Of a stretch of DNA of 64,000 nt, positions 1 through 64,000 are shown in pieces. Source of the stretch: Acutalibacteraceae bacterium (lineage in GTDB: Bacteria > Bacillota > Clostridia > Oscillospirales > Acutalibacteraceae); contig JAZNBX010000023.1 in the NCBI GenBank assembly GCA_045587265.1, positions 6,047 through 70,046 on the forward strand. Reading direction: 5' to 3'. The notes beneath the pieces are model-generated. The model saw nothing but the letters and a program-made list of their open reading frames with translations, was not told the origin of the DNA and made no database searches. A program made the translations under genes and the position numbers. Positions within the stretch are counted from its first letter, which is position 1, and the number at the start of each line of letters is the position of its first letter.

Positions 1-1340
1 GGACAGTAGGTATGTAGCAGTTTGGGGGTTAGCCTTGCGTTGCAGGTTATACCTGTGCCGCGGTAACGCTCTTGTTGTAATTTTCGAGCATTTTCCACAC
101 GCTTTCTGATTTCGCTTGAGGGTTCCTCTCCGCCCGCGGCATTAAGTTCTTTAAATTCGGTCGGAGGAACTTCTACGTGTAGGTCAAGGCGGTCAAGCAT
201 AGGCCCCGAAACCCTGCCAAGATATTTCCGCACCACGTTTTCTGAACAGGTGCAAGGTTTTGTCGGATGTCCAAAATAGCCGCAGGGACAGGGGTTCATC
301 GCGGCAACCACCGTCATACTGCAAGGATAGGTTAAAGAGCCTACCGCACGGGATATGGTAACTACACCATCCTCAATAGGTTGGCGCAAAGTTTCCATAG
401 CGGAACGTGTAAATTCAGGTAACTCATCTAAAAACAGTACGCCGTTGTGAGCAAGTGAAATCTCGCCAGGGCGTGGAATGTTGCCACCGCCTGCAAGACC
501 AGGTCTGGAAACCGTGTGATGCGGAGAACGGAAAGGTCTTCTCTTTATTATTGGTTGGTCTTCGGGAAGCATACCGGCAATCGAATAAATTTTTGTTGTA
601 TCAATAGCCTCGTCAAAACTTAATTCGGGCAAAATTGAAGGTAGCCTTTTTGCAAGCATACTTTTGCCCGAACCGGGAGGACCGATAAGCAGAACGTTGT
701 GTCCGCCCGCAGCGGCAATCTCTAAAGCCTTTTTAGCGGCGTGTTGTCCTTTAACTTCTGAAAAATCAGGCATATATCCATAATCTATTTCTTGAAAGTT
801 TATAGGTGTAACTTTTTCTATTTCCTTTTCGCCTGTAAGGTGGTTGAGTAGGGCTAAAACGTGTGAGGTGGGATATATGTCAATCTCGTCAACAACGCTA
901 CATTCTGCGGCATTTTGTGCGGGTACAAATAAGCGTTTAATTCCGTGATTTTTAGCGCAAATCGTCATAGAAAGCATACCGTCAACGGGGCGAATGCTAC
1001 CATCTAGCGAAAGTTCTCCGATAAAAGCGCAATTGTCAAGTTCGGTGTCGAGCTGGCCTAGAGAACTTAAAATTGCAATAAGCATAGGTAGGTCGTAAAT
1101 TGCGCCTGCTTTTTTAACGTCAGCAGGGGCGAGGTTAACAACTATTTTGCTTGGCGGAAAGTTGAGTTTGCAGTTTTTTATTGCGGCGCGTACCCTATCG
1201 CGAGATTCCTTAACCGCCGTGTCGGGTAATCCTACTATATTAAAGGATGGCATTTCGCTTCTAAGGTTAGAGTCTGCTTCAACCTCAACCATAAAAGAAT
1301 CCATACCAAAAATGCCCATACTATTAATTTTAGAAAACAT
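1..1340 (-). CDS. comM: YifB/ComM-family Mg-chelatase-like AAA+ ATPase (N-terminal ~446 codons; C-terminus runs off the window start)
   Basis: Not in the ORF track because it is open at the window edge. My minus-strand translation from ATG at 1338-1340 gives MFSKINSMGIFGMDSF... Walker A is LLIGPPGSGKS (about nt 670-705). The frame stays open to nt 1. Confidence 0.85.
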   Translation of the reverse strand, partial: MFSKINSMGIFGMDSFMVEVEADSNLRSEMPSFNIVGLPDTAVKESRDRVRAAIKNCKLNFPPSKIVVNLAPADVKKAGAIYDLPMLIAILSSLGQLDTELDNCAFIGELSLDGSIRPVDGMLSMTICAKNHGIKRLFVPAQNAAECSVVDEIDIYPTSHVLALLNHLTGEKEIEKVTPINFQEIDYGYMPDFSEVKGQHAAKKALEIAAAGGHNVLLIGPPGSGKSMLAKRLPSILPELSFDEAIDTTKIYSIAGMLPEDQPIIKRRPFRSPHHTVSRPGLAGGGNIPRPGEISLAHNGVLFLDELPEFTRSAMETLRQPIEDGVVTISRAVGSLTYPCSMTVVAAMNPCPCGYFGHPTKPCTCSENVVRKYLGRVSGPMLDRLDLHVEVPPTEFKELNAAGGEEPSSEIRKRVENARKLQQERYRGTGITCNARLTPKLLHTYC

Positions 1341-1511
1341 AATTATCACACCTTTTTGCTTTGAGCACAAATGTTCTTTTTTACAATTATAACCAATCAG
1401 TAACATTTTTTCAACAAAAAATAAAAATTTTTCCTATTAAGGTTTTTAGGTTGCAAAAAAAGACAAAATAATGTATAATAATGTAGAAATAAATAAAAAG
1501 GACTTGAAAGA

Positions 1512-2600
1512 ATGAAAAAAAGAATATTTGCTTTATTTTTAATTGTAAGTTTGGTTGCAACCTTGGTTGGTTGTAATAAAAGAGATATGATGTCTTCAAG
1601 TGCACCATCGTTGGTGATTGAGGAAATAAAGCAAGAGGTTTCAAAGTATGCGGTTAACCCATTAACAGGTACTGAAACCTTGAAAAAGGATGCCGAAAAA
1701 TTACGTCCAACCGCTATTATGATAAATAATATCGAAACCGCTTGGGGCGTTCAAGCATCACTTTCAAAAGCAGATATAGTTTATGAAACCTATGTTGAGG
1801 GCGGCATCACAAGGCTTATGGCTGTGTTTAAAGATATCCGTACAGTAGGGGATAATAAAATCGGCTCGCTTCGTTCGGGTAGATATTCTTATCTAGATTT
1901 GGCATTAGGCCACGATGCAAGGTTTGTTCACGCAGGTCTTGATAACGTTTACTGTAAACCTTATATAAATAGCCTTGGCACAACTACAGTTGACCTTAAC
2001 ACTACCTATACTCAGGGCAATATTGTAGGCGGTAACAGTTGCGCTGCCAGAATTCCAAACGGACTTTCTTTAGAGCATACACTATATACAACGGGTAATA
2101 AACTTTACAAGTTACTCAAGAGTTCTGCAGATATGAAATTAAGCGAACCTCAAGAAAATTGGCAGAACTTTGTTAGCGAAGAAAATAAGTACGTGCCGGC
2201 AGATGGCGAGTGCAAAAAACTATACGTACCTTTCTCAAGTATGTATACCGCAGAGTTTAAGTTCAATGAAAAAAGTGGCAGTTACGATAAATATCGCTAC
2301 GGCGAAATTCAAAAGGATTACGATAACAAAAACAAAGAAATATCCTTTAAAAACGTGTTGGTGCTTTATTCAAGCGTAAACTATTTTAGCGATGGAACAC
2401 ACGTTAAAACCGAGATGGGCTCGGGCGAAGGCTATTATGTGTCAAATGGTGGCTATCGCAAAATCAAATGGTCTAAAGGCGATGCTAGGTCATCTATTAA
2501 GTTAACAGATGAGAATGGCAAGGAAATCGACTTTAACCCCGGTAACACCTACGTTTGCTTTACAAATACAAGCAATAAAGGTAGCACTACATTTAAATAA
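1512..2600 (+). CDS. DUF3048 (YerB-like) lipoprotein
   Basis: Lipobox LVGC after the signal peptide. RPTAIMINN...ADIVYETYVEGGITRLMAVF matches the DUF3048 signature. Confidence 0.8.
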   Translation: MKKRIFALFLIVSLVATLVGCNKRDMMSSSAPSLVIEEIKQEVSKYAVNPLTGTETLKKDAEKLRPTAIMINNIETAWGVQASLSKADIVYETYVEGGITRLMAVFKDIRTVGDNKIGSLRSGRYSYLDLALGHDARFVHAGLDNVYCKPYINSLGTTTVDLNTTYTQGNIVGGNSCAARIPNGLSLEHTLYTTGNKLYKLLKSSADMKLSEPQENWQNFVSEENKYVPADGECKKLYVPFSSMYTAEFKFNEKSGSYDKYRYGEIQKDYDNKNKEISFKNVLVLYSSVNYFSDGTHVKTEMGSGEGYYVSNGGYRKIKWSKGDARSSIKLTDENGKEIDFNPGNTYVCFTNTSNKGSTTFK

Positions 2601-2605
2601 AAATA

Positions 2606-2644
2606 AGTGGCATAAGGCTAAAAAACCTTGTGCCACTTTTTTTC
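2606..2644. terminator. Bidirectional intrinsic terminator between convergent genes
   Basis: 12-bp stem AGTGGCATAAGG/CCTTGTGCCACT with a T-run on both strands. Confidence 0.75.
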
Positions 2645-2672
2645 TTGCCCCTAAACGAAGCGGGGGCAGGCG

Positions 2673-3374
2673 TTATTGTAACCCTAAAACTTCTAGCGGA
2701 GAAAGCCAACCGTTTTTATCTTTTATGCCAAAATGTAGATGTGCGGAATCAAGACATTCGCAAGGCACCTCTCCAACAGTACCTACAATATTGCTCATAG
2801 TAACCGTTTCGCCTTTCTTTACCGAAACGTCGTTAAGACCGCAGTAATAACTAAAATTACCATCTTTATGCTCAATTACAACGGTGTTGCCCCAAAGTGA
2901 ATCTTTTTTAATTTCGTTAACAGTACCTTCGGCGCAGGCTTTTACTGTGGTGCCTTCCTCTGCTACTATATCTATGCCGTCGTGTGCGCGCATATCACCA
3001 TAGGTTTCAGAGTATATTAGGCTACTATTAGAAAAAGGCTTAATTATATTGGCTTTTATCGGCATAGCATAGGTTAACACCTTTGCGGTTGCCGCCTCTG
3101 TTGCTTGTTCTTGACTTTCGGTGGCGGTTTTAACACTTTCGGTGTTCTCTGTAACTTCGGGTGTGCTTACAATTGGTTCTTCGCTTTCAAATGTGTCTTC
3201 TTTACTTGTAAGAGGTTGTTGGTAGTCACTTTCGGTATATGAGATTTTGCCGGGTTCGGTAACCTTTTCTGCTTTGTCAACAGTAATTCTTGCAATACCA
3301 CCCGTTGCAAGCAGTACCATAGCGGCGGCTATATAAAAACTTTTTATCCCACGCTTTTTTCTTCTAGGTTTCAT
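2673..3374 (-). CDS. M23 (LytM-type) metallopeptidase, membrane anchored
   Basis: N-terminal TM segment. HDGIDI ... HLHF metal-binding motifs near the C-terminus. Confidence 0.9.
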   Translation of the reverse strand: MKPRRKKRGIKSFYIAAAMVLLATGGIARITVDKAEKVTEPGKISYTESDYQQPLTSKEDTFESEEPIVSTPEVTENTESVKTATESQEQATEAATAKVLTYAMPIKANIIKPFSNSSLIYSETYGDMRAHDGIDIVAEEGTTVKACAEGTVNEIKKDSLWGNTVVIEHKDGNFSYYCGLNDVSVKKGETVTMSNIVGTVGEVPCECLDSAHLHFGIKDKNGWLSPLEVLGLQ

Positions 3375-3630
3375 AATATATTAACTCCCTTTTTTAGTCT
3401 TTGTTAGTATTGTTGGCAGTGTTAAAAACTTTTATGCAACTAAAAAAACACAAAAACTTTTGAAAATTAATATATTATTCATAAAATGATAATTTTATCG
3501 TAAGAAATTGAATTTATAATAATTGTGTACTCAAAAAACGTAGGGAGCCGCACCCTATAGAGTACATCTACCCTCCTCAATCCACGATTTTTCGTGGGGG
3601 CTATGCTTTTTTAGCATAGCCTTTTTTATT

Positions 3631-3662
3631 GCAAAAAATAAAACCTACGCAAAACGTAGGCT
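3631..3662 (-). terminator. Intrinsic terminator of queH
   Basis: CCTACG/CGTAGG stem followed by a T-run on the minus strand. Confidence 0.6.
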
Positions 3663-3667
3663 TTATG

Positions 3668-4282
3668 CTATTTGTTTTTTGAAAAAACGCAACCGCAGTA
3701 GTCTTGCCGATAAAGGTTGTGTTCTTTTGAAAGCTCGATAGAACGCTTATAGCCTTCCTTTTTCTTGAAATCCGAAAGAAGATACTTTACGCCATACTCT
3801 TTTTCTAACTCTAAACCAATAGTGTTAAGCGTTTCGGCGCTTTTTAGCGGGCTAATTGAAAGGGTGGTGCAAAAGTAATCAAATCCGTTCTTTGACGCCT
3901 CTTTAGCGGCTTTTTCTAACCTTAAGCGGTAGCAGATTTTGCATCTTTCGCCACCTTCTTTGCAGCCCTCGTATCCTTTAACGGCACTGTAAAACTCATC
4001 GGGATTAAAGTCCACTTTCATAATCTTAATATCGTCAAAGCCGAATTCGTCAATTAGCCTTAATAGTTCGTTTTCGCGCGCGGTGTACTCGCTTTCAGGA
4101 TAGATGTTGGGGTTATAAAAAAGTGCGGTTATATCAAAATGCTCGTGCAAATATTCCAAGCAATAACTAGAGCAGGGGGCACAGCACACTTGCAACAAAA
4201 GAAGAGGTTTTTTACCGTTTTTTATGTTGTCTGCAATAATTTTCTCAAGTTCTTTTTGATAATTGATACCCAAAAGTTTCAC
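3668..4282 (-). CDS. queH: Epoxyqueuosine reductase QueH (DUF208)
   Basis: LLLQVCCAPCSSY, CKICYRLRLEKAA and YRQDYCGC cysteine motifs typical of QueH. Confidence 0.9.
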   Translation of the reverse strand: MKLLGINYQKELEKIIADNIKNGKKPLLLLQVCCAPCSSYCLEYLHEHFDITALFYNPNIYPESEYTARENELLRLIDEFGFDDIKIMKVDFNPDEFYSAVKGYEGCKEGGERCKICYRLRLEKAAKEASKNGFDYFCTTLSISPLKSAETLNTIGLELEKEYGVKYLLSDFKKKEGYKRSIELSKEHNLYRQDYCGCVFSKNK

Positions 4283-4381
4283 CGCCTTTTAAAGTATTAT
4301 ACTTTAATTCGAGGTTTATTTCAAGGTGCGGTTTGACTAAATGCTACATAAATGATATTATATCTATAATGGGTGTGAAAT

Positions 4382-5083
4382 ATGAAAATAAAAGACTTTT
4401 TAAAAACCTACAAGAAGCAAATATTTGTAAGCGTAATATTGTTTTTGGTGTTGGCGTTTTCGGTTGCGGTTTATTTTTTAGCGGGCAAACCGTTGGTTGA
4501 GTTTATCAGCAATCCAGCAGAGTTTAAACGTTGGGTAGAAACCCGTGGGATATTAGCCTACGTAGCCTTCGTTTTAATGACTGTGTTTCAAATAATAATC
4601 GCCTTTATTCCGGGCGAGCCGTTTGAACTTGCAGCAGGCTACGCTTTTGGCGGATTTATGGGAACACTGCTTTGCGTTATAGCATCAGTAATAGGCTGCA
4701 CCTTGGTTTTTATGCTAACCAGGAAATTTGGTATGCCGCTTGTAGAACTTTTCTTTGGAAAAGAAAAAATTGATAATTTAAAATTTTTGAAAAACTCAAA
4801 AAAGCGAAACATAATAATATTTTTACTATTCTTTATTCCTGGTACGCCGAAAGATATAATAACCTATTTCGTAGGCTTAACCGATATAAAACTGTGGCAG
4901 TGGTTGCTCATTTGCTCGGTAGCAAAACTACCCTCAATAGTAACCTCAACGGTAAGCGGCGGTGCTTTGGGAGAGCAAAAATATATTACCGCGGTAGTTT
5001 TTCTCGTGGCAACCGCACTTATTAGCGCTATTGGGGTTTTAATTTACAAACGAGTAATAGCAAAGCAAAACAATGTAAAATAA
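4382..5083 (+). CDS. TVP38/TMEM64 (SNARE-associated/DedA-like) membrane protein
   Basis: Multi-TM protein with the FIPGEPFELAAGYAFG motif. Confidence 0.8.
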   Translation: MKIKDFLKTYKKQIFVSVILFLVLAFSVAVYFLAGKPLVEFISNPAEFKRWVETRGILAYVAFVLMTVFQIIIAFIPGEPFELAAGYAFGGFMGTLLCVIASVIGCTLVFMLTRKFGMPLVELFFGKEKIDNLKFLKNSKKRNIIIFLLFFIPGTPKDIITYFVGLTDIKLWQWLLICSVAKLPSIVTSTVSGGALGEQKYITAVVFLVATALISAIGVLIYKRVIAKQNNVK

Positions 5084-5146
5084 TGTTATAGCATTTTTAA
5101 AAAAAGTATGTTATAGTGTATATATAACCACCAAGGAGGATTTATT

Positions 5147-6862
5147 ATGAAACGTTTAATTTCGGCAATACTTGCCACTATCTTGGCGTTTTCTGCATTC
5201 AGTATGCTATGCTTTGCAGATAGCAAAAAAGCAATTAGCAGTTATGAAGACTTATGCAATATCTCTAAAGACCTAAAAGGCGATTATTATCTTACTAAAA
5301 ATATCGATGCTAGCGGTAAAACTTTTACACCTTTGGGTAGTGCTAGTGAACAGTTTAAGGGTACGCTTGACGGTAAGGGCTATGCAATCATAGGCCTTAA
5401 TATTGGAAACACTGCATCTAAAAATGGCTCGTCGGTTTATAGTGGTATGTTTGCATATAACGGCGGTGTAGTAAAGAACCTTAATTTTGTAGATGCAACT
5501 GCTACCAATACAAAAGGCAAGTACCAGTATGCAGGTATTGTAGCTGCTATAAACCTTGCTAATATTGAAAATTGTTACGTTTCGGGCACAGTTAAAAACG
5601 AGAATGCCGAGGTAGCAACCTATACGGGTGGTATGGTAGGTCAAATGCTTCGCGGAAGTATTACAAACTCGGTATCTTACGTTAACGTTTACGCAAAGGG
5701 CGGCGCGCAATACACAGGTGGTATAACAGGTTATAACGAGCAAGGTGTTATAAACACTGTTGCTATGTATGGTTCTGTGTTCGCAAATGGTGTAGATGCT
5801 ACTACCGACGTGTATGCGGGCGGTATTAGTGGCTTTACAAGAGCAGAGTCAAAACTTTCTAACCTTTTATTCGCAGGCGGTCTTTTGGCCGAGAAGTTTG
5901 CAAATGTGTACCTCGGCGGTATAGTGGGTAATGCTTTAGGTAGCCTTACAAAAAGTGTTGCAATCGGAACAGTAAGCCCATCTCAAACGCTTTCGCATAT
6001 TTATATCGGCGGTATCGCAGGTAATGATTATGGCGCAAAGGTTAGCGATACATATTATAGTGAAACAATTACAAACGAAAAAATCACCTGTAAAACGGGT
6101 ACTGAACTAACCGAAAAAGGTTTAGAAAACAGTTCTCTTTATAGCGGTTTGGATTTTTCGGGTGCATGGGAGATTGTAGACGGCAAACCTGCGCTTCGCG
6201 GTATGCCAACCGTTACTATCGACCCCGTTGTTTCGGAATTAACCGGAATTGAAATAGAGAAAGAACCTAAAAAGTTAGAGTATATTCAGGGCGACCCCGC
6301 GCTAGATTTAACAGGTATTAAGGTTAATGCAGTTTATACCGATAAAAAGGTAGAACTTGCACAAAACGAATACACAGTAGGCGGCTATAATTACATAGAA
6401 ACAGGTAAACAAACAATTACAGTTTCTTATATGGGCTTTAGCGACACCTTTACCATTACTGTTAAGAAAACCGATGCAGGCGTTATCATTCCTGAAATTA
6501 CCGATGATTCGTATTTTGAGGGCAACTCTACCGGTAAGGTAGATAAAAAGCCATCTAAAAAGCCAAGCACGTCATCTAAGGACAAGGATGCCACTTCATC
6601 TGTTATGAATATAACGAACGGTGTGGTTGATAATATGGAGGACGATGAGGGCAACATACCGTCAGACGATAGCACTACAGTTGGCGCTATCGGTGGCACA
6701 GATGGTCCTACCGATGTTAAAGTAAAACTTTCAACCACCACAATTATAATCATAATTGTTGTTTCTGTGCTTGTTGTAGCAGGTACTGGCGTTGGTGTAG
6801 TTTTCTATATCAAACGCAAAAAAGGGTCCAAAACACAAGAAACCGAAACAGAAATAGAATAA
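5147..6862 (+). CDS. Secreted GLUG-motif repeat surface protein with an Ig-like (Big_3-type) domain and a C-terminal TM anchor
   Basis: Signal peptide. Repeated Y(A/T/L/I)GG(I/M)(V/T/S/A)G GLUG-like motifs. The segment TGIEIEKEPKKLEYIQGD...TITV looks Ig-like. An S/T/D-rich stalk is followed by a hydrophobic helix and KRKK. Confidence 0.7.
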   Translation: MKRLISAILATILAFSAFSMLCFADSKKAISSYEDLCNISKDLKGDYYLTKNIDASGKTFTPLGSASEQFKGTLDGKGYAIIGLNIGNTASKNGSSVYSGMFAYNGGVVKNLNFVDATATNTKGKYQYAGIVAAINLANIENCYVSGTVKNENAEVATYTGGMVGQMLRGSITNSVSYVNVYAKGGAQYTGGITGYNEQGVINTVAMYGSVFANGVDATTDVYAGGISGFTRAESKLSNLLFAGGLLAEKFANVYLGGIVGNALGSLTKSVAIGTVSPSQTLSHIYIGGIAGNDYGAKVSDTYYSETITNEKITCKTGTELTEKGLENSSLYSGLDFSGAWEIVDGKPALRGMPTVTIDPVVSELTGIEIEKEPKKLEYIQGDPALDLTGIKVNAVYTDKKVELAQNEYTVGGYNYIETGKQTITVSYMGFSDTFTITVKKTDAGVIIPEITDDSYFEGNSTGKVDKKPSKKPSTSSKDKDATSSVMNITNGVVDNMEDDEGNIPSDDSTTVGAIGGTDGPTDVKVKLSTTTIIIIIVVSVLVVAGTGVGVVFYIKRKKGSKTQETETEIE

Positions 6863-6866
6863 AATC

Positions 6867-6899
6867 ATACCGCTTATCGTAGTGATAAGCGGTATTTTA
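6867..6899 (+). terminator. Intrinsic terminator
   Basis: 12-bp stem ATACCGCTTATC/GATAAGCGGTAT followed by TTTT. Confidence 0.8.
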
Positions 6900-7024
6900 T
6901 ATAATAAATGTTGAATAGTTCAAAAAAGTTTGTTTAATTTTTGACAAATTTCAAATTAAACCTTGTTTTTGTGATAAGAAAAGTATATAATGTTATTTGT
7001 AAAAATATGAAAGGAGTTTCACTT

Positions 7025-7717
7025 ATGAAATATTCGTCAGAAGTACAAAATATGTGTCCTCTAACCAAAGGCTCATATCATGGTCCTGCCCCTATTCCAC
7101 AAGAGGGTAAATGGACTCAGGTTACGGAAATTAAAGACATTTCCGGTCTTACACACGGCATCGGCTGGTGCGCACCTCAACAGGGTACCTGCAAACTTAC
7201 ATTAAATGTAAAAGAAGGTATTATTGAAGAGGCATTGGTAGAAACCGTTGGTTGTTCGGGTATGACCCACTCTGCTGGTATGGCATCAGAAATTTTTATT
7301 GGTAAAACTCTTTTAGAGGCTCTTAACACCGACCTCGTTTGTGACGCTATCAATACCGCTATGCGCGAACTTTTCTTGCAGATAGTTTATGGTAGAACAC
7401 AAACCGCTTTCAGTGAAGATGGTCTTCCTGTAGGTGCAGGTCTTGAGGACCTTGGTAAAGGTCTTCGTTCACAGGTAGGTACTACCTATGCAACAAAGGC
7501 TAAAGGCCCCCGTTACTTAGAACTTGCTGAGGGTTACATAACCAAAATCGCTGTTGATGATAATGGCGAAATTATCGGTTATAAATTCGTACACCTAGGC
7601 AAAATGATGGAAATGATAGGCAAAGGCGTAGACGCTAACGAGGCACTCGATAAAGCAAGCGGTCAGTATGGCCGTGTTGACGATGCCGCAAAGCTTATCG
7701 ATCCAAGACACGAATAA
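7025..7717 (+). CDS. NifU/IscU-like N-terminal-domain protein (divergent Fe-S scaffold-like)
   Basis: The track ORF starts at 6941, but AAAGGAG (7010-7016) sits 8 nt upstream of ATG 7025. GWCAPQQGTCKL...VGCSGMTHSAGMAS resembles IscU Cys motifs. Confidence 0.7.
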   Translation: MKYSSEVQNMCPLTKGSYHGPAPIPQEGKWTQVTEIKDISGLTHGIGWCAPQQGTCKLTLNVKEGIIEEALVETVGCSGMTHSAGMASEIFIGKTLLEALNTDLVCDAINTAMRELFLQIVYGRTQTAFSEDGLPVGAGLEDLGKGLRSQVGTTYATKAKGPRYLELAEGYITKIAVDDNGEIIGYKFVHLGKMMEMIGKGVDANEALDKASGQYGRVDDAAKLIDPRHE

Positions 7718-7736
7718 GAAGGGGAGGTAAACGTAA

Positions 7737-8738
7737 ATGGCTTTATTTGAAGGTTATGAAAGAAGAATTGCCCAGATTAACGAAGAACTCGCTAAACACG
7801 GCATTTCATCTATTGAAGAAGCAAAGAAAATTTGCGACGATGCAGGCGTAGACGCTTATAACATCGTAAAAGGCATTCAGCCAATCTGTTTCGAAAACGC
7901 TGCTTGGGCTTACGTTGTAGGCGCAGCTATCGCTATTAAAGACGGCGTAAAAACCGCTGCAGAAGCTGCCGAGAAAATCGGTGTAGGTCTACAAAGTTTC
8001 TGTATCCCTGGTTCTGTTGCTGACGACCGTAAGGTTGGTATCGGTCACGGTAATCTTGGTGCTATGCTTCTCCGTGAGGAGACAAAGTGCTTCGCATTCT
8101 TGGCAGGTCACGAGTCTTTTGCTGCTGCAGAAGGTGCTATCGGTTTGGCTAGAAGCGCTAACAAGGCTAGAAAAGAAGACCTCCGTGTTATTCTTAACGG
8201 TCTTGGTAAAGATGCTGCAAAAATCATTTCTCGTATCAATGGCTTTACCTATGTTCAAACCAAGTTTGATTACTACACCGGTAAAGTAGAAATCGTAGAA
8301 GAAATCGCATACTCAAAGGGCGAGCGTGCAAAGGTTCGTTGCTATGGTGCAGACGAGGTTCGTGAGGGCGTTGCAATAATGCACCTAGAGGGTGTTGACG
8401 TATCTATCACAGGTAACTCAACCAACCCAACCCGTTTCCAACATCCTGTTGCAGGTACTTACAAGAAGGAATGTATCCTCGAGGGTAAAAAATACTTCTC
8501 AGTAGCTAGTGGTGGCGGTACAGGCCGTACCTTACATCCAGATAATATGGCTGCAGGTCCTGCTTCTTATGGTATGACCGATACAATGGGACGTATGCAC
8601 TCAGACGCTCAGTTCGCAGGTTCTTCTTCAGTTCCTGCCCACGTTGAGATGATGGGTCTTATCGGTGCAGGTAACAACCCAATGGTTGGTATGACCGTTG
8701 CAGTTGCAGTTGCTATCGAAGAAGCATTAAAGAAATAA
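7737..8738 (+). CDS. GGGtGRT-family protein (function unknown)
   Basis: Literal family motif SVASGGGTGRTLHP. About 333 aa, the typical length. Confidence 0.8.
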   Translation: MALFEGYERRIAQINEELAKHGISSIEEAKKICDDAGVDAYNIVKGIQPICFENAAWAYVVGAAIAIKDGVKTAAEAAEKIGVGLQSFCIPGSVADDRKVGIGHGNLGAMLLREETKCFAFLAGHESFAAAEGAIGLARSANKARKEDLRVILNGLGKDAAKIISRINGFTYVQTKFDYYTGKVEIVEEIAYSKGERAKVRCYGADEVREGVAIMHLEGVDVSITGNSTNPTRFQHPVAGTYKKECILEGKKYFSVASGGGTGRTLHPDNMAAGPASYGMTDTMGRMHSDAQFAGSSSVPAHVEMMGLIGAGNNPMVGMTVAVAVAIEEALKK

Positions 8739-8756
8739 TTAAATATTACAAATCTA

Positions 8757-8786
8757 AAAGGAGGGCAATTTGCCCTCCTTTTTTTG
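8757..8786. terminator. Bidirectional intrinsic terminator
   Basis: AAAGGAGGGCA/TGCCCTCCTTT stem followed by TTTTT. Confidence 0.8.
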
Positions 8787-8814
8787 CGGTAATCTTTTAT
8801 TTCTTAAATGAATA

Positions 8815-9633
8815 CTATTCTCTTTCAAACATCATTGATTTATCTGAACCAACCATCATAAGCAGGTCGTTTGTTGGAGAATAATAAAAACTAAATTCTG
8901 TATTTCCTTCTTTTAAAATATATTTATCATTTCCAGATGAATCTGTTTCTACAAACTGCCATTTAAGTGCAAGATTAGACGCTTTGTTTTCATCCGAATT
9001 GTAAGATATCATTGTGGCGCTTCCGTCGGAATTGCACAAAATACCTGTTGCATAAGTGATTGGTAACTCAGTAGAATCACCTGTTGTGGTGTCAAGTGTA
9101 GCGGAACACTTCCATCTTCCTACAATTTCTTTGTCGGAGGGTTGCTTGTTAATGGGTGAATATGAATTATATTCATCTCTTTTGTAAAGAATCATACCGT
9201 CGGCTTCCGGAGTATTAATTGACAAGGCATCTGATGAATATAGATAAGAAATTCCTATTTCTGACTTGTCCTCAAAGTAAACTGAATATATATCGGTGTC
9301 ATCCAAAGCAGAGTAAAATTCCCAAGTAACCTTTTGTAAATCCAACAGTGTACCATTTTTAACTATATTAAGGTATCCTGTTCCATCGTTATTGAATTCA
9401 CAACTGCATACATATAGTTCAGGAGGAGTGGTAGCCGAACCTGTTGACGTGTCCATAGTTCCAATATATGTCCATGTGCCAACTATGTTTTCTTCCTCTA
9501 CTTCCTCGACTTCACTCGTTATACTATCTGACGATAAGTCTGTGTTCTGGTCCTGTGTCTCGCCTTTACCACAACCACATAGCACACCAATTAATACTAG
9601 TATAATTAATAATATAGATATAAGTCTTTTCAT
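8815..9633 (-). CDS. Lipoprotein with two tandem lipocalin-like modules
   Basis: Lipobox LCGCGK. Internal duplication: IVGTWTYIGTMDTSTGSATT... versus IVGRWKCSATLDTTTGDSTE... Confidence 0.6.
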   Translation of the reverse strand: MKRLISILLIILVLIGVLCGCGKGETQDQNTDLSSDSITSEVEEVEEENIVGTWTYIGTMDTSTGSATTPPELYVCSCEFNNDGTGYLNIVKNGTLLDLQKVTWEFYSALDDTDIYSVYFEDKSEIGISYLYSSDALSINTPEADGMILYKRDEYNSYSPINKQPSDKEIVGRWKCSATLDTTTGDSTELPITYATGILCNSDGSATMISYNSDENKASNLALKWQFVETDSSGNDKYILKEGNTEFSFYYSPTNDLLMMVGSDKSMMFERE

Positions 9634-9668
9634 TGTTTATTCATCCCTTACATAAATTTTTCGTTATT

Positions 9669-10133
9669 TTATTGTGGTTCGCCAAAATCGTTCGCGCTTT
9701 TGAACATATCCAACATAGCTATATTGCTTGTTGCATGGAAAGTTTTATCATAACTATATTGTCCGTCGCTTGTCATATCATTTATAAACACATAATACTC
9801 TTCGCGGCGACTTTCATCTCCCGCTACTGCCGTAACTTCAATATAAACAATAGCTCTGCCATAATCGTCTTTTTCGTATATTTTAGCATCGTTATAATTA
9901 GCAAAGGTTTTATATCTGTTAAATATTGGGGAACCAGCAGTTTTAACACCAGTTTCAAGAATTTCTTTCGCAGCAGTTATATACATACTGTCACTACTTT
10001 GTCCTGCACTATATCCAGAACCAAAAAGAGATAAAAAATCACCAACTCCCGTAAGTAACTTGAAGCCGAGAAATATGGCAACTATAACACTAAGTATTGT
10101 TAAAACTTTTTTGTTTTTTAAAAATTTTTCCAT
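9669..10133 (-). CDS. Hypothetical N-terminally membrane-anchored protein
   Basis: A GGAGGG RBS precedes the ATG. Single N-terminal TM segment. No recognisable domain. Confidence 0.5.
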   Translation of the reverse strand: MEKFLKNKKVLTILSVIVAIFLGFKLLTGVGDFLSLFGSGYSAGQSSDSMYITAAKEILETGVKTAGSPIFNRYKTFANYNDAKIYEKDDYGRAIVYIEVTAVAGDESRREEYYVFINDMTSDGQYSYDKTFHATSNIAMLDMFKSANDFGEPQ

Positions 10134-10311
10134 GATTTACCCTCCTGATTTTTTAGTGTTATTCCAGACCTGTTCTTACGAGAAGCGTTTTTTATCGGTT
10201 ATACTATTGCAGTAATCGTAAGTAAGACTGAAATTCATTTTTTGTTTTAAGTATCCTTTTGAAAATAAATTGTTAACTAATATAAAACCGAACTGAAACT
10301 GTACCCCCCTA

Positions 10312-10487
10312 AAATTAAAAAAGTGTGTGCAACTAAAAGTCACACACACCGAAAAACGCGACTCTTAATTGCTACCACACAACATTTTCTGGCAAACACT
10401 AAAGTATGCGAAAATAGAGCCTGCATTTTTACCAATAGATAAAAATACACACTTTAGTTATTGCCAAATATTAAAATGTTATGTGGT
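10312..10487 (-). ncRNA. Candidate orphan structured RNA (sRNA or attenuator leader), about 175 nt
   Basis: Starts just downstream of a near-consensus sigmaA promoter. Contains a ~116-nt imperfect rod hairpin (arms ~10372-10411 and ~10449-10487). Ends in a GUGUGUG/CACACAC terminator followed by UUUUUUAAUUUU (10312-10348). No convincing ORF. Confidence 0.45.
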
Positions 10488-10493
10488 ACTTTT

Positions 10494-10522
10494 ATTATAG
10501 CACAGATTAATTAAAAAATCAA
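10494..10522 (-). promoter_or_regulatory. SigmaA-type promoter of the RNA candidate
   Basis: Minus strand reads TTGATT, a 17-nt spacer, then TGcTATAAT (extended -10). Confidence 0.6.
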
Positions 10523-10551
10523 ACAAAATATTAAAGTGAAAGGTTACACAT

Positions 10552-10590
10552 AAAAGTAAAACACCGAGCGTTTGGCTCGGTGTTTTCTTT
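10552..10590 (-). terminator. Intrinsic terminator of the glycosyltransferase gene
   Basis: ACACCGAGC/GCTCGGTGT stem with T-runs. Confidence 0.8.
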
Positions 10591-10594
10591 TGTA

Positions 10595-11701
10595 TTATTT
10601 TGTTTGTAGATAGACGTTTTTAAGTTTATTGGCGATTTCTGCCATATCATAACCTGCGTTTTTGATTGCCTCGTCTTGAGGTTTGCGTTCCATTACCTCG
10701 CAGGTGTTAAGAATCATATCTGCCCAAATGCTTGGCGGCTGCTCTAAACTTAACCACTTAACGTTGTTTGTTACCTCGGCATCTCTGTCAATGGTGTCGG
10801 ATAAGAATAGGGGCAATCCCGCCGCCTGCGCTTCAATAGCGGCAACGGGTAAATCCTCTAAAAGTGAAGGCATAACAAATGCATCCATAGCGGCGTAGTA
10901 TTCGTTTACGTTGTTTTGTGCGCCCATAAATAAAACTGCATCGCCAATGCCAAGTGCCTGCGCTTTCTGTTGCACGTGTGCAACTAACGGACCTGTACCT
11001 GCAAGCAGAAGCACCGAATCGGGTCTTCTTATATGAATTTCTTTGAAAATTTCAAGTAAAAACTCGTGGTTTTTGCGGCCTGAAAACTTACCAACGTGAC
11101 CAACAACAAACTTATCTAGCACTGCTAGTCTGTGCCTTACTTCGTTGCGCTTATCGGGATGATAGGTGAAGTCTGAAAGGCAGATGGCGTTTTTAAGAAT
11201 TGGAACGGTATTTTCTTTGCAAAAGTTTTTACCAAACATCCAATTTGCCGCTTCTTCAGAACTTGCGAGAAAGTGGGTTGCATACTTGTTCATTCTAGAA
11301 CGGTTTATGCAGCTAAATATATCCGCAAGTTTACCAACGGTCGATTTTGTGTTGTGAGCGTGCGCAATAACTACGGGAACGCCAAGTTTCTTACAGGCTA
11401 AAAAGGGGATAAGGTCTGCGCCCGAGTTTTTGTTTATATGCACAACCGAGTAATTATTCTCGGAAATAATCTTTTTAATTGCAAGATAGTTGCCAAGCAG
11501 GTTTTTAGCCGACGGAACTTTAAAAATACGAGCGCCACCTGCAATTAACTCGTTTTTATAAACGGGACAGTTGTATGTAGTAACAAAATCAAACTGTATT
11601 TCATCGTGGTCAAACTCTTTATAAAGGTTACGTAAAAAAGTTTCTATGCCACCAATATTTTCGCTAAGGCTAAATTGTAGCACACGAATAGGTTTATCCA
11701 T
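10595..11701 (-). CDS. Glycosyltransferase, GT4/Glycos_transf_1 family
   Basis: EDLPVAAIEAQAAGLP (E-x7-E region). Start moved to the MDKPIRVLQFS methionine, which is internal to the track ORF. Confidence 0.8.
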   Translation of the reverse strand: MDKPIRVLQFSLSENIGGIETFLRNLYKEFDHDEIQFDFVTTYNCPVYKNELIAGGARIFKVPSAKNLLGNYLAIKKIISENNYSVVHINKNSGADLIPFLACKKLGVPVVIAHAHNTKSTVGKLADIFSCINRSRMNKYATHFLASSEEAANWMFGKNFCKENTVPILKNAICLSDFTYHPDKRNEVRHRLAVLDKFVVGHVGKFSGRKNHEFLLEIFKEIHIRRPDSVLLLAGTGPLVAHVQQKAQALGIGDAVLFMGAQNNVNEYYAAMDAFVMPSLLEDLPVAAIEAQAAGLPLFLSDTIDRDAEVTNNVKWLSLEQPPSIWADMILNTCEVMERKPQDEAIKNAGYDMAEIANKLKNVYLQTK

Positions 11702-11821
11702 ATATAAATACCATCCAAAAACAAAATATATGTATGTGGCATATGCCACAGGATTTTTCAACTTATTACATACATTATACTACTATATAAAGGAAAATAC
11801 CAGCACTTTTTTTGTTTATCG

Positions 11822-13231
11822 TTAGCAGTCTTCAATTTTTATAAGGTTGGTGTTGCCTTTTTCGCCTGCCGCACCACCTGTTATGACTATTCTATCGCCA
11901 CTTTTTAAGCCTAATGTTTCTTTGGCTATTTTTTTAGCGGTATAAAAAAGCACGTCGGTTGAATTAAATTCTTCACACATTATAGGTGTAACACCAAAAG
12001 AAAGTGCAAGTTTGCGCCAGTTTTTCTCGCAAGTAGTGATGCCAAGAATTTCCATTGGAGGTCTGAAACGCGATACCATTCTCGCGGTAAGGCCTGAAAT
12101 TGTGCAGACTGCAATAGCGCTTGCATCAACGTCAATGGCAATACCGCAAGTAGCGTGAGAAATAGCATCAGCAATATTTTTAATTTTAAATTCGTTGCGA
12201 GAAAAACGTTTTTTGTAGTGAATTACGCTCTCGGTCTGCTCGGCTATTTCAGACATAGCCCTTAGTGCTCCAGTGGGGTATTTGCCTGCAGCAGTTTCGC
12301 CCGAAAGCATAATTGCACTTGTGCCGTCGTAAACAGCGTTGGCAACGTCGGAAATTTCGGCTCTGGTCGGTCTTGGGTTTTCAATCATAGATTCAAGCAT
12401 CTCGGTTGCGGTAATAACACGCTTGCCCAAAAGTCTGCAGGTGGTAATAAGCCTTTTCTGTATATATGGAAGTTCGGGGAAGGGGATTTCAACACCCATA
12501 TCGCCACGCGCAATCATTATGCCGTCGCATTCGCTACATATTTCTTCAATATTATCCACGCCCGAGCGGTTTTCAATTTTAGCAATAATATCTATGTCTT
12601 TTGCGCCTAAGGTGCTAATATAGTTTTTAACGTCAATTAGGTCCTGTTTTGTAGATACAAACGAGCAAGCAATAAAATCAATATCGTTTTCAATACCAAA
12701 AGCAATATCTTTTTTGTCCTGCTCGCTTAAATATTTCTGCTTTAAAACTTTGCCCGGAAAACTCATACTCTTGCGGTTAGATAGAACACCACCAATCACT
12801 ACTTTACAGGCTGCAGTAGTGTCGCTTAAATTTTCGACCTCAAAGGTTAAAAGTCCGTTATTAAGCAAGATTTTATCGCCAATATCAAGTTCTTTAATAA
12901 GCCCTTTGTAGTTGACCGAAACTATGGTGTTATCGCCCTCTATGTCGTCGGTTGTAAACTTAAAAACATCGCCCGCTTTTAGCGTTACTTCGCCATCTTT
13001 AAAGGTCTTAATTCTGTATTCGGGACCCTTTGTGTCCAAAAGAATTGCGATAGGAAGGTTAAGTTCGGCGCGCACTTCTTTTATAAGGTCAATCATTTCT
13101 TTGTGTGATGCGTGGGTTTCGTGCGACATATTAAGTCTTGCAACGTTCATACCATTATTGCAAAGTTCTTTTAAGACTTCTTTTGACTTGGTAGATGGAC
13201 CCATTGTACATACAATTTTTGTTTTTCTCAT
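11822..13231 (-). CDS. pyk: Pyruvate kinase
   Basis: MRKTKIVCTMGPS..., MNVARLNMSHE, IMIARGDMGVEIP. The track ORF has a 23-codon upstream extension. Confidence 0.95.
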   Translation of the reverse strand: MRKTKIVCTMGPSTKSKEVLKELCNNGMNVARLNMSHETHASHKEMIDLIKEVRAELNLPIAILLDTKGPEYRIKTFKDGEVTLKAGDVFKFTTDDIEGDNTIVSVNYKGLIKELDIGDKILLNNGLLTFEVENLSDTTAACKVVIGGVLSNRKSMSFPGKVLKQKYLSEQDKKDIAFGIENDIDFIACSFVSTKQDLIDVKNYISTLGAKDIDIIAKIENRSGVDNIEEICSECDGIMIARGDMGVEIPFPELPYIQKRLITTCRLLGKRVITATEMLESMIENPRPTRAEISDVANAVYDGTSAIMLSGETAAGKYPTGALRAMSEIAEQTESVIHYKKRFSRNEFKIKNIADAISHATCGIAIDVDASAIAVCTISGLTARMVSRFRPPMEILGITTCEKNWRKLALSFGVTPIMCEEFNSTDVLFYTAKKIAKETLGLKSGDRIVITGGAAGEKGNTNLIKIEDC

Positions 13232-13318
13232 AATAATTCTCCGCTTATTTTTATTTAGTTTGCCACAAAAAAGCAAAAAAATAAGGCGTGATACTTCCAC
13301 GCCTTAGAAAATTTCATT

Positions 13319-14341
13319 CTATCTTTGAACTCTGCCTGATCCATCGCCACCTGCCAAAGTTTTAACCTCGGCAACGCTTACCATATTGTAGTCGCCCTCA
13401 ATGGAGTGTTTTAAGCAAGATGCGGCAACTGCAAACTCGATACTCTCTTGTGCAGAGTATCCATTGAGTTGTGAGTAGATAAGACCGCCGCCAAAACTAT
13501 CGCCACCGCCAACACGGTCAACAATGTGCATGTGGTAACTCTTGCTGAAGTAGTAATCGTTACCATCGTATAGCATAGCCGCCCAATCGTTATCATTAGC
13601 AGAAATTGAACTGCGAAGGGTAATAGCAACCTTTTTAAATCCGAAACGGTCTGCTAATTTTTTAGCAACCTCTTTGTAACCTTCGTGATTTACCTTGCCG
13701 GCATAAAGGTCAGTGTCTTCTGCTTTAATGCCGAATACATCAGAAGCATCTTCTTCGTTTGCTATACAAACGTCAACGTATGGCATAAGTTCTGCCATAA
13801 CCTTGCCTGCCTTTTCGCGAGACCAAAGTTTTTTGCGGTAGTTAAGGTCGCAACTAACGGTAATGCCACGTTCTTTAGCGGCTTTGCAAGCCTCTAAACA
13901 GATTTCTGCAACGTTATCGCCGAGTGCTGGGGTAATACCTGTGAAGTGGAACCAATTAACACCTTCGAAAATTTTATTCCAATCAAAATCTGCGGCAGTA
14001 GCGGTTGCTATAGAAGAACCTGCTCTGTCATAAATAACTTTAGAGGGGCGTTGTGAAGCACCCTTTTCGCAGTAGTAAATACCAACGCGGTCGCCACCTC
14101 TTGTGATTAAAGAGGTATCAACACCAAATTTGCGAAGTGAATTAACTGCCATTTGACCGATATCGTGTTCGGGTAACTTTGTAACAAAAGCGGCATCAAT
14201 GCCGTAGTTCGCCAAAGACACGGCAACATTAGCCTCGCCACCGCCAAAGGTAGCAAGGAATTTATCAGACTGCACAAATCTGTTGTAGCCTTCGGGTGCA
14301 AGTCTTAACATAAGTTCGCCAAAAGTAACTGCTTTAAACAT
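13319..14341 (-). CDS. kdgK: 2-dehydro-3-deoxygluconokinase (PfkB family)
   Basis: FGELMLRLAP...FGGGEANVAVSLA and the C-terminal DRVGGGDSF motif. Adjacent to eda. Confidence 0.85.
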   Translation of the reverse strand: MFKAVTFGELMLRLAPEGYNRFVQSDKFLATFGGGEANVAVSLANYGIDAAFVTKLPEHDIGQMAVNSLRKFGVDTSLITRGGDRVGIYYCEKGASQRPSKVIYDRAGSSIATATAADFDWNKIFEGVNWFHFTGITPALGDNVAEICLEACKAAKERGITVSCDLNYRKKLWSREKAGKVMAELMPYVDVCIANEEDASDVFGIKAEDTDLYAGKVNHEGYKEVAKKLADRFGFKKVAITLRSSISANDNDWAAMLYDGNDYYFSKSYHMHIVDRVGGGDSFGGGLIYSQLNGYSAQESIEFAVAASCLKHSIEGDYNMVSVAEVKTLAGGDGSGRVQR

Positions 14342-14353
14342 AAATTTTACCTC

Positions 14354-15316
14354 CTAGTTTTTAACCAAATGAACACCAAAACCGCCGACGTCGTTCTTAA
14401 AGTAAATGAATTTAGCATAACCATCGTCGCCAAGTTTTAGAGTGTCATAATCAAATTCTGCGCCTTGTGATTCGTAGTAGCGAATAGCACGGCTAACGTC
14501 AGAAACACCAAGTGCTAAATGTCCCATTTTGCCGCGACCATTCATCTTCATAACCTCAATAGATTCGCCAACAAAGTATGAAACTTCGCCCTCGTCGGCA
14601 GGAAGATTTAAAAGACTGCTAAAGGTGTTAGCGGTAGTAGAAGAAACCGCCTCGTCTTCGCTGTTAATACCAATGTGTTTAAGTTTAACGTCAAGCATAG
14701 CAGTAACGGCTTCACGGGCTAACGCTGTGATGCCATCCCAATCGTCGTTATCAACCAATTTTGCGGGAACCATCCAACTGCCACCGCAAGCAATAATCTT
14801 TTTAAATGCCAAATATTCGCCCAAGTTATCAGGACCGATACCGCCTGTCGGGATGAATTTCATAGCCGCAAAAGGACCGGATAACGCTTTAAGAACTTTA
14901 AGACCACCCATTGCTTCTGCCGGGAAGAACTTTACAACCTCAAGACCTAGGTTTGCAGCCTCGCTAACCTCACTTGCATTGGTGCAACCTGGAATAACGG
15001 GCACGCCTCTTTCTATACAATATTTTACAACCTCAGGAACAAAGCCGGGGGATACAATGTATTTAGCACCCGAGTCGATAGCCAAAGCGGCTTGCTCTAC
15101 GTTAATAACCGTACCTGCGCCAACTAACATATCAGGTAATTCTTTGGCGATAGCGGCAATAGCCTTTTCTGCGCCTGCAGCACGGAAGGTAACCTCTGCT
15201 ACGGGAATACCGCCACGGGTTAGTGCACGACCAAGGTCAACTGCTTTTGAGGGATCAGTAAGTTTAATAACGGGCATTAGGCCAACGTTGCGAACTTGTT
15301 CTAAAATTGGGTTCAT
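14354..15316 (-). CDS. eda: KDPG/KHG aldolase (Eda) fused to a C-terminal VOC/glyoxalase-like domain
   Basis: The N-terminal ~210 aa are Eda-like (VIKL..., GIPVAEVTFR, GAGTV, KFFPA). About 110 extra C-terminal residues (KLKHIGINSED...GHLALGVSDV...VHLVKN) look VOC-like. Confidence 0.8.
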   Translation of the reverse strand: MNPILEQVRNVGLMPVIKLTDPSKAVDLGRALTRGGIPVAEVTFRAAGAEKAIAAIAKELPDMLVGAGTVINVEQAALAIDSGAKYIVSPGFVPEVVKYCIERGVPVIPGCTNASEVSEAANLGLEVVKFFPAEAMGGLKVLKALSGPFAAMKFIPTGGIGPDNLGEYLAFKKIIACGGSWMVPAKLVDNDDWDGITALAREAVTAMLDVKLKHIGINSEDEAVSSTTANTFSSLLNLPADEGEVSYFVGESIEVMKMNGRGKMGHLALGVSDVSRAIRYYESQGAEFDYDTLKLGDDGYAKFIYFKNDVGGFGVHLVKN

Positions 15317-15597
15317 AATTCTACCTCCAATTAAATTATCTACAATAATTATAACATTATGAAAAGTAGTGTCAATAGATTTATTTTAGATTAGTTGCAT
15401 TTTTTTGACTATGTGGTACAATAGAAACAAAGTAGACTGATAGTATGTTTAATGGCAAAATGAAAGCAATAACTTTTAGTTATGACGACTGTACTACACA
15501 GGAAGTAAGAGCTATAAAACTTCAAATAAATATGGCAAAAACAAAGAGGGGTTGCTATAAAAACATCAAAAAAAGTAAAAAAATGTCGCTTTACCCT

Positions 15598-15626
15598 TTG
15601 ACAAAATTGAATAAAAATGGTATAAT
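15598..15626 (+). promoter_or_regulatory. SigmaA-type promoter for the CarD-like gene
   Basis: TTGACA, a 17-nt spacer, then TGgTATAAT. Confidence 0.7.
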
Positions 15627-15702
15627 TTGACTATAATAAAGGGGAATAAACATCTCGTCACGCAGTATTTTACTGCTGTTCGGTAAATTAAGAGGTTAAA
15701 AA

Positions 15703-16203
15703 GTGTTTCAGTGCGGCGATTTAATTGTATATGGTAATAATGGTGTCTGTGAGGTTACTTCGGTAGCTCCGCTTGCAGACAGCACAGACGGCAGGATTTA
15801 CTATGCTTTAAGGAATATGGTTTCAAATGGCGTAGCCTACGTGCCTGTTGATAGTGGTGTGTTTATGCGCCCCGTTATGTCTAAAACCGAGGCTAAGAAT
15901 CTTATAAAAGAAATACCTAATATAAAAACCAATGAATTTTCAAACGTAGGTATTAGGGATGCTGCCCGTATATACCGTGAAACGTTGCAATCTTATGATT
16001 CTTTAAAGGTTATAAGTTTAATTAAGCATATAGTTGAAAATGGCGAAATTAAGCGAAGACTTGGTAAGAAACTCACCTCTACTGAGGAGAGGTTTTTAGA
16101 ACAGGCAAGGCGAATTATTGAAACAGAAATTGCAGTTGCACTTAACATAAATGTTGAGGAAGCGGCAGAGGTTATTTTAAAATCTATAAACAACGGGGGT
16201 TAA
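15703..16203 (+). CDS. CarD/CdnL/TRCF-domain transcriptional regulator
   Basis: GTG start. FQCGDLIVYGNNGVCEV is a CarD_TRCF-like N-terminus. About 166 aa. Confidence 0.75.
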   Translation: MFQCGDLIVYGNNGVCEVTSVAPLADSTDGRIYYALRNMVSNGVAYVPVDSGVFMRPVMSKTEAKNLIKEIPNIKTNEFSNVGIRDAARIYRETLQSYDSLKVISLIKHIVENGEIKRRLGKKLTSTEERFLEQARRIIETEIAVALNINVEEAAEVILKSINNGG

Positions 16204-16208
16204 CCGAG

Positions 16209-16406
16209 ATGTCAAATATAGTTTTCACCTTAGGCGAATGTTCAACCGGTGGTAAAAATTATAGGTTCGATTATGATAATGGCATTTATAAGATTTTTAT
16301 AGTTCACGAGGATAGTGAACAACTTTTGCAAACCATCGAAGAGAGCAAAGAGGCGTATTTAAAATGGAATGAAATTAAACGCCCCGAAAAAGTTAGAAAA
16401 TCGTAA
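16209..16406 (+). CDS. Hypothetical small protein (65 aa)
   Basis: Tightly follows the CarD-like gene and is followed by a terminator. No recognisable domain. Confidence 0.4.
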   Translation: MSNIVFTLGECSTGGKNYRFDYDNGIYKIFIVHEDSEQLLQTIEESKEAYLKWNEIKRPEKVRKS

Positions 16407-16411
16407 ATAAA

Positions 16412-16454
16412 GAGCATCTTTTAAGGGTTTAAAGCCTCAAAAGATGCTTTTTTA
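16412..16454 (+). terminator. Intrinsic terminator
   Basis: AGCATCTTTT/AAAAGATGCT stem followed by TTTTT. Confidence 0.8.
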
Positions 16455-16558
16455 ATTTTAAATTTACAAATTAGAAACGCTTTTTACATAAGTTCTTATT
16501 GTAATATGATATATAATTTGATATAATATATGTAAATATCGAAGTTGGAGTGGTAATT

Positions 16559-17221
16559 TTGTCAATTAGCGTAACCGAACTTTTTGATTTACAACATACC
16601 ATCGCCGCTGAACTTTTTTGCGGCGTAGAGTATCCTTGGCAGGTTTTGCCAAGGATAAGCGACTTTATTGTAAAGTTGGGTGAAATGCTGCCAAAAGAAG
16701 AGTTTGATAATCCAAAAGAAAACGTTTGGATTTCAAAATCTGCCAAGGTGTTTGACAGTGCATTTATTGCAGGTCCCTGTATAATCGATAGCGGTGCAGA
16801 AGTAAGGCATTGCGCGTTTATAAGGGGTAATGCGATAGTAGGCAAAAACTCGGTGGTAGGAAATTCTACCGAACTTAAAAATGTTGTAATATTCGATAAT
16901 GTTCAGGTTCCCCACTACAACTATGTAGGCGATTCTGTGCTAGGGTATAGGTCACATCTCGGCGCAGGTTCAATTACCTCAAACGTAAAGTCGGATAAAT
17001 CGTTAGTAAGTGTTAAACAAGGCAACACCGTAATAGAAACCGGGCTTAAAAAGTTTGGTGCAATGGTGGGCGATTATGTAGAGGTTGGATGCGGCTCGGT
17101 GCTTTGTCCAGGCAGCGTAATCGGCAAAAACACAAATGTATATCCTCTTTCAATGGTGCGAGGCACTATACCACCTGCAAGCATTTATAAAAAGCAGGGC
17201 GAGGTTGTTGAAAAACGCTGA
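16559..17221 (+). CDS. Hexapeptide-repeat (left-handed beta-helix) transferase, GlmU C-terminal-like
   Basis: Repeated [LIV]-G-x-x-x-x hexads (VGKNSVVGNSTELKNVVIFDNVQV...). Likely TTG start at 16559, 8 nt after GGAG; the track start is 16550. Confidence 0.65.
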   Translation: MSISVTELFDLQHTIAAELFCGVEYPWQVLPRISDFIVKLGEMLPKEEFDNPKENVWISKSAKVFDSAFIAGPCIIDSGAEVRHCAFIRGNAIVGKNSVVGNSTELKNVVIFDNVQVPHYNYVGDSVLGYRSHLGAGSITSNVKSDKSLVSVKQGNTVIETGLKKFGAMVGDYVEVGCGSVLCPGSVIGKNTNVYPLSMVRGTIPPASIYKKQGEVVEKR

Positions 17222-17252
17222 TATTTATAAAATCAGCAAAGGGGGTACGGCT

Positions 17253-17777
17253 ATGGAATTGTGGGATATTTTGGACCACTCGGGTAGGGCTACGGGTAAA
17301 ACCGTTGTGCGCGGACTTCGCAGGCTCAACCCAAACGAATACCATTTGGTAGTTCATATCTGGCCGTATGATAGTAACGGGCGCTTGCTTATACAAAGGC
17401 GCTCACAAAAAAGGAAACTTATGCCGGGCGAGTGGGCGGCCACAGGTGGCTCGGCGGTATCGGGTGAGGAATCTCGAGTAGCGGCGCATCGCGAACTTGC
17501 GGAGGAACTAGGTATAGACCTACCTGCCGAAAATTTGCAGTTTGCAAGGCGCTTAAAACGAAAAAATTCTTTTTTAGACGTATGGTTTATTAAGGTTGAT
17601 GTTGATATTGATACGCTAAAACTTCAACGCGAGGAAGTTAGCGCAGTGCGTTGGATTGGCGGTAATCAACTTAAATATCTTGTAAAACAAGGCAGATACC
17701 ATAATTACGGAAGGGAATATTTCGAACTTGTTACCAACACACTTAAAAAATTAACAACGGAGGAAAAGTCCCTTTGA
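17253..17777 (+). CDS. NUDIX hydrolase
   Basis: Nudix box GGSAVSGEESRVAAHRELAEELGI. GGGGT RBS before ATG 17253; the track ORF starts upstream at 17136 and overlaps the previous gene. Confidence 0.85.
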   Translation: MELWDILDHSGRATGKTVVRGLRRLNPNEYHLVVHIWPYDSNGRLLIQRRSQKRKLMPGEWAATGGSAVSGEESRVAAHRELAEELGIDLPAENLQFARRLKRKNSFLDVWFIKVDVDIDTLKLQREEVSAVRWIGGNQLKYLVKQGRYHNYGREYFELVTNTLKKLTTEEKSL

Positions 17778-18724
17778 GCGAACAGTTAAAAGATAAATGC
17801 GCTATATGTGGTGGCTATCTGTTTTCTGACGATGATATTGTTTATTGTCCCGAATGTGGAGCACCGCATCATAGAGATTGCTATGCCGCGGTAGGCCATT
17901 GTGGTATGGAAGAATACCACGGCACAGAAAAGCAGTATGGAGGGGAAGAACCTTCAGAAAAAGCAGAAGACGATAAAAAACGCGTATGCCCACGATGCGG
18001 CAAAGCGCTACCTGAAGATTTCAAATATTGTCCGTTCTGCGCTAAAAATTTTGAGGATGCTTCTGATAACGATGAGCAAGACTTTATAAGTTTTGGTCCG
18101 GGTGGCATAAAACTTGACCCATACGGTGGGGTTGATAAAAACTCTGAAATAGATGGTGTTAAGGTTAATTTGCTTGCAAGATTCATTGCTTTTACACCTA
18201 ACCGCATATTGCCAAAGTTTAAAAAGTTTTTTGAAACAGGTAAGCGTGTTTCGTGGAATTGGATGGGATTTATATCTCCTTTCAGCCACGCTCTTTTTAG
18301 AAAGATGAACAGTGCGTTTTTTGCGTATCTTTTGCTTGAAATAACCGCATACGTACTGATTACACCATTTTACAATTTGTTTTTAAGCGCAGATTTGCCG
18401 GTAAATTATACTTCGCAACAATTATCCCAATTTATTGCTAACAATTCGGATAAACTTTTAGACCCTGCTGCTGTTCTTATGGCAACGTTGGGTTATTTAA
18501 TGCTTTTAGGCATACGTGTATACGCAGGCCTTTTTAACGATTGGCATTATATGAGACACGCGGTTAATACGTTAAAAGACATTCGAAAGAACACTGAGGC
18601 TGATGAGGAATTGTTGCTTCGCAAAAAAGGTGGAGTAAGACCATTTATTTCTTTTTCAGTTCTCATTGCATCCACCTATTTTAGCAGTGTTATACCGGCA
18701 CTTGTAAGCAACTTTTTACTATAA
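17774..18724 (+). CDS. Zinc-ribbon/RING-like + DUF2628-type membrane protein
   Basis: TTG start after GGAGGAAAAG. N-terminal motifs CAICGG...CPECGAPHHRDCY...HCG and CPRCG...CPFC. A VSWNWMGF...LFRKM TM region follows. Confidence 0.6.
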   Translation: MSEQLKDKCAICGGYLFSDDDIVYCPECGAPHHRDCYAAVGHCGMEEYHGTEKQYGGEEPSEKAEDDKKRVCPRCGKALPEDFKYCPFCAKNFEDASDNDEQDFISFGPGGIKLDPYGGVDKNSEIDGVKVNLLARFIAFTPNRILPKFKKFFETGKRVSWNWMGFISPFSHALFRKMNSAFFAYLLLEITAYVLITPFYNLFLSADLPVNYTSQQLSQFIANNSDKLLDPAAVLMATLGYLMLLGIRVYAGLFNDWHYMRHAVNTLKDIRKNTEADEELLLRKKGGVRPFISFSVLIASTYFSSVIPALVSNFLL

Positions 18725-18748
18725 TTTCACTAGCAAGGAGTGATATGT

Positions 18749-19585
18749 ATGGATATGGATAAGCGTTGCTCACGTTGTGGCACGATGAACGAGCCGGAGT
18801 ACGTGTATTGCAGAAACTGTGGAACTCCTTTACAAACTAAAGAAACTCCACTACAGCAGGAAACACATTATACCCCTATAAGTTATAATACGATGAACGC
18901 TTATGCTACTACCGATTATTCCGAGATTGAACCCGAAATAAACGGCGTTGATACCAAAAAACTTGAGGCTTATGTTGGCGCAAAAAATCGCGATAAAATA
19001 ATGGGTCGATTTATTATAGCGCATAAAACAGGTAAAAACGTGTCATGGTTTAATTGGGCTGTTTTCTTGCTTGGTATGTTTTTAGGGCTTACGGTTGCGG
19101 CTTCTTGGTTCTTTTACAGAAAAATGTATAAGGTTGGCACAATATTGTGTGCTATTAGCATTGCTTTAACCGTTGTGGTTACTGCCTGTAACTTTTCAGA
19201 GAACAGTAAGTTTTTAAGGACCGAGTATAATAAGGTTAAGGACTATTCTGCAGAGCAAATTTTAGAATATGAAACGCCTATTACCGAACCTACAACAGTG
19301 GATACTTTGGCGTCGGTAGCAGAAATTGGTATAATTGTTTTTTTGTCGATAAGTGCTTGGAATATTTATTACAAAGAATCCACAAAACGCATTAAAAAGT
19401 TAGAGTTATCTAACTTCCCAAATAACAATCAGTTCTATGAACTAGCCGGTATGCCATCTACTGCGGCTGCGGTTTTAATTCCGTTAGGAGTGCTGTTCTT
19501 ACAGTCTTTTATAGCCTCTGCTCCTGCAATATCACTTATTCTTTCGGGTGTGGATATACAACAACTATTATTATTCCTTTATTAG
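18749..19585 (+). CDS. Zinc-ribbon + DUF2628-type membrane protein (paralog of the upstream gene)
   Basis: AAGGAG lies 8 nt before ATG 18749. CSRCG...CRNCG zinc ribbon. VSWFNWAVF...FFYRKMY motif. Confidence 0.6.
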   Translation: MDMDKRCSRCGTMNEPEYVYCRNCGTPLQTKETPLQQETHYTPISYNTMNAYATTDYSEIEPEINGVDTKKLEAYVGAKNRDKIMGRFIIAHKTGKNVSWFNWAVFLLGMFLGLTVAASWFFYRKMYKVGTILCAISIALTVVVTACNFSENSKFLRTEYNKVKDYSAEQILEYETPITEPTTVDTLASVAEIGIIVFLSISAWNIYYKESTKRIKKLELSNFPNNNQFYELAGMPSTAAAVLIPLGVLFLQSFIASAPAISLILSGVDIQQLLLFLY

Positions 19586-19603
19586 TATTTTAGGAGAATG
19601 AAA

Positions 19604-20476
19604 ATGAAAATAAAAAAAGCGGTTATTCCGGCAGCAGGATTAGGTACTAGAATTTTGCCTGCATCTAAAGCATGCCCCAAAGAGATGCTTCCAATAGTAG
19701 ATAAACCTGCTATACAATATATCGTTGAGGAAGCGGTTAAGGCGGGCATTACTGATATTTTAATTATCACAAATCGTGGCAAAGGTGTTATTGAAGACCA
19801 TTTTGACCACGCTTATGAATTAGAGGATATGTTGCGACGTCGTGGTAAAGAGGATGTTGCTAATGAGGTTGCAAAATCTGCAAACCTCGCAAACATTTAC
19901 TTTATTCGTCAAAAGCAAGCTAAAGGCTTGGGTCATGCCGTGCTTTGCGCTAAAGAGTTTGTTGGTAACGAGCCTTTTGCGGTGCTTTATGGTGATGACG
20001 TTATTATAGGTGAAGACCCTGCTATAGGCCAACTTTGCCGTGCTTATGAAAAATACGGCAAGGGCGTTGTAGGTATAAAAGAGGTTGCACCCGAGATGGT
20101 TTCGCGTTACAGTTCACTTAAGGTTGATAACCTTGAGGATAATCTATATAGCGTTACTGATATGGTAGAAAAGCCCGATACACCTGAAAAGGTATTATCA
20201 CTTTATTCCGTACTTGGCCGTTGCGTTTTAACCCCTGAAATTTTTGATATTTTAGAGAATACACCTAATGGTGCAGGCGGCGAATTACAACTTACCGACG
20301 CTATGAAAACTTTAGCCGTTAGTGACGGTATGGTTGGCGTTGATTTTACAGGCACAAGGTACGATATGGGTAATAAATTTGGCATAATGCAAGCCAATAT
20401 TGAGGTTGGTCTAAATCATCCCGAGGTTAAAGACCAATTACGCGAATTCATAAAAGAATTAGCTAAAAAATTATAA
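19604..20476 (+). CDS. galU: UTP--glucose-1-phosphate uridylyltransferase
   Basis: KAVIPAAGLGTRILPASKACPKEMLPIVDKP. The second ATG was chosen for RBS spacing. Confidence 0.95.
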   Translation: MKIKKAVIPAAGLGTRILPASKACPKEMLPIVDKPAIQYIVEEAVKAGITDILIITNRGKGVIEDHFDHAYELEDMLRRRGKEDVANEVAKSANLANIYFIRQKQAKGLGHAVLCAKEFVGNEPFAVLYGDDVIIGEDPAIGQLCRAYEKYGKGVVGIKEVAPEMVSRYSSLKVDNLEDNLYSVTDMVEKPDTPEKVLSLYSVLGRCVLTPEIFDILENTPNGAGGELQLTDAMKTLAVSDGMVGVDFTGTRYDMGNKFGIMQANIEVGLNHPEVKDQLREFIKELAKKL

Positions 20477-20481
20477 AAATA

Positions 20482-20523
20482 AAACCCACAAAACAGATAT
20501 TTTATCTGCAAAGTGGGTTTTTA
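20482..20523 (+). terminator. Intrinsic terminator
   Basis: AAACCCAC/GTGGGTTT stem with an inner helix, followed by TT. Confidence 0.6.
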
Positions 20524-20540
20524 TAAAAAGAGGATGTTAA

Positions 20541-21902
20541 ATGAACACTGGTACAATAGCGGCTATCTCGACCCCTCACGGCGAGGGCGGTATAGGTGTA
20601 ATAAGAATATCCGGCAAGGATGCTATAGCGGTTGCCGATAAGGTTTTTTGCGCGCTAAACGGCAAAAACTTAAAGGATGCCGAAGGGTACACCGCTTTAT
20701 ATGGTAAAGTAAAAAAGGATAACCTAGATATTGACGAGGCTGTTGCCTTGGTTTTCCGCGCGCCTAAAAGTTATACAGGTGAAGACGTTGTAGAACTTTC
20801 GGTGCATGGCGGTATGTACGTTGTAAAAGAAACATTGCGCGCGGTACTTTCGGCAGGTGCGAAACCCGCAGAACGAGGGGAGTTTACGCGTAGAGCATTC
20901 TTAAATGGTAAACTTGATTTAATTGAGGCAGAGGCGGTTATGGGCATAATCTCTGCTAGCGGAGAGAAAACCCAACGCGCCGCACTTTCTTTAAGAGAGG
21001 GCGCTGCTTCAAAACAGGTAGAAAAGATAAAGGCAAATCTTTTAACTGCTGCGGCAGGTCTTGCGGTTTATTCCGATTATCCAGATGATGAATTGCCCGA
21101 GTTTAGCACTGAAACTCTAGAAAACGCTTTAGGCTCTGCAAAATCCGACCTTTCGGAATTGCTTAAAAACTATGATGCGGGCAAGATTTTGCGCGAAGGC
21201 GTAAATGCTGTAATTGCAGGTAGACCAAACGTTGGTAAGTCTACTTTAATGAATGCGCTTTCGGGATGCCGTCGTTCTATAGTTACCTCTATTGCAGGAA
21301 CCACGCGTGACGTTGTTGAAGAAACCGTTATGCTTGGCGATATAAAATTAAATCTTAGTGATACTGCAGGCCTTCGTGAAACCGACGATGAAATCGAAAA
21401 AATAGGCGTCGGTATTTCCCGTAGTAAGATTGAAACTGCAGGTTTAATAATTGCGGTATTTGATGGTAGTAGTAAAGCAGAAAGCGAAGATTTAAGTTTA
21501 ATAGAACTTTGTAGCGTAAGACCTTCAGTTGCGGTTGTTAATAAAAGCGACCTTGAATCCAAGTTTGACATTTCGCTTTTAAAAGGCATACCCACAGTTG
21601 TTATCTCTGCTGAGGATGAGTCTTGTGTAGAAGTTCTTTCAAAAACAGTGGCAGATGTTTGTGGTACTAATATGTTAGATGGTAGCGAAACCTTGCTTTG
21701 TTCAGAACGTCAACGTAACTGTTGCGCGTCGGCTTTGTCTTTTGTTAGTGAGGCGTTGGACCTACTCAAAGTCGGCGTTACTTTGGATGCCGTTTCGGTT
21801 GCTATTGACGATGCATTAACCGAACTTTTATCACTAACGGGCGAGAGGGTAACCAACGCGGTTGTTGATGAAGTTTTCAGTAAATTCTGTGTAGGTAAAT
21901 AG
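20541..21902 (+). CDS. mnmE: tRNA modification GTPase MnmE
   Basis: DTIAAISTP-like N-terminus, G-domain GRPNVGKSTLMN and DTAG, C-terminal FCVGK. Confidence 0.95.
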   Translation: MNTGTIAAISTPHGEGGIGVIRISGKDAIAVADKVFCALNGKNLKDAEGYTALYGKVKKDNLDIDEAVALVFRAPKSYTGEDVVELSVHGGMYVVKETLRAVLSAGAKPAERGEFTRRAFLNGKLDLIEAEAVMGIISASGEKTQRAALSLREGAASKQVEKIKANLLTAAAGLAVYSDYPDDELPEFSTETLENALGSAKSDLSELLKNYDAGKILREGVNAVIAGRPNVGKSTLMNALSGCRRSIVTSIAGTTRDVVEETVMLGDIKLNLSDTAGLRETDDEIEKIGVGISRSKIETAGLIIAVFDGSSKAESEDLSLIELCSVRPSVAVVNKSDLESKFDISLLKGIPTVVISAEDESCVEVLSKTVADVCGTNMLDGSETLLCSERQRNCCASALSFVSEALDLLKVGVTLDAVSVAIDDALTELLSLTGERVTNAVVDEVFSKFCVGK

Positions 21903-21903
21903 T

Positions 21904-22473
21904 ATGGATAACTATGGTGAGTGGATAACCTTAAAAGAAGAAGTTAAGCGTTGCAAAGGTTGTAATTTATGTAGTAGCCAAAGGGTGCTCGATTACGGAA
22001 ACCGTGACGCTAGAATTATGATAGTAGGGGATAAGCCAACGATAAACGCTAAAGGCGAAGCAGAGGTGCTATCAAGAGATGCCAGATGCTATGTAGAAGA
22101 AACTTTGTCGCTTTTTGATATAGACCCCAAAAGCGTGTATGTCACTAACCTTGTTAACTGTGCCGCACCCTTGTACCAAAAGATAAAAAAGGATGATTTA
22201 TCGGCGTGTATAAAATGCCTGCGTAAGCAGTTTAGCTTGGTAAAGCCCGAGATAGTTGTATGTTTAGGTATGCTTGCTAGCAAAACGCTTATAGATAAGG
22301 ATTTCGATTTAAAAGAAAACCACGGCAAGACAATAAACAAGGGCAAGGTTATGTTTATGGGTACGTTTCATCCTAACAGTTTTAGTTACGATACCGATAA
22401 TCGCGATGCATTTTTAGCCGATTTTGCGGAACTTTATAATTTTTGCAAGACCTACCCACCATATAGTAAATAG
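21904..22473 (+). CDS. Uracil-DNA glycosylase superfamily protein, family-4-like with atypical motifs
   Basis: CKGCNLC near the N-terminus. IMIVGDKPT stands in place of GE(A/G)PG. FHPNS stands in place of HPS. Confidence 0.6.
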   Translation: MDNYGEWITLKEEVKRCKGCNLCSSQRVLDYGNRDARIMIVGDKPTINAKGEAEVLSRDARCYVEETLSLFDIDPKSVYVTNLVNCAAPLYQKIKKDDLSACIKCLRKQFSLVKPEIVVCLGMLASKTLIDKDFDLKENHGKTINKGKVMFMGTFHPNSFSYDTDNRDAFLADFAELYNFCKTYPPYSK

Positions 22474-22537
22474 TATTGACAGTGTTACTTTTATGCTGTA
22501 TAATATTTAAAAATAGTTCGAAACGGAAGTGTTCTAG

Positions 22538-22921
22538 GTGTCAGAAAAAATTAACGCTTTTTTAGAGAAGGGTAACAATCGTAAAATTGTTACAATAGTA
22601 GATGCAGTTGTTATTGGAATTTTATCTGTGCTTTCATTGTATTTTATTGTAAATATTTTGGGTGCAGATACTAAGGTAGATTATATAAAAACAGTTCTTA
22701 ATAATTTCTTGTGGCTAGCAATTTTTGGTGGTTTGGATTTTATTATCGTAACTTTCACAAAACCACTTTTCGGTTTTACCAGCGTGTTTGAAAACGCAGA
22801 AGCTCGCAGAACTCTAAAAGCTCGTGAAAAGGCAACAAGAGAAGAAATAGAGCGTGCTGCTAAAGAAACTCTAAAGGCTGCAAGAGCGGCAAGAAAAGCA
22901 GAAAAAGAACGCAATTCTTAA
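22538..22921 (+). CDS. Hypothetical membrane protein with a K/R/E-rich C-terminal tail
   Basis: GTG start, two TM helices, charged helical tail. Confidence 0.45.
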   Translation: MSEKINAFLEKGNNRKIVTIVDAVVIGILSVLSLYFIVNILGADTKVDYIKTVLNNFLWLAIFGGLDFIIVTFTKPLFGFTSVFENAEARRTLKAREKATREEIERAAKETLKAARAARKAEKERNS

Positions 22922-22933
22922 TAAAAAACAAAA

Positions 22934-22970
22934 GAGCTGGCTCACTAATTAAGTGAGCCAGCCTTTTTTG
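22934..22970. terminator. Bidirectional intrinsic terminator
   Basis: GCTGGCTCACT/AGTGAGCCAGC stem with T-runs on both strands. Confidence 0.85.
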
Positions 22971-22975
22971 TTATT

Positions 22976-24379
22976 TTAAATATCGCAATTGTTAACAGTT
23001 CTTGGGAAAGGTAGTACGTCACGAATGTTGCTAATACCTGTGAGGTACATAATGCATCTTTCAAAACCAAGACCGAAGCCTGCGTGCCTTGCAGAACCGT
23101 AGCGACGAAGGTCGAGATAGAATTTATAATCTTCTTCGTTAAGATTTAATTCCTTCATTCTTGCGGTTAGCTTTTCAATATCGTCTTCACGCTGGCTACC
23201 ACCAATTATTTCACCAATGCCTGGAACCAAGCAGTCCATAGCGGCAACGGTTTTGCCATCGGGATTTAATTTCATATAGAATGCCTTAATCTCTTTTGGA
23301 TAGTCGGTAACAAAAACAGGGCGCTTAAAAATTTCTTCGGTTAAATATCTTTCGTGCTCGGTCTGTAAATCGCAACCCCAGTATACTTTGTAATCAAACT
23401 TATCGTTATGCTTTTCAAGTTCTTTTATAGCATCGGTGTAGGTAATATGACCAAACTCCGAGTTAACAACAAGGTTAAGTCTTTCAAGCAGACCTTTATC
23501 AACAAAGTTATTAAAGAACTCCATTTCTTCGGGAGCGTTGTCGAGAACGTACTTGATAATGAACTTAATCATATCCTCGGCAAGAGCCATATTATCATCG
23601 TTGTCTGCAAAAGCAATTTCAGGTTCAATCATCCAGAACTCTGCCGCGTGTCTTGTGGTATTACTGTTTTCTGCGCGGAAGGTTGGACCAAAGGTGTATA
23701 TGTTGCGGAATGCCATTGCAAAGGTCTCGCCATTTAACTGACCGCTAACAGTAAGATTGGTAGGCTTCCCAAAAAAGTCTTCTGAAAAGTTAATGCTACC
23801 ATCTTCGTTTTTAGGTAGGTTATTTAGGTCGAGTGTGGTTACCTGGAACATTTCGCCTGCGCCCTCACAGTCACTACCGGTGATGATAGGAGTATGGGTG
23901 TAAACGAAATCGCGCTCCATAAAGAATTTGTGAATAGCGTATGCTGCCAAAGAGCGAACACGGAACACTGCTTGGAAGGTGTTAGTTCTTGGACGTAAGT
24001 GGGTAATTGTTCTTAAATATTCTAGTGAATGGCGTTTTTTCTGCAAAGGATAGTCGGGGGTAGAAGCGCCCTCAACAGTAATCTCTAAAGCCTGCAACTC
24101 AAAAGGTTGAGGTGCATCGGGGGTAAGAACAAGTTTACCACGTGCAATAATAGCAGTGCCAACGTTCATTTTAGAAATAGCATCAAAGTTTTCTAATTCT
24201 TGGCCGTAAACTATCTGCAAAGGCTTAAAAAACGTACCATCGCTAATTGTTATAAATCCAAAATTTTTAGAAGCGCGAACAGAGCGAACCCAACCGCAAA
24301 CTTCTATCTCGCCGCCACAAAAATCGTTTGTGTTTTTGTGTAACTGGCGAAGGGTAATAATGTTCATAAAGTTCATCAC
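22976..24379 (-). CDS. asnS: Asparagine--tRNA ligase
   Basis: Class II aaRS motifs ([28 protein letters not shown]). Length about 465 aa. The exact start among the GTG/ATG cluster is uncertain. Confidence 0.93.
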
Positions 24380-24450
24380 CTTTAAGGAAATAATTTCATA
24401 AGCATTATTATATCATATATTTTTCGAGATTTCCACACTTTTTAGCATTT

Positions 24451-24816
24451 TTATTTAATTTTTGGCTTTGAAAAAAGGGCGATTATAAAGCCGGATACCA
24501 TAGCAACTGTAATTCCTGCCGCAGCACCCGTAATTCCGCCCGAAATAATGCCTATAATTCCGTCGCTTGCTATTGTTTCTTTAACACCTTTTGCAAGGTT
24601 ATAACCAAATCCTGTAAGTGGCACGGTTGCACCGCAACCAAAGATTTCAACAAGTGGCTTGTAAATACCAAGTCCACCAAGAATAACACCAATTGTAACG
24701 TAGCCAACGAGAATTTTCGCGGGTGTTAATTTTGTGTAGTCAATAAATAACTGTCCTACAACGCAAAGCGCACCACCGAATATAAAGGCTAAAGCGCAAT
24801 TTTTAAGTATTTCCAT
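24451..24816 (-). CDS. spoVAEB: Stage V sporulation protein AEb (SpoVAEb)
   Basis: LAFIFGGALCVVGQL...GATVPLTGFG...ALFSKPK. GGAGG lies 8 nt before ATG 24816. Confidence 0.8.
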   Translation of the reverse strand: MEILKNCALAFIFGGALCVVGQLFIDYTKLTPAKILVGYVTIGVILGGLGIYKPLVEIFGCGATVPLTGFGYNLAKGVKETIASDGIIGIISGGITGAAAGITVAMVSGFIIALFSKPKIK

Positions 24817-25009
24817 TTTTACCGCCTCCAAAGGTATTTTTTAAAATTTATTGAACAATATACCCTTTGGTAATTCATTTGTGTATTTTTTACAAAATAC
24901 TCCATAAATTTGCAAGGTTAAGTGATTAATTTTTAACAATAACCACTTGAAAAAACTTTTAAAATTTGTTAAAATAAATATATATTATGGTAGCAAGGAA
25001 GTTTTCACG

Positions 25010-26887
25010 ATGATTATGCAAGAGTTTATTAAAAATTTTTTATGTGGTAAAGCTACAAACGCAGGCGATTATATGGGGTCGCATAATGTAGGCGAAAAAA
25101 CATATTTTCGCGTTTGGGCGCCAAAAGCAAAAAGCGTTAGCGTAGTGGGTGATTTTAATGATTGGACACCTTATGTTAACTCTTGTTTTTATGTTGATGG
25201 CGGCATTTGGGAGTGCATTATGCCAAAACTTCCGAATTTTACTACCTATAAATATGCTATCGAAACCGAAAGTGGAGAGGTTATACTCAAAGCAGACCCT
25301 TATGCCTTCCATGCCGAAACTCCACCTAGTAATGCATCTAAAATCTATGATTTAGATGGATATAAGTGGGGCGACGCGGCGTTTATTAAAAAACGAAAGC
25401 CTACCTATAATGCCCCCGTGAATATTTATGAGGTTCATTTAGGCTCTTGGCGTAAAAATCCGGACGGAAGCGTTATTGATTACGTTACGTTGGCTTTAGA
25501 ACTTTCTGCTTACGTAAAAGAAATGGGATATACCCATATAGAACTTTTGCCGGTTAGTGAGTATCCTTTTGATGGCTCTTGGGGTTATCAGGTATCGGGC
25601 TATTATGCGCCTACCTCGCGTTATGGCACACCGCACGATTTTATGCAGTTTGTCGATATTATGCACCAAAATGGAATAGGTGTTATCTTCGATTGGGTGC
25701 CCGCGCATTTTCCAAAAGATAGTTTTGGGCTTTGGCGGTTTGACGGAACACCGTGCTATGAGTACGAAGACGAGAGAAAGGGCGAGCATAAAGAGTGGGG
25801 AACCGCGGTCTTTGATTACGGCAGACCCGAAGTGCAGTCTTTCTTAATTTCAAACGCGGTATATTGGGCAGAAAAGTATCATATAGATGGTATTCGTGTG
25901 GATGCGGTTGCCGCTATGCTTTATCTTGATTACAATCGTAAAGATGGCGAGTGGGTTGCCAATAAGTACGGCGGTAATGAAAATTTAGAAGCGGTTGAGT
26001 TTCTACGTAACGTTAATAACGCGATGTTTAAGGTTAATCCAAATGTTTTGATGATTGCCGAGGAGTCTACCGCGTGGCCGATGGTAACCAAACCTGATTA
26101 CGACGGCGGACTAGGTTTTAACTTTAAATGGAATATGGGTTGGATGAACGATATGCTTCGCTATATGTCGCTCGACCCACTTTTTAGAAAACATAATCAC
26201 GACGCGCTAACATTCTCGTTCTTTTATGCATTTTCAGAAAATTACGTACTGCCGATTTCTCACGATGAGGTGGTGCACGGCAAATGTTCGCTAATTTCTA
26301 AAATGCCGGGCGAGTATAATGATAAATTCGCGTCTTTAAGGGCGTTTTACGCTTATATGATGGCGCACCCAGGTAAAAAACTTTTGTTTATGGGTCAGGA
26401 GTTTGCACAGTTTATCGAGTGGAATTATAAAAGCCAACTTGACTGGTTGCTTTTAGAATACGATATGCATAAAAAGATGCAGGGCTTTGTTAAAACCTTG
26501 AACCTGTTCTATAAAAATAACAAAGCGTTTTTTGAAGAAGATACATCTTGGGAAGGCTTTAAGTGGATTTCTAACGATGATAATGAACAAAGCGTTATTT
26601 CGTTTTACAGAAGCAATAAAAAGACCAAAAAGACGGTGGTTGTCTGCAACTTTGTTCCTGTACAGCGATGTGAATATCGCATAGGAGTAGAGCAGGCAGG
26701 CGATTATGAAATCGTGCTTAATACCGACGACGAGCAGTTTGGCGGTAATGGGGTTGTTACCAAAAAGATAATCTCTAGTGAAAAAATAGAAATGCATGGT
26801 TACAAAAATTCAATTAGCCTTACGTTGCCGCCACTTTCGGTAATGTATTTAGAGAGAAGACCTAAAAAACGCGCAACAAAAAAATAA
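25010..26887 (+). CDS. glgB: 1,4-alpha-glucan branching enzyme
   Basis: GH13 motifs DWVPAHF, GIRVDAV, AEEST, SHDEVVHGK. Start at MIMQEF after AAGGAAG. Confidence 0.95.
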   Translation: MIMQEFIKNFLCGKATNAGDYMGSHNVGEKTYFRVWAPKAKSVSVVGDFNDWTPYVNSCFYVDGGIWECIMPKLPNFTTYKYAIETESGEVILKADPYAFHAETPPSNASKIYDLDGYKWGDAAFIKKRKPTYNAPVNIYEVHLGSWRKNPDGSVIDYVTLALELSAYVKEMGYTHIELLPVSEYPFDGSWGYQVSGYYAPTSRYGTPHDFMQFVDIMHQNGIGVIFDWVPAHFPKDSFGLWRFDGTPCYEYEDERKGEHKEWGTAVFDYGRPEVQSFLISNAVYWAEKYHIDGIRVDAVAAMLYLDYNRKDGEWVANKYGGNENLEAVEFLRNVNNAMFKVNPNVLMIAEESTAWPMVTKPDYDGGLGFNFKWNMGWMNDMLRYMSLDPLFRKHNHDALTFSFFYAFSENYVLPISHDEVVHGKCSLISKMPGEYNDKFASLRAFYAYMMAHPGKKLLFMGQEFAQFIEWNYKSQLDWLLLEYDMHKKMQGFVKTLNLFYKNNKAFFEEDTSWEGFKWISNDDNEQSVISFYRSNKKTKKTVVVCNFVPVQRCEYRIGVEQAGDYEIVLNTDDEQFGGNGVVTKKIISSEKIEMHGYKNSISLTLPPLSVMYLERRPKKRATKK

Positions 26888-26918
26888 TTTTGAAATTTAT
26901 ATAACGGAGTGAATTATA

Positions 26919-28124
26919 TTGAAAAAAACAGAGTGTGTGGCAATGCTTCTTGCAGGTGGACAGGGTAGCAGACTAGGTGTGCTAACCCAGAATATAGCCA
27001 AGCCTGCAGTACCATACGGCGGTAAATACAGAATAATAGATTTTCCGCTTTCAAACTGCACTAACTCAGGCATAACAACGGTCGGTGTGCTTACTCAATA
27101 CCAACCGTTAGAACTCAATGATTACATTGGCTCAGGCAAACCTTGGGACCTTGATAGGTCGCAAGGCGGGGTGCACGTGTTACCTCCTTACCAAAAATCA
27201 CAAGGTGGTGATTGGTATAAGGGCACCGCTAATGCTATATATCAAAACTTTCCCTTTATTGAAAGATATAATCCCGAGTATGTTTTGGTGCTTTCGGGCG
27301 ACCATATTTATAAAATGGACTATGCCAAAATGCTCGAGTATCATAAAGAGCAAGAGGCGGCTTGTACCATAGCGGTTTTAGAGGTGTCTTATGAGGAGGC
27401 AACCCGTTTTGGTATTATGAATACCAATCCCGATGGAACTATTTACGAATTTGAGGAGAAACCTAAAAATCCTAAAAGCAATCTCGCTTCAATGGGCATA
27501 TATATCTTCTCTTGGGATAAGATGAAGCATTATCTAACGTTAGATGAGCAAAATCCCGAATCTTCTAACGATTTTGGTAAAAACATAATACCTCTAATGC
27601 TCCAAAATGATGAAAAAATGGTGGTTTACCATTTTAATGATTATTGGAAAGACGTTGGTACTATCGATTCTTTGTGGGAAGCAAACCTAGACCTGCTCAA
27701 TCCAAAGGTAGAACTAAATCTTTCGGATAAAAAGTGGCGTATTTATTCTCGTACAGAGTCATCTCCGCCACAGTACATCTCTGATAAAGCACAGGTGCAA
27801 AACTCCTTTGTAACTGATGGTTGCGAGGTGGACGGCGAACTGGAGTTTTCTATTCTGTTTGAAAACGTAAAGGTAGAAGAGGGAGCCAAAATTATCGATT
27901 CGCTCGTAATGCCCGGTGCGGTAATTAAAAAAGGCGCCAAGGTTAAGTATGCTGTTGTAGGTGAGAATGCAGTAATTGGAGAAAATGCGACTATTGGCGA
28001 AAGTCCTGAGGAGTACGATGGCGAATGGGGTGTTGCGGTTGTTGGACCAAATGCCAAAATTAAGCAAGGCGGAAAAGTAAAACCGCAAGAAATGATTTAT
28101 GCTGATGGAAAGGAGAGTAAGTAA
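26919..28124 (+). CDS. glgC: Glucose-1-phosphate adenylyltransferase
   Basis: [16 protein letters not shown]...[18 protein letters not shown] start. Confidence 0.95.
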
Positions 28125-29242
28125 TGAGAGCGAATAATGCTTTAGCGTTAGTTTTTACTAACACAAACGACCAAAAGGTTGAAGGGTTGACGGGTGTTCG
28201 CTCAATGGCTTCTGTTCCTTTTGGTGGCAGATATAGAATAATTGACTTTCATCTATCAAATATAGTAAATGCAGGTATTAGCAAAATAGGTCTTGTGCCG
28301 CGTGCTAACTATCGTTCTTTAATGGACCATATCGGCTCTGGCAGACCTTGGGATTTAGATAGAAAAATGGGCGGTATTTCATTTTTGCCACCTTTTATTG
28401 ACGGAAATGCAGGTATGTATAAGGGTCATATTGACGCTATACACAATTTGCGTTCCTACATTTCTAAAGGCGAGCACGAATACGTTGTGCTTTGTGATGC
28501 AAATACTATTCTTAATATTGATTTAAGGGCTATGTTTAAGCAACACAAAAAGAACGGTGCTGACATAACTATTGCATATAAAAACGGTCCGCTTCCTGCT
28601 TTTGAATCGGGTCATACCCTTTATGGAATAGCGGATAATGGAAAAATAAACGAGGTACTTATTTCTGAGGACGCAGGAAAGATATGCAATTATGGAATAA
28701 GCATTGGAATATTCCGTCGTGATTTGCTTTTGAAAATGGCAAGAGAGGCATCGGAAAAGGGTGTTCATAGCATCAATAGAGCAATACAATTAGGGCTTCA
28801 TAATACAAGTAATATTTATGGTTATAAGGTAGAAAACTTTGTGGCAACTATTGATAGCATTAAGTCTTATACCGACGCTAATATGGCGCTTTTATCTCGC
28901 GATGTTCGTAAAGATTTATTTAATCCCGAACGTCCTGTTTACACAAAAACCCGTGATGATATGCCAACCAGATACGGACTAAATAGTAGCGTTAAAAATT
29001 CTATCATCGGCGAAGGTTGTATTATAGAGGGCGAGGTTTCAAACTGCGTACTGTTTAGAGGTGTAAAGGTAGGCAAGGGCACAAAACTCCAAAACTGTAT
29101 AATAATGCAGGATACCGTTATTGGCGATAATTGCAATCTAAAATTTGTAACCACCGATAAGGACGTAACGATATTAGACGGTGTAACCCTTATAGGTGCA
29201 GAGGCTAATCATTATATAATTAAAAAGGGAACAACAATATAA
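28124..29242 (+). CDS. glgD: Glucose-1-phosphate adenylyltransferase regulatory subunit GlgD
   Basis: GlgC paralog lacking the GGxGxR loop (VPFGGRYRIIDF). Its start overlaps the glgC stop. Confidence 0.9.
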   Translation: MRANNALALVFTNTNDQKVEGLTGVRSMASVPFGGRYRIIDFHLSNIVNAGISKIGLVPRANYRSLMDHIGSGRPWDLDRKMGGISFLPPFIDGNAGMYKGHIDAIHNLRSYISKGEHEYVVLCDANTILNIDLRAMFKQHKKNGADITIAYKNGPLPAFESGHTLYGIADNGKINEVLISEDAGKICNYGISIGIFRRDLLLKMAREASEKGVHSINRAIQLGLHNTSNIYGYKVENFVATIDSIKSYTDANMALLSRDVRKDLFNPERPVYTKTRDDMPTRYGLNSSVKNSIIGEGCIIEGEVSNCVLFRGVKVGKGTKLQNCIIMQDTVIGDNCNLKFVTTDKDVTILDGVTLIGAEANHYIIKKGTTI

Positions 29243-29260
29243 AAACGAAAGGAAATTGAT

Positions 29261-30682
29261 ATGAGAGTTCTTTTTGCTTCATCCGAGGCATATCCGTTTG
29301 CTATGTCGGGCGGTCTTGCAGACGTTGCAGGCGCACTTCCTAAAGCGCTTCGCAATAGAATGGTGGGTTGCCGTGTGGTAATGCCGCTTTATGATACCGT
29401 GCCACTTAAAATGCGTGAGAATATGCGTTTTATCAAAAGCATTACCGTACCTGTTGCTTGGCGTAATCAGTATTGCGGTATTTTTGAGGCTCGCGTTGGC
29501 AAAGTTGTGTATTATTTACTAGATAACGAGTATTATTTCAAGCGTGGCGCACTTTATGGTTTTTATGATGACGCCGAAAGATTCACATTCTTTTCTCGCG
29601 CCATTCTTGAAATTTTAAAGCATATTGATTTTAAACCCGATATTATACACTGTAACGATTGGCAAACTGCTATGACACCTGTTTTTCAAACCCTTTATTA
29701 TAGCCAAGACCCGTTTTACAGCGGCATAAAAACTCTGTTTACCATTCATAATATTCAGTACCAAGGAAAGTACGGCAAAGAACTTATTAGCGATGTTTTG
29801 GGTATTGATGGCGATAATACACGCTACGTTGAGTACGAGGATTGTGTGAATTTAATGAAGGGTGGTATCGAGTGTGCGAATGCTGTAAATACAGTAAGCC
29901 GCACCTATGCAAATGAAATATTAACCCCTTATTATTCACACGGACTGGACTCAATATTAAAAGAGCGCGAATGGAAATTGCACGGTATTGTAAACGGCAT
30001 AGACGTTGAGGTTTACAACCCTGAAACCGATACCCTTATTTACAAAAACTACTCGGCAAATAATTTCTCCGCTAAGGCTATAAATAAAGCAAAACTTCAG
30101 GATGAAATGCATCTGCCCGTTCGTGATGATGTTCCTCTTATCAGTATGGTAACAAGACTAGTTTCGCATAAAGGTCTTGACCTTGTAAAACACGTTTTTG
30201 AAGATATTTTATCACAGGATGTTCAGGTTTGTATTTTAGGCTCGGGTGAAGAAGAATTTGAAAACTTTTTCCACGATATGCAGCAAAAATATCCTAATAA
30301 ATTTAGTTTTACTACAGGTTTTATTCCGCAACTCGCACACAAAATATATGCAGGTTCGGATATATTCCTAATGCCATCAAAATCAGAGCCTTGCGGTCTT
30401 GCACAAATGGTAGCACTCCGTTATGGCACAATCCCCATAGTTCGTGAAACGGGCGGTCTTAAAGATACAATAACCGATTCTGAACATGGTATTGGCAACG
30501 GCTTTACCTTTACAAACTATAACGCGCACGAAATGGCGCATGCGGTTTGGCGCGCTGTTGAAGGTTATAAAAACCGAGATGGTTGGAAGGTTCTAGTAGA
30601 GCGTGCTATGAAGTGTGACAATAGTTGGGGCGCATCGGCAAACCAATACATTAAACTTTACAAAAGTATTTTAGAAAACTAA
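29261..30682 (+). CDS. glgA: Glycogen synthase (ADP-glucose type)
   Basis: MRVLFASSEAYPFAMSGGLADV, MPSKSEPCGLAQM. Confidence 0.95.
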   Translation: MRVLFASSEAYPFAMSGGLADVAGALPKALRNRMVGCRVVMPLYDTVPLKMRENMRFIKSITVPVAWRNQYCGIFEARVGKVVYYLLDNEYYFKRGALYGFYDDAERFTFFSRAILEILKHIDFKPDIIHCNDWQTAMTPVFQTLYYSQDPFYSGIKTLFTIHNIQYQGKYGKELISDVLGIDGDNTRYVEYEDCVNLMKGGIECANAVNTVSRTYANEILTPYYSHGLDSILKEREWKLHGIVNGIDVEVYNPETDTLIYKNYSANNFSAKAINKAKLQDEMHLPVRDDVPLISMVTRLVSHKGLDLVKHVFEDILSQDVQVCILGSGEEEFENFFHDMQQKYPNKFSFTTGFIPQLAHKIYAGSDIFLMPSKSEPCGLAQMVALRYGTIPIVRETGGLKDTITDSEHGIGNGFTFTNYNAHEMAHAVWRAVEGYKNRDGWKVLVERAMKCDNSWGASANQYIKLYKSILEN

Positions 30683-30689
30683 TGAAAAT

Positions 30690-30726
30690 GCCATGGTTCT
30701 AAAAATAGAGCCGTGGCGTTTTTTAA
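30690..30726 (+). terminator. Intrinsic terminator of the glg operon
   Basis: GCCATGGTTCT/AGAGCCGTGGC stem followed by TTTTTT. Confidence 0.75.
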
Positions 30727-30804
30727 AAATTAATTTAACATTTTTTAACAAATTTTTATAATTTTGTGGTACAATATCTAAAATGGAATTTTTAGGAGGA
30801 GTAA

Positions 30805-33417
30805 ATGTTGTCATATCATAACTTGGATTGGCAAGAGGTACTAAACAAACTATCTACAACCAAAGAGGGCGGTTTATCGTCGTCGGCGGTAAAAATTCTT
30901 TTAGAAAAGTATGGCGAGAATAGGTTGGCAGAGAAGAAAAAGAAGGGCGTTATAGCGCGTTTCTTCGACCAATTCCGCGATGCTATGATAATAATCCTGA
31001 TAATAGCCGCCATAGTTTCTTTTACGGTTGTGGTTATAGAAAAGAATTGGGCAGAACTTTTCGAGCCTGCGCTAATACTTTTAATAGTTGTGCTTAATGC
31101 TATAATGGGCGTTATGCAGGAAAGCAAGGCAGAAAAGGCACTAGATGCACTCAAGAATATGTCTGCACCCCACGCTAGAGTAATTAGAGACGGTAAAGAG
31201 TCTGTTATAGAGGCTTCAGAGTTGGTCCCCGGCGATATTATTAAGTTAGAGGCAGGCGACTTTATACCTGCCGATGCAAGACTAATTGAAAGTGTAAGCC
31301 TTAAAAGTGAAGAGTCGGCATTAACGGGCGAGTCTGTGCCAAGCGAAAAAGATGCAAATGCTATTGTGGGCGAAAAAGCACCGCTTGGCGACCGTGCAAA
31401 TATGGTATTTTCGGGTTGTAGCGTAACTTATGGTACTGCACTAGCGGTTGTTACCGCAACGGGAATGAACACCGAAATGGGCAAAATCGCAGGTCTTTTG
31501 GAAGGTGCAGGGGATAACAGTACACCTTTGCAAAAGAAATTAGCGCAGCTTGGTAAGTATCTTGGCTTTATGGCACTAGCGGCTTGCGCAGTTATATTTG
31601 TTGTTGGCGTTTTAAATAACATTAAAGTTCTAGATATATTTATGACTGCGGTTTCCTTGGCGGTATCGGCTATACCCGAGGGATTGCCTGCTATCGTTAC
31701 AATAGTTTTATCAATCGGCGTTCAGCGTATGGTAAAAAGAAATGCTTTAATTCGTCGCTTGCCCGCAGTAGAAACATTGGGTAGCGCATCGGTAATTTGC
31801 TCTGATAAAACCGGTACACTTACACAAAACAGAATGACCTTAACAAAGGCTTATATCGACGGCGGTGAGTTAGAGGATATAACCGATAATTGTAGCGACG
31901 ATATAAAGAATTTGCTAAAACTCGGCGCGCTTTGTTGCGATGGTTCTGTTGTTTTTCTAGATGATAAAGAGCAACATATAGGCGACCCGACAGAAACGGC
32001 TATTGTTTTGGCGGCTCATAAAAACGGAATGGCGAAAGATGTTATAAATGCCGAGTGTCCGCGTGTAGCATCATTGCCTTTTGATTCGGATAGAAAACTT
32101 ATGTCAACCGTTAATAATATTAATGGCAAGTTAACGGTAATAGTTAAGGGCGCATTCGATGTTATGGCAGAGCGTTGTGTTTCAGGAGATATTGATACTG
32201 CTCGCAAGGTAACCGAAGAAATGAGCGAACAGGCACTCCGCGTGCTCGCTATTGGGTATAAAGAAATTAACGAAATACCAAAAGAGATAACAACCGAATC
32301 TCTTGAAACTGGGCTTGCCTTCTTAGGCCTTGTTGGTATGATAGACCCGCCGCGTGAAGAAGCGCGTGATGCCGTCGCAGTATGTCGTGAAGCGGGTATA
32401 AAACCTGTTATGATTACAGGCGACCACATAGTAACTGCTACCGCAATCGCAAAAGATTTGGGTATTTATCAGGAGGGCGACCGCGCAATTACTGGCGTAG
32501 AACTTGATAAGATGACCGATGATGAATTAGATGCAGTGGTTGAAAGTATTTCTGTTTATGCGAGAGTTTCGCCCGAAAATAAAATCCGCATAGTTAAGGC
32601 TTGGCAAAGAAAAGATAAAGTTGTTTCTATGACGGGCGATGGTGTTAACGATGCACCTGCACTAAAGGCGGCGGATATCGGTTGCGCTATGGGTATAACG
32701 GGTACCGATGTTGCAAAGGGCGCCGCGGATATGACCCTTACTGATGATAATTTTGCAACCATTGTTGAAGCGGTGCGCGAGGGTAGAGGTATCTATTCTA
32801 ATATTAAAAAGGTTGTAGGTTTCCTTTTGGGCACAAATATAGGCGAGGTAATATGTGTGTTTGTAGCAATGCTTTTGTGGCACAAAACACCGCTGCTTTC
32901 GATGCAACTGCTATGGATAAACCTCGTAACCGATTCACTACCTGCAATAGCGTTAGGTATGGAAGAAGTAGAATCCGATATAATGACTAGAGAACCAAAG
33001 CCAAAAAAAGAAGGCATATTTGCGGGTGGGCTAGGTGTTCGTGTTGTTTTACAGGGATTGATGTTTGCAATACTTTCCTTGGTTGCATTTAAAATAGGTT
33101 TCAATGCGCTCGGTGATATTGGCGGTCAAACAATGGCATTTATGGTGCTTGCTTTGTCACAGGTAGTACAGGCGTTTAATATACGAAGCGATAGGTCAAT
33201 ATTTAAAATAGGTGTATTTGGAAATAAGACATTGAATAAAGCAGTGCTCGTATCGGTGGTGCTAATGGCAATAGTATTGTTTACCCCTGTAAGAGTGGCA
33301 TTCTCACTAACATTATTAACACCTAAACTGTACCTTATTGCACTAGGACTAATACTAGTGCCCGTAGTGGTTATGGAACTTTCAAAAGCGCTAGGCTTGA
33401 TAAAACACAAAAAATAA
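30805..33417 (+). CDS. P-type Ca2+-translocating ATPase (type IIA)
   Basis: DKTGTLT, TGES, MITGDH, MTGDGVNDAPALK. Ten predicted TM segments. 870 aa. Confidence 0.9.
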   Translation: MLSYHNLDWQEVLNKLSTTKEGGLSSSAVKILLEKYGENRLAEKKKKGVIARFFDQFRDAMIIILIIAAIVSFTVVVIEKNWAELFEPALILLIVVLNAIMGVMQESKAEKALDALKNMSAPHARVIRDGKESVIEASELVPGDIIKLEAGDFIPADARLIESVSLKSEESALTGESVPSEKDANAIVGEKAPLGDRANMVFSGCSVTYGTALAVVTATGMNTEMGKIAGLLEGAGDNSTPLQKKLAQLGKYLGFMALAACAVIFVVGVLNNIKVLDIFMTAVSLAVSAIPEGLPAIVTIVLSIGVQRMVKRNALIRRLPAVETLGSASVICSDKTGTLTQNRMTLTKAYIDGGELEDITDNCSDDIKNLLKLGALCCDGSVVFLDDKEQHIGDPTETAIVLAAHKNGMAKDVINAECPRVASLPFDSDRKLMSTVNNINGKLTVIVKGAFDVMAERCVSGDIDTARKVTEEMSEQALRVLAIGYKEINEIPKEITTESLETGLAFLGLVGMIDPPREEARDAVAVCREAGIKPVMITGDHIVTATAIAKDLGIYQEGDRAITGVELDKMTDDELDAVVESISVYARVSPENKIRIVKAWQRKDKVVSMTGDGVNDAPALKAADIGCAMGITGTDVAKGAADMTLTDDNFATIVEAVREGRGIYSNIKKVVGFLLGTNIGEVICVFVAMLLWHKTPLLSMQLLWINLVTDSLPAIALGMEEVESDIMTREPKPKKEGIFAGGLGVRVVLQGLMFAILSLVAFKIGFNALGDIGGQTMAFMVLALSQVVQAFNIRSDRSIFKIGVFGNKTLNKAVLVSVVLMAIVLFTPVRVAFSLTLLTPKLYLIALGLILVPVVVMELSKALGLIKHKK

Positions 33418-33420
33418 AGC

Positions 33421-33452
33421 AAAAACCTCGGCAACTGCCGAGGTTTTTCTTT
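33421..33452. terminator. Bidirectional intrinsic terminator
   Basis: CCTCGGC/GCCGAGG stem flanked by A- and T-runs. Confidence 0.85.
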
Positions 33453-33455
33453 TAC

Positions 33456-33908
33456 TTATTCTTCGTTTTCAAATTTTGAAAGGTCAACGTTTCTGCGCTC
33501 AACTGCGGTTGAAAAAACAATCTGTGTTTCGGTTGCACCAAACTCACCAAGTTGGCCAATAAAGGTGTCAAGCATTTCGGTGCTTTGGAAAGCAACCTTA
33601 ATCATCATAGAGTAGTGACCCGTTACACAGTTACATTCAAGCACGTTGGGGTGTTCACTAATAAAAGGATAGAATGTAGGCTTTTGGCTTGGGTGCAACT
33701 CTAAATGAATAAAAGCGATAATAGGTAAACCTAACTTTTTATTATCGATACATACAGTATAACCTGTAATTATTCCTTCTTTTTCAAGCCTTTCAATTCT
33801 AGCGGCGGTAGCGGGGGATGAAAGATATACTTCTTCTGCTAATTGTTTTAGCGGCATTCTGCCGTTTTGTTGTAATAACGAAATCAACTTATAATCTATT
33901 TTGTCCAT
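33456..33908 (-). CDS. Lrp/AsnC-family transcriptional regulator
   Basis: MDKIDYKLISLLQQNGRMPLKQLAEEV HTH followed by an ACT-like RAM domain. Confidence 0.9.
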   Translation of the reverse strand: MDKIDYKLISLLQQNGRMPLKQLAEEVYLSSPATAARIERLEKEGIITGYTVCIDNKKLGLPIIAFIHLELHPSQKPTFYPFISEHPNVLECNCVTGHYSMMIKVAFQSTEMLDTFIGQLGEFGATETQIVFSTAVERRNVDLSKFENEE

Positions 33909-34040
33909 AACACAGTCCTTATTTAATAAATTTAACTTTTTTGTTCTCTTTATATTATAATATTATATTATCTGCGCTGTGTCAAGCCTTAATTAAGTAT
34001 AGAAACTTAATATTATTAACAAACCCGCTTGTGATGTGTG

Positions 34041-34069
34041 TTGACAACCACTATAAAAGGATTTATATT
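34041..34069 (+). promoter_or_regulatory. SigmaA-type promoter for the DUF554 gene
   Basis: TTGACA, a 17-nt spacer, then TATATT. Confidence 0.6.
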
Positions 34070-34097
34070 ATAAATATGTAAAAGGTGGTAATTTTAA

Positions 34098-34796
34098 ATG
34101 CAGGTTTTATATTCGTTATTGGGTGCAGTAGTTAATGTCGGCACAGTAATTTTAGGCGCAACGGTCGGTCTTTTGGTCAAAAAGGGCTTTCCCGAGCGCT
34201 TGCAAAACGTAATTATGCAGGCGGTTGCGCTCGCGGTGTTGTTTATAGGAATCAAAGGATTTAGCGACAGTAATAATACAATGGTGCTAATACTTTCTAT
34301 GGTAATCGGTACAGTTATAGGCACGCTGATAAATCTAGACGGCTTGATAAATAAATTAGCCCTAAAAATAGAGAATAAGTTTTCTAAAAACGGTGGCTTT
34401 GCATCGGGCTTTGTTTCGTCTACCTTGCTTTTTTGTACGGGTGGAATGACGGTAGTAGGTGCACTAAATAGCGGTCTTTCAGGTGACCATACGGTGCAGT
34501 TTTCAAAAGCGGTTTTAGACCTTATAACCTCAACAATTTTAGCCTCGTCCATGGGTTATGGCGTATTGTTTGCATTCGTTCCGCTATTTGTTTATCAAGG
34601 CGGAATAACCCTTTTAGCCAGCGTTCTTTCTCCACTGCTTTCTACTGTAATTATCGGTGAAATGTCGGCAGTAGGTTCGGTACTAATTGTTGCACTTTCG
34701 CTTAATATGTTAAAACTGACAGATATTAAAATAATGAATATGATACCCGCAATTTTCCTACCGATTTTGCTTTATCAAATTCCATTCTTTGCATAA
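34098..34796 (+). CDS. DUF554 membrane protein
   Basis: GAVVNVGTVILGATVGLL...GGMTVVGALNSGL pattern. Polytopic. Confidence 0.75.
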   Translation: MQVLYSLLGAVVNVGTVILGATVGLLVKKGFPERLQNVIMQAVALAVLFIGIKGFSDSNNTMVLILSMVIGTVIGTLINLDGLINKLALKIENKFSKNGGFASGFVSSTLLFCTGGMTVVGALNSGLSGDHTVQFSKAVLDLITSTILASSMGYGVLFAFVPLFVYQGGITLLASVLSPLLSTVIIGEMSAVGSVLIVALSLNMLKLTDIKIMNMIPAIFLPILLYQIPFFA

Positions 34797-34798
34797 GA

Positions 34799-34830
34799 AA
34801 AAGACCCGAGTTTTTTCGGGTCTTTTGTGT
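34799..34830. terminator. Bidirectional intrinsic terminator
   Basis: AAGACCCGA/TCGGGTCTT stem. Confidence 0.8.
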
Positions 34831-35469
34831 TTATAAAGCCTTTAGAAAGTTTGTAATTAAGTGTGCTAAAATTTCATGTCCTGCATCGTTTGGATGTAGT
34901 TCGTCAGGCATAAATTTCTCCTTAATTGCAGGCACTTGAGGTTGTATGCCTGAGCGTGCGAAAAGGTCAAGCACGGGCAACGAATAAAATTCTGCGACCT
35001 CACGTATAGCGTTAACGTAGTCGATTAAAGGTTTGTCGCCAATTCGTGGGCTTGTTTCATTACCACGATGTAGTGGAGTAAGTACAACTATTGGAGTGCC
35101 GGGGTATCTTTGCACAAAGGTTGAATAAACAGTATGTAACGCACCATAGAAGGTCATAGGTGTGCGGTCAGAAAACTCGCCAAGCGGTGCATCACCGTGG
35201 TCGTAGTCGTTAGTGCCACCGAAAATAACGATGCAATCCAGGTCGCCCTCGCGCGCTTCTGTTCTCATACAAAAATCTTTATCACATTTTGCTTCGGGGT
35301 CGTAGTTGTGTTGATGTGCATATCGAGTACCGCCGATACCATCGTTGATGAAATTTGCACCCAAATTTTTAGCGACTATATTAGAAAATCTCTTATCTTC
35401 AGAAGTGGTGCCGTGACCCTCGGTAATGCTGTCACCCAAAAATAAAATGGTTTTGTTTTTTAAATCCAT
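34831..35469 (-). CDS. SGNH/GDSL hydrolase
   Basis: ILFLGDSITEG (block I), GGTND (block III), DELHPN (block V). Confidence 0.85.
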   Translation of the reverse strand: MDLKNKTILFLGDSITEGHGTTSEDKRFSNIVAKNLGANFINDGIGGTRYAHQHNYDPEAKCDKDFCMRTEAREGDLDCIVIFGGTNDYDHGDAPLGEFSDRTPMTFYGALHTVYSTFVQRYPGTPIVVLTPLHRGNETSPRIGDKPLIDYVNAIREVAEFYSLPVLDLFARSGIQPQVPAIKEKFMPDELHPNDAGHEILAHLITNFLKAL

Positions 35470-35494
35470 TTCTACTAACTCCTTATAATTAAAT

Positions 35495-36250
35495 TTATGC
35501 TTTTCCGTTCACTGCGAGGTGGGCGGATTTTTTTAATGTCATAAGTTCATAAAAACTAATACCGTCAACGCTGTAAGGATTTTCTAAAATGGTGTTACCC
35601 GTAAGTTTTTCGTACCATACTGCCGCGGCTAAATACTGTCCGTGTGTAACACTTGCATGAAATCCGTCAGCATCGCACAAACTCTTTCCGCCGTGGTCGA
35701 CGTCAAATATGTCCATCTCACGTGCTATTTGAAATGCATCACCAACGGGGATAAGGTCTAGGGAATATTTCTCCGCATAATGATAATAAGAATCTTTTAG
35801 CGCTTCATACATTTTTTGTTGGTCGTGGTCATATTTATCGAAGCAATCATGCTCTGATGTTTTCTCATACGACCAGGTTTCGTGTAGCATAATTTTAGCG
35901 TTTGGTTGCAGTTCTTTTATAGCGTCAATAAGTTCTTTTATATGCGGCTCATAACTATCTTTAATACCGCTATCGTGGCTTGCTTGCTGTATAGTAACAA
36001 TATCCCATTCGTCGCTAATGAGCGCCTTTTTAATGGTGTAGTCTTTAAGTGTTACTGAACCACCGTTTGCCTTAATCGTGTATTCGTATAAAGGTAAGTT
36101 TTCCTTCATATTTTTATTATGTGTAGCAAGGCTGCATCCGCCTATATAAAGGTTACCTAATTGAAAATCTGCTTTGCCTGCTGCTGCCATACGCTCTAAA
36201 TAACAAAAAGCGTTTCTGCTAAAACTGTTACCAATAGCTAATATTTTCAT
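35495..36250 (-). CDS. DUF4886-type SGNH-fold hydrolase
   Basis: MKILAIGNSFSRNA... with a C-terminal DGFHAS. Confidence 0.7.
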   Translation of the reverse strand: MKILAIGNSFSRNAFCYLERMAAAGKADFQLGNLYIGGCSLATHNKNMKENLPLYEYTIKANGGSVTLKDYTIKKALISDEWDIVTIQQASHDSGIKDSYEPHIKELIDAIKELQPNAKIMLHETWSYEKTSEHDCFDKYDHDQQKMYEALKDSYYHYAEKYSLDLIPVGDAFQIAREMDIFDVDHGGKSLCDADGFHASVTHGQYLAAAVWYEKLTGNTILENPYSVDGISFYELMTLKKSAHLAVNGKA

Positions 36251-36263
36251 AGTAAACTCCTTA

Positions 36264-36306
36264 CATAAAAAAACAAAGTGGCGGAAAAATGCATCCCGCC
36301 ACTTTT
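36264..36306 (-). terminator. Intrinsic terminator of rny
   Basis: AGUGGCGG/CCGCCACU stem followed by UUUGUUUUUUU on the minus strand. Confidence 0.75.
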
Positions 36307-36315
36307 ATAGGTTAA

Positions 36316-37869
36316 TTATTTTGCGTAGTCGATAGCGCGGTTTTCTCTGATTAGATGAACCTTTATCTGACCGGGATATTCAAGGTCGCTTTCAATCTTC
36401 TTAACGATTTCGTGTGAAAGAAGAACCATTTCGTCATCGTTAACCATTTCAGGTTTAACCATAATTCTGATTTCGCGGCCTGCTTGAATAGCAAATGAAC
36501 CTTCAACACCGTTAAACGAGTTTGCAATTTCTTCAAGTTTCTCAAGACGTTTGATATAGCTTTCGATATTTTCACGGCGTGCACCAGGTCTTGCGGCGGA
36601 GATAGCATCTGCGGCTTGAACCAAACATGCGATTATCGTTTTAGCTTCAACATCGCCATGATGCGCGTGAATTGCATGTACAACGGCATCGTTTTCTTTG
36701 TATTTCTTTGCTGCCTCAACACCAAGTTGAATGTGTGAGCCTTCTTGCTCGTGGTCTAGCGCCTTACCAATATCGTGCAAAAGACCTGCACGTCTGGCAA
36801 GTGTTACGTTCTCGCCCATCTCGGCTGCCATAATACCTGCAAGGTGGCAAACCTCAAGTGAGTGATTAAGTACGTTTTGACCATAACTGGTACGGTAATG
36901 AAGTTTACCGATAAGTTTGATAAGTTCAGGGTTAAGGTTGTGAATACCTGCTTGAAGGGCTGCTTGTTCGCCCTCTTGCTTAATAACGCGGTCAACCTCA
37001 GACTGTGCTTTAGCAACCATTTCTTCAATTCTTGCAGGATGAATTCTTCCATCAAGAATAAGTTTTTCTAAAGCAACCTTTGCAACCTCGCGGCGCACAG
37101 GGTCAAAGCAGGAGAGGGTAATAGCCTCGGGTGTATCGTCGATAATCAAATCAACACCTGTTGCAGTTTCAAAGGTACGAATGTTTCTACCTTCACGACC
37201 AATTATTCTACCCTTCATTTCATCATTTGGAAGGGAAACAACCGAAACGGTAGCCTCTGACGAATGATCTGCGGCGCAACGCTGAATTGCGTGTGCAATA
37301 AGTTCGCGTGCAATTTTGTCAGATTCGTCCTTGGTTTGTTGTTCGTAATCTTTAATTTTCAAAGCCTTTTCGTGTGCAAGTTCGCCGTCAAGGTCTTGTA
37401 AAAGCCTTGCTTTTGCTTGCTCTACGGTGTAGCCCGAAATACGCTCAAGAAGTTCAAACTGGCTTTTCTTCATTTGTTCAACTTCGATTAGTCTATCTTC
37501 AACCTCTTTTGCGCGTGCTTGGATTTTTTCTTCTTTAGCCTCAAGGTTGTCCATCTTTTTATCAAGATTTTCTTCCTTTTGTTGAAGTCTACGCTCTTGA
37601 CGCTGAATTTCGCTGCGTCTTTCGCGAATCTCTTTGTCGGCCTCAGCACGAATGTGTTGTGCTTCCTCTTTAGCCTCAATGCGAGATTCTTTTTTCATTG
37701 CTTCAACTAGGTTAATTGCTTCGCTTTTCATGCGGTTTGCTTCTTTTTCGGCCGAGCCAATTTTGGCTTCAGCAGTGCGGCGCCTGTGTGCAACACCGGA
37801 AATAAATCCGATGATAAGTGCAACAACGGCTGCAGCCGCAACAATAATAATTTGAATTGTAGTCGGCAT
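36316..37869 (-). CDS. rny: Ribonuclease Y
   Basis: N-terminal TM segment, coiled coil, KH domain ([12 protein letters not shown]), HD domain (GLLHDIGK). GGAGGTG RBS before ATG 37869; the track ORF is extended to 37974. Confidence 0.95.
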
Positions 37870-38115
37870 TACTAAAATGCACCTCCATATATATAATAAC
37901 CGCGTTAGAAAGGGCCGCGGGATAGCCCTGATACATATAAACAATCGGTCATAATATGCGCCGTGAGCATACAAAACCAGATTAGAATAACCAATATCAT
38001 ATTTATTTTAATACTATATATATGATATGTCAAGTAAATTAGCAGATAAAATTTACAAAATATTGTGATTTTTTGCCTAAGACCTAAATTATATAAAAAG
38101 AAACGATATTATTGG

Positions 38116-38144
38116 TTGAAAAAGGCGCTTTAATGTAGTATAAT
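38116..38144 (+). promoter_or_regulatory. SigmaA-type promoter
   Basis: TTGAAA, a 17-nt spacer, then TATAAT. Confidence 0.65.
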
Positions 38145-38174
38145 ACTAAAGATATAAAGGAGATGCTACTTATT

Positions 38175-39452
38175 ATGAAAACTTATAGCGAAATGAATAA
38201 ACAAGAGTTGCAATCCGCATTTGAACTTTGCCGTGCAAGATACGAGGAGTTTTGTTTGCGTGACGTAACTTTAAATATGGCAAGAGGTAACCCAAGTTTA
38301 CAACAAATGAATCTTAGCCGTGAAATGTTCAATATGGTTGTAGCAGATGGCGATTTTACCAATGAAACGGGTATAGATTGCCGTAACTATGGCGGCCTTG
38401 ATGGTTTGCCTGAACTTAAAAGAATTTTTGCCGATATGATGGATGTTGAGGCAAGTCAGGTAATCGTTGGCGGTAATTCATCACTCAATATGATGTTTGA
38501 TACTATTGCACAGTTTATGACTCACGGTTCTTACGATGGTGCAACACCTTGGGCGGCACAAAAGGATATCAAGTTTATCTGCTTGGTGCCTGGATATGAC
38601 AGACATTTTAAAATCTGCGAGCATTTTGGTATTAAGATGATAAACGTTCCGCTAAACGATGATGGTCCTGATATGGATTTAGTTCGTAAATACGTTGCGG
38701 ACCCAACCGTTAAAGGTATGTGGTGTGTGCCAAAATATTCAAATCCATCGGGCGTTGTTTATAGCGATGAAATTATAGATGAAATTGCAAAACTTAAGCC
38801 TGCTGCTGATGATTTCCGAATTATGTGGGATAACGCTTACTGTGTTCATCATTTAACCGAAAATGAGCACGTTATTCCAAATTTAATTGAAGAATGTGAG
38901 AAGTACGGCAATGAGGATATGGTTATTAAGTTTGCATCTACTTCAAAAATAACCTTTCCTGGCGCCGGTGTTGCCGCAGTTGCAGCAAGTGCAAGAAACG
39001 TGGCTTTCCTTAAAAAGAGGATGAGTTTCCAGACTATCGGTCCTGATAAACTTAATCAACTTCGCCACGCTCGTATGTTTAAAAGCATTGACGATATAAG
39101 GGCTCATATGAGAAAGCATGCCGCTATTGTGGCGCCTAAATTTAAGGCAGTTCTTATGCGACTAGAAAAAGAACTTGGTGGTTTAGGTATTGCTACTTGG
39201 ACCAACCCTGAAGGTGGCTATTTTGTAAGCCTGAATGTTATGGAGGGTTGTGCTAAAAGGGTAGTTGAACTTTGCCGTGAAGCAGGCGTTGTGCTTACCC
39301 CCGCAGGCGCTACTTACCCTTATGGTATTGACGAAAAGGATAGCAACATAAGAATTGCGCCAACCTATCCTTCATCTGCTGAACTTGATGATGCAAGTGA
39401 ACTTTTGTGTATCGCAGTAAAATACGCGGTGCTAGAAAAAATGTTAGGCTAG
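38175..39452 (+). CDS. PLP-dependent aminotransferase (fold type I)
   Basis: MARGNPS..., NPSG, STSKITFPGAG (PLP lysine context). Confidence 0.75.
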   Translation: MKTYSEMNKQELQSAFELCRARYEEFCLRDVTLNMARGNPSLQQMNLSREMFNMVVADGDFTNETGIDCRNYGGLDGLPELKRIFADMMDVEASQVIVGGNSSLNMMFDTIAQFMTHGSYDGATPWAAQKDIKFICLVPGYDRHFKICEHFGIKMINVPLNDDGPDMDLVRKYVADPTVKGMWCVPKYSNPSGVVYSDEIIDEIAKLKPAADDFRIMWDNAYCVHHLTENEHVIPNLIEECEKYGNEDMVIKFASTSKITFPGAGVAAVAASARNVAFLKKRMSFQTIGPDKLNQLRHARMFKSIDDIRAHMRKHAAIVAPKFKAVLMRLEKELGGLGIATWTNPEGGYFVSLNVMEGCAKRVVELCREAGVVLTPAGATYPYGIDEKDSNIRIAPTYPSSAELDDASELLCIAVKYAVLEKMLG

Positions 39453-39469
39453 TAACTAAAAGTTAATTA

Positions 39470-39498
39470 TTGACTTTTACTTGAAAAAATAGTATACT
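39470..39498 (+). promoter_or_regulatory. SigmaA-type promoter for secDF
   Basis: TTGACT, a 17-nt spacer, then TATACT. Confidence 0.6.
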
Positions 39499-39578
39499 TA
39501 TTTAGTAATTTTATGCACACACGTTTAAGGATCGGTACATAGATGTGTGGGCGTGTAAAGTATTAGGAGGCACGGCCA

Positions 39579-40982
39579 ATGAAAAGAAAAGGCAAAGTAA
39601 AGTTTTTCGTTGTTTTGGCGCTTTTGCTAGCATTTATTTATGCGGCATTTTTCGGCGTTTCAATCGATAACTATTACGGCGATACTAACACATACCACTT
39701 TGGCATTAAGAGCGCTAGCGATATTCGTTGGGGTATTGATATCAGCGGTGGTGTCGAGGCTGTATTTTCACCGGATATTAAAGATACAAAAATAACCGAC
39801 GAGAATATGGATGCGGCAAAAGAAATTATTGAAACTCGTCTTGTAAACCACAACATTACCGATTACGAGGTTTATGTAGACTATGATAAGCATCAGGTTG
39901 TTGTTCGCTTCCCACAAACAAGTGGCGAAGAAAAGTTCGATGCACAAGAGGTTGTAGCAGAACTTGGCGAAACAGCATTGCTTAAATTCTGTAAGAATGA
40001 TGACACAAGCGACGTTATCTTAACAGGTAAGGACGTTGAAAACGCTCAACCTGGTTATGATGATGGACAAGGTGGTGGCACACCTGGATATATCGTAAGT
40101 CTTACACTTAAAGAGTCGGGTGTTTCAAAGTTCTCTGCAGCAACTAAAGAACTTGCAGGCAACGGCACCATCTCAATTTGGATGGACGATACACAGGTAT
40201 CTAACCCATCTGTTAATGAGCAGATTACATCAAAAACCTGTCAAATCACAGGTATGGCTAATAGCGAAGAGGCAATAGACCTTGCTAATAAAATAAACGC
40301 AGGTTCATTACCATTCGCACTTACTACCGATAATGATATGCTTCAAATTGTTTCACCTACTTTAGGTAGCGAGGCGTTACGCGTTATGGTTATAGCAGCT
40401 ATAATCGCATTTGCTATTATCTGCATCATTATGATTTCACGTTATCGTCTATGCGGTGTTGTTTCGGCACTTACTCTTGCAGGTCAGGCCGCAGGTATGA
40501 TTGCATGTGTATCAGGTTTCTTTGATGGCATCAATTCATTCACACTTACTGTTCCCGGTATCGCAGGTATGATTCTTTCTATCGGTATGGGTGTTGACGC
40601 TAACGTTATCAGTTTTGAGCGTATTCGTGATGAGTTCAAAAATGGCAGAACTATCGATGGTGCAATCAACAAGGGATTCAGTACCGCGCTTAGCTCAATT
40701 ATCGACGGTAACGTTACCAACGTTTTGGTTGCTATCGTTCTTATGGGTGCATTCGGTACTACAGAGGGCTTCTTCTACAAAATATTCTCATGGGTACTTC
40801 AGTGGTTCTCAACCTCAATTACAGGTTCTATCTACTCCTTCGGTTATACCTTGCTAGTTGGTGTTATAGTAAACTTTGTAATGGGCGTTTTTGCAACAAG
40901 GGTGCTCACAATGGGTATTTCACAATTCAAGGTACTGCGTAAACCTTGGTTATACGGAGGTGCTAAGAATGAAAAAGTTTAA
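39579..40982 (+). CDS. secD: Protein translocase subunit SecD
   Basis: Large periplasmic-type loop followed by six TM segments. LGIDISGG-like WGIDISGG. Confidence 0.9.
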   Translation: MKRKGKVKFFVVLALLLAFIYAAFFGVSIDNYYGDTNTYHFGIKSASDIRWGIDISGGVEAVFSPDIKDTKITDENMDAAKEIIETRLVNHNITDYEVYVDYDKHQVVVRFPQTSGEEKFDAQEVVAELGETALLKFCKNDDTSDVILTGKDVENAQPGYDDGQGGGTPGYIVSLTLKESGVSKFSAATKELAGNGTISIWMDDTQVSNPSVNEQITSKTCQITGMANSEEAIDLANKINAGSLPFALTTDNDMLQIVSPTLGSEALRVMVIAAIIAFAIICIIMISRYRLCGVVSALTLAGQAAGMIACVSGFFDGINSFTLTVPGIAGMILSIGMGVDANVISFERIRDEFKNGRTIDGAINKGFSTALSSIIDGNVTNVLVAIVLMGAFGTTEGFFYKIFSWVLQWFSTSITGSIYSFGYTLLVGVIVNFVMGVFATRVLTMGISQFKVLRKPWLYGGAKNEKV

Positions 40983-41967
40983 AGAATTCAATATTAACTT
41001 TGTTGGTAATATTAAAAAGTATGTTATCGCTTCCTTAGCAGTTATTTTAGCAGGTGTTATTGCATTTGCTATAATGGGCGTAGAGTTGGACATCAACTTT
41101 AAAGGCGGTAGCCGCTTTACCTATACTTATGAGGGTGAACTTGACCTAGATGAAGTAGAAAAGGTTGCCGATAAAGCATTAGGCAAAAACACAAGCGTTT
41201 CAGGTTCTGATAGTGCTATTGATGCAGGTTCTTCTAAAATCATCATTTCGGTTGCAGACGTTGTTAATGCAGAAGACGTAAATGTTGATAAAGATAAGGA
41301 AAAAGAAAAAGGCGCACATCAGTTGCTAGAGACCGCTTTGCAAAAAGAGTTTTCTAAAAACAAGATTGCTTTTGCAGAGTCAAACGTTGTTGAAGCATCA
41401 ATTGCTCACGGCTTCTATGCTAAGAGTTTGGTAGCAATATTACTTTCAGCTGTTTTGGTTATAGTTTACGTAGGTATCCGCTTTAGAAAAATCGGTGGTG
41501 TGTCTGCCGCAATCTTTGCTTGGGTTGCACTTATTCACGATGTTATCATCGCATTTATTGTTTGCGTGATATTCCGCTTGTCAATCGATGCTAACTTTAT
41601 CGCAGTTGTACTTACAATACTTGGTTATTCGCTTAACGATACCATCATTATTTATGACCGTATTCGTGAAAACCGCAATAGAAATCGCAGTGCCGATTTG
41701 GCAAGTGTTGTAAACTTAAGTATTAACCAAACATTAACTCGTACAATTATTACTTCAATCACAACCTTTATTGCAGTTATAGTTGTTGCATTAGTTGCTG
41801 AGTTCTTTGGTTTAACCACACTTCGCAGTTTCGCAATTCCAATGGCTGTTGGTATGGTTTCGGGTAGTTACTCTTCAATCTGTCTATCTGGTCCACTATG
41901 GGTTAAATGGCAAGAGTTCCGCCACAATCGCAAGCTAAAAAAAGAAGCAAACTACGCAAAAAAATAG
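40969..41967 (+). CDS. secF: Protein translocase subunit SecF
   Basis: MKKFKEFNINFVG... and NDTIIIYDRIREN. Overlaps the secD end by 14 nt; the track ORF is extended to 40891. Confidence 0.9.
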   Translation: MKKFKEFNINFVGNIKKYVIASLAVILAGVIAFAIMGVELDINFKGGSRFTYTYEGELDLDEVEKVADKALGKNTSVSGSDSAIDAGSSKIIISVADVVNAEDVNVDKDKEKEKGAHQLLETALQKEFSKNKIAFAESNVVEASIAHGFYAKSLVAILLSAVLVIVYVGIRFRKIGGVSAAIFAWVALIHDVIIAFIVCVIFRLSIDANFIAVVLTILGYSLNDTIIIYDRIRENRNRNRSADLASVVNLSINQTLTRTIITSITTFIAVIVVALVAEFFGLTTLRSFAIPMAVGMVSGSYSSICLSGPLWVKWQEFRHNRKLKKEANYAKK

Positions 41968-41971
41968 GCAT

Positions 41972-42002
41972 AAAAAAACCGCTCGAAAGGGCGGTTTTTT
42001 TG
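41972..42002. terminator. Bidirectional intrinsic terminator
   Basis: ACCGCTC/GGGCGGT stem flanked by A7/T7. Confidence 0.85.
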
Positions 42003-42005
42003 TAC

Positions 42006-42884
42006 CTATTTTTCGTGTAAAGATAACGGAAGTTGCGGTGGTGTGCTTTGTTTTGCAGATTTCCTAAATTGCATCGGGGTAGAGCCACAGTGCTTTTTAA
42101 ATATTCTTGAAAAATATAAGGGGTCTCCGAATCCTATAAATTTTGCTATTTCTGAAATCGAGTGGTCGGTCTGAATAAGTAATTGCTTGGCTCGGTTCAT
42201 TTTTAAAGTCAACATATAGCGATGGGGTGGAACACCAACTGTTTCTGTAAATAGGTGAGAAAATCGGTCTACACTTAAAAACAGTTCGTCTGCATAGTCT
42301 TTTACAGAAAAATTGCTAGTTATATTACTTTCCATTTTTAGTAGTATTTTTTCAATTTTTTGCTTTGCGGTTGTAATATCTGCACCTTCTTGATCGCTTC
42401 TTGCAATAAGGCAGAGCATATTTAGAAGGATAGAACTTTCTAATATTTTATACCCTTTTTTTGATAGTCGGTGCTCGGGCAATAGTTTTTCTACAAGTAG
42501 GTCCATTTCATCTGTAGCAAGAACGGGTAATATTCGCTTTTCGGAAATACTTAAGTCTATAAGTGTTTGTTCAGCGCAAGCGCCCGAGAAATGCACGTAA
42601 ACACTTTCGTATTTGTCCTTTTTTAAATAGGAATATTTTTGTGGGTCGCCAGGATGGTAGAGTACAACATTGCCTGCTGTTACGGTTATTGTTTCTTCGC
42701 CAAACTGAACGTATATCTTGCCTTTGCGAATGTATATTAACTGGTAGTCAAGACGGCCCTGTTCGCGTATTGTGGTATAGTCGCCAAATTTGTAGTTTGA
42801 AATACCGCAGTGGTTTATTTCTAAGAATTTGTCAGAAAAATAATTGTTAATATCGCCAATATTACCGTGGTAGGTTGTTTTCAC
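42006..42884 (-). CDS. AraC-family transcriptional regulator (cupin sensor + HTH)
   Basis: N-terminal cupin-like domain. C-terminal double HTH (SVKDYADELFLSVDRFSHLF...YFSRIFKKHCGSTP). Confidence 0.9.
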   Translation of the reverse strand: MKTTYHGNIGDINNYFSDKFLEINHCGISNYKFGDYTTIREQGRLDYQLIYIRKGKIYVQFGEETITVTAGNVVLYHPGDPQKYSYLKKDKYESVYVHFSGACAEQTLIDLSISEKRILPVLATDEMDLLVEKLLPEHRLSKKGYKILESSILLNMLCLIARSDQEGADITTAKQKIEKILLKMESNITSNFSVKDYADELFLSVDRFSHLFTETVGVPPHRYMLTLKMNRAKQLLIQTDHSISEIAKFIGFGDPLYFSRIFKKHCGSTPMQFRKSAKQSTPPQLPLSLHEK

Positions 42885-43164
42885 AAAAATCCCTCTAATT
42901 TTAAAATTTATTGTATGCTATTTATAGTAGTATAGCATACTATAGCAGTTTTGTCCATATATTTAGCAGAATTATGAATTGTATAATTTTACCTGATAGT
43001 ATATGATATGTAAGACGAAAATGCTAGAGCGATGTTTTTTCGTTGTAATTTTAAAGCAGAAATGTTTTGTTTTAAAGTTATTAAATTTGTTATTTTCTTT
43101 TATTCGCTTAATAAACACTCTCTTAGAGGAATAGCCGTGCTTTAAGGTGCGGCTATTTCTCTTT

Positions 43165-43226
43165 TATAAAAATAAAAATCCCCTAAAGTAGTAATCAAGT
43201 TTTATAAAACTACTAAAGGGGATTTT
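43165..43226 (-). terminator. Intrinsic terminator of the SGNH hydrolase gene
   Basis: 10 + 6 bp stem AAAATCCCCT..AGTAGT/ACTACT..AGGGGATTTT followed by a U-rich tract on the minus strand. Confidence 0.7.
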
Positions 43227-43246
43227 ATGTACAGTAATTAAATGTC

Positions 43247-43816
43247 TTATAAGGGAAGCTCTTCACAAAATTCGATGAATTTTGGCAACCACCACTCTGT
43301 ATAACCCTTAATGTTGGGGTGAATGGGGTCGTTCATATATTTTTTATAATCGTCTTCGCTTATGTTGCGCATTTCTTCATCGTTGTATAGGTCTAAAATA
43401 TAAAAATCAAGTTCTTCTTTTAATCTTAATAATAGTTTTACCATTTCGGCATATTCATCGCTTTCATAGTAAGTTCCGGTATAGAATGCGATAGGGCAAT
43501 TAAATGTGCTTTTTGCATAGGAAATAATAAAACGAATAGCCTCTTCAATTCTGGAAATTTCAATTTTTCCCGAAGCGTCATTAGTAGAAAGTTGGCATAT
43601 AAATAAATCAACTTTTTGTGTTTTATCAACTTTCTTTAGCCTTGACACGTAAGAAGTTTCATTAACATCTGTAAGTGTGGTTCCGTTTACAGCTTCTTTA
43701 ATGCAGTTTATTCCGCAATGGTCAGCCATCAAATCTGCAAAAGAAACGCCACCTGCGGCTGAACCATAGGTTACGGAAGAACCTAAAAATAATATTGTTT
43801 TTCCATTTAATTTCAT
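43247..43816 (-). CDS. SGNH-fold hydrolase (GDSL-like, atypical block I)
   Basis: ILFLGSSVTYG, STNDAS, DPIHPN. Confidence 0.7.
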   Translation of the reverse strand: MKLNGKTILFLGSSVTYGSAAGGVSFADLMADHCGINCIKEAVNGTTLTDVNETSYVSRLKKVDKTQKVDLFICQLSTNDASGKIEISRIEEAIRFIISYAKSTFNCPIAFYTGTYYESDEYAEMVKLLLRLKEELDFYILDLYNDEEMRNISEDDYKKYMNDPIHPNIKGYTEWWLPKFIEFCEELPL

Positions 43817-43874
43817 AATATCAACTCCTATAATGATTATACTCTATTTTATATAAGATTTCAATAGTTTTATA

Positions 43875-44759
43875 TTATTTTACGGTTGCTCGATATTCAT
43901 CTAAAAGCGCTACAGGTTGGTATGATTCCTTTGCCTTTCGCAAACCCTCGTCGCCCATATCTTCTTCGCGGTTAATGAATTTGCAGTCAGCCCATTCATT
44001 TTTGGCAAATTCGCGATTCATGGCCGCATAAGCCCCACGGTATTGGGTGTTAGCAAATTCAACGTGTATAAGCGCGGTGTCGTCTGTGATTCTCTCTCCG
44101 ACAGAACAGGCGATTATTTTGCCGTCTACCTCAATAAGTCCGCCCGTAACGCCTAGTTTCTCTAAGTTGTCAAGTAATTTATAGGTTGCAATTTTTGATT
44201 CTTTTAGTAACTTTGTATCCTCGTCTTTGTCCTTATACCATAAGTCGAATAGTTCTTTACAGGCATCAATATCGTCTTTTTCAATTCGCCTATAAGTAAA
44301 GTTGTAGTTTTTGCAAAACGCATTGTAGTGATTTTTCTTAGAGTGTAGTTTCTTGCCGCTTAAATTTATAAGTCTTTGGGTTTCGTATAGGTAATCTGAG
44401 TTATCGCGGTCATAATCGTAGTGAAATTCGTCGGCATAAATCGCCTTTAACTCTAATACGTCGTTAGGTGATAGACAAATAAACCTAGGCTTTGCGCCCA
44501 AACTTTCTAGGTGGGATATGCCACGGTCAATAGCAGTTTTAACGTCGCTGCCGAGAACGATAGGGTATAACATAAAACTTTTTTCTTTTAAGTTCCATAA
44601 AATATAAAGCACGTCGTCTTCTACTGCTATTTTAACCTTACCGTTGCCCGCCCAGATGTAGCAGGTGGTAAAGTTGTAAAGCGAGCGAGGATTTTTAGCG
44701 CCTTTAACAAACTTATCAAAAATAGGTTTGTCGGAAATTTCGATGTTGCGGAAATTCAT
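43875..44759 (-). CDS. DUF2156 (lysyl-PG synthase C-terminal-like, GNAT fold) protein
   Basis: Length and pattern (FTTCYIWA..., LHSKKNHYN.F, INREEDMGDEGLRKAK) resemble DUF2156. Confidence 0.6.
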   Translation of the reverse strand: MNFRNIEISDKPIFDKFVKGAKNPRSLYNFTTCYIWAGNGKVKIAVEDDVLYILWNLKEKSFMLYPIVLGSDVKTAIDRGISHLESLGAKPRFICLSPNDVLELKAIYADEFHYDYDRDNSDYLYETQRLINLSGKKLHSKKNHYNAFCKNYNFTYRRIEKDDIDACKELFDLWYKDKDEDTKLLKESKIATYKLLDNLEKLGVTGGLIEVDGKIIACSVGERITDDTALIHVEFANTQYRGAYAAMNREFAKNEWADCKFINREEDMGDEGLRKAKESYQPVALLDEYRATVK

Positions 44760-44840
44760 TAAATTTACTTCCTTTTAATATAATAAAACACAAAATGTAA
44801 ATATATTATAACCTTTTATAAATTAAATGTCCATCATTTG

Positions 44841-44868
44841 TTGACAAAATTTTTGTTTGTATTATAAT
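44841..44868 (+). promoter_or_regulatory. SigmaA-type promoter for galE
   Basis: TTGACA, a 16-nt spacer, then TATAAT. Confidence 0.6.
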
Positions 44869-44899
44869 AATATACATAAAGAAGTGAGGAGAAATAGTG

Positions 44900-45913
44900 A
44901 TGAAAATTCTTTTAACAGGCGGTGCAGGTTATATTGGTAGCCACACTTGTGTAGAACTTTTAAATTCTGGCTACGACGTAGTTGTTGCTGACAATCTATC
45001 TAACAGTAACGAAGAATCGCTAAAACGTGTAAAGCAAATTACAGGCAAAAGTGTGAAATTTTATAAAGCCGACATTTTAGATAAAAAGGCTATGCGTAAA
45101 ATTTTCAAACAAAACAAAATTGACGTTGTTATTCACTTTGCAGGCTTAAAAGCGGTGGGCGAGTCTAATCAAATTCCGCTGAAATATTACGAAAACAACA
45201 TTTCAGGCACAGTTGCTTTGTGCGAGGTTATGAATGAGTTTGGTTGCAAAAAGATGGTTTTCAGTTCGTCGGCAACCGTTTACGGTGTAGCAGAAAAAAT
45301 GCCGCTTACCGAAGATATGCCTTTGGGTGCAATCAACCCTTATGGCAGAACAAAATTGTTTATTGAAGATATTTTGCGCGACCTTTGCAAGTCGGATAAT
45401 GAGTGGTCGGTAGCACTTTTAAGATACTTTAACCCAATCGGCGCGCATCCAAGTGGTCTTATTGGTGAAGACCCTAAGGGTATACCCAATAACCTTATGC
45501 CATATGTTGCACAGGTTGCGGTTGGCAGACTAAAAGAACTAAGCGTTTTCGGTAATGATTATGACACTGCTGATGGCACAGGCGTTAGAGATTACATACA
45601 CGTTGTAGACTTGGCACGTGGCCACGTAAAAGCGGTTGATTACGTTGCAGATACTCTTGGTTGCGAGGCGATAAATCTCGGCACGGGTAATGGCGTTTCT
45701 GTTTTAGAACTAGTTGAAGCATTCAAAAAAGCATCGGGCGTAGACGTACCTTATAAAATCGTAGAGCGTCGTCCCGGCGACCCTGCAAAAGTTTATGCTA
45801 ATGCAGATAAAGCCAAGGAACTACTAAATTGGGAAGCAGAGTTCGGCATCGAGCAGATGTGTAAAGATAGTTGGAATTGGCAAAGCAATAATCCTAATGG
45901 CTATTTAAAATAA
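44900..45913 (+). CDS. galE: UDP-glucose 4-epimerase
   Basis: [20 protein letters not shown] (YxxxK), SDR fold. Confidence 0.95.
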
Positions 45914-45916
45914 AAT

Positions 45917-45950
45917 ATGCGGTCGGTAGAAACTATCGACCGTATTTTTC
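45917..45950 (+). terminator. Intrinsic terminator
   Basis: 13-bp stem (ATGCGGTCGGTAG/CTATCGACCGTAT) followed by TTTT. Confidence 0.8.
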
Positions 45951-45959
45951 GGTGGTTAT

Positions 45960-47315
45960 ATGAATAAGAATGATTTAATACAATTAAGTATAACCGATTT
46001 GACGGGTGGTGGCGACGGTGTTGGCCACGCACCTGATGGTAGGGTGGTTTTTGTTCCCAATACTGCAGTTGGGGACGAGATTTTGGCGCATATTTTAAAG
46101 GTAAAGAAAAAATATGCTTTTGCAAAAATCCACGAGATTTTAACCCCTGCCGAGAGTAGAATAGAAAGCAACTGCCCAATTTCTTCAAGATGTGGCGGTT
46201 GTGTATTTCGTCATATAAGTTATAAAAAAGAGTGCGAAATAAAGAAGCACCAAGTTGAAAATTCTTTTAGGCGCATAGGCGGTCTTGATACCCCTATAAA
46301 CGAGATAATTGGTGCCGAAAATATTGATTTTTATAGAAATAAGGCGCAAATTCCGGTAGGTGTTGATAGAGACGGCAAGGTTATTTGCGGTTATTATACT
46401 AAAAGTAGCCATAGAATTGTACCTTTAAATGATTGCCGCTTGCACCCAGAAGTTTTCGATATTATTATTAAAAAGTTTACCAACTGGGCAAACGAAAATA
46501 GAATTTCGGTCTATGATGAAAAAAGCGGCAAGGGGCTATTGCGCCACCTTTATATAAGGCGTGCGGCAAAATCTAGCGATATAATGGTGCTTGTTGTTAT
46601 TAACGGCAAGGAACTGCCAAAAGCCCAAGCCCTTGTAAATTCGCTTACCGAACTATCCGAGATAAAAAGCGTGCAGATTAACGTAAACCTAGAAGACACT
46701 AATGTTATTCTTGGCAAAAAATGTGTAGTTTTGTATGGAGAGGATAGTATTGTAGACGTTATCTGCGGCGTTAAAATTCGTATATCTCCTTTGGCTTTTT
46801 ATCAGGTTAATCACACAATGGCACAGAAACTTTATAATAAGGCTAAAGAATTGGCAGAGCCAAAAGATAAGGTTGTTTTAGACCTTTATTGCGGTGTTGG
46901 CTCAATAGGTCTTTCTATGGCAAAAGATGCTAAAGAAATCGTCGGCGTAGAGATTATACCTCAAGCGGTTGAGGATGCAAAATTCAACGCAAAACTAAAC
47001 GGCACCCAAAATGCAAGATTTATCTGTGGTGATGCCGCAAAGGCAGTAAAGGATTTAGAAAAGCAGGGAATAACCCCCGACGTTGTAATTCTGGACCCGC
47101 CAAGAAAGGGTTGCGATGCCTCGCTTATCGAAACGGTTGCAACCGAATTTTGCCCCGAAAGAATAGTATATATATCCTGTAATGACGCTACCTTGGCTCG
47201 CGATTGCGCCATTTTCAAGGAGTACGGCTATAAAACAGTAGAAGCCACCCCCGTAGACCTCTTTGCAAGGACGGGGCACGTAGAGGTCGTAGCAAAATTA
47301 GAAATGGAAAAATAA
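45960..47315 (+). CDS. rlmD: 23S rRNA (uracil-C5)-methyltransferase RlmD/RumA family
   Basis: TRAM domain, Fe-S Cys cluster CPISSRCGGCVFRH, SAM motif LDLYCGVGSIG, catalytic YISCN. Confidence 0.9.
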   Translation: MNKNDLIQLSITDLTGGGDGVGHAPDGRVVFVPNTAVGDEILAHILKVKKKYAFAKIHEILTPAESRIESNCPISSRCGGCVFRHISYKKECEIKKHQVENSFRRIGGLDTPINEIIGAENIDFYRNKAQIPVGVDRDGKVICGYYTKSSHRIVPLNDCRLHPEVFDIIIKKFTNWANENRISVYDEKSGKGLLRHLYIRRAAKSSDIMVLVVINGKELPKAQALVNSLTELSEIKSVQINVNLEDTNVILGKKCVVLYGEDSIVDVICGVKIRISPLAFYQVNHTMAQKLYNKAKELAEPKDKVVLDLYCGVGSIGLSMAKDAKEIVGVEIIPQAVEDAKFNAKLNGTQNARFICGDAAKAVKDLEKQGITPDVVILDPPRKGCDASLIETVATEFCPERIVYISCNDATLARDCAIFKEYGYKTVEATPVDLFARTGHVEVVAKLEMEK

Positions 47316-47338
47316 TTAAAATATTTTCAGTTTTGTTA

Positions 47339-47366
47339 TTGACAAACGGATAAAATATGCTATAAT
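47339..47366 (+). promoter_or_regulatory. SigmaA-type promoter for the tRNA pair
   Basis: TTGACA, a 16-nt spacer, then TGcTATAAT. Lies 17 nt upstream of the tRNA 5' end. Confidence 0.75.
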
Positions 47367-47382
47367 ATTTAGGTCAACTTGA

Positions 47383-47459
47383 GGGCCATTAGCTCAGTTG
47401 GTTAGAGCAACCGGCTCATAACCGGTTGGTCCGGGGTTCGAGTCCCTGATGGCCCACCA
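47383..47459 (+). tRNA. tRNA with CAT anticodon (Met, or lysidine-type Ile2; the CTCATAACC loop resembles Ile2)
   Basis: 77 nt. Acceptor GGGCCAT/ATGGCCC, AGCTCAGTTGGTTAGAGC D-arm, anticodon CAT at 47417-47419, GGTTCGAGTCC T-arm, encoded CCA. Confidence 0.9.
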
Positions 47460-47468
47460 TTTTAATAT

Positions 47469-47542
47469 AGGGGCATGATGTAATGGTAACATTCCGGTCT
47501 CCAAAACCGTCCTTGAGGGTTCGAGTCCTTCTGCCCCTGCCA
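47469..47542 (+). tRNA. tRNA-Trp (CCA)
   Basis: 74 nt. Acceptor AGGGGCA/TGCCCCT, anticodon loop CTCCAAA, T-arm GAGGGTTCGAGTCCTTC, encoded CCA. Confidence 0.92.
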
Positions 47543-47609
47543 AAAAAGAAACCACCCAACAGGGTGGTTTTTTGCATATAATAAAATAAGAAGGACTCGA
47601 ACACCGAGG
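47525..47609. repeat. 85-bp direct repeat, copy 1 (tRNA-Trp 3' 18 nt + terminator + 36 nt)
   Basis: Identical base for base to 47722-47806 (offset 197) on my comparison. Confidence 0.9.
47549..47573 (+). terminator. Intrinsic terminator after tRNA-Trp
   Basis: AAACCACCC/GGGTGGTTT stem followed by TTT. Confidence 0.85.
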
Positions 47610-47721
47610 GGGTCTCACCGTAAAGAAAAATAGTCCGGTGGACTGTTTTTTAGGTGAGAGGTGCGCAGACGGGTACTGCGAACAAGGTGAGCGGTCGTCA
47701 AGCAGGGCAAAAATTTTTTGC

Positions 47722-47806
47722 GTCCTTCTGCCCCTGCCAAAAAAGAAACCACCCAACAGGGTGGTTTTTTGCATATAATAAAATAAGAAGGACTCGAACA
47801 CCGAGG
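47722..47806. repeat. 85-bp direct repeat, copy 2 (orphan tRNA-Trp 3' end + duplicated terminator)
   Basis: Identical to 47525-47609. There is no tRNA body upstream of it. Confidence 0.9.
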
Positions 47807-47826
47807 CAGAAAAGAACTCTTTTTTG

Positions 47827-47855
47827 TTGCACACGAACAAATAGTGTGTTACAAT
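47827..47855 (+). promoter_or_regulatory. SigmaA-type promoter for the surface-protein gene
   Basis: TTGCAC, a 17-nt spacer, then TGtTACAAT. Confidence 0.6.
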
Positions 47856-47929
47856 TAATTTAGCAGGTCAATTTAGTTTGATAGATAGGTAATTGATTTG
47901 TAGTTTTTTTGTTTTAGGAGGAAAATAAA

Positions 47930-49282
47930 TTGAAAAAAATAGCATCTATTTTCTTGGCGTTAGTACTTTTTGTAAGTGCAATACCCTCTATGGCAATTAG
48001 CGCTAATGCTGCGGTCAATGAGATTGCAAACGGTATATCTAAAATCGAAATTGTTCAGTCTCAAAGAATTTTAGGAAATGAAGGCGTGCTTTTGGATGAC
48101 GGCGTATACCTATATTGGAGCAATGTAGAGACTTTTAATTATAAAGTTATGTTCACCAGTGGAGCGTCTACAACCGTTACATATACGCAACTGGAAAATA
48201 TGGGGGTAGAAATACACACTATTAAATTCATTGGTGAATACTACGAGTACGACGATAGGTGTTTCTTTAAAGCGGGCAAACAACCCGTACAAATCAATCT
48301 GATAAATGGAAACGTTTGCACAAGTTATGTAGACATAACCTCATTTTCAAGTTGGCTTTTGTCACTTGGCATAAATGTTTCCAGTGATTTCGATGATATG
48401 ATAATTGAATATGAAGGCTCTGAGGAACAAGCATATTATTGGAGAATTAAGCCAGACCAAACAAACAACTATGATTTGTACTCTGAAAAATGGAATCAAA
48501 TAAATGGAAACATTCTTATATTTGATGCCAATAACAACGTAATTCCCAATAATAGCGGTTGGAATTTAAAAGCGGGTCAAGAGTACGCAATCCGTATAGC
48601 ATACAAATATAATACGGGTTGTTATCAGGATGTACCATTTTGGTTAGAGGCTAACAGAGACCACAGCCACAACTATCTTCCAAAAACGGTGGCAGCAACA
48701 GTAACTAAAAATGGGCGCATAGACTATACTTGTACATCTTGCGGAAACGTAAGCGTAAGCAAGACAATTAACTATCCAAAGACCATTAAGTTATCTGCAA
48801 CAAGCTACACCTACAATGGTAAGGCTAAAAAGCCTGGCGTGGTTGTTAAAGACTCATCAGGTAAATCACTCAAAGAAGGCACAGATTACACTATAACTTA
48901 TCCAAGTGGTAGAAAGAACGTTGGTAGTTATAATGTTGTTGTTAAATTTAAGGGTAATTATAGCGGAACAAAGACTCTTACTTTCAAAATCAACCCTACA
49001 AGCACCAAGATTTCAAAAGTTAGCGGCGGCAAAAAAAGCTTAACCGTAAAATATTCTAAAAAATCTAAGCAGGTTACAGGATATGAGGTTCAATACAGCA
49101 CTTCAAAGAGCTTTAAATCTGCAAAGACCAAGACTGTTAAGAGTTATAAAACAACAACTGCCAAAGTAACAAAGCTAAAGGCAAAGAAAAAGTATTATGT
49201 TCGTGTTCGTACGTATAAAACAGTTGGCAAAACAAAATACTATTCAGCTTGGTCATCAGTAAAATCTGCAAAAACCAAATAA
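47930..49282 (+). CDS. Secreted protein with an MBG/Ig-like module and a C-terminal FN3-like K-rich module
   Basis: TTG start after AGGAGG. Signal peptide ...ISANA. SYTYNGKAKKPGVVVKD...GTDYTITY...GNYSGTKTLTFKI matches an MBG-type pattern. KKYYVRVRTYK...YYSAWS is FN3-like. Confidence 0.6.
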   Translation: MKKIASIFLALVLFVSAIPSMAISANAAVNEIANGISKIEIVQSQRILGNEGVLLDDGVYLYWSNVETFNYKVMFTSGASTTVTYTQLENMGVEIHTIKFIGEYYEYDDRCFFKAGKQPVQINLINGNVCTSYVDITSFSSWLLSLGINVSSDFDDMIIEYEGSEEQAYYWRIKPDQTNNYDLYSEKWNQINGNILIFDANNNVIPNNSGWNLKAGQEYAIRIAYKYNTGCYQDVPFWLEANRDHSHNYLPKTVAATVTKNGRIDYTCTSCGNVSVSKTINYPKTIKLSATSYTYNGKAKKPGVVVKDSSGKSLKEGTDYTITYPSGRKNVGSYNVVVKFKGNYSGTKTLTFKINPTSTKISKVSGGKKSLTVKYSKKSKQVTGYEVQYSTSKSFKSAKTKTVKSYKTTTAKVTKLKAKKKYYVRVRTYKTVGKTKYYSAWSSVKSAKTK

Positions 49283-49285
49283 TTA

Positions 49286-49317
49286 AAAAAGCAGGTGCGA
49301 AAGCATCTGCTTTTTGT
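49286..49317 (+). terminator. Intrinsic terminator
   Basis: GCAGGTGC/GCATCTGC stem followed by TTTTT. Confidence 0.75.
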
Positions 49318-49345
49318 TTACTTGCAAGAAATTTTGTGGTATACT
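49317..49345 (+). promoter_or_regulatory. Probable promoter of the PHP/EutH-like operon
   Basis: TTTACT, a 17-nt spacer, then TGgTATACT. Implies a ~135-nt leader containing the AACAC/box module. Confidence 0.5.
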
Positions 49346-49426
49346 ATTAAAAACAGTGTTAAAATGAGTATTACCTACAACGTAACACGAAATAACACAC
49401 CTTAAAACTATAAAAAAACAAATAAC

Positions 49427-49455
49427 TTTGTGACAAAAATACGTGTAAAGAAAAA
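49427..49455 (+). repeat. Box copy A: TTTGTGAC-N7-CGTGTAAAGAAAAA
   Basis: 26 of 30 positions match copy B (51772-51800). Lies about 32 nt upstream of the TTG start at 49487. Confidence 0.7.
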
Positions 49456-49486
49456 CATAATGTGAAATATAAGGGAGATATAATTT

Positions 49487-50299
49487 TTGAAGCAAAATTT
49501 ACATATTCATACAACTTACGCAGACGGAAAAGATTCACCAGAAGAAATCGTTTTGGCGGCTATTACAAAAGAATTTGACTCTATTGGTTTTTCCGAGCAT
49601 ACTTATATGAAATTTTCCAACTATCCATATCAAATGACAATAGAGAAAATGCAAAAATATAAAGATGAAATACACCGTCTAAAAGAAAAATACAAAAACC
49701 AAATAGAAATTTTTTGCGGTTTAGAATACGAATTGTTTTCAGAAGTTACTGCAAATGATTTTGACTATATAATAGGTTCGGTGCATTACCTTGATTTTGA
49801 CGGAAAAAAGATTGGTTTTGATAAAGGGGTAGACGAAACTCAAGATTTTATCAATGAAAATTTTAATGGAGATGCTTTGAAATTCGCTGAAAAATATTAC
49901 CAAACACTGTTATTGTTACCTCAAAAGCTTAGTGTTGATATAATAGGGCATTTTGACTTGATAACCAAAACAAATGAAATAAGACCTTTTCTTGATGTAC
50001 GCTCAAATGAATATCTAAATCTTGGATACGAGGCGATTCATAATTTAAAAGGTAAAATTCCTTTTTTCGAAGTCAATACAGGTGCTATTGCAAGAGGATA
50101 TAGAACTATACCGTATCCTCAAATAGAATTCTTGAAAGAATTCAAGAAGTGTGGTTTTGGTGCGGTAATAACTTCTGATTGTCATAATAAAGACTTTCTT
50201 GATTGCAATTATTGTGAAGCGAAAGAAGTACTTGAAGAAGCCGGTTTTAACACAAAATGGATTCTTACTGTAGATGGTTTTAAAGAGGTTGAACTATGA
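49487..50299 (+). CDS. PHP-domain phosphatase (HisJ/histidinol-phosphatase family)
   Basis: NLHIHTTYADGKDSPEE, GFSEH, GSVHY, IGHFD metal-ligand pattern. TTG start after AAGGGAG. Confidence 0.8.
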   Translation: MKQNLHIHTTYADGKDSPEEIVLAAITKEFDSIGFSEHTYMKFSNYPYQMTIEKMQKYKDEIHRLKEKYKNQIEIFCGLEYELFSEVTANDFDYIIGSVHYLDFDGKKIGFDKGVDETQDFINENFNGDALKFAEKYYQTLLLLPQKLSVDIIGHFDLITKTNEIRPFLDVRSNEYLNLGYEAIHNLKGKIPFFEVNTGAIARGYRTIPYPQIEFLKEFKKCGFGAVITSDCHNKDFLDCNYCEAKEVLEEAGFNTKWILTVDGFKEVEL

Positions 50300-51363
50300 A
50301 CATACTAACTATAATAGTGGTTTCCTTTTCTGTTTTAGGTGCGGTTGACAAACTGCTTGGAAATAAAATAGGAATTGGAAGCGAGTTTGAAAAAGGCTTT
50401 AAGCTTTTTGTGCCAATGGCTTTTTCAATGCTTGGAATACTTGTAATTGCGCCCGCTGTGGGTGTTTGGCTAACACCTGTTTTTGATTGGTTTTATGCTG
50501 CATTTAAAATAGACCCTTCCATAATACCTGCATCGCTATTTGCAAACGATATGGGAGGCATGACTCTTGCAAATTCAATTTGCAAATCTGAAAACATAGG
50601 AAATTATAATGCTTTTGTTGTATCCTCTATGATGGGTTGCGTAGTTTCATTCACCATACCATTTGCCATTAGTGTAGTCAAAAAGGAACAACATAAAGAA
50701 ATGTTTTTAGGTATTCTTTGCGGCATAGCAACCATTCCCATAGGTTGCTTTGTAGCAGGACTGATTTGCCATATCAATATTTTAGATTTGTTTATGACCC
50801 TGTTGCCATTGATTGTGTTTTCAGTGCTTTTAGTGGTTTTACTTATTACTTTGACAAATTTTTGTATCAAAATATTTGTAGTGCTTGGAAATATTATCAG
50901 ATGGATATCAATGATAGGTCTAGTGTGCGCAATATTCACTTTTTTAACAAAAATTGAAATATGTCAGTATTTTGATAGCCTTGAAAATGCTGCGTTTATT
51001 TGCGTAAATGCTTGTGTAACCCTGTCAGGAATGTTGCCGTTTATGTACGTTGTTTCTAAACTTATTAATAAACCTATGGATAAAATAGGAGCAAAAATCG
51101 GGATTGATTCACTCTCTGCATTTTCCTTCATTTCAACCCTTGTCACAAATGCGACCGCATTAAGTTCTATGGAAAGAATGAATAAAAAAGGGGTTGTTCT
51201 CAATTCGGCATTTGCTGTTTCGGCGGCATTTGTATTTGGTAGCCATTTGGCGCTAACGATGGCATTCAATGCTGATTACATATTACCTATGATTGTCGGT
51301 AAAATTGTTTCGGGTGTATCGGCAGTTATTTTAGCACTATTGATTTATAAGGATAGAGAATAA
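50296..51363 (+). CDS. EutH-like permease (ethanolamine-utilisation protein EutH family)
   Basis: N-terminus ...GAVDKLLGNKIGIGSEFEKGF resembles EutH. About 10 TM segments. Its ATG overlaps the upstream stop (ATGA). Confidence 0.7.
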   Translation: MNILTIIVVSFSVLGAVDKLLGNKIGIGSEFEKGFKLFVPMAFSMLGILVIAPAVGVWLTPVFDWFYAAFKIDPSIIPASLFANDMGGMTLANSICKSENIGNYNAFVVSSMMGCVVSFTIPFAISVVKKEQHKEMFLGILCGIATIPIGCFVAGLICHINILDLFMTLLPLIVFSVLLVVLLITLTNFCIKIFVVLGNIIRWISMIGLVCAIFTFLTKIEICQYFDSLENAAFICVNACVTLSGMLPFMYVVSKLINKPMDKIGAKIGIDSLSAFSFISTLVTNATALSSMERMNKKGVVLNSAFAVSAAFVFGSHLALTMAFNADYILPMIVGKIVSGVSAVILALLIYKDRE

Positions 51364-51404
51364 AACATTGAATTACGAAAAACAACAAAAAAGGAGTGAG
51401 AACG

Positions 51405-51677
51405 ATGGACAAATTTGTTTTACATTCAAAATATAAGCCTACAGGCGACCAACCAGAGGCTATTGAAAAATTGACCGAAGGGCTCAAAAATGGCTTAACA
51501 GAGCAGGTTTTACTTGGTGTTACCGGTTCGGGTAAGACCTTTACAATGGCGAATATTATCGCAAATGCAAACAAACCGACCCTAGTTCTCGCTCACAACA
51601 AAACACTCGCCGCACAACTTTGTAGTGAATTCAGAGAATTCTTCCCCGAAAACGCGGTGGAGTATTTTGTATCCTAA
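51405..51677 (+). pseudogene. Truncated uvrB 5' fragment (RBS + 90 codons including Walker A, then stop)
   Basis: [23 protein letters not shown]...[14 protein letters not shown]...EYFVS* aligns colinearly with residues 3-92 of the intact UvrB at 52856. Confidence 0.9.
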
Positions 51678-51768
51678 TACAAGATTTGCACTAAAAACCG
51701 TCACAAAACACCGTTTTTAGGGGCTTTTTAACACCAAATAACACAGAATAACACTGTATAAACCAAAT

Positions 51769-51793
51769 AAATTTGTGACCTAAATTCGTGTAA
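51769..51793. repeat. 25-bp perfect direct repeat, copy B (AAATTTGTGACCTAAATTCGTGTAA)
   Basis: Identical to 52741-52765. Lies upstream of the LRR gene. Confidence 0.9.
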
Positions 51794-51828
51794 AGAAAAA
51801 ATAATTACTTTTCAGGAGTGAAACTATT

Positions 51829-52698
51829 TTGAATTTTTCTTTTAAATCTTTTGCTGATGGCAGTTTTGACTACGACAAGAAAACGGAAACACATACAGGT
51901 TTGTATCTTCGTGAAGAAAAAGCCGACATTAGCGGCGGTAAAATTAAGTTTTCAGATATAGATGTACTTAAAAATTATCCTAATGTTGACACTGTTACCG
52001 TTTCGGGGCTTAATCAAGAAACCTTTGAATATTTTATACTTAACTATGGTAAACAATTAAAAGCAATTCGATTTTTCAAGAATAAGCAAATTGAGGATTT
52101 GTCTCTTTTAGGCACACTTCCACAATTAGAATATCTTTATTTTTTCGCAAATCAAAAAGTAACACAGCTTTGGGATATGTCGAATAATACTTCTTTAACA
52201 GGAGTTTGCATTGAGGATTTTTCAAAGCTCAAATCCATAGTTGGCATTGAAACTGCACCCAACCTAAAATATTTTACAATCGGCAACGCAATTTGGGATA
52301 CTGCAGAAATTGAAAGTTTTATGCCTCTTGCGAACACTAAAATTGAATATTTGTCCTTTACGGGCAAAAAGATTACAGACAATGATTTTTCGTTTTTGTC
52401 TGATATGTTGCAATTAAAAGAGTTTGATTTTTCATTACACTTTTTGACAACCGAACAGGTTGCTTGGATTGTTGCTAATTTCCCACACTTGAAAGGTTTT
52501 GCTTTAAAAGCAAAACACGATTGTGAACTGTTTAAAAGCAATGAAGATTTGACAAAAGTTCCTGCAACAATTATTGTTGGTAAAAGAAAGCCGTCACTCA
52601 AAATTGAGGGGAATGAACAACGAATTAAAAATTACGAGTTAAAATTTGAGGCGTTAGTAGAGAAATATAAGGGCAAAAAATATTGTGAGATTTTTTGA
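51829..52698 (+). CDS. Cytoplasmic leucine-rich-repeat (LRR) protein
   Basis: TTG start after CAGGAG. No signal peptide. Repeated LxxLxxLxL-type units (LSLLGTLPQLEYLYF, LTGVCIEDFSKLKSIVGIE, NLKYFTIGN, IEYLSFTG, LKEFDFS). Confidence 0.65.
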   Translation: MNFSFKSFADGSFDYDKKTETHTGLYLREEKADISGGKIKFSDIDVLKNYPNVDTVTVSGLNQETFEYFILNYGKQLKAIRFFKNKQIEDLSLLGTLPQLEYLYFFANQKVTQLWDMSNNTSLTGVCIEDFSKLKSIVGIETAPNLKYFTIGNAIWDTAEIESFMPLANTKIEYLSFTGKKITDNDFSFLSDMLQLKEFDFSLHFLTTEQVAWIVANFPHLKGFALKAKHDCELFKSNEDLTKVPATIIVGKRKPSLKIEGNEQRIKNYELKFEALVEKYKGKKYCEIF

Positions 52699-52740
52699 TG
52701 TTGAATACTCGGCTGAATATTTTGTACTGAATACGACTAC

Positions 52741-52765
52741 AAATTTGTGACCTAAATTCGTGTAA
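52741..52765. repeat. 25-bp perfect direct repeat, copy C
   Basis: Identical to 51769-51793. Lies 91 nt upstream of the uvrB start. Confidence 0.9.
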
Positions 52766-52855
52766 TTTACTATTCGCCAACTTTTTGAGTAAAATTTTAG
52801 AGAATTTAAGACAAGAAAATGGCAGAAAATAATCAAAAAAGAGAGGAGTGAGAAC

Positions 52856-54823
52856 GTGCCGGATAAGTTTATTTTACATTCAAATTATAGTCCTACCGGT
52901 GATCAACCTGAAGCGATTGAAAAACTCACTGAAGGCATCAAAAATGGCTTAAAAGAGCAGGTTTTACTGGGTGTTACAGGTTCAGGTAAGACCTTTACAA
53001 TGGCGAATATTATTGCAAATGTTAATAAGCCGACGCTAGTTCTCGCTCACAATAAAACCCTTGCCGCACAACTCTGTTCAGAGTTCCGCGAATTCTTCCC
53101 CGAAAACGCGGTGGAATATTTTGTTTCCTATTATGACTACTATCAACCCGAGGCGTATATCCCGGGAACCGATACCTATATCGAAAAAGATTCGGCTATA
53201 AATGACGAGATTGATAAACTCCGCCACTCCGCCACCTGTGCACTATCCGAGCGTCGTGACGTTATAATCGTTGCATCGGTTTCTTGTATATATTCTTTAG
53301 GTAACCCTATAGATTACCGCAATATGATAATTTCTTTGCGCCGTGGCGAAGAAAAGGATAGAGATTGGCTTCTGCGCAAACTCGTAAAACTTCAATACGA
53401 GCGCAACGATATTAACTTTATTAGAAACAAGTTCCGTGTTCGTGGCGACGTTGTTGAAATTTTCCCTGCCTACTCGGGCGATACTGCAATTAGGGTTGAG
53501 TTCTTTGGCGATGAGATTGACCGTATAACCGAAATAAACGCGCTAACGGGCGAACTAAAATCCGACCTTAGCCATATTGCAATTTATCCCGCATCGCACT
53601 ATATCGTGCCCGATGATAAAAAAGAGCAGGCTTTGCAAAACATTCTTGCCGAGATGGAAGAACGTGTTAAATATTTCAAGGAAAACGATAAACTTATAGA
53701 GGCGCAACGCATCCGTCAGCGTACCGAGTACGACGTTGAAATGCTAAGGGAAATCGGTGTCTGCAAGGGTATAGAAAACTATTCTCGTGTGCTTTCGGGC
53801 AGACCCGAGGGCAGTGTGCCGTTCACTCTTTTGGACTATTTTCCTGATGATTTTCTGTTGTTTATTGACGAGTCGCACGTTACAGTTCCGCAGGTTCGTG
53901 GTATGTACGGTGGTGATAGGGCAAGAAAGGAAAATCTGGTAGAATACGGCTTCCGCTTGCCATCGGCTTTTGATAACAGACCCCTTAATTTTGAGGAGTT
54001 TTATAAGCATCTTAATCAAGTGGTGTTTGTTTCTGCAACCCCGCAACAGTTTGAGCGAGAAAAATCTGCGCAAATCGTAGAGCAGGTTATTAGACCGACA
54101 GGTCTAATAGACCCCGAAATTATAGTAAAACCTGTTGAAGGTCAAATCGACGATATTGTTTCTAATATAAACGAAATAACCGCCCGTGGCGAGCGTGTGC
54201 TAATAACCACTCTGACCAAAAAGATGGCGGAAAGCCTTACGGAATATCTTGAAAATCTTGATATAAAGGTAAGGTATATGCACTACGACGTTGACACCAT
54301 AGAGCGTATGGAGTTAATCCGCGACCTGAGGCTTGGCGGGTTTGACGTGCTTGTCGGCATTAACCTTTTGCGCGAGGGTTTGGATATACCCGAAGTATCC
54401 TTAGTAATGATACTTGATGCCGACAAAGAGGGCTTCTTGCGTTCGGAAACTTCGCTTATACAAACAATAGGTAGAGCCGCAAGAAACGCTAAAGGTCAAG
54501 TAATAATGTATGCCGATAGCGTAACGCCATCTATGGAGCGCGCTATTACCGAAACCTTGCGCCGTCGTGAGATACAAAAAGCCTACAACGAGGCACACGG
54601 AATAGTGCCAAAAACCATCAAAAAAGACGTTCACGAAATAATTGAAATATCAAGTCCTGCAGATAAGGTTAAAGAGAAACCTGCAAAGCAACTAACCAAG
54701 TACGAGCGTGAAATGCTAATTAAACGCTTGACGGCAGAAATGAAGCAGGCGGCAAAACTTTTAGAGTTTGAGCACGCCGCAATGATTCGTGACCGAATTG
54801 AAAAGTTAAGAAAGCAAAAATAA
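52856..54823 (+). CDS. uvrB: Excinuclease ABC subunit B
   Basis: GTG start after [18 protein letters not shown], helicase motifs, C-terminal UVR domain ([15 protein letters not shown]). Confidence 0.97.
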
Positions 54824-54828
54824 CACAA

Positions 54829-54872
54829 AACCCCTTGTTACAATCAATTTTGTAGCAAGGGGTTAGTCTTTT
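54829..54872 (+). terminator. Intrinsic terminator of uvrB
   Basis: 12-bp stem CCCCTTGTTACA/TGTAGCAAGGGG followed by a T-rich tail. Confidence 0.75.
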
Positions 54873-54997
54873 GCCGTTTTGTCGCAAATCCAAAGCACGA
54901 GAATAAAATAAATAGGCAAGGCATTTTGGCCTTTTAGTGCCATAGAGAGTCGCGCTTGGTACTAGGCTTTGCTACCGCGACAGAACGGAGAATATAA

Positions 54998-55246
54998 ATG
55001 GAAGATAATATTATTTTTTTCGGGCGTAGGGATATAATGCCGCAAGACAGAATAGTAATGCCTATGCCCACAAGACCTATTAATAGAAACAAGTTTGGTG
55101 CAACACCGCTTGATAAACTACCTTTAACAATGGCTTACGTGCCAATGCAACCATACGGTACCACATACGAGCCCGAAATGGCGCTTATGAACGGCACCTT
55201 GTTCCCATCAATAGATAAGCCATTTATGGCAGCAAAGAGAAGGTGA
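54998..55246 (+). CDS. cotJA: Spore coat-associated protein CotJA
   Basis: LTMAYVPMQPYGTTYEPEMALMNGTLFPSIDKPF is the CotJA signature. The exact start is uncertain. Confidence 0.85.
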   Translation: MEDNIIFFGRRDIMPQDRIVMPMPTRPINRNKFGATPLDKLPLTMAYVPMQPYGTTYEPEMALMNGTLFPSIDKPFMAAKRR

Positions 55247-55515
55247 TAGGTATGAACGATAGAGAAAAATTATTAAAACGCTTATCTGCCGCACAGTTTG
55301 CGGCTTGGGAGGTACACCTTTATCTTGATACCCATCCTGAAGATGCTGCCGCAATAGCCGCTTTTAATCAATATCAAAAGCGCGCTATGGAATTGCGCAA
55401 CGAGTATACAATGAAATACGGAGAATTGCTAGCAGGCGAGAACGCTAACCCGAACTCTTGGGAGTGGCTAAATTCTCCATGGCCATGGGAACCCGCAAAG
55501 GAGAGTGAAAGATAA
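55243..55515 (+). CDS. cotJB: Spore coat protein CotJB
   Basis: FAAWEVHLYLDTHPED...YQKRAMELRNEY. Overlaps the cotJA stop. Confidence 0.9.
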   Translation: MIGMNDREKLLKRLSAAQFAAWEVHLYLDTHPEDAAAIAAFNQYQKRAMELRNEYTMKYGELLAGENANPNSWEWLNSPWPWEPAKESER

Positions 55516-56111
55516 TGTGGCAATACCAGAAAAAATTGCAGTATCCAATAAACATTAAAAACACAAACCCAAAACTTGCCCAAATTATAATTTCGCAATA
55601 CGGCGGCCCTGATGGTGAACTCGGTGCAAGTTTACGTTATTTAAGCCAACGTTTCTCAATGCCCTATAACGAAGTAAAGGGCCTTTTAACCGACGTTGGA
55701 ACAGAAGAATTAGCCCATCTCGAAATGATCGGTACACTAGTTCATCAGTTGACTCGTAATCTAACCCCCGAAGAAATCAAGAAAAACGGTTTTGATGCAT
55801 ACTTTGTAGACCATACTGCAGGCGTTTATCCTAGCAGTGCGGCGGGCGTGCCATTTACTGCGGCATACTTGCAAAGCAAGGGCGATATCATAACCGACCT
55901 TCACGAAGACTTGGCGGCTGAGCAGAAGGCAAGAACCACCTACGACAACATTTTGCGCTTATGCGATGACCCCGACGTTGCTGACGTAATCAAATTCTTG
56001 CGCCAACGCGAAGTAGTCCATTACCAACGCTTCGGCGAAGCATTAAGGCTTACAACCGAGCGTTTGGACTCTAAAAACTTCTATGCAATCAATCCAAGTT
56101 TTGATAAATAA
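55515..56111 (+). CDS. cotJC: Spore coat protein CotJC (Mn-catalase family)
   Basis: GGPDGELGASLRYLSQRF...EELAHLEMIGT... Confidence 0.9.
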   Translation: MWQYQKKLQYPINIKNTNPKLAQIIISQYGGPDGELGASLRYLSQRFSMPYNEVKGLLTDVGTEELAHLEMIGTLVHQLTRNLTPEEIKKNGFDAYFVDHTAGVYPSSAAGVPFTAAYLQSKGDIITDLHEDLAAEQKARTTYDNILRLCDDPDVADVIKFLRQREVVHYQRFGEALRLTTERLDSKNFYAINPSFDK

Positions 56112-56282
56112 CTTTTAAGATAAAGGGTTGCTTTTAGGTCTTTTGTTTTTTCAGATTTAAACTATAACACACCGCCGTAGTAAAAACTTGCTTCGGCGGT
56201 ATTTTTCTTGCTCAAAATACTTGTATTTTTTCTAAAATTAAGGTATAATTATATCAACTATATATAATGGAGTGAAATATAC

Positions 56283-56975
56283 TTGTTAATACTACTAATG
56301 TCTGATGGAGATTTTGGTTGGTTAGAGGTTGTTTATTTTGCAATGGCGGCTTTAATCAATATCTTTTTCTCGCTACCCGTTCACGAGTTTGCACACGGCT
56401 TTATTGCACACAAACTTGGCGATAACACCGCTAAAAATTATGGCAGACTAACCCTTAATCCATTTGCTCATATTGATTGGATGGGTGCGCTACTAATGAT
56501 TTTGGTTGGCTTCGGCTGGGCAAAACCTGTTCCCGTTTCAATGCATAATTTCAGAAAACCAAAAGCACACATGGCGCTAACTGCATTAGCAGGTCCCGTT
56601 TCGAATCTTTTGTTGGCATTTTTGTTCTTGTTTTTTGGTAACGTATTCTTTGTAATCGCTTCTTACACAATCAATATCCCTGCATTGTGTTATATATTAT
56701 TTGTTCTGTTTGCGATATTCGAAGTAGCGGCTAGCCTTAATGTTTACCTTGCGGTGTTCAACCTTATTCCAATCCCACCGCTTGATGGCTCGCGTTTGCT
56801 AAATGCATTCCTTTCAGACCGCGCGTATTATACTTTGATGCGATTTGAACGCTATACCTTTTTAATTGTTGTTGCCGTAGTTTATATTTTCGGTGACGCA
56901 TTGGATTGGCTAACTTCAACAATATTAGGCGGATTAAGTTATGTTGCACAACTTCCGCTATTAGGTTTAATGTAG
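56283..56975 (+). CDS. Site-2 protease family (M50) membrane metalloprotease
   Basis: HEFAHG motif and NLIPIPPLDGSRL. Polytopic. TTG start. Confidence 0.85.
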   Translation: MLILLMSDGDFGWLEVVYFAMAALINIFFSLPVHEFAHGFIAHKLGDNTAKNYGRLTLNPFAHIDWMGALLMILVGFGWAKPVPVSMHNFRKPKAHMALTALAGPVSNLLLAFLFLFFGNVFFVIASYTINIPALCYILFVLFAIFEVAASLNVYLAVFNLIPIPPLDGSRLLNAFLSDRAYYTLMRFERYTFLIVVAVVYIFGDALDWLTSTILGGLSYVAQLPLLGLM

Positions 56976-56982
56976 GTGTAAA

Positions 56983-57699
56983 ATGGTAGATATTACTTAT
57001 AAACTTGATGTGTTTGAAGGCCCTCTAGACCTTCTACTGCATCTAATATCAAAAAACAAACTTAATATCGATGATATTTCGCTATTTGAACTTATCGAGC
57101 AGTATTTATCCTATATCGATAAGGCCAAAGAGCAGGATGCCGATATTCAAAGTGAGTTTTTGGAAATGGCGGCAAGGTTGGTTTATTTAAAAACCGTAGC
57201 GCTTTTGCCGAAATACGAAGAAGCTGAACAGTTGAAGCAGGAACTTACGGGCGAACTGCTAGAATATAAACTGTGTCGTGAAATGGCGGCAAAACTTGCT
57301 ACTATGACCGAAGGGTTTGATTGCTTTGTAAGGCAACCTTTAGAGGTTGACCCTGATAAGCGATATATTCTTACCCATGCTTCAAGCGTTCTTTACGATG
57401 CATATTTTGCGGCAGTTGGTAGGGGACAACGAAAGTTGCCACCATCATCTGCGCCGTTTGAAAAAATTGTGGCGAGAAAAATCGTATCCGTGCCTTCTAA
57501 AATAGTTTACATTTTAAGGGCGGTTACAAGAAAGGGCGTTTCGCGTTTTAAAGAACTGTTCCGTGAAACCAAAAACCGCTCCGAAATAGTTGCAACATTT
57601 TTAGCAGTGTTGGAACTTGTTAAGGCGAATAGATTATCGGTTGGCGGTCAGGGCGAAGAATCTGAAATTTCAATAAATAAGGAGAAAAATAAGAAGTGA
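56983..57699 (+). CDS. scpA: Segregation and condensation protein A
   Basis: FEGPLDLLLHLISKNKLNI signature. Confidence 0.92.
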   Translation: MVDITYKLDVFEGPLDLLLHLISKNKLNIDDISLFELIEQYLSYIDKAKEQDADIQSEFLEMAARLVYLKTVALLPKYEEAEQLKQELTGELLEYKLCREMAAKLATMTEGFDCFVRQPLEVDPDKRYILTHASSVLYDAYFAAVGRGQRKLPPSSAPFEKIVARKIVSVPSKIVYILRAVTRKGVSRFKELFRETKNRSEIVATFLAVLELVKANRLSVGGQGEESEISINKEKNKK

Positions 57700-58301
57700 A
57701 AATAAAAGAATTATCCGCAGCATTAGAAGCAGTGCTATTTGCTTGCGGCGAACCACTTTCTTTAGATAGAATTTGCAGTATATTTGTAATCGACGAGGAT
57801 ATCGCCGAAAAAGCAATAAAGGATTTAACCGAAACTTTAGATGCTCGCGGTAGCGGTCTTAAGGTTGTGCGCCTCGGCGCTAATTATCAGATTTGCACTA
57901 GAAGTGAACATGGTGAGTACATAAAGGCGGCACTTGATTTACGTAGAAAAACGCCGCTATCTGCCGCCGCTTTCGAGGTGCTTGCAGTTATAGCCTACAA
58001 CCAACCCGTAACCAAAGCCTTTGTAGAGCAGGTGCGTGGTGTTGATTGCTCGGGCGTTATCACAACCTTGCAAGAAAAACTTTTAATAGAAGAAAAGGGA
58101 AGGCTAGAACTCCCCGGCAGACCTTTGCTATATGGTACTACTGATAACTTCTTGCGTTGTTTCGGTGTTTCAAGTATTTCAGAATTGCCACCGTTACCAA
58201 AAGATACGTTGGCAGAAAATTCGGCAGAGCAAATTCAGCTTGATGTATCACTTGCTAAGGGTGAGGAAGAAAATACTGAGGAAACGGAAACTAAAGAGTA
58301 A
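57696..58301 (+). CDS. scpB: Segregation and condensation protein B
   Basis: LEAVLFACGEPLSL..., AFEVLAVIAYNQPVTK. Overlaps the scpA stop. Confidence 0.92.
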   Translation: MKIKELSAALEAVLFACGEPLSLDRICSIFVIDEDIAEKAIKDLTETLDARGSGLKVVRLGANYQICTRSEHGEYIKAALDLRRKTPLSAAAFEVLAVIAYNQPVTKAFVEQVRGVDCSGVITTLQEKLLIEEKGRLELPGRPLLYGTTDNFLRCFGVSSISELPPLPKDTLAENSAEQIQLDVSLAKGEEENTEETETKE

Positions 58302-58338
58302 ATTTTTGGGAATAATAACATTGAGGAAGTGTTAATAT

Positions 58339-58725
58339 ATGAATGAAAATGGTGTAAAAGGCCTACTTGATACCACGATGGAAAAACTTCGCACAATGGT
58401 TGATGCTGATACAGTTATCGGCGAGCCGTTAGAGGTTTCGGGCGCAACAATTATCCCTGTTTCAAAGGTGGCTTTCGGCTTGGCAACAGGCGGTAGCGAT
58501 TTTTCGGGCAAGGGCACGTCGCCAAAATTTGGCGGTGGCGGTGGCGCAGGTGTATCGGTAACACCTATCGGTTTTATCGTTATAAAAGGTAATGACGTTA
58601 AAATGTTGCAGATTTATAAAGACGAGTCTGCCGTTAATAAGGCTATCGGCACGTTGCCTGAACTTTTTGACAAAATATCAGGTCTTTTCAAGTCTAAAGA
58701 AGAAATAGATATAGACATTAAATAA
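58339..58725 (+). CDS. ytfJ: Sporulation protein YtfJ (GerW family)
   Basis: IIPVSKVAFGLATGGSDF...GGGGGAGVSVTPIGFIVI. Confidence 0.85.
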   Translation: MNENGVKGLLDTTMEKLRTMVDADTVIGEPLEVSGATIIPVSKVAFGLATGGSDFSGKGTSPKFGGGGGAGVSVTPIGFIVIKGNDVKMLQIYKDESAVNKAIGTLPELFDKISGLFKSKEEIDIDIK

Positions 58726-58774
58726 TCATTAAAATTTTTAAAACATCATATCCTTTTTATAAGGGTGTGATGTT

Positions 58775-59905
58775 TTGAAGCGTATATTGTGTTTTTGTTT
58801 GGCGATTATTATTGCTATCCCGTTTGTAAATATTACTGCAAGTGCTAAGATAAGCGTTGAGGCAAAAGCGGTGGCTTTGGTTAATGCGGATACGGGAGAG
58901 GTGCTTTTCTCACAAAACGGTAACGAAAAGTTGCCTATGGCAAGCACCACTAAAATAATGACTGCAATTTTGCTTTTGGAAAATGCCAATTTGAAAGAGG
59001 AAATTGCCACTACTAAGCAAATGGTAACGGTGGAAGGTTCGTCGATGGGTCTTTTAGAGGGCGATAAGGTAACCTACGAAACCTTGCTTTACGGTATGAT
59101 GCTACCATCGGGTAACGATGCGGCAACTACTGTGGCTATATCATTGGGTGGCTCGTTAGATGGGTTTTCACGTATGATGAATAAAAAAGCCGCAGAACTA
59201 GGGATGGATAACACCCACTTTGTAACACCATCGGGACTTGATAGTGAACTGCATTATTCAACCGCTTTGGATATGGCAAAACTTGCGGTATACGCTATGA
59301 AAAACGAAAAATTTAAAGATGTTGTTTCTACTGAGAGCATAAGGGTGGAGTATGGAAATCCGCCATATAGCAGGTCACTTTTTGGACACAATAAACTGCT
59401 CGATAATTATGAATGGGCAAACGGCATCAAAACCGGTTATACAAGCAAATCGGGTAGGTGTCTTGTGTCATCTGCTAGCAAGGAAGGATTAAACTTAATC
59501 GCAGTTACGCTAGACGATAGCAATACAGTTGCAAGCCATAAATCACTCTTGGAGTACGGCTTTTCAAACCTAACTAAATATACTTTAGAATTACCGTATG
59601 AATACTCGAAAATTCCCGTGATTTCGGGCACCGATAAACATGCAAAACTTATGGTAGACGGCAAAACTGTTGGTCTTAGTGCCGCAGAACGTGAAAGTCT
59701 AGAATATGAAATAACTTTGAAACCTTTTGTGTATGCAGGGGAAAGAAAGGGTAGCGCGGTGGGAAACATTAAGTTTTATACTAAAAACGGTCTGCTTGCC
59801 GAGTTACCGATAATTTTAAAAGAGAATACAAAAACTTTAGATAATAACCTCGAAGGTTCTTTCCTAAAAGTTTTTTTAAATAATTTAATCAGTTTAATAA
59901 TTTAG
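58775..59905 (+). CDS. D-alanyl-D-alanine carboxypeptidase (S11, DacB/DacF-like)
   Basis: Signal peptide, ASTTKIMT (SxxK), SGND (SxN), KTGYT (KTG). Confidence 0.9.
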   Translation: MKRILCFCLAIIIAIPFVNITASAKISVEAKAVALVNADTGEVLFSQNGNEKLPMASTTKIMTAILLLENANLKEEIATTKQMVTVEGSSMGLLEGDKVTYETLLYGMMLPSGNDAATTVAISLGGSLDGFSRMMNKKAAELGMDNTHFVTPSGLDSELHYSTALDMAKLAVYAMKNEKFKDVVSTESIRVEYGNPPYSRSLFGHNKLLDNYEWANGIKTGYTSKSGRCLVSSASKEGLNLIAVTLDDSNTVASHKSLLEYGFSNLTKYTLELPYEYSKIPVISGTDKHAKLMVDGKTVGLSAAERESLEYEITLKPFVYAGERKGSAVGNIKFYTKNGLLAELPIILKENTKTLDNNLEGSFLKVFLNNLISLII

Positions 59906-59924
59906 TTTAAAAAGGAACGAAAAA

Positions 59925-60668
59925 ATGAAGGATAACAGAATCAGATTACAAAAGTTTTTATCGCAAGCGGGTTACGCTTCTCGCAGAGCCGCAGAAGAAA
60001 TGATTGCGGCAGGTAGGGTAAAGGTTAACGGCAGACCCGCAAGCCTTGGCGATAAGGTTGACCCAATTCGTGATAAGGTGGTAGTTTCGGGCAAACGTGT
60101 AATTAACACCTCTAAAAAGATGTATATTATGCTACATAAACCACGCGGTTATGTTACTACATTAAGTGATGAGCAGGGCAGAAAGTGTGTTGCAGAACTA
60201 GTAGCAGATGCACCCGAAAGACTTTTTCCTGTTGGCAGACTTGATAAAGACTCAGAAGGCCTTTTAATTATGACCAATGACGGTGAGTTTGCAAATATGC
60301 TAACCCATCCTTCACGACACGTAACCAAAAGTTATCGTGTAACAGTTCGTGAGCAGGTAACTGCCGATATGGTAGATACCCTTTGTACAGGCGTTACTAT
60401 TGATGGTAGAAAGACTCTGCCTGCAGACGTGCATATTATTGAACGCGGCGAAAATAGGACCGTTTTGCAGTTTGTTATAACAGAGGGCAGAAATAGACAA
60501 ATTCGCAAGATGTGTGACTTTGTAGGTCTTACAGTTATCCGCTTAAAACGTACCGAAATTGCAGGTGTAAGACTTGGTATGCTACCGGTTGGTAAATGGC
60601 GCGACCTTAATGAAAAAGAAATGAAGCACTTAAATAACATTTCCGTTTCTAAAAAGCAGGGAGGTTAA
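59925..60668 (+). CDS. rluB: Pseudouridine synthase, RsuA/RluB family
   Basis: S4 domain (RLQKFLSQAGYASRR) and GRLDKDSEGLLIMTNDG. Confidence 0.9.
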   Translation: MKDNRIRLQKFLSQAGYASRRAAEEMIAAGRVKVNGRPASLGDKVDPIRDKVVVSGKRVINTSKKMYIMLHKPRGYVTTLSDEQGRKCVAELVADAPERLFPVGRLDKDSEGLLIMTNDGEFANMLTHPSRHVTKSYRVTVREQVTADMVDTLCTGVTIDGRKTLPADVHIIERGENRTVLQFVITEGRNRQIRKMCDFVGLTVIRLKRTEIAGVRLGMLPVGKWRDLNEKEMKHLNNISVSKKQGG

Positions 60669-60671
60669 GTA

Positions 60672-61052
60672 ATGGTTGAAGTAAAAGCAACCACTAAAGA
60701 AAATGGACAAGCCGTCTGTAATTCTTTAGGCTTGGAATATAAAGAGAGCGAAACCACAGTTCTTCTTGCCATCGAAAAGGATAAGCAAATAGGCAGTTGT
60801 GTCTATGACGTTAAGGGTGATATTATGACCTTGCGAGACATAACCCCTGCTGATGATTATGTTATGGCGGATAGCCTTTTGCGCTCGGCACTTTTTGTTG
60901 CCGCAAATAAGGGCATATTCAATGTGTTTTGGGCAGAAAAAGTTAGCGCAGACCTTATTTTAAAACTTGGCTTTGTTAAAAATATAACAAATTGCTCAAT
61001 AGACGTTACAAATTTGTTTAGTTCTTGTGAAAATTGTAAAAAAGAAAAATGA
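60672..61052 (+). CDS. Hypothetical small protein (possible GNAT-like fold)
   Basis: Tight operon position after rluB. No confident motif. Confidence 0.45.
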   Translation: MVEVKATTKENGQAVCNSLGLEYKESETTVLLAIEKDKQIGSCVYDVKGDIMTLRDITPADDYVMADSLLRSALFVAANKGIFNVFWAEKVSADLILKLGFVKNITNCSIDVTNLFSSCENCKKEK

Positions 61053-61159
61053 TATCTTGCTATTTAGGGGATTTTAGTATATAATACTAAATGTTGGATT
61101 TTAGATAATGGGGGACAATTGGTTTGTCTCCGCTTTCTAATATGAATGGAGGAAATTAT

Positions 61160-62524
61160 ATGAAATTTGAAGCCGCACTTGAAAAGCTTAGTAGTTTAAG
61201 CGGCAACAAGGTTTCTGCGCTATCAAATCTATTTGACGATGGTAGTTATACCGAACTTGAAAGATTTACTAAAAACGGCGCAGAGGAATGCGATGTTGTT
61301 ACAGCGTACGGATTAATAAACGGCGTTTTGACCTTTGCTTTTTATGGCAGTAAGGGTGTAAACGGTGCTATGGGTCGTGTGCTTGCAGCAAAAATTGAAA
61401 AGGTGTATAACCTTGCTACAAAGGTGGGCGCACCCGTTGTTGCAGTTTACAATAGTGATGGTGCACATATCGACGAGGGAATTGAGGCTATGGAGGCTTA
61501 TGGCTCACTTATGGCTAAAATCGCATCGCTATCAGGTGTTGTTCCTCAAATTTCTGTTATCGCAGGCGATTGCATTGGTTCTGCCGCAGTAATGGCAGCA
61601 ATGGCAGACATCGTTATTATGGTAAAGGATGCTTCAATGTATGTAACTGCTGGTAGCGTTCTTAAAAATGATAAGGTTGGTTCTTCAAATCTTGCACAAG
61701 AAAATGGAACTGCCGCAATAGTAACCGAAACCGAATCGGAGGCATTCGATAAGGTTGCAGAGATAATCACATACTTGCCACAAAATAATTTAAGCGTACC
61801 TTATGCCGCAGAGTACGTACCTTCTAGTGCAACTGTTGACTCAAGTGATGCAGTAAAGGCTATAGAGGCATCGGTTGATGCAGGTAGTTTCTGCGAACTA
61901 TATAGTGAGCATGCAAAACTTGTAAAGGTTGGCTTTGCAAGGGTTAATGGCGTTAGCGTTGGCGTTGCCGCAACTAACGGCGAAAAACTTGATGCCGCCG
62001 CCGCAAAGAAACTTGCACGCTTCGTTCGTTTTATGGATGCTTTCTCTCTACCTGTAATTACCTTTGTTGATTCTTTGGGAATTCTTGGTAATGAAGGCGA
62101 TGAAATCTCGGGCGGTGTAAAATGCACTGCACAACTAGTAGAGGCTTATGCCGAGGCAACAACTGCAAAAATTTCGGTTGTTACCGGTGCCGCTTGTGGT
62201 GCATCTTATATAGCACTTGCTAGCAAAGCCGCAGGTATTGATAGTGTATTTGCTTGGCCAAATGCTTATATTTCTGCTCTTGAGCCTGATACTGCAGTAG
62301 AACTTCTAATGAAAGATGGTCTAGCAGAAGGTAAGACAAGGGAAGAACTCAAAGCAGAGTATATTGACAATGAGGCATCGGCATTCGCCGCAGCAGAAAA
62401 AGGTTTTGTAGAGGATGTTATCAATCCTTTAGAAACCGCACCAAAACTTGCAACTGCTCTTGATATGCTAAGTTCAAAGCGCATTTCTACACTAGATAAG
62501 AAACATTCAAACATTCAGCTTTAA
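61160..62524 (+). CDS. Acyl-CoA carboxyltransferase (12S / methylmalonyl-CoA decarboxylase alpha-like)
   Basis: Two-lobed Carboxyl_trans pattern (GGSMG-like GDCIGSAAV, ...GAACGASY). GGAGG RBS before ATG 61160; the track start is 61124. Confidence 0.8.
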   Translation: MKFEAALEKLSSLSGNKVSALSNLFDDGSYTELERFTKNGAEECDVVTAYGLINGVLTFAFYGSKGVNGAMGRVLAAKIEKVYNLATKVGAPVVAVYNSDGAHIDEGIEAMEAYGSLMAKIASLSGVVPQISVIAGDCIGSAAVMAAMADIVIMVKDASMYVTAGSVLKNDKVGSSNLAQENGTAAIVTETESEAFDKVAEIITYLPQNNLSVPYAAEYVPSSATVDSSDAVKAIEASVDAGSFCELYSEHAKLVKVGFARVNGVSVGVAATNGEKLDAAAAKKLARFVRFMDAFSLPVITFVDSLGILGNEGDEISGGVKCTAQLVEAYAEATTAKISVVTGAACGASYIALASKAAGIDSVFAWPNAYISALEPDTAVELLMKDGLAEGKTREELKAEYIDNEASAFAAAEKGFVEDVINPLETAPKLATALDMLSSKRISTLDKKHSNIQL

Positions 62525-62545
62525 TGACTTTAGGAGGATATAAAA

Positions 62546-62917
62546 ATGAAACAGCTTAAAATTACCGTTAATGGCAAAGCTTATGATGTAACTGTTGAAG
62601 AAATGGGTGGCGCTACTCCCGTAGCAGCTGCACCTGTTGCTGCTCCTGCTCCCGCCGCAGCACCCGCACCTGCCGCAGCACCCGCTCCCGCAGCATCGGG
62701 CGAAGGTGACCCTGTTAATGCACCTATGAACGGAAACATTGTTGACGTTAAAGTAAGTGCAGGTCAGTCTGTAAAATCAGGCGATGTTCTTGTAATATTA
62801 GAAGCTATGAAAATGGAAAACGAAATCGTTGCTCCAAAAGATGGTGTTATCGGCGCAGTTCTAGTTAACAAAGGCGAAACCGTTGATACAGGTGCAACTC
62901 TTGTAACCATTCAATAA
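62546..62917 (+). CDS. Biotin carboxyl carrier protein (1.3S-like) with an Ala-Pro linker
   Basis: EAMKMENE biotinyl-lysine motif and an (A/P)-rich linker. Confidence 0.9.
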   Translation: MKQLKITVNGKAYDVTVEEMGGATPVAAAPVAAPAPAAAPAPAAAPAPAASGEGDPVNAPMNGNIVDVKVSAGQSVKSGDVLVILEAMKMENEIVAPKDGVIGAVLVNKGETVDTGATLVTIQ

Positions 62918-62945
62918 TAAAAGTAAAACGAAAGAGGTCTAAAAA

Positions 62946-64000
62946 ATGGCTAAAATCGGAATTACCGAAACTGTATTGCGCGATGCTCATCAGTCGTTGC
63001 TTGCAACCCGTATGACCACCGAAGAAATGCTTCCTATGCTTGCCGATTTGGATAAAATTGGTTTCCACTCTTTAGAGTGCTGGGGTGGCGCAACTTACGA
63101 CTCTTGTCTTCGCTTTTTAAACGAAGACCCTTGGGAAAGACTTCGTACAATTCGCAAAATGTGTCCTAACACAAAATTGCAAATGCTTTTCCGTGGTCAA
63201 AATATGTTAGGTTATCGCCACTATGCAGACGATGTTGTTGAATATCTTGTTCAAAAGTCGGTTGCAAATGGTATTGATGTTATCCGTATCTTTGATGCGC
63301 TTAATGACTTTAAAAACCTTACCACCGCTATAAATGCCGCTAAGAAAGAAAAGGCTCACGTTCAGGCGGCTATTTCATATACAACAGGCGATGTTTTCAC
63401 ACTCGACTATTATATGAACTATGCAAAGCAGTTAGAGAATGCTGGTGCAGATTCAATCTGTGTTAAGGATATGGCGGCTTTGCTCACACCTTACTACACC
63501 TACGAACTTGTTAAAAAGTTAAAAGAAACCGTTAAGATTCCGGTACAGGTGCATTCACATAGCACTTCAGGTCTTGGCTCAATGGTTCTTATGAAGGCTA
63601 TTGAGGCAGGCGCAGATTACGTTGATACCGCTATGTCTCCATTGGGACTTGGTACTTCACACCCTGCAACTGAGTCTATGGTAGCGGCTTTACAAGGCAC
63701 AGAGTATGATACAGGTCTTGACCTTGAAGCATTAGACAGAATTGCAAAATATGTTGATTCACTTCGCGAGAAATATATCGCAGAAGGTCTTCTTAATCCT
63801 AAAATGCTACGTGCAGATGCAAAAGCGCTTATTTATCAAGTACCCGGTGGTATGCTTTCTAACCTACTTTCACAACTTAAGCAAGCAGGTAAAGAAGATA
63901 AACTCCAAGAGGTGCTTTTAGAGGTGCCAAAGGTTCGTGCAGATTGCGGTAACCCACCACTTGTTACACCAACCTCTCAAATTGTTGGTACACAAGCAGT
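62946..64000 (+). CDS. Oxaloacetate decarboxylase alpha / transcarboxylase 5S-type carboxyltransferase (N-terminal part; runs off the window end)
   Basis: Not in the track because it is open-ended. My translation gives MAKIGITETVLRDAHQSLLATRMTTEEMLP...LECWGGATYD...FRGQN, an HMGL-like TIM barrel. Confidence 0.85.
   Translation, partial: MAKIGITETVLRDAHQSLLATRMTTEEMLPMLADLDKIGFHSLECWGGATYDSCLRFLNEDPWERLRTIRKMCPNTKLQMLFRGQNMLGYRHYADDVVEYLVQKSVANGIDVIRIFDALNDFKNLTTAINAAKKEKAHVQAAISYTTGDVFTLDYYMNYAKQLENAGADSICVKDMAALLTPYYTYELVKKLKETVKIPVQVHSHSTSGLGSMVLMKAIEAGADYVDTAMSPLGLGTSHPATESMVAALQGTEYDTGLDLEALDRIAKYVDSLREKYIAEGLLNPKMLRADAKALIYQVPGGMLSNLLSQLKQAGKEDKLQEVLLEVPKVRADCGNPPLVTPTSQIVGTQA

Follow-up and report, generated by a model that had tools for sequence, protein, structure and literature searches.

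A family of structured, tRNA-matched cassettes behind tRNA and tmRNA genes of gut and rumen Oscillospirales

The sequence behind the tRNA-Trp gene of the window, by which we mean the whole 64-kb stretch of DNA analysed, belongs to a large undescribed family of cassettes that follow tRNA or tmRNA genes in Oscillospirales of gut and rumen, and no described mobile element or RNA family matches it. Mobile DNA classically lands at tRNA genes, yet the short non-coding stretches that follow these genes are seldom looked at. On balance, we lean towards the explanation that the locus holds 1.43 (about 1.4) head-to-tail units of a structured family cassette of ~197 bp, the read-through RNA of which would refold and which would be gained and lost by recombination. 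The family is of interest as about one in four genera of a major family of gut and rumen bacteria carry it, with no known enzyme or RNA family to account for it.

Exact repeat behind tRNA-Trp

Positions 47525-47609 recur at 47722-47806 with 85 of 85 nucleotides identical and a start-to-start spacing of 197 bp according to both sequence inspection and a repeat finder, which extends the match to 47520-47609 vs. 47717-47806 (98% over 90 nt). An exact repeat of 85 nt cannot be chance. It starts at tRNA-Trp position 59, the G that follows A58 in the T-loop, and spans the CCA end and the terminator hairpin. Positions 59-76 are thereby duplicated and tRNA-Trp remains intact, as is characteristic of integrative elements of the T-loop class. 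The parts of the locus are compiled in Table 1.

Table 1. Parts of the tRNA-Trp locus in the window.
Feature	Position	Strand	Details
Consensus promoter of the tRNA-Met/tRNA-Trp operon	47339-47366		promoter scan, 12/12 match
tRNA-Met(CAT)	47383..47459	+	first gene of the two-tRNA operon; ARAGORN; Rfam tRNA 72.2 bits
tRNA-Trp(CCA)	47469..47542	+	intact, CCA-encoded; cassette directly behind; ARAGORN; Rfam 54.8 bits
Tail copy 1	47525..47542	+	tRNA-Trp positions 59-76 (GTCCTTCTGCCCCTGCCA), within the functional tRNA; opens the first 85-bp repeat
Trailer	47543..47588	+	intrinsic bidirectional terminator hairpin (47549-47570), T-run and AT-rich linker; terminator scan
Antisense T-arm copy 1	47589..47602	+	AGAAGGACTCGAAC, exact reverse complement of tRNA-Trp positions 53-66 (47519-47532); repeat finder
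Conserved type-A core	47603..47721	+	covariance model R1 match 47601-47704, 90.7 bits, E = 3e-21
Core: long hairpin (preceded by a small 5' helix)	47613-47659		stem TCTCACC/GGTGAGA around A-run, AGTCC-GGT-GGACT (47632-47644) and T-run
Core: long bulged helix	47662-47704		G[GACG]GGT[ACT]...[GGT][CGTC]
Core: variable hairpin	47707-47721
Tail copy 2	47722..47739	+	orphan copy of tRNA-Trp 59-76; opens the second 85-bp repeat
Second trailer and terminator	47740..47785	+	identical to 47543-47588 (T1/T2 40/40 identical)
Antisense T-arm copy 2 and 7 nt	47786..47806	+	AGAAGGACTCGAAC again (47786-47799), then ACCGAGG; second unit ends here

A sequence-only reading of this DNA had described the 85-bp repeat, its start in the T-loop and inclusion of the terminator, an inverted T-arm copy of 14 nt in each unit and a nested hairpin in the spacer, and had seen no integrase; our analysis bears out each of these points, and the 64-kb window holds no integrase. 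The three GGTGAG motifs that it counted in the spacer are two on the + strand (47653 and 47686), the third being the complement CTCACC at 47614.

Elsewhere in the 64-kb window, neither the tRNA-Trp tail nor the core occurs again. No ORF lies within the cassette unit. A TATAAT box at 47577-47582 was considered as an own promoter before the antisense piece and set aside on inspection since other units show no conserved counterpart. A decayed second core after the second 85-bp copy was likewise rejected: the alignment of the core to 47807-47930 scores 19 and is no better than shuffles (mean 20.4 +/- 3.3). The downstream sequence (47807-52843) looks accessory and differs from that of the relatives G004 and G012, both of which have a GH130-like gene after tRNA-Trp.

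Architecture, distribution and fold of the cassette family

Each unit of the family is composed of a copy of the tRNA tail (through CCA), a terminator/linker, an antisense T-arm (~positions 51-66) and a helical core of ~110-120 nt. Family-wide, the direct tail copy begins between positions 55 and 59 and invariably extends to A76; usually it comprises exactly 18 nt (59-76), sometimes 22 nt. The antisense piece covers about the reverse complement of 51-66 and starts 37-60 nt after the tRNA (33 units). In G000, the 56-contig draft genome from which the window derives, the same architecture is found at three other tRNAs, namely Gln(CTG), Leu(CAA, two units) and Arg(ACG), and the conserved hairpin has no occurrence in this genome outside cassette-bearing tRNA loci.

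The conserved hairpin is present in 42 of 201 genomes, with a reversed-pattern control near 0, and the type-A model alone matches 36 of the 151 sampled genomes (35/150 genera). Among the new type-A matches, 23 of 28 immediately follow a tRNA on the same strand and have ends that match it, and the remaining five are located at contig edges. Cores of types A-E are distinguished, and the central hairpin has a GUWAAK/UAG internal loop. Cassettes are found behind about 25 tRNA species and tmRNA, and the named carriers are Acutalibacteraceae, Ruminococcus, Oscillospiraceae and similar MAGs from gut and rumen. The terminators before and after the cassette are identical in 10 of 47 units, a minority class that includes the Trp locus of the window. 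Ends and local tRNA do not always correspond: G101 carries a Ser-GCT-type antisense piece behind tRNA-Ser-GGA, some outer units also mismatch the local tRNA, and the tail of the tmRNA-linked unit does not match. In Rfam release 15, only tRNA and tmRNA reach the threshold and the cassette stays uncovered even at E <= 10; a literature search found no description of such an element.

The aligned sequences show that the core helices are maintained by compensatory changes. Paired cells amount to 91.7% in the core helices, compared to 68.7% after shuffling and 40-47% in slid controls. Compensatory changes occur in 29 of 37 core pairs and none of 500 shuffles reached the observed values, the counts being taken from an alignment fitted to the model. 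Moreover, G.U cells outnumber A.C cells 53 to 16 (51 to 7 without the weak first helix), and this bias shows that the tRNA-sense strand is the strand that folds. Compensated helices and strand-specific G.U pairs are the marks of a structured RNA; single-stranded DNA would give the same signal, and the helices together with G.T tolerance would also fit a folded top-strand single-stranded DNA.

Empty and occupied sites in relatives

Related species, congeners among them, present empty, stump-only, occupied and differently occupied sites; at the Trp locus, the Arg locus and a Trp-Asp operon, empty sites contrast with occupied ones at a precise boundary. A comparison of tRNA-Trp loci for an empty site, as the sequence-only reading had proposed, finds one in G004. 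There, tRNA-Trp is followed by a terminator homologous to the first trailer of the window (alignment 45 vs. a control mean of 15.1). G012 has the stump only and G000 1.4 units. The stump boundary (..AAGGACTCGAACACCGA, then unique sequence) is common to the window and G012; the contig of the latter breaks inside the Trp module, and a Trp-type core is not in its assembly. At the Arg locus, the terminator of G004 matches the one after the orphan tail of G000 (26/33 identical; 0/37 controls as good). Insertion at this locus was precise and displaced the native terminator. Units at the Gln locus are layered. The Trp-Asp operon is empty in G015 and G019 and occupied in G072, which carries a cassette without terminator between tRNA-Trp and tRNA-Asp; the sole full copy of tRNA-Thr(GGT) in G072 lies downstream of this operon-internal cassette.

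In G009, a Leu-type cassette is found behind tRNA-Pro. Both of its ends are Leu-type, the tRNA-Leu site of the same genome is empty, and the cassette tail matches the genome's own tRNA-Leu in 18/18 positions including a derived, compensated C-to-T change. This locus shows that a cassette can relocate as a single piece with both tRNA-matched ends and that the tail copy tracks a lineage-specific change in the cognate tRNA. We also considered that the ends are copied from the local tRNA at insertion, which is contradicted by the Leu ends behind tRNA-Pro in G009 and by the Ser-GCT antisense piece behind tRNA-Ser-GGA in G101.

Predicted read-through RNA and alternative explanations

In the explanation that we favour, RNA polymerase would start at the strong tRNA promoter and read through into the cassette. 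The antisense piece of the read-through RNA would then capture the tRNA's own T-arm, its only full-length partner, and the distal tail would pair with the 5' acceptor strand of the tRNA. The product would resemble a tRNA in which both ends (5' and 3' NCCA) are normal and would carry a structured expansion of ~190 nt. Minimum-energy folds have this form at 11 of 11 loci, with every antisense nucleotide paired to the T-arm and the distal tail paired to the 5' acceptor strand. The predicted gain on refolding amounts to 8-21 kcal/mol (-14.3 for the window vs. -0.9 +/- 1.1 with scrambled ends), an outcome that is partly a consequence of the complementarity itself. The operon-internal cassette of G072 provides indirect support for the predicted transcript. 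In most units, the sense strand bears two or three hairpins that resemble terminators, namely those of the proximal and distal trailers and the central hairpin together with its T-run, and these should limit full-length transcripts. The refold model leaves unaccounted for the stump without core or distal tail in G012 and at the distal end of the Trp locus in the window.

Gain, loss and tandem copies would proceed via recombination through the tail or tail-plus-terminator repeats, carried out either by general recombination on incoming DNA or by a recombinase acting in trans. In the window, a full unit would have been placed proximal to a resident partial module consisting of tail, terminator, antisense T-arm and 7 nt.

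A more specific proposal on the function of such RNAs is tentative. The cassettes might be genes for a new class of tRNA-embedded RNAs that are made only on terminator read-through. According to the folding model, the antisense piece would strip the T-arm and the distal tail would re-form the acceptor stem, so that a 'T-loop-expanded' tRNA-like product would keep the D-arm, anticodon arm and NCCA and add the conserved ~190-nt domain. The two ends would program each cassette for one tRNA, and a cassette might also work in trans; the Leu-matched cassette of G009, which is located behind tRNA-Pro and follows the tRNA-Leu of its own species, suggests as much. If the read-through RNA is real, there would be two products per tRNA gene and a new route to large RNAs on a tRNA scaffold. 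As in tmRNA and split or permuted tRNAs, a large structured insert of the predicted read-through RNA is enclosed by an acceptor stem that has an NCCA overhang. In contrast to these, the predicted insert replaces the T-loop and not the anticodon region, the cassette has no tag reading frame or known partner protein, and the same gene also yields a normal tRNA.

A selfish miniature integrative DNA element is an alternative that we rate as possible but rather improbable. Here, a tyrosine integrase of a phage or ICE would act in trans and move the ~200-bp unit via a crossover in the tRNA tail, similar to a minimal attP or a CIME, and the helices and antisense T-arm would represent recombination-site architecture, possibly as folded single-stranded DNA and not as RNA. 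CIMEs (cis-mobilizable elements) keep attL and attR and have lost the genes for integration and transfer, and accretion is defined in the same work (PMC5704250). The cassette resembles T-loop-class tyrosine-integrase elements and CIMEs in several respects. It occupies the stretch from T-loop to 3' end of a tRNA or tmRNA and leaves the gene intact; its tail duplication covers this same stretch, as with classical tRNA-targeting integrases; a displaced or duplicated tail of 18-22 nt marks its distal end; and the tandem arrays and layers resemble accretion. The precise insertion at the Arg locus with its displaced terminator also fits, as do real integrase-bearing prophages that use the same tRNAs as the cassettes. 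Like a CIME, the cassette has two tail copies and no recombination genes. Furthermore, three terminator-like hairpins on the sense strand disfavour a long RNA, and the folding strand would be the lagging-strand template for co-oriented genes. If the cassette is a selfish element, it would be the smallest known kind of tRNA-targeted insertion unit, spreading without a recombinase of its own, and would bear on tRNA loci as hot spots and on breaks of metagenome assemblies at tRNAs.

Against this stands the search for an enzyme, a cargo or a carrier. Neither an integrase nor any cargo is present inside the unit among more than 100 units, and no parent element (ICE, IME or phage) was found for the cassette. 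The recombinases of G000 are two Xer-like proteins and one phage integrase, all of them encoded away from the Trp cassette; about 25 tRNA species would require many integrase specificities, more than this small set of enzymes in a small genome such as G000 suggests. Unlike a CIME, the cassette shows no signs of decay from an ICE or IME: it holds no gene remnants and its interior is the conserved covarying structure. Unlike T-loop-class elements, it has no tyrosine integrase of its own beside the att site, measures only ~200 bp, and has a core of compensated helices with strand-specific G.U pairs. The inverted core-type arms that flank both junctions of such elements do not occur in the cassette; the symmetric T-stem arm expected at attR is missing left of the orphan tail, where the sequence reads AAATTTTTTGC. 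The Leu-type ends behind tRNA-Pro in G009 are not expected from a tail-specific integrase. The antisense T-arm copy is a further difference, and no att site is known to need one. Finally, deposited phage and plasmid records gave no blastn match to the cassette, and in viral contigs it lies on the host side of attR. The miniature non-autonomous element offered by the sequence-only reading was the closest of its options, yet it is incomplete, as it lacks the structured nature of the cassette and the antisense T-arm, and no enzyme can be tied to the unit.

Integron attC sites and the attP of the CTX phage are folded single-stranded recombination sites. They resemble the cassette in that structure is kept more than sequence, one strand folds, small units form arrays and an inverted repeat rebuilds a duplex copy of the target site, strand bias being the one property compared here. 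They differ in that no integron integrase, dif-like site or cassette ORFs accompany the cassette, and in that its target is a tRNA gene.

Several candidates for a carrier or partner were examined and rejected. On contigs from IMG/VR, the cassettes are situated past the integrase and a displaced tRNA fragment; all tails are clustered, no intact tRNA is present, and one record is classed as a provirus. We read these contigs as a prophage integrated into a cassette-bearing tRNA and not as a phage-borne cassette. A C31 integrase near tRNA-Gln is part of a prophage-like block, with another gene between integrase and tRNA. Reverse transcriptase, IS200/IS605 Y1 and IS110 are all absent from G000, and none is consistent across the five multi-copy genomes tested. 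Units without a nearby tail, considered as an autonomous version with cargo between the core halves, proved truncated or decayed.

A plain local tandem duplication of 197 bp of ordinary intergenic sequence, by slippage or unequal crossing over, is very unlikely. The sequence-only reading had listed such a duplication, and it is right for this locus as to the 1.43 head-to-tail units with 85/85 identity; moreover, the tail repeats are substrates for unequal crossing over, and the 10 of 47 family units with the same terminator on both sides agree with it. However, the unit is a family member and not unique sequence, and duplication accounts for the copy number here but not for the antisense T-arm and covarying core that are found across tRNAs and genera. 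A single unequal crossover would yield two full units, not 1.43, and the stump boundary is common to G012. The same reading had linked plain slippage to relatives that differ in unit number and never carry an island. This is essentially what the Trp locus presents; slippage is not the conclusion to draw, given that the element is widespread.

Even less likely is that an excised or internally deleted island left the repeat as a scar, in which the tails would be attL and attR and the island would survive only in the 112 bp that separate the repeats. The duplicated tRNA 3' end that begins in the T-loop speaks for such a scar, as does the accessory appearance of 47807-52843 in comparison to G004 and G012. 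Nevertheless, the 112 bp, for which the sequence-only reading had listed such an event among the possible explanations, are no random residue but the conserved, covarying and structured core that occurs behind many tRNAs in at least 35 genera, and identical deletion end-points would be needed at dozens of tRNAs in 35 genera. The family census already contradicts the scar; in addition, the window lacks an integrase, and a search for a third copy of tail or core at the border of the accessory block found none.

The lengths of 18 and 22 nt are those of retroviral primer-binding sites and of tRF-3a/b fragments. A retro-element or a product of tRNA-primed reverse transcription, in which the 18-nt tail would be a copy resembling a primer-binding site that stops after A58 like retroviral plus-strand strong-stop DNA, would fit tail copies of mostly 18 and sometimes 22 nt and a cassette that folds on the tRNA-sense strand. 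Yet reverse transcriptase (RVT_1) above the cut-off is absent from G000 and from four of the five multi-copy genomes tested (G087, G127, G120 and G101), tail and core are not oriented as in tRNA-primed cDNA, and, unlike retrons and other RT-associated ncRNAs, the cassette has no adjacent or consistently co-occurring RT. We therefore regard this origin as highly improbable.

The least probable account is an assembly artefact, a mis-join in a metagenome-assembled genome that would fit a 56-contig draft and the G012 contig break inside the same module, since ordinary reads span an 85-bp repeat whose copies are separated by 112 bp of unique sequence, and units in this tandem arrangement are also seen behind other tRNAs and in many independent assemblies.

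The cassettes are similar to MITE and REP repeats in being small, non-coding, multi-copy and rich in hairpins. Unlike in MITEs, the ends of the cassette vary with the matched tRNA and there are no fixed terminal inverted repeats; a short fixed target-site duplication is lacking, the duplicated piece being the tRNA tail with or without the terminator; and the cassette is strictly tied to tRNA 3' ends, with no transposase tracking it (Y1 and IS110 are absent from several carriers). Hairpin copies away from tRNAs were examined as a possible parent and belong to a distinct, MITE-like intergenic repeat among housekeeping genes. The central hairpin of the cassette is also found in a true MITE-like repeat of ~230 bp with terminal inverted repeats (G084 and G210).

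The repeat behind tRNA-Trp and its counterparts

The sequence-only reading described an 85-nt perfect direct repeat at the tRNA-Trp gene, and both the sequence and a repeat finder confirm it with a spacing of 197 bp. As proposed, the repeat starts in the T-loop, at tRNA position 59, which is the next base after A58, and includes the CCA end and the terminator hairpin. Its 3' end consists of AGAAGGACTCGAAC followed by 7 nt, and AGAAGGACTCGAAC is the exact reverse complement of tRNA-Trp positions 53-66, so that the 14-nt inverted repeat is recovered as well (two inverted pairs in the repeat finder). The nested hairpin and the absence of an integrase among the genes of the window also held up.

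Features of the tRNA-Trp locus in the window
Feature	Position	Basis or remark
tRNA-Met	47383-47459	ARAGORN and Rfam
tRNA-Trp	47469-47542	ARAGORN and Rfam
85-nt direct repeat, first copy	47525-47609	sequence and repeat finder
Terminator hairpin inside the repeat	47549-47570	
TATAAT, first copy	47577-47582	perfect
Nested hairpin	47613-47659	
85-nt direct repeat, second copy	47722-47806	sequence and repeat finder
TATAAT, second copy	47774-47779	perfect; oriented toward the downstream FN3 gene
Region after the distal module	47807-52843	compared with L007 of G004 and L301 of G012
Upstream neighbour		RNA methyltransferase
Downstream neighbours		secreted FN3 protein, PHP, EutH, LRR protein, UvrB

Each TATAAT lies 7 nt upstream of an antisense T-arm copy. 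No -35 element was found for either box outside the terminator hairpin, and other units show no conservation of a TATAAT before the antisense piece. Synteny with the related genomes G004 and G012 is lost exactly where the distal module (second tail, terminator, antisense T-arm and 7 nt) ends. Between tRNA-Trp and uvrB the window carries the genes for the secreted FN3 protein, PHP-EutH and the LRR protein; in G004 and G012, the gene next to tRNA-Trp on this side is GH130-like.

A window-wide search yielded no further copy of the tRNA-Trp tail or of the core. The 112-bp spacer between the repeats did not prove to be unique sequence, however, as parts of it match other contigs of the same genome (G000) and same-genus genomes. 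The matching loci repeat one order: tRNA, terminator, an antisense copy of the T-arm of the same tRNA, core, and a direct copy of the tRNA tail, which comprises the last 18-19 nt of that tRNA in G000 and its congeners. The core hairpin is A(C/T)AGTCCGGTGGACTGT, with an A-run on one side and a T-run on the other. Among the 40 tRNA genes of G000, such cassettes follow Trp, Gln(CTG), Leu(CAA; two tandem units) and Arg(ACG), while Pro(GGG) carries a variant unit with another core; a genome-wide search found the core hairpin nowhere beyond these tRNA loci. At tRNA-Pro(GGG) (contig C7:4206-4500), a 30-nt copy of the gene's own 3' end, covering the whole T-arm and acceptor strand, lies at +203, and the intervening core is unrelated to type A, the core type of the window, and resembles type E (GGTCGAAAAA, TTTTTTCGGGCACCGC).

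Geometry, conserved fold and a possible read-through RNA

Over 33 units, the distance from the tRNA to the start of the antisense piece is 37-60 nt, and this piece spans roughly positions 51-66. The direct piece has a constant end, at A76, and a start that varies over positions 55-59 and is usually 59. Thus, positions 51-58 are covered by the antisense piece and missing from the direct copy, and the only full-length partner of the antisense piece is the T-arm of the upstream tRNA itself.

In the RNAalifold prediction for nine type-A units from seven tRNAs, a stem encloses the central hairpin, a long bulged helix is also present, and many pairs are compensatory. Covariation was tested on 37 copies (34 distinct) realigned to the model. 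In this alignment, which is fitted to the model, standard pairs occupy 91.7% of cells as compared to 68.7% in column shuffles and 40-47% with partners slid; 29 of 37 pairs changed on both sides, and none of 500 shuffles reached the observed values. G.U cells outnumber A.C cells (53 vs 16, or 51 vs 7 leaving out the weak first helix), indicating that the folding strand is the tRNA-sense strand. These data show a constrained fold on the tRNA-sense strand, a signal that single-stranded top-strand DNA would give equally. Five congeners were compared at the Arg locus. There, changes saturate the linker from terminator to antisense piece; conservation is seen in the antisense piece and in several single-stranded motifs, and the stems vary compensatorily.

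The genome G072 (99% complete) harbors a terminator-less cassette between tRNA-Trp and tRNA-Asp inside a tight operon, for which G015 and G019 have the empty arrangement. Since its sole full tRNA-Thr(GGT) copy lies downstream, this cassette is probably traversed by transcription, which is suggestive of read-through. Such transcripts might refold. In minimum-energy folds from tRNA start to distal tail, every antisense nucleotide pairs with the tRNA T-arm at 11 of 11 loci (core types A, B and D), and the distal tail pairs with the 5' acceptor strand of the tRNA, leaving an NCCA overhang. The predicted gain over separate folding is 8-21 kcal/mol (-14.3 for the window vs -0.9 +/- 1.1 with scrambled ends), which speaks to thermodynamic plausibility only, and the formation of such RNAs would be restricted by the terminator-like hairpins. 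After capture of the T-arm, the loop of the resulting helix would enclose the native acceptor 3' strand, and this would explain the need for a second tail as well as the match of both pieces to one tRNA.

Site states, relocation and routes of spread

Comparison of the tRNA-Trp locus in relatives, suggested from the sequence alone, revealed a single-copy empty site in G004, where tRNA-Trp is followed by a homologous terminator and no cassette; G004 and the window are 98% identical through the tRNAs. In G012, the tail, the terminator and AAGGACTCGAACACCGA precede unique DNA and the same GH130-like gene as in G004. This stump equals the distal module of the window, and the Trp-type core is absent from the G012 assembly. 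At the Arg locus, the terminator after the tRNA in G004 resembles that after the orphan tail (the distal copy outside the tRNA) in G000 (26/33 identical, better than all 37 control trailers); hence, a block of new tail, another terminator, antisense piece and core has been inserted precisely at the tRNA 3' part. At the Gln locus, two unit types are layered in an order that differs between species. Of 47 units, 31 have different terminators on the two sides of the cassette, 6 are intermediate and 10, the unit of the window among them, have nearly identical ones; near identity is the mark of tandem or recently duplicated units.

In G101, the stretch of terminator, antisense piece and core behind Ser(GCT) recurs behind Ser(GGA) at ~99% identity, with a GCT-type antisense piece at both loci and each tail fitting its own tRNA. 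In G009, the Leu(CAA)-type cassette of the genus, Leu-type at both ends, sits behind tRNA-Pro between two Pro-terminator copies, and the tRNA-Leu site is empty. Hence, antisense piece, core and tail can relocate as one piece. The relocated tail matches G009's own tRNA-Leu at 18/18 positions, one of which has a derived C-to-T change with compensation in the tRNA 5' strand (G000, G004 and G010 have C); the tail has thus kept in step with its cognate tRNA. Polymorphism, arrays, relocation and placement at the T-loop-to-3'-end boundary are shown.

With the whole tRNA on one flank and 18-22 nt of it on the other, the cassette may be a substrate for general recombination. Tail-to-tail exchange could delete it, unequal exchange could duplicate it, and incoming DNA could install it into an empty site. 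Spread by a recombinase acting in trans is possible. The cassette has no coding content, and no cargo-bearing unit was found among those examined. In G000 (90% complete), no reverse transcriptase (RT) above cut-off, Y1 transposase or IS110 was detected, and the only recombinases are two Xer-like proteins and one phage integrase; among five multi-copy genomes, G127 (100% complete) and G101 are without any RT, Y1 or IS110. In the window, a complete unit probably sits proximal to a partial module already resident there, and recombination between the two 85-bp copies would yield exactly the stump-only state of G012.

The G000 phage integrase is a tyrosine integrase of 372 aa. It lies upstream of tRNA-Gln(CTG), a cassette carrier, at a distance of 1.6 kb that includes one unrelated gene, and ends a prophage-like block of small same-strand ORFs (contig C31:28000-38800). 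Deposited phage and plasmid records gave no cassette match. On IMG/VR contigs, ~25 nt separate the end of an integrase from a 26-nt tRNA 3' fragment, and cassette arrays come next, with all tails clustered there, no intact tRNA in the record and one record classed as provirus. The straightforward interpretation is integration of a prophage into a tRNA already bearing cassettes. Sample 3300045988 (L308, L310, L312, L317, L320) contains a ~33-kb temperate phage group in a tRNA, whose displaced 26-nt tail GGGTTCAAATCCCGTTATCAGCTCCA precedes 2-3 cassette units; at this integrase-made junction, the fragment starts at ~position 51, not 59.

Distribution and relation to known elements

Of 201 genomes sampled from the family, 42 have the hairpin pattern, as compared to about zero for the reversed-pattern control. 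About half of the sampled matches are tRNA-linked units. The remainder, among them almost all of the 28 copies that G084 and G210 each have, belong to a different ~230-bp MITE-like repeat with terminal inverted repeats and the hairpin in common with the cassette. With the covariance model of type A (R1), full-length copies were detected in 36 of 151 genomes, which carry up to 19 each, and in 35 of 150 genera; since relatives are not independent, these counts are descriptive. Of the new matches, 23 of 28 lie directly behind a same-strand tRNA with matching ends and the other five at contig edges. The tRNAs served include Leu (four anticodons), Arg and Ser (three each), Val, Gln, Ala and Thr (two each), Trp, Gly, Lys, Met, Tyr and Pro, plus tmRNA. 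Carriers are mostly draft MAGs; those named are gut and rumen MAGs of Acutalibacteraceae, Ruminococcus, Oscillospiraceae, Anaerotruncus, Ca. Fimenecus, Congzhengia and Eubacterium. Several core types (A-E) exist, type E lacking the standard hairpin with unchanged ends, and orthologous units may differ in the central hairpin. The family is defined by its ends and fold, not by one sequence.

In its working, the cassette is closest to a tRNA-targeted integrative element stripped to nothing, like a CIME, which is a stripped element of this kind (PMC5704250). Unlike such elements, it has no integrase, parent element or symmetric att arm, the features by which they are defined. By their membership tests, it is neither a MITE nor a retron. 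Rfam holds no family for it, and a literature search found no description. New features are the antisense T-arm and the covarying fold, as well as the breadth of about 25 tRNA species and the way in which the tail follows its cognate tRNA even where the two occupy different loci.

Further repeats were observed. The ~230-bp MITE-like intergenic repeat (L056-L091 in G210 and G084; also L026, L040, L041, L051), found about 28 times per genome, is a chain of hairpins between housekeeping genes, with the terminal inverted repeats GGTTGTATGGCAAATGTTGGGG / CCCCAACTATTGACAAAGAGCC in G084 and the same central hairpin as the cassette, ACAGTCCGGTG(G/A)ACTGTTTT. Same-genus tRNA-Trp, Arg and Gln loci (L010, L011, L012, L142, L145, L146, L152, L154) carry additional small repeat families, one starting AAAATCGACAAG..CTTGTCGATTTTAC followed by CTTTTCACTATTAAC-type words, another forming short-hairpin arrays with iterated words between (ATGAAATA, ATATCAC, CTTCATTA); several element types are layered in the tRNA 3' flanks of this genus. 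At G101:C8:74426-77445 (L047), two tandem pseudo-tRNA-Gly copies lie upstream of an intact tRNA-Gly(CCC), each with positions 1-55, a cassette-like core and then positions 56-68, an order that places the core inside the T-loop without tail duplication.

Follow-up and report, generated by a model that had tools for sequence, protein, structure and literature searches.

The interval 51678-53130 of the window (the whole 64-kb stretch of DNA that was analysed, on a contig from one metagenome assembly) is best explained as a small integrative element that lacks a recombinase of its own and entered uvrB at codon 90 by site-specific recombination, with integrases acting in trans. We put the probability of this reading at roughly 0.7. 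The left end of the element would supply a stop codon and a terminator-like hairpin, which would reduce the old gene start to a closed 90-codon stub. At the right end, a promoter-like site, a ribosome-binding site (RBS) and replacement codons 1-90 would be supplied, so that uvrB stays intact but is placed behind the upstream region of the element and not behind its native promoter. The features of the region, in order, are listed below.

49317-49345, + strand: native-type uvrB-region promoter (TTTACT, 17 nt, TG-TATACT), from a consensus scan
49359-49455, + strand: left-end-like leader insert between the promoter and the PHP gene, with TAACAC repeats and a diverged third copy of the 25-nt motif
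49487-50299, + strand: PHP-domain gene (Pfam PHP)
50296-51363, + strand: eutH (PF04346 EutH), immediately upstream of the stub
51405-51677, + strand: uvrB' stub (copy A), 90 codons plus TAA, interpreted as the displaced older uvrB 5' end
51657-51676, + strand: candidate left attachment junction (attL core), GTGGAG TATTTTGT ATCCTA, from a junction table of 12 loci
51678-51793, + strand: element left end, conserved in L015 and L023
51829-52698, + strand: LRR cargo gene, encoding a 289-aa leucine-rich-repeat protein with a TTG start (Pfam LRR_4)
52702-52740, + strand: att-like relic GAATACTCGGCTGAATATTTTGTACTGAATACGACTAC, a repeat family; it opens the right end and resembles the uvrB core plus the first left-end bases
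52741-52765, + strand: copy 2 of the 25-nt motif, identical to copy 1; the hairpin of which it forms the left arm is complete in L005, L008, L006 and L014
52766-52855, + strand: element-borne promoter-like site with the RBS GAGGAGTGAGAAC that serves the rebuilt uvrB; conserved in L015 and L023
52856-54823, + strand: intact uvrB, 655 aa; the identical database protein P0001 has all UvrB Pfam domains
52856-53128, + strand: copy B, the replacement 5' end of uvrB (codons 1-91), joined in frame to the remaining gene
53111-53130, + strand: candidate right attachment junction (attR core), GTGGAA TATTTTGT TTCCTA, from the junction table

Two uvrB gene starts and the insert between them

An earlier sequence-only reading had described two colinear uvrB 5' regions at this place, and the ORF coordinates and the alignment bear this out. 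Copy A opens with an ATG at 51405, closes with a TAA at 51675-51677 and has a product ending in ...EYFVS; the count is 90 codons plus the stop, and not the 89 codons given before. Copies A and B are direct repeats with a spacing of 1454 bp, both preceded by the RBS AGGAGTGAGAACG, as had been noticed. These flanking direct repeats of a segment of the target gene are arranged such that one copy leaves the 655-aa uvrB ORF whole.

The divergence of the two copies had been estimated by hand as about 39 mismatches (about 85% identity), mostly at third codon positions, with 6 amino-acid changes. Recomputation gave the same result: 39 of the 267 aligned coding bases differ (85.4% identity), with 5, 4 and 30 mismatches at the first, second and third codon positions, and 6 amino acids change. 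By the Nei-Gojobori method, dN is 0.056 and dS is 0.72, resulting in a dN/dS of 0.078, which is far from 1. Copy B is 87% identical to L005, L006 and L007 compared to 85% to copy A, although this margin is small. The low dN/dS and the finding that the copies are not mutual closest relatives support the proposal that they diverged under purifying selection in separate lineages and were joined later.

Homology between the copies ends abruptly at ...TATTTTGT(A/T)TCCTA, the same border as had been reported. The 26-nt identical run at 51636-51661 had been taken for the longest one shared by the copies, but it is the second longest, exceeded by a 29-nt run at 51531-51559 in the stretch coding for the Walker A motif. 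The shorter run is also probably not the crossover core that it was suggested to be, since the data put the exchange just 3' of it, in RTATTTTGTWTCCTA.

Within the left end, a terminator-like hairpin with a T-run at 51688-51729 may act as a terminator; its fold has a free energy of -9 kcal/mol (z = -1.4), which is not significant against shuffles. Three TAACAC repeats with 10-bp spacing at 51729-51756 are possible arm sites for an integrase. The 25-nt motif is present at 51769-51793 (copy 1) and 52741-52765 (copy 2), an exact direct repeat around the LRR gene where none would be expected by chance. The att-like relic at 52702-52740 is borderline by chance alone, yet it is found in the same place in L015 and L023. 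On the right side, the promoter-like site at 52766-52795 is a consensus match (TTTACT, 18 nt, TAAAAT) and would be the promoter of the rebuilt uvrB.

Several other identities were considered for the 25-nt motif. In L005, where the motif hairpin is complete, it folds at -26.9 kcal/mol (z = -8.6), but the 3' arm is missing from the copies in the window, for which reason the motif is not read as an attenuator or riboswitch. The motif was rejected as a LexA box, as it has no GAAC-N4-GTTC, and as a sigma-70 -35 element, as its spacing to a -10 hexamer is poor. An Rfam search of 47000-54000, which holds the repeated leader and motif, matched no family.

The LRR gene is the sole ORF of at least 150 aa in the insert that matches a protein family, and searches with PADLOC and Pfam assigned the cargo genes of these elements no function apart from the LRR repeats. 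The absence of a recombinase from the intervening 1.45 kb, which the sequence-only reading had pointed out, was confirmed for the insert (51678-52855) and is a trait of the family, with L015 and L023 also lacking one. No homologue of the L006 integrases was found in the 64-kb window, L015 or L023.

The element and its junctions in other genomes

Locus L023 contains a stub, the left end, the LRR gene, the right end and uvrB, at the same uvrB position. Positions 51672-52881 of the window differ from L023 at 33 sites (97.3% identity), and 287 of the 289 residues of the LRR protein are identical, whereas the uvrB bodies are 67% identical and the neighbours differ (MatE-uvrA versus cotJABC). The same element is thus present at the same target position in an unrelated genomic background. 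The 90%-identity cluster of the LRR protein has 120 members, including the exact sequence of the window, and its named members come from at least three MAGs.

A sister species, represented by 15 contigs (L015-L022), has a 91-aa stub followed by genes of 375 aa and 197 aa and then an intact uvrB-cotJ. The left and right ends of L015 are 83-85% identical to those of the window (83% for the left end, over a 387-nt alignment that includes the stub), while the cargo genes differ. The stub and the gene start in L015-L022 likewise differ at 39 of 267 bases.

We consider it highly improbable that the arrangement in the window arose when the uvrB start was duplicated locally in tandem and then decayed in situ, or that the assembly fused two strains into a chimera at the conserved stretch of uvrB. 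The direct repeats 1454 bp apart would suit either origin, and the contig comes from a metagenome assembly in which the conserved 26- to 29-nt runs could mislead the assembler. However, decay in place is at odds with a dS of 0.72, a dN/dS of 0.08 and the lack of any frameshift or stop, and it should leave the copies as each other's closest relatives; copy B is nearer to L005, L006 and L007. The junction of stub and left end, with the whole architecture, recurs in independent assemblies, namely the 15 contigs of the sister species and L023. A chimera would also require two wrong joins, as the sequences on either side of the PHP-eutH-stub block have their matches in one and the same clade.

Another possibility is that a full-size, integrase-bearing element lost its recombination genes in place and that the remnant is an immobile scar. 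Decay of integrated elements to att-flanked remnants, known as cis-mobilizable elements (CIMEs), is well documented (PMC5704250), and the relic at 52702-52740 and the repeated motif suggest earlier tandem integrations and deletions. We find this very unlikely for the window, because a 1.2-kb unit without an integrase that is about 97% identical in L023, next to a uvrB of 67% identity, either travelled in its reduced form or was reduced identically twice. The 120-member LRR cluster, with named members from several MAGs, and the same ends around other cargo in L015 also speak against an inert remnant.

Integrase genes were found in L006 and L014. The contexts of these two loci differ (uvrB-cotJ versus uvrB-uvrA), but a 4.7-kb module is common to both, with about 93% overall identity. 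It has two tyrosine integrase genes, one of which includes an Arm-DNA-binding domain, and a 68-aa ORF that overlaps the start of the first integrase gene, a position typical of an excisionase, and has no Pfam match. The module also holds the promoter, the motif hairpin and uvrB codons 1 to about 88. It adjoins a right end about 82% identical to that of the window, and TAACAC repeats are found in the L006/L014 element as well as in the window. The identity profile of L006 against L014, which starts where the second integrase gene ends, is mostly at 97-100% up to uvrB codon ~88 and then drops to ~70-80%. This near-identity stops at ...GCGGTGGA, directly before the attR core stretch. Neither BLASTN nor TBLASTN detected a stub in the 7-10 kb of upstream sequence searched in L006 and L014; as their left end was not found, it is the right border alone that points to integration inside uvrB at these loci. 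Scans of viral contigs with the L006 integrase, the left-end sequence and the 25-nt motif gave no matches, and thus no sign of a phage. A phage collection yielded only generic integrases of about 30% identity, and uvrB itself was the only match in a plasmid collection.

The attL and attR cores in the window are identical at 18 of 20 positions, and the stop codon of the stub is made at the junction (TCC TAA, compared to TCC TAT in intact uvrB). The core GTGGAR-TATTTTGT-WTCCTA has GGAA and TTCC arms around an 8-nt spacer and is a candidate exchange site. Element-specific sequence ends before this core on the right side and begins after it on the left side. When the window is compared with L023, host-specific stub sequence gives way to shared sequence within 6 nt of the boundary between TCCTA and A, with 7 differences in the 41 nt to the left and about 3 in the 120 nt to the right. 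A border this sharp argues against a homologous crossover, which would not be expected so near the end of homology. Integration most likely occurred by site-specific recombination at this core, and tyrosine integrases provided in trans by full-size relatives, such as the element in L006 and L014, may have been the enzymes.

The right border is variable. Element-type sequence stops near codon 9 in L023, codon 30 in L013 and codon 88 in L006 and L014, and the window regains its identity to L005 from about codon 38 onwards. Additional homologous recombination events are therefore required. Following integration, homologous recombination would reshuffle the duplicated 270 bp, producing chimeric 5' ends and making uvrB codons 1-90 unusually divergent even between close relatives. 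Codons 1-91 and the remaining uvrB were compared in pairs of loci: identities were 86% versus 95% for the window and L005, 93% versus 98% for L007 and L008, and 98% versus 71% for L006 and L014. Within L023, the stub and the intact gene share about 97% identity over codons 10-90.

These observations could also be explained by a cassette driven by homology, with uvrB codons 1-90 as a portable arm. A circular copy would enter by a single RecA-dependent crossover at any point of the arm (Campbell-type) and leave by the reverse. The fixed junction of ...FVS with the left end would mark the end of the arm, and with every round the central part of the arm would be replaced by host sequence. Such a cassette would need no recombinase, as seen in the window, L015 and L023, and would give the variable right transitions described above. 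The near-identity of the two L023 copies beside a cassette matching that of the window would represent updating of the arm, and the 26- to 29-nt identical stretches of copies A and B could seed recombination. Nevertheless, we regard this explanation as unlikely. RecA needs homology on both sides, and the left border between host and shared sequence is within 6 nt of the end of homology. L006 and L014 have two integrase genes adjoining the same right end, and their border coincides with the GGAA-N8-TTCC dyad. Entry into a host with an arm of about 70% identity would also be very inefficient. We thus favor site-specific integration in trans, with later reshuffling by homologous recombination.

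Empty sites, stubs and the upstream region

Sites without the element were found in relatives. L007 and L009 have the promoter, an RBS and an uninterrupted uvrB, and there is no stub in L005 and L008. In L010 and L011, the start of uvrB is 35 nt after eutH, and those contigs end after 102 nt. The empty sites, the insertion at the same codon in L023 and the border in L006 and L014 support the suggestion of the sequence-only reading that an element integrated inside a conserved gene while carrying a surrogate gene end.

Stubs of this kind are common. The best 120 database matches of the stub are all short proteins, 50 of which end exactly in ..YF[VI]S. Tails unrelated to uvrB are carried by 43 of the 120; about 30 of these tails are 17-18 aa long and look like read-through of the same left end (that of the window reads, in frame, S, stop, YKICTKNRHKTPFLGAF, stop). 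Many of the matches are on contigs of 50-400 kb, and single stub clusters at 90% identity have up to 197 members.

Upstream of the stub, the native-type promoter precedes PHP-eutH and is predicted to drive these genes and the stub. The same promoter is directly 5' of the uninterrupted uvrB in L007 and L009 and 5' of PHP in L001. The left-end-like leader insert is absent from the leaders of L001, L003, L007 and L009. The order PHP-eutH-uvrB is retained in L001-L003 and in L010 and L011. For PHP-eutH, no database relative exceeds 86% identity; the EutH homologue search listed a 100%-identical protein, P0121, which is on the source contig, and a metagenome scan with EutH gave no matches.

Copy A shares no more than 81-85% identity with the 5' ends of L005, L007 and L008. 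Since copy A does not look conspecific and PHP-eutH is without close relatives, the history of the resident 5' end is more complex than the word native implies. Import of copy A together with PHP-eutH from a distant donor, through a homology-facilitated illegitimate join, may have taken place but does not need to be invoked. It was set aside because copy A resembles this clade more (84-85%) than the eutH-carrying relatives (77-78%) and because a native-type promoter precedes PHP.

A more far-reaching idea, which we offer as speculation, is that uvrB codon 90 is a widely used cassette platform in gut Clostridia. Mini-elements, with a fixed left end that carries a terminator, a fixed right end that carries a promoter, an RBS and a gene start, and an exchangeable single cargo between them, would move between genera without a recombinase, perhaps by homology through a uvrB-start arm updated from the host, and would take over the transcription of uvrB.

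On the preferred reading of recombinase-less elements integrated site-specifically, ORFs of 90 to 109 aa annotated as 'DEAD/DEAH helicase family' would be footprints of these elements, neither genes proper nor assembly errors. The separate history of uvrB codons 1-90 can mislead uvrB-based phylogeny or strain typing. With the native promoter replaced, strains with and without the element may regulate nucleotide excision repair differently. The 1.2-kb unit, with its conserved ends, swappable cargo and apparent movement between genera without a recombinase, would be convenient for studying mobilisation in trans.

Comparison with known systems

Prophage e14 and phage 21 integrate into the 3' end of icd in E. 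coli and bring a replacement gene end. The element in the window is similar in that a site-specific insertion in a housekeeping gene carries a replacement end that differs mostly at synonymous sites, the displaced end remains as a stub and the gene-end polymorphism is discordant among strains. In contrast, the element in the window replaces the 5' end, promoter and RBS and not the 3' end, its target is uvrB in Clostridia, and it consists of 1.45 kb with one cargo gene and no integrase.

Integrative and mobilizable elements (IMEs) also integrate in the ends of housekeeping genes, 'more rarely' at the 5' end, and one of the flanking repeats rebuilds the gene; CIMEs keep attL and attR after their integration genes are lost and can accrete in tandem with chimeric internal att sites (PMC5704250). 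Like a CIME, the element in the window has both junction cores and no integration or transfer genes, and the relic at 52702-52740 is comparable to the chimeric internal att sites of tandem arrays. No relaxase, oriT or conjugation gene was recognised in it. Unlike a CIME, it has functional-looking ends and an exchangeable single cargo, and looks more like a designed cassette than the product of random decay. The main text of that review has no occurrence of 'uvrB', and the literature searched contained no description of uvrB as an attachment site or integration target. Integrative elements that rebuild a gene are already known, and uvrB as the target is apparently unreported.

Integron cassettes resemble the element in that they are small, hold one or two genes and no recombinase, are bounded by conserved sequence that resembles recombination sites, occupy a fixed chromosomal position and vary in cargo among strains. 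The element differs in having no intI and no recognisable attC (R''/R' GTTRRRY): intI was absent from the window region, and inspection of the repeats by eye gave no GTTRRRY/RYYYAAC pair. It also inserts inside a coding sequence, duplicating 270 bp, with one cassette per site.

Laboratory insertion-duplication of the Campbell type, with a circular vector bearing the 5' portion of a gene, gives an identical product: a truncated 5' copy that stops where the cloned fragment stops is followed by vector DNA and by an intact gene with a vector-derived 5' part. That process is RecA-dependent and needs high identity, whereas for the element in the window a site-specific step is suggested by the sharp left border and the integrase-bearing relatives.

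The duplicated uvrB start and the inserted DNA

The 5' end of uvrB is present twice in the window, once as a short stub (copy A) and once as the start of the intact gene (copy B). The two copies differ at 39 of 267 aligned coding bases (85.4% identity), with 5, 4 and 30 mismatches at the first, second and third codon positions and 6 amino-acid changes; dN was 0.056, dS 0.72 and dN/dS 0.078. Homology between them ends at TATTTTGT(A/T)TCCTA. The sequence-only reading had taken this duplicate as the trace of an element that carries a surrogate gene end and integrated inside uvrB. The duplicate is real, and the analysis supported that interpretation. The accompanying figures were also upheld, apart from the length of the stub, which is 90 codons rather than 89, and that of the longest identical run, which measured 29 nt (51531-51559) rather than 26 nt.

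Features of the stub, the inserted element and the intact gene
51405-51677: uvrB stub (copy A), 90 codons, ATG at 51405 and TAA at 51675-51677, 42 nt past eutH
Left junction: TCC TAA in place of native TCC TAT, which gives the stub its stop codon
51688-51729: terminator-like hairpin with a T-run
51729-51756: three TAACAC repeats at 10-bp spacing
51769-51793: 25-nt motif, copy 1, AAATTTGTGACCTAAATTCGTGTAA
51829-52698: cargo LRR gene, 289 aa
52702-52740: short relic, like the uvrB core plus the first left-end bases
52741-52765: 25-nt motif, copy 2, identical to copy 1
52766-52795: promoter-like site, followed by an RBS
After the RBS: replacement uvrB gene start, codons 1-90
52856: start of intact uvrB, 655 aa, 1454 bp further on

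The promoter, terminator and arm-site roles of these parts are putative, the TAACAC repeats being the candidates for arm binding. Four relatives (L005, L008, L006 and L014) have a complete hairpin whose left arm corresponds to the 25-nt motif; in L005, this hairpin has a folding energy of -26.9 kcal/mol (z = -8.6). Segments resembling the left end of the element were also seen at L005:360-465 and L008:4750-4860, where, at the 3' end of an LRR_5 gene, the motif makes up a perfect hairpin of 14 bp (z = -8.6). The loop of this hairpin is a recurrent point at which homology between loci is lost, and this fits no explanation offered here.

Relatives, an unrelated host and the probable resident copy

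Empty sites were found in L007 and L009, in which a terminator, promoter and RBS are followed by uvrB without interruption. L005 and L008 likewise have no stub. The uvrB bodies of L005, L007 and L009 are 95%, 88% and 82% identical to that of the window. Fifteen contigs of a sister species (L015-L022) have the order 91-aa stub, 375-aa gene, 197-aa gene and uvrB-cotJABC. Their ends match those of the window with 83-85% identity, on the left over window 51678-51793 and on the right from 52702, and the genes in between differ. The stub and gene start of the sister species differ at 39/267 bases, of which 29 are third codon positions.

The same element was found in an unrelated host, L023, where the stub and left end precede the LRR gene and the right end leads into uvrB, MatE and uvrA. 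The LRR proteins of L023 and the window are identical at 287/289 residues, and window 51672-52881 shows 33 differences (97.3% identity), compared to 67% identity for the stubs and 67% for the uvrB bodies. Copy B appears to belong to the element, as do the motif, promoter and RBS that precede it; the match to L023 and the right-end homology to L015, L006 and L014 show this for the upstream sequence and the initial ~9 codons.

Copy A lies behind the native-type promoter of the clade (49317-49345), which is homologous to the promoters immediately before uvrB in L007 and L009 and before PHP, the PHP-domain gene upstream of eutH, in L001. Copy A comes after PHP-eutH, the position that uvrB has in more distant relatives. 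The native-type promoter and this conserved order suggest that copy A already formed the 5' end of uvrB before the cassette came in. It shares 81-85% identity with the uvrB starts of L005, L007 and L008, a level that is not conspecific-like. Among 5.8 billion clustered proteins, no EutH with >86% identity was found outside the source contig, while UvrB relatives were found at 94-98%; PHP-eutH was either lost by close relatives or imported by this strain. The PHP leader contains a left-end-like segment (49359-49455) with TAACAC repeats and the motif, which separates the native promoter from the gene that follows it. These traits may reflect earlier element traffic or the import of a PHP-eutH-uvrB' block.

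Other variable spots were seen nearby. The stretch from rumA-tRNA-Met-tRNA-Trp to uvrB (window 47601-52848) is a variable slot compared to L005, L007, L008 and L009. It holds an fn3 surface protein, PHP, eutH, the stub and the LRR gene in the window, a 900-aa LRR_5 protein on the opposite strand in L005 and L008, a 134-aa ORF in L009 and the fn3 protein only in L007. The last 17 nt of tRNA-Trp and the downstream terminator (47525-47601) are repeated 197 bp on (47722-47806) with ~84-93% identity; L005 has one copy of this unit and L008 has two. The repeat resembles an attL/attR pair left in the tRNA 3' end by a further element, most of which has been deleted. In two more distant relatives, the space from eutH to uvrB is taken up by other genes, a C39-like peptidase lipoprotein in L001 (9107-10765) and three ORFs in L002 (1364-3898), both without a uvrB stub and, thus, this junction is variable by other routes too. 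A second variable spot is located just downstream of uvrB-cotJ, where a DUF6788-Fic pair follows the cotJ genes in L006 (10593-11831) and L009 (11576-12814) and is absent in the window, L005, L007 and L008.

Integrases and the proposed exchange at the uvrB junction

Two relatives, L006 (JAZQTG010000006.1) and L014 (ERZ27227477 k141_377627), share a 4.7 kb module with ~93% identity overall, seen up to its right border, its left end lying beyond the sequence covered. The contexts differ, being uvrB-cotJ in L006 and uvrB-uvrA in L014. The module encodes two tyrosine integrases (407 and 426 aa), of which the first carries an Arm-DNA-binding domain, and contains small ORFs, including one of 68 aa that overlaps the first integrase start. 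This position is typical of an excisionase; the 68-aa ORF had no Pfam match. A promoter, inverted TAACAC repeats, the motif hairpin, an RBS and a uvrB start are also present. Profiled from where the second integrase gene ends, identity is mostly 97-100% up to ~codon 88 of uvrB and then drops to ~70-80%, the border being the one seen in the window.

The junctions share the core GTGGAR-TATTTTGT-WTCCTA, with GGAA/TTCC arms and an 8-nt spacer. On the right side, near-identity of L006 and L014 stops at ...GGTGGA. On the left side, the element sequence shared by the window and L023 starts <=6 nt from TCCTA|A; the 41 nt that precede the junction contain 7 differences and the 120 nt that follow it ~3. 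These two borders place the exchange in ~15 nt, a zone that would fit a tyrosine-recombinase core. Homologous crossovers do not fit so short an exchange since they need homology on both sides. The integrase genes directly adjoin this site in L006 and L014. We infer that integration occurs by site-specific recombination at this core and that integrases reach the recombinase-less mini-elements in trans. Excision would restore an empty site in which bases specific to copy A are joined directly to ...TTCCTATTATGAC, and the circle would join codon 90 of copy B to ATACAAGATTTGCAC.

The right borders vary. In L023, the intact uvrB is element-type to ~codon 9 only and is, beyond that, ~97% identical to its own stub. 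The switch falls at ~codon 30 in L013, and identity between the window and L005 climbs to 96% from ~codon 38. Across genomes, uvrB codons 1-91 and the rest of the gene have discordant histories. Another possible explanation is a life cycle driven purely by homology, by Campbell-type insertion-duplication with a self-updating arm. This would account for the lack of a recombinase and for right borders that vary, but it leaves the sharp left border unexplained, and we consider it unlikely. With site-specific integration, the duplicated 270 bp would be reshuffled afterward by ordinary recombination.

Prevalence and comparison with known systems

A database search with the stub product returned short proteins for all of the 120 best matches. 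Of these 120, 50 have the exact end ..YF[VI]S, 43 carry non-uvrB tails and 17 continue into genuine uvrB sequence. About 30 of the 43 tails are 17-18 aa long, such as YYKICTKSRDKTPFLVTF. The left end of the window reads S*YKICTKNRHKTPFLGAF* in the uvrB frame and, therefore, these tails appear to stem from read-through into left ends of this family. Many stub matches are on contigs of 50-400 kb and so are not cut by contig ends; P0267, P0275, P0313, P0330 and P0353 are among the stubs on long contigs. The 90%-identity cluster of the stub has 197 members. The cluster of the LRR protein has 120, which include MBQ8304440.1, MDO5123604.1 and MBR2876190.1, and the named ones come from several Clostridia MAGs. 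Many other stub and LRR contigs are just 0.5-5 kb, as expected from assembly fragmentation of repeated mobile sequence. The contig of L013 (1-140) begins within the right end of the element, 100 nt upstream of uvrB.

No description of uvrB as an integration target was found in the literature searched. The window element is a recombinase-less cassette with conserved ends and swappable cargo that has apparently moved between genera. Its interest lies in these features and in how common it is.

Prophage e14 and phage 21 in icd are the classic integrations that replace a gene end, and the window element would work in the same way. Its identity as an integron cassette was rejected. IMEs and CIMEs integrate in the ends of housekeeping genes, "more rarely" the 5' end, shed integration genes yet retain att sites, and form tandem arrays with chimeric internal att sites (PMC5704250). 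The window element appears to behave like them; it does not encode its own integrase and, judged by its sequence, corresponds to the definition of a CIME with putative helper-dependent mobility.

Follow-up and report, generated by a model that had tools for sequence, protein, structure and literature searches.

A single LRR-protein gene as the probable sole cargo of an integrase-less unit in a uvrB-targeting mobile element family of gut Clostridia

Introduction

Arm-type sites of heterobivalent tyrosine integrases are known from the P and P' arms of lambda and from the DR-2 repeats of Tn916. Prophages and islands that replace a gene end include phage 21 and e14 in icd, and the Streptococcus pyogenes prophages and SpyCIM1 in mutL. 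In these cases the attP carries part of the target gene, so that the gene stays functional, and the displaced fragment forms a direct repeat. Cis-mobilizable elements (CIMEs) have been defined (PMC5704250), and their accretion is represented by the ICESt1/ICESt3 family of Streptococcus thermophilus (Pavlovic 2004; Bellanger 2011).

Here we describe a locus upstream of uvrB within a stretch of 64,000 nucleotides, referred to below as the window, from an Acutalibacteraceae bacterium. In a literature search on uvrB as an attachment site, no paper describing this use was found.

Results

The preliminary description of this DNA had pointed to a perfect 25-bp direct repeat with diverging flanks on both sides of a single AT-rich gene for a signal-less 289-aa LRR protein, and each of these points held on re-examination. 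The two copies of AAATTTGTGACCTAAATTCGTGTAA are located on the same strand at 51769-51793 and 52741-52765, 972 bp apart with 0 mismatches, and the sequence beside them differs at once on both left and right; dinucleotide-preserving shuffles gave no such match (0/100). Each copy is built as a tandem of two half-sites of about 11 nt, AAATTTGTGAC and AAATTCGTGTA, with a period of 13. Within the 1.6-Mb genome no further copy was detected at up to 3 mismatches, and a third, diverged copy (21/25) is present at 49424-49448, inside a module of about 73 nt common to 51729-51800. The start of the left module was also compared with the 25-mer as a possible degenerate copy, but its score of 7 did not stand out from the null (6.0 +/- 1.1, p = 0.28) and the reading was rejected. 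Neither window copy forms a rho-independent terminator (best fold -5.8 kcal/mol, no T-run, no scan call), and among 67 contexts elsewhere a hairpin plus T-run accompanies the 25-mer in no more than 8-10. The hairpin partner is mostly absent, and a terminator is rejected as the cause of 25-mer conservation both at the window copies and in the majority of contexts.

The only substantial ORF between the copies encodes the LRR protein (51829-52698, plus strand), starting with TTG 36 nt past the left 25-mer behind the RBS AGGAG; a promoter of its own was not detected. The N-terminus is not hydrophobic (maximum 15-aa Kyte-Doolittle mean of -0.11 within the first 45 aa). The GC content is 32.4% for the whole LRR gene, 43.3% for uvrB and 39.5% for the window, and the earlier spot counts of 14/60 (52021-52080) and 24/60 (53401-53460, in uvrB) were exact. 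The alignment-based prediction gave a generic internalin-like LRR solenoid, and the single-sequence prediction (pLDDT 55) was uninformative. The protein belongs to a family of more than 460 clusters. The suggestion that the gene is an orphan immunity cassette gained no direct support: the fold is generic, the protein has no match in PADLOC or NCBIfam, the LRR unit contains no toxin gene, and the cargo of sister units is unrelated, including GH35 glycosidase, several unannotated membrane-like and lipoprotein-like proteins, and a barnase/barstar pair. The lone hint in the direction of immunity is a homologue at 64% identity elsewhere, which comes after an HNH-domain protein.

The window contains three small integrase-less units in tandem, with copies of a uvrB-derived core between the units, all features being on the plus strand. 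On the left, the host segment ends with the intrinsic terminator of an fn3-protein gene (49286-49315, 13-bp stem and T-run), a segment that adjoins uvrB upstream in relatives with an empty site (G010, G011, G005 and G026). The terminator is followed by the displaced host uvrB promoter (49317-49345, TTTACT-17-TGTGGTATACT, extended -10), which now reads into the PHP-EutH genes. This promoter is kept directly 5' of uvrB in the empty sites, where it abuts the gene with no 25-mer, and 5' of the truncated uvrB' in G004 and G009.

Unit 1 consists of a diverged arm, the PHP-EutH cargo and a surrogate uvrB 5' end that is now truncated. Its left-arm module (49383-49448, TAACAC iterons and the 21/25 copy of the 25-mer) is 82% identical to 51729-51800. 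The cargo (49487-51363, GC 33.6%) encodes a PHP-domain phosphatase (49487-50299, PF02811) and an EutH-family permease (50296-51363, PF04346), and this pair was not found at the uvrB site of the other loci examined. The truncated uvrB' (51393-51677) has the RBS GGAGTGAGAAC, an ATG at 51405, codons to about 93 and a TAA at 51675-51677, directly after the junction; the segment, uvrB RBS plus codons 1-93, duplicates 52845-53134 at 85% nucleotide identity. The first copy of the crossover core (51648-51680) forms the junction of uvrB' and unit 2, and its position is the switch point from uvrB to element for every left copy in relatives.

Unit 2, of about 1.06 kb (51681-52740), consists of an arm, the LRR gene and a short core. 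Its left-arm module (51681-51768) includes three TAACAC iterons in 10-nt phase (51729-51762), and the left 25-mer forms the inner edge of the arm. The right boundary is a second, core-like copy (52703-52740), which abuts the right 25-mer and is identical to 53102-53140 at 28 of 39 positions (score 16; shuffle mean 6.9, sd 1.3, maximum 14, n = 2000). The right 25-mer opens unit 3, the "restorer" (52741-53134), consisting of the 25-mer, promoter, RBS and surrogate uvrB 5' end. Its right module (52766-52855) includes a promoter-like TTTACT-18-TAAAAT (52766-52795) and the uvrB RBS GGAGTGAGAAC (52845-52855), followed by intact uvrB codons 1-93 (52856-53134), which in the element family would represent the surrogate 5' end supplied by the element. 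The third core copy (53102-53140, encoding ...ENAVEYFVS/YYDYY) lies within the functional gene, an intact uvrB of 655 aa by ORF and domain calls (52856-54823). Given tandem units with uvrB cores between them, the two 25-mers are best read as left-arm sites of successive units and not as crossover cores. The preliminary description had likened the repeat to attL/attR cores or cassette boundaries; a footprint of site-specific recombination and a cargo boundary are supported, but the role of crossover core is better filled by the uvrB-derived repeats.

The exact 22-mer core of the repeat, TTTGTGACCYAAATTCGTGTAA, was detected in 117 stretches of species-representative genomes of gut Clostridia in at least two orders, the hosts being Acutalibacteraceae, Oscillospiraceae, Ruminococcaceae and Lachnospiraceae. 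It is almost always associated with truncated uvrB codons 1-93 or with intact uvrB: for the 80 loci examined, it lies on the strand of the gene, about 92-100 nt past uvrB' or about 112-145 nt before uvrB. One exception is the finished genome of M. glycyrrhizinilyticus f23, with a lone 25-mer 1.27 Mb from uvrB. The motif is almost always uvrB-linked elsewhere and confined to a single locus in the genome of the window, which rules out a common dispersed regulatory motif, the case named beforehand as refuting a cassette. The converse expectation, a different gene between two copies in relatives, was borne out in related loci. Searches of viral, plasmid and phage collections gave no match, and for conspecific polymorphism neither an exact-UvrB look-up nor a host-specific 30-mer in metagenomes gave a hit.

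Alignment of the junctions placed the switch from uvrB to element at ...GAGTATTTTGTxTCCTA. Between loci whose cargo is unrelated, identity is 90-98% for the left module with the 25-mer and 94-99% for the right module, against 62-74% for uvrB in the right-module comparison. In congeners the 25-mer has 0-3 mismatches although uvrB is only about 80% identical, and it is the most conserved non-coding sequence of the element family. It is located 0-90 nt to the element side of the core and at both ends of full ICEs; being repeated in the att arms and not within the crossover core, it has the placement of an arm-type site. A core copy precedes the right-type 25-mer in 20-30 of 43 cases and is missing where int2 lies upstream; among integrase-less loci the order of core and then 25-mer is general. 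Since the integrase-bearing right 25-mer is without a preceding core, "left arm of the next unit" is not the whole story there. In L083 and L048, tandem junctions were observed in the order 25-mer, right module, N93, core, left module and 25-mer; L083 was also considered as a circular contig, but it has no terminal overlap and represents a tandem junction.

The full-size relatives are conjugative elements whose insertion point is about codon 93 of uvrB and which bring a new promoter and 5' end for the gene. The G042 element of 81.7 kb spans uvrB' to uvrB and encodes a relaxase (PF03432), NikA-like protein, T4CP (PF02534), VirB4-like ATPase (AAA_10/TraG P-loop), T2SSE ATPase, S24 repressor (LexA-like), SpoVG, ParA/ParB, int1 and int2. 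Two PF00589 integrases, a relaxase, a coupling protein and a VirB4-type ATPase thus lie between its att repeats, as in an ICE. In the full G004 element the order is ParA/ParB ... int1, int2, 25-mer and uvrB. The left arm of the LRR unit (iterons and 25-mer) matches the left ends of both ICEs. Against PF14657 (Arm-DNA-bind_4), int1 scored 21.2 bits, just under the Pfam cut-off of 22.3. The integrases of element lineages that share the exact 22-nt core are only about 52% identical, and inverted half-sites occur in the right modules of some elements.

As judged from sequence identities, the surrogate uvrB 5' end travels with the element in full ICEs. Between G004 and G042 the right uvrB 5' copies are 85% identical, the level of the ICE genes, while host uvrB and the left copies are each 69% identical; the comparison of L061 with L092 gave 95% vs 73%. 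Over 13 loci, correlations bearing on which of the two uvrB 5' copies belongs to the element were weak (left copies 0.55, right copies 0.35). In small elements the right uvrB 5' copy shows host-level identity only and is not co-conserved with the adjacent 94-99% module, divergence picking up again at the uvrB start codon past the right module. A model of movement as intact units therefore needs extra homologous exchange for the small elements.

The LRR unit was also found in five other species (L035, L036, L060, L074 and L098). Across the six species the LRR protein is 92-100% identical in amino acids, whereas UvrB is 66-83% identical. The unit carries the LRR gene alone, integration and transfer genes being missing, and the genome of the window (90% complete) has no homologue of int1 or int2, the best match being 32%.

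Discussion

The LRR gene is probably the sole cargo of an integrase-less integrative unit, which belongs to a uvrB-targeting mobile family and stands in a tandem array of decayed units. Members of the family would insert by tyrosine-recombinase site-specific recombination at about codon 93 of uvrB, in the DNA for ...EYFVS/YYDYY. The autonomous members would be conjugative elements of up to about 82 kb whose right end encodes a tandem pair of tyrosine integrases. On insertion, this end would bring a promoter, an RBS and replacement codons 1-93, leaving uvrB intact, while the resident 5' end would stay as truncated uvrB'. The array in the window would have formed by accretion of three decayed units at one site, and the perfect 25-mers around the LRR gene would be the arm sites of units 2 and 3, at the inner edge of the element arm. 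We infer that the 25-mer, and perhaps the TAACAC iterons too, is bound by the arm-binding N-terminal domain of the integrase or integrases. A full-size element that visits the locus may move the small units, either in trans or in cis, and cargo such as the LRR gene may be transcribed from the displaced host uvrB promoter.

A more far-reaching reading, which we regard as rather unlikely, gives the array a standing function. The restorer would keep uvrB alive, and single-gene units of about 1 kb would insert before it and be swapped by the two integrases of visiting ICEs. Any number of units could be accommodated, each with its own short uvrB-like core and 25-mer arm; exchange would take place between species of two orders, with the 25-mer possibly acting as a second crossover site, and expression of the cargo would start at the displaced host promoter of uvrB, possibly a damage-inducible one. 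If true, this would be an integron-like gene-capture system made of ICE att sites.

That the 25-mer itself is the crossover site, where one integrase inserts or exchanges single-gene cassettes in integron-like fashion inside uvrB-element ends, is in our judgment unlikely. In its complete form the 25-mer is a palindrome, GACCTAAATTCG-TGTAAT-CGAATTTAGGTC, shaped like the core site of a tyrosine recombinase, and the two copies around the LRR gene would be the product of insertion of a circular LRR cassette. In agreement with such a role, 44 distinct downstream sequence classes meet the 25-mer at the identical nucleotide, two integrases are always present in the family, and the window 25-mers are 100% identical whereas the uvrB cores differ. 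Palindromic versions do exist, but the partner arm is missing in 57 of 67 contexts and, where present, shows T.G wobble pairs and T-runs, indicating an RNA terminator. For "naked" 25-mers, only cases inspected one by one were taken as evidence. One such copy lies internally in G001 between two cargo blocks, and the cargo common to G001 and L088 begins exactly at the 25-mer, where identity rises from about 35% to 86-99%; this common block, however, stops about 450 nt on and not at the next 25-mer. L103 and L105 have duplicated right-type 25-mers plus extra inserts. Against these cases, no empty pad (left module, 25-mer and right module without cargo) was detected among about 100 occurrences or in a metagenome scan, and the uvrB-core repeats already bound the LRR unit, which is a sufficient explanation.

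It is very unlikely that the 25-mer is mainly a transcriptional signal, either an operator for the outward uvrB promoter or the 5' half of an insulating terminator, or both. The operator would serve an element-encoded regulator, and the 25-mer would recur simply since each unit retains its signal. The right 25-mer does abut the -35 of the promoter-like sequence at 52766-52795, integrase-bearing right modules have an inverted half-site, TTACACGAATTT, 40-65 nt downstream that brackets the promoter-like region, and an S24 LexA-like repressor is encoded by full elements. The left copies, however, are followed by cargo RBS and start codon within 20-60 nt, with no promoter. As to a terminator, 10 of 67 contexts have a downstream arm that pairs with the 25-mer, plus a T-run, but both are missing at the two window copies, and exact conservation of 22 nt across two orders, the rest of the module being below 70%, would be unusual for a terminator. 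A transcriptional role is compatible with an arm-site role of the 25-mer. Finally, a scenario with no mobile element, in which the uvrB promoter and 5' region were duplicated locally in tandem and the LRR gene was inserted afterwards, would account for uvrB RBS and codons 1-93 being present twice, 1454 bp apart in direct orientation, but is refuted by the cross-species distribution, modules and LRR unit being 90-100% identical in species of two orders with 62-83% uvrB identity, the same junctions also holding full conjugative elements and the host promoter being present once.

The preferred reading, an LRR unit within an array of decayed members of a uvrB-targeting family, makes the 22-mer next to a uvrB fragment a marker for a family of conjugative elements, with miniatures, that is widespread in gut Clostridia and apparently undescribed. 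The family inserts, in at least two orders, into a uvrB stretch that is among the best conserved of the gene, re-promotes an SOS-type repair gene from element DNA, and appears to spawn single-gene units of about 1 kb that move between species with no integrase of their own. For the annotation of MAGs, such loci break assemblies and give "duplicated uvrB" calls. They may also serve research on gene flow within gut communities, and they offer a compact natural system for accretion and for mobilization in cis or in trans.

Among known systems, the array is closest to the CIMEs and the accretion of the ICESt1/ICESt3 family. As in CIMEs, integrase and transfer genes are absent and the att sites are related to those of the full ICE, the LRR unit being flanked by 51648-51680 and 52703-52740 and having an ICE-type left arm. 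As in the ICESt1/ICESt3 family, related units are arranged in tandem at one chromosomal site with core repeats between them, and decay plus accretion explain the array. Unlike these systems, the uvrB family targets not the 3' end of a gene but the 5' part of a protein-coding one (uvrB, about codon 93), and it supplies promoter, RBS and 93 replacement codons. The units, putatively mobilizable, are also very small (about 1 kb with a single gene), one unit (52741-53134) is composed of arm and surrogate 5' end alone, and the parent ICEs have two tandem integrases.

Like the arm sites of lambda and Tn916, the 25-mer is a short repeat in the arms beside the core, conserved while the cargo varies, and the integrases paired with it may have an N-terminal domain of arm-binding type. 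It differs from usual arm sites in that an exact 22-nt core is conserved across lineages with such divergent integrases, a higher degree of conservation than is common for arm sites, and that some copies, a minority, double as a terminator stem. The likeness to integron cassettes (attC/IntI) lies in the very diverse cargo at the uvrB site, mostly single promoterless genes in one orientation, arrayed 3' of a fixed promoter. Unlike integrons, IntI is absent (int1 32 bits and int2 27 bits against an integron-integrase model cut-off of 265), the units are bounded by uvrB-core repeats together with a 25-mer conserved in sequence, instead of by structure-conserved attC, and the array lies inside a housekeeping gene. 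As with phage 21/e14 in icd and SpyCIM1 in mutL, the uvrB elements carry part of the target gene and the displaced fragment remains. In contrast to those prophages and islands, the uvrB family consists of a conjugative element and its miniature derivatives.

A proposed three-unit array at the uvrB gene

The 25-mer AAATTTGTGACCTAAATTCGTGTAA was found at 51769-51793 and again at 52741-52765, on the same strand, 972 bp apart and without a mismatch, as the preliminary description had it, and no such pair is expected by chance. The sequences beside the two copies differ immediately on both sides, and the only real gene between them encodes a 289-aa protein with an LRR_4 match, the N-terminus of which lacks a hydrophobic stretch, in agreement with a protein without signal peptide. 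The earlier GC spot counts were exact; over the whole genes the GC content is 32.4% for LRR against 43.3% for uvrB, and a low-GC tract extends from about 49150 to about 52900. A search of the whole genome (1.6 Mb, 56 contigs) confined the 25-mer to the uvrB/LRR locus, and likewise the LRR gene and the uvrB 5' segment. The repeat search of the window detected a third, diverged copy (21/25) at 49424-49448, within a module of about 73 nt that is common to 51729-51800 and contains TAACAC repeats in 10-nt phase.

Repeat search and alignment further detected the uvrB ribosome-binding site (RBS) and codons 1-93 in two copies, a truncated uvrB' (51393-51677) ended by a stop and the 5' segment (52845-53134) of the intact 655-aa uvrB. 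These copies, which lie 1454 bp from each other, share 85% identity, and their similarity stops directly after ...TATTTTGTxTCCTA. A sequence resembling this crossover core lies immediately before the right 25-mer: 52703-52740 agrees with 53102-53140 at 28 of 39 positions, with an alignment score of 16 (shuffles, n=2000: mean 6.9, sd 1.3, maximum 14). It is also a core-like sequence that most commonly stands immediately 5' of right-type 25-mers, scoring above the 99th percentile of the null in 20 of 43 and recognizable by eye in about 30; those without it are mainly ends with int2, the second of two tandem tyrosine integrases, upstream.

Given the core-like copy before the right 25-mer, the window reads as three putative units with cores between them: U1 (49383-51680; diverged arm, PHP-EutH, uvrB 5' copy), U2 (51681-52740; arm, 25-mer, LRR, core) and U3 (52741-53134; 25-mer, promoter-like TTTACT-18-TAAAAT, RBS, surrogate codons 1-93). 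The host promoter joins the diverged arm directly; a uvrB fragment of host origin would be expected ahead of U1 and has apparently been lost by deletion. Two other loci, L083 and L048, also contain tandem junctions of this type. The genes for the PHP phosphatase and the EutH-family permease (49487-51363) overlap by ATGA, are accompanied by no further eut genes and are now the first genes downstream of the displaced host uvrB promoter; no terminator was detected between PHP-EutH and uvrB'/LRR.

Occupied and empty sites in related genomes

Among 40 related genomes, the 25-mer (0-3 mismatches) lies beside uvrB in several congeners, of which uvrB is only about 80% identical. Different genes between the copies, for which the preliminary description had proposed to look, were found in G001, where three 25-mer copies enclose an Fe-ADH-like gene and a barnase/barstar pair. 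G009 shows the order uvrB', 25-mer, 167-aa ORF and uvrB, and in G004 uvrB' and uvrB are on separate contigs. Four genomes (G010, G011, G005 and G026) carry one uvrB and no motif, and their terminator and extended -10 promoter adjoin uvrB directly; the window counterpart of this empty-site host segment is at 49286-49345, upstream of PHP-EutH. In the junction alignment, every truncated copy follows uvrB as far as ...GAGTATTTTGTxTCCTA, past which the conserved element end begins, with a hairpin-like stretch, three TAACAC iterons and the 25-mer.

Within one G001 cargo block (L025, G001:C77, 4742-5676), a 205-aa protein combines a KDPG-aldolase fragment with a barnase-type ribonuclease domain and is followed by a barstar gene, forming a toxin/inhibitor pair within the uvrB array.

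Full-size elements carrying a surrogate uvrB 5' end

In G004, ParA, ParB and a SpoVG-like gene come after the left junction; ahead of the right junction lie two tandem tyrosine integrases (int1 and int2; 407 and 426 aa), with the 25-mer after them. In another genome, G042, both element ends are on one contig, 81.7 kb apart. Judged from its genes, which include a MobA/VirD2 relaxase, a NikA-like protein, a TraG/VirD4 coupling protein, a VirB4-like ATPase, a Tad-type ATPase, an S24 repressor, SpoVG, ParA/ParB and both integrases, this is an integrative conjugative element (ICE).

The hosts G042 and G004 are distant, the remainder of uvrB being 69% identical in nucleotides. The left uvrB copies are also 69% identical, whereas the right-hand 5' copies are 85% identical, the level of the ICE genes (78-85%). 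The surrogate uvrB 5' end is therefore element-borne, and the left copy is the displaced resident. A Lachnospiraceae pair showed the same pattern (95% versus 73%). The two integrases adjoin the 22-mer, the exactly conserved core of the 25-mer, in L042, L043, L058, L070 and L092; no homologue of either was detected in the window's genome, and NCBIfam gave only generic tyrosine-recombinase matches for both, all below cut-off.

Among species-representative genomes, 117 stretches contain the exact 22-mer TTTGTGACCYAAATTCGTGTAA. They belong to Acutalibacteraceae, Oscillospiraceae, Ruminococcaceae and Lachnospiraceae, with Dorea, Blautia and Mediterraneibacter among the genera; viral, plasmid and phage collections gave no match. 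At the 80 loci fetched the 22-mer is always in the orientation of uvrB, either about 92-100 nt after uvrB' or about 112-145 nt before intact uvrB. The finished genome of Mediterraneibacter glycyrrhizinilyticus f23 (NZ_AP031414) has a single exact copy (2349166-2349187), 1.27 Mb from uvrB, with ParA/ParB about 4 kb downstream and no uvrB' nearby; this may be another insertion site used by the element family or an internal relic.

Conserved ends and diverse cargo

The right module, which spans about 118 nt and reaches from the 25-mer as far as the uvrB start codon, shows 94-99% identity among loci of which the upstream cargo is unrelated (about 50%) and uvrB is 62-74% identical. Loci with unrelated cargo also share 90-98% identity in the left module, which extends from the uvrB' end up to the 25-mer, and 44 different downstream sequence classes adjoin the 25-mer at one and the same nucleotide. 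The small elements carry diverse cargo, including the LRR protein, the 167-aa ORF (two species), a GH35 glycosidase, the barnase/barstar pair and unannotated ORFs of 712, 545, 327, 270 and 243 aa; several unannotated ORFs resemble membrane proteins or lipoproteins, judged from their N-termini.

The order uvrB', 25-mer, LRR, 25-mer and uvrB recurs at L035, L036, L060, L074 and L098, with LRR proteins of 92-100% identity against 66-83% for UvrB. The DNA conserved at 90-100% extends from about 40 nt before the uvrB' end to the uvrB start codon, and inside both uvrB copies divergence is back at host level. The LRR unit is thus putatively mobile. In small elements, the right module is conserved at 94-99% between species and yet adjoins uvrB codons 1-93 of host-level identity only, which core-to-core movement of intact units does not predict. 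Homologous exchange could be the source of this mismatch, in which case crossing over would be restricted to the conserved core at the left end and, at the right end, to the RBS or right module. An exact-protein look-up of UvrB and a metagenome scan with a host-specific 30-mer found nothing.

Two other loci differ in structure. In L161 (ENA contig, 4001-7010), an LRR gene with 82% identity immediately precedes uvrB-uvrA; it has a promoter-like sequence of its own and neither 25-mers nor uvrB'. Downstream of the gene there is only a palindromic pair of degenerate half-sites, AAGTTCGTATAA...TTACACGAACTT, and the locus looks like an older, fixed and decayed version of the LRR unit. L088 (SVPY01000014; 2209-2933, 6111-6371) has, besides a standard uvrB'-plus-25-mer junction, a longer uvrB pseudogene fragment (codons 1-93 and about 154 more), indicating that arrays can trap larger uvrB pieces too.

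Role of the 25-mer

The 25-mer consists of two tandem half-sites of about 11 nt. Integrase-bearing right modules have an inverted half-site, TTACACGAATTT, 40-65 nt downstream (12 of 37 distinct modules), and this position is degenerate in the window's right-module type. The best reading of the 25-mer is a putative protein-binding arm site of the integrase(s); the arm-binding-domain match in int1 scores just below the Pfam cut-off.

Alternatively, the 25-mer itself may be a crossover site, in agreement with the identical breakpoints across many cargo classes, the naked internal 25-mer in G001 and the cargo common to G001 and L088, which begins exactly at the 25-mer. However, the LRR unit is already bounded by core repeats, and no empty pad was seen among the 25-mer occurrences or in a second metagenome scan. 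Besides the arm-site reading, some copies act as terminators, judging from a pairing downstream arm (10 of 67 contexts), a T-run in 8 of those 10 and tolerated T.G wobble pairs; neither window copy has a pairing partner.

The LRR protein

The structure model of the LRR protein, based on a 35-sequence alignment, predicts with high confidence in both local structure and overall fold an LRR solenoid with a C-terminal helical cap. Its best PDB matches are internalin domains (TM 0.4-0.5), and the family comprises more than 460 clusters of about 290 aa, mostly unnamed. PADLOC and NCBIfam searches gave no match, leaving the proposed immunity function unsupported. On a Hadza metagenome contig (L158, ENA, 2099-4900), a 64%-identical homologue (P0088, 240 member sequences) immediately follows a 547-aa HNH/HNH_5 protein and is itself followed by five unannotated ORFs; the HNH neighbour is the only context hint toward an inhibitor or immunity role.

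Neighbouring sites and comparison with known elements

A 90-nt direct repeat (47520-47609 and 47717-47806; 98% identical, 197 bp apart) duplicates the 3' end of tRNA-Trp (47469-47542) and its terminator, and has the appearance of a second att-type scar, at a distance of only about 1.5 kb upstream of the uvrB array. Just upstream is a gene for a TRAM and tRNA(U5)-methyltransferase protein of RumA type (45960-47315); in streptococci, the 3' end of rumA is a known ICE target.

No description of uvrB as an attachment site was found in the literature searched, and uvrB is not mentioned in a review of integrative mobilizable elements. The underlying concepts, namely ICEs, cis-mobilizable elements (CIMEs), accretion and gene-end replacement, are already known. 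An integron-like reading of the uvrB array is improbable; the window array fits decay and tandem accretion as defined for CIMEs (PMC5704250).
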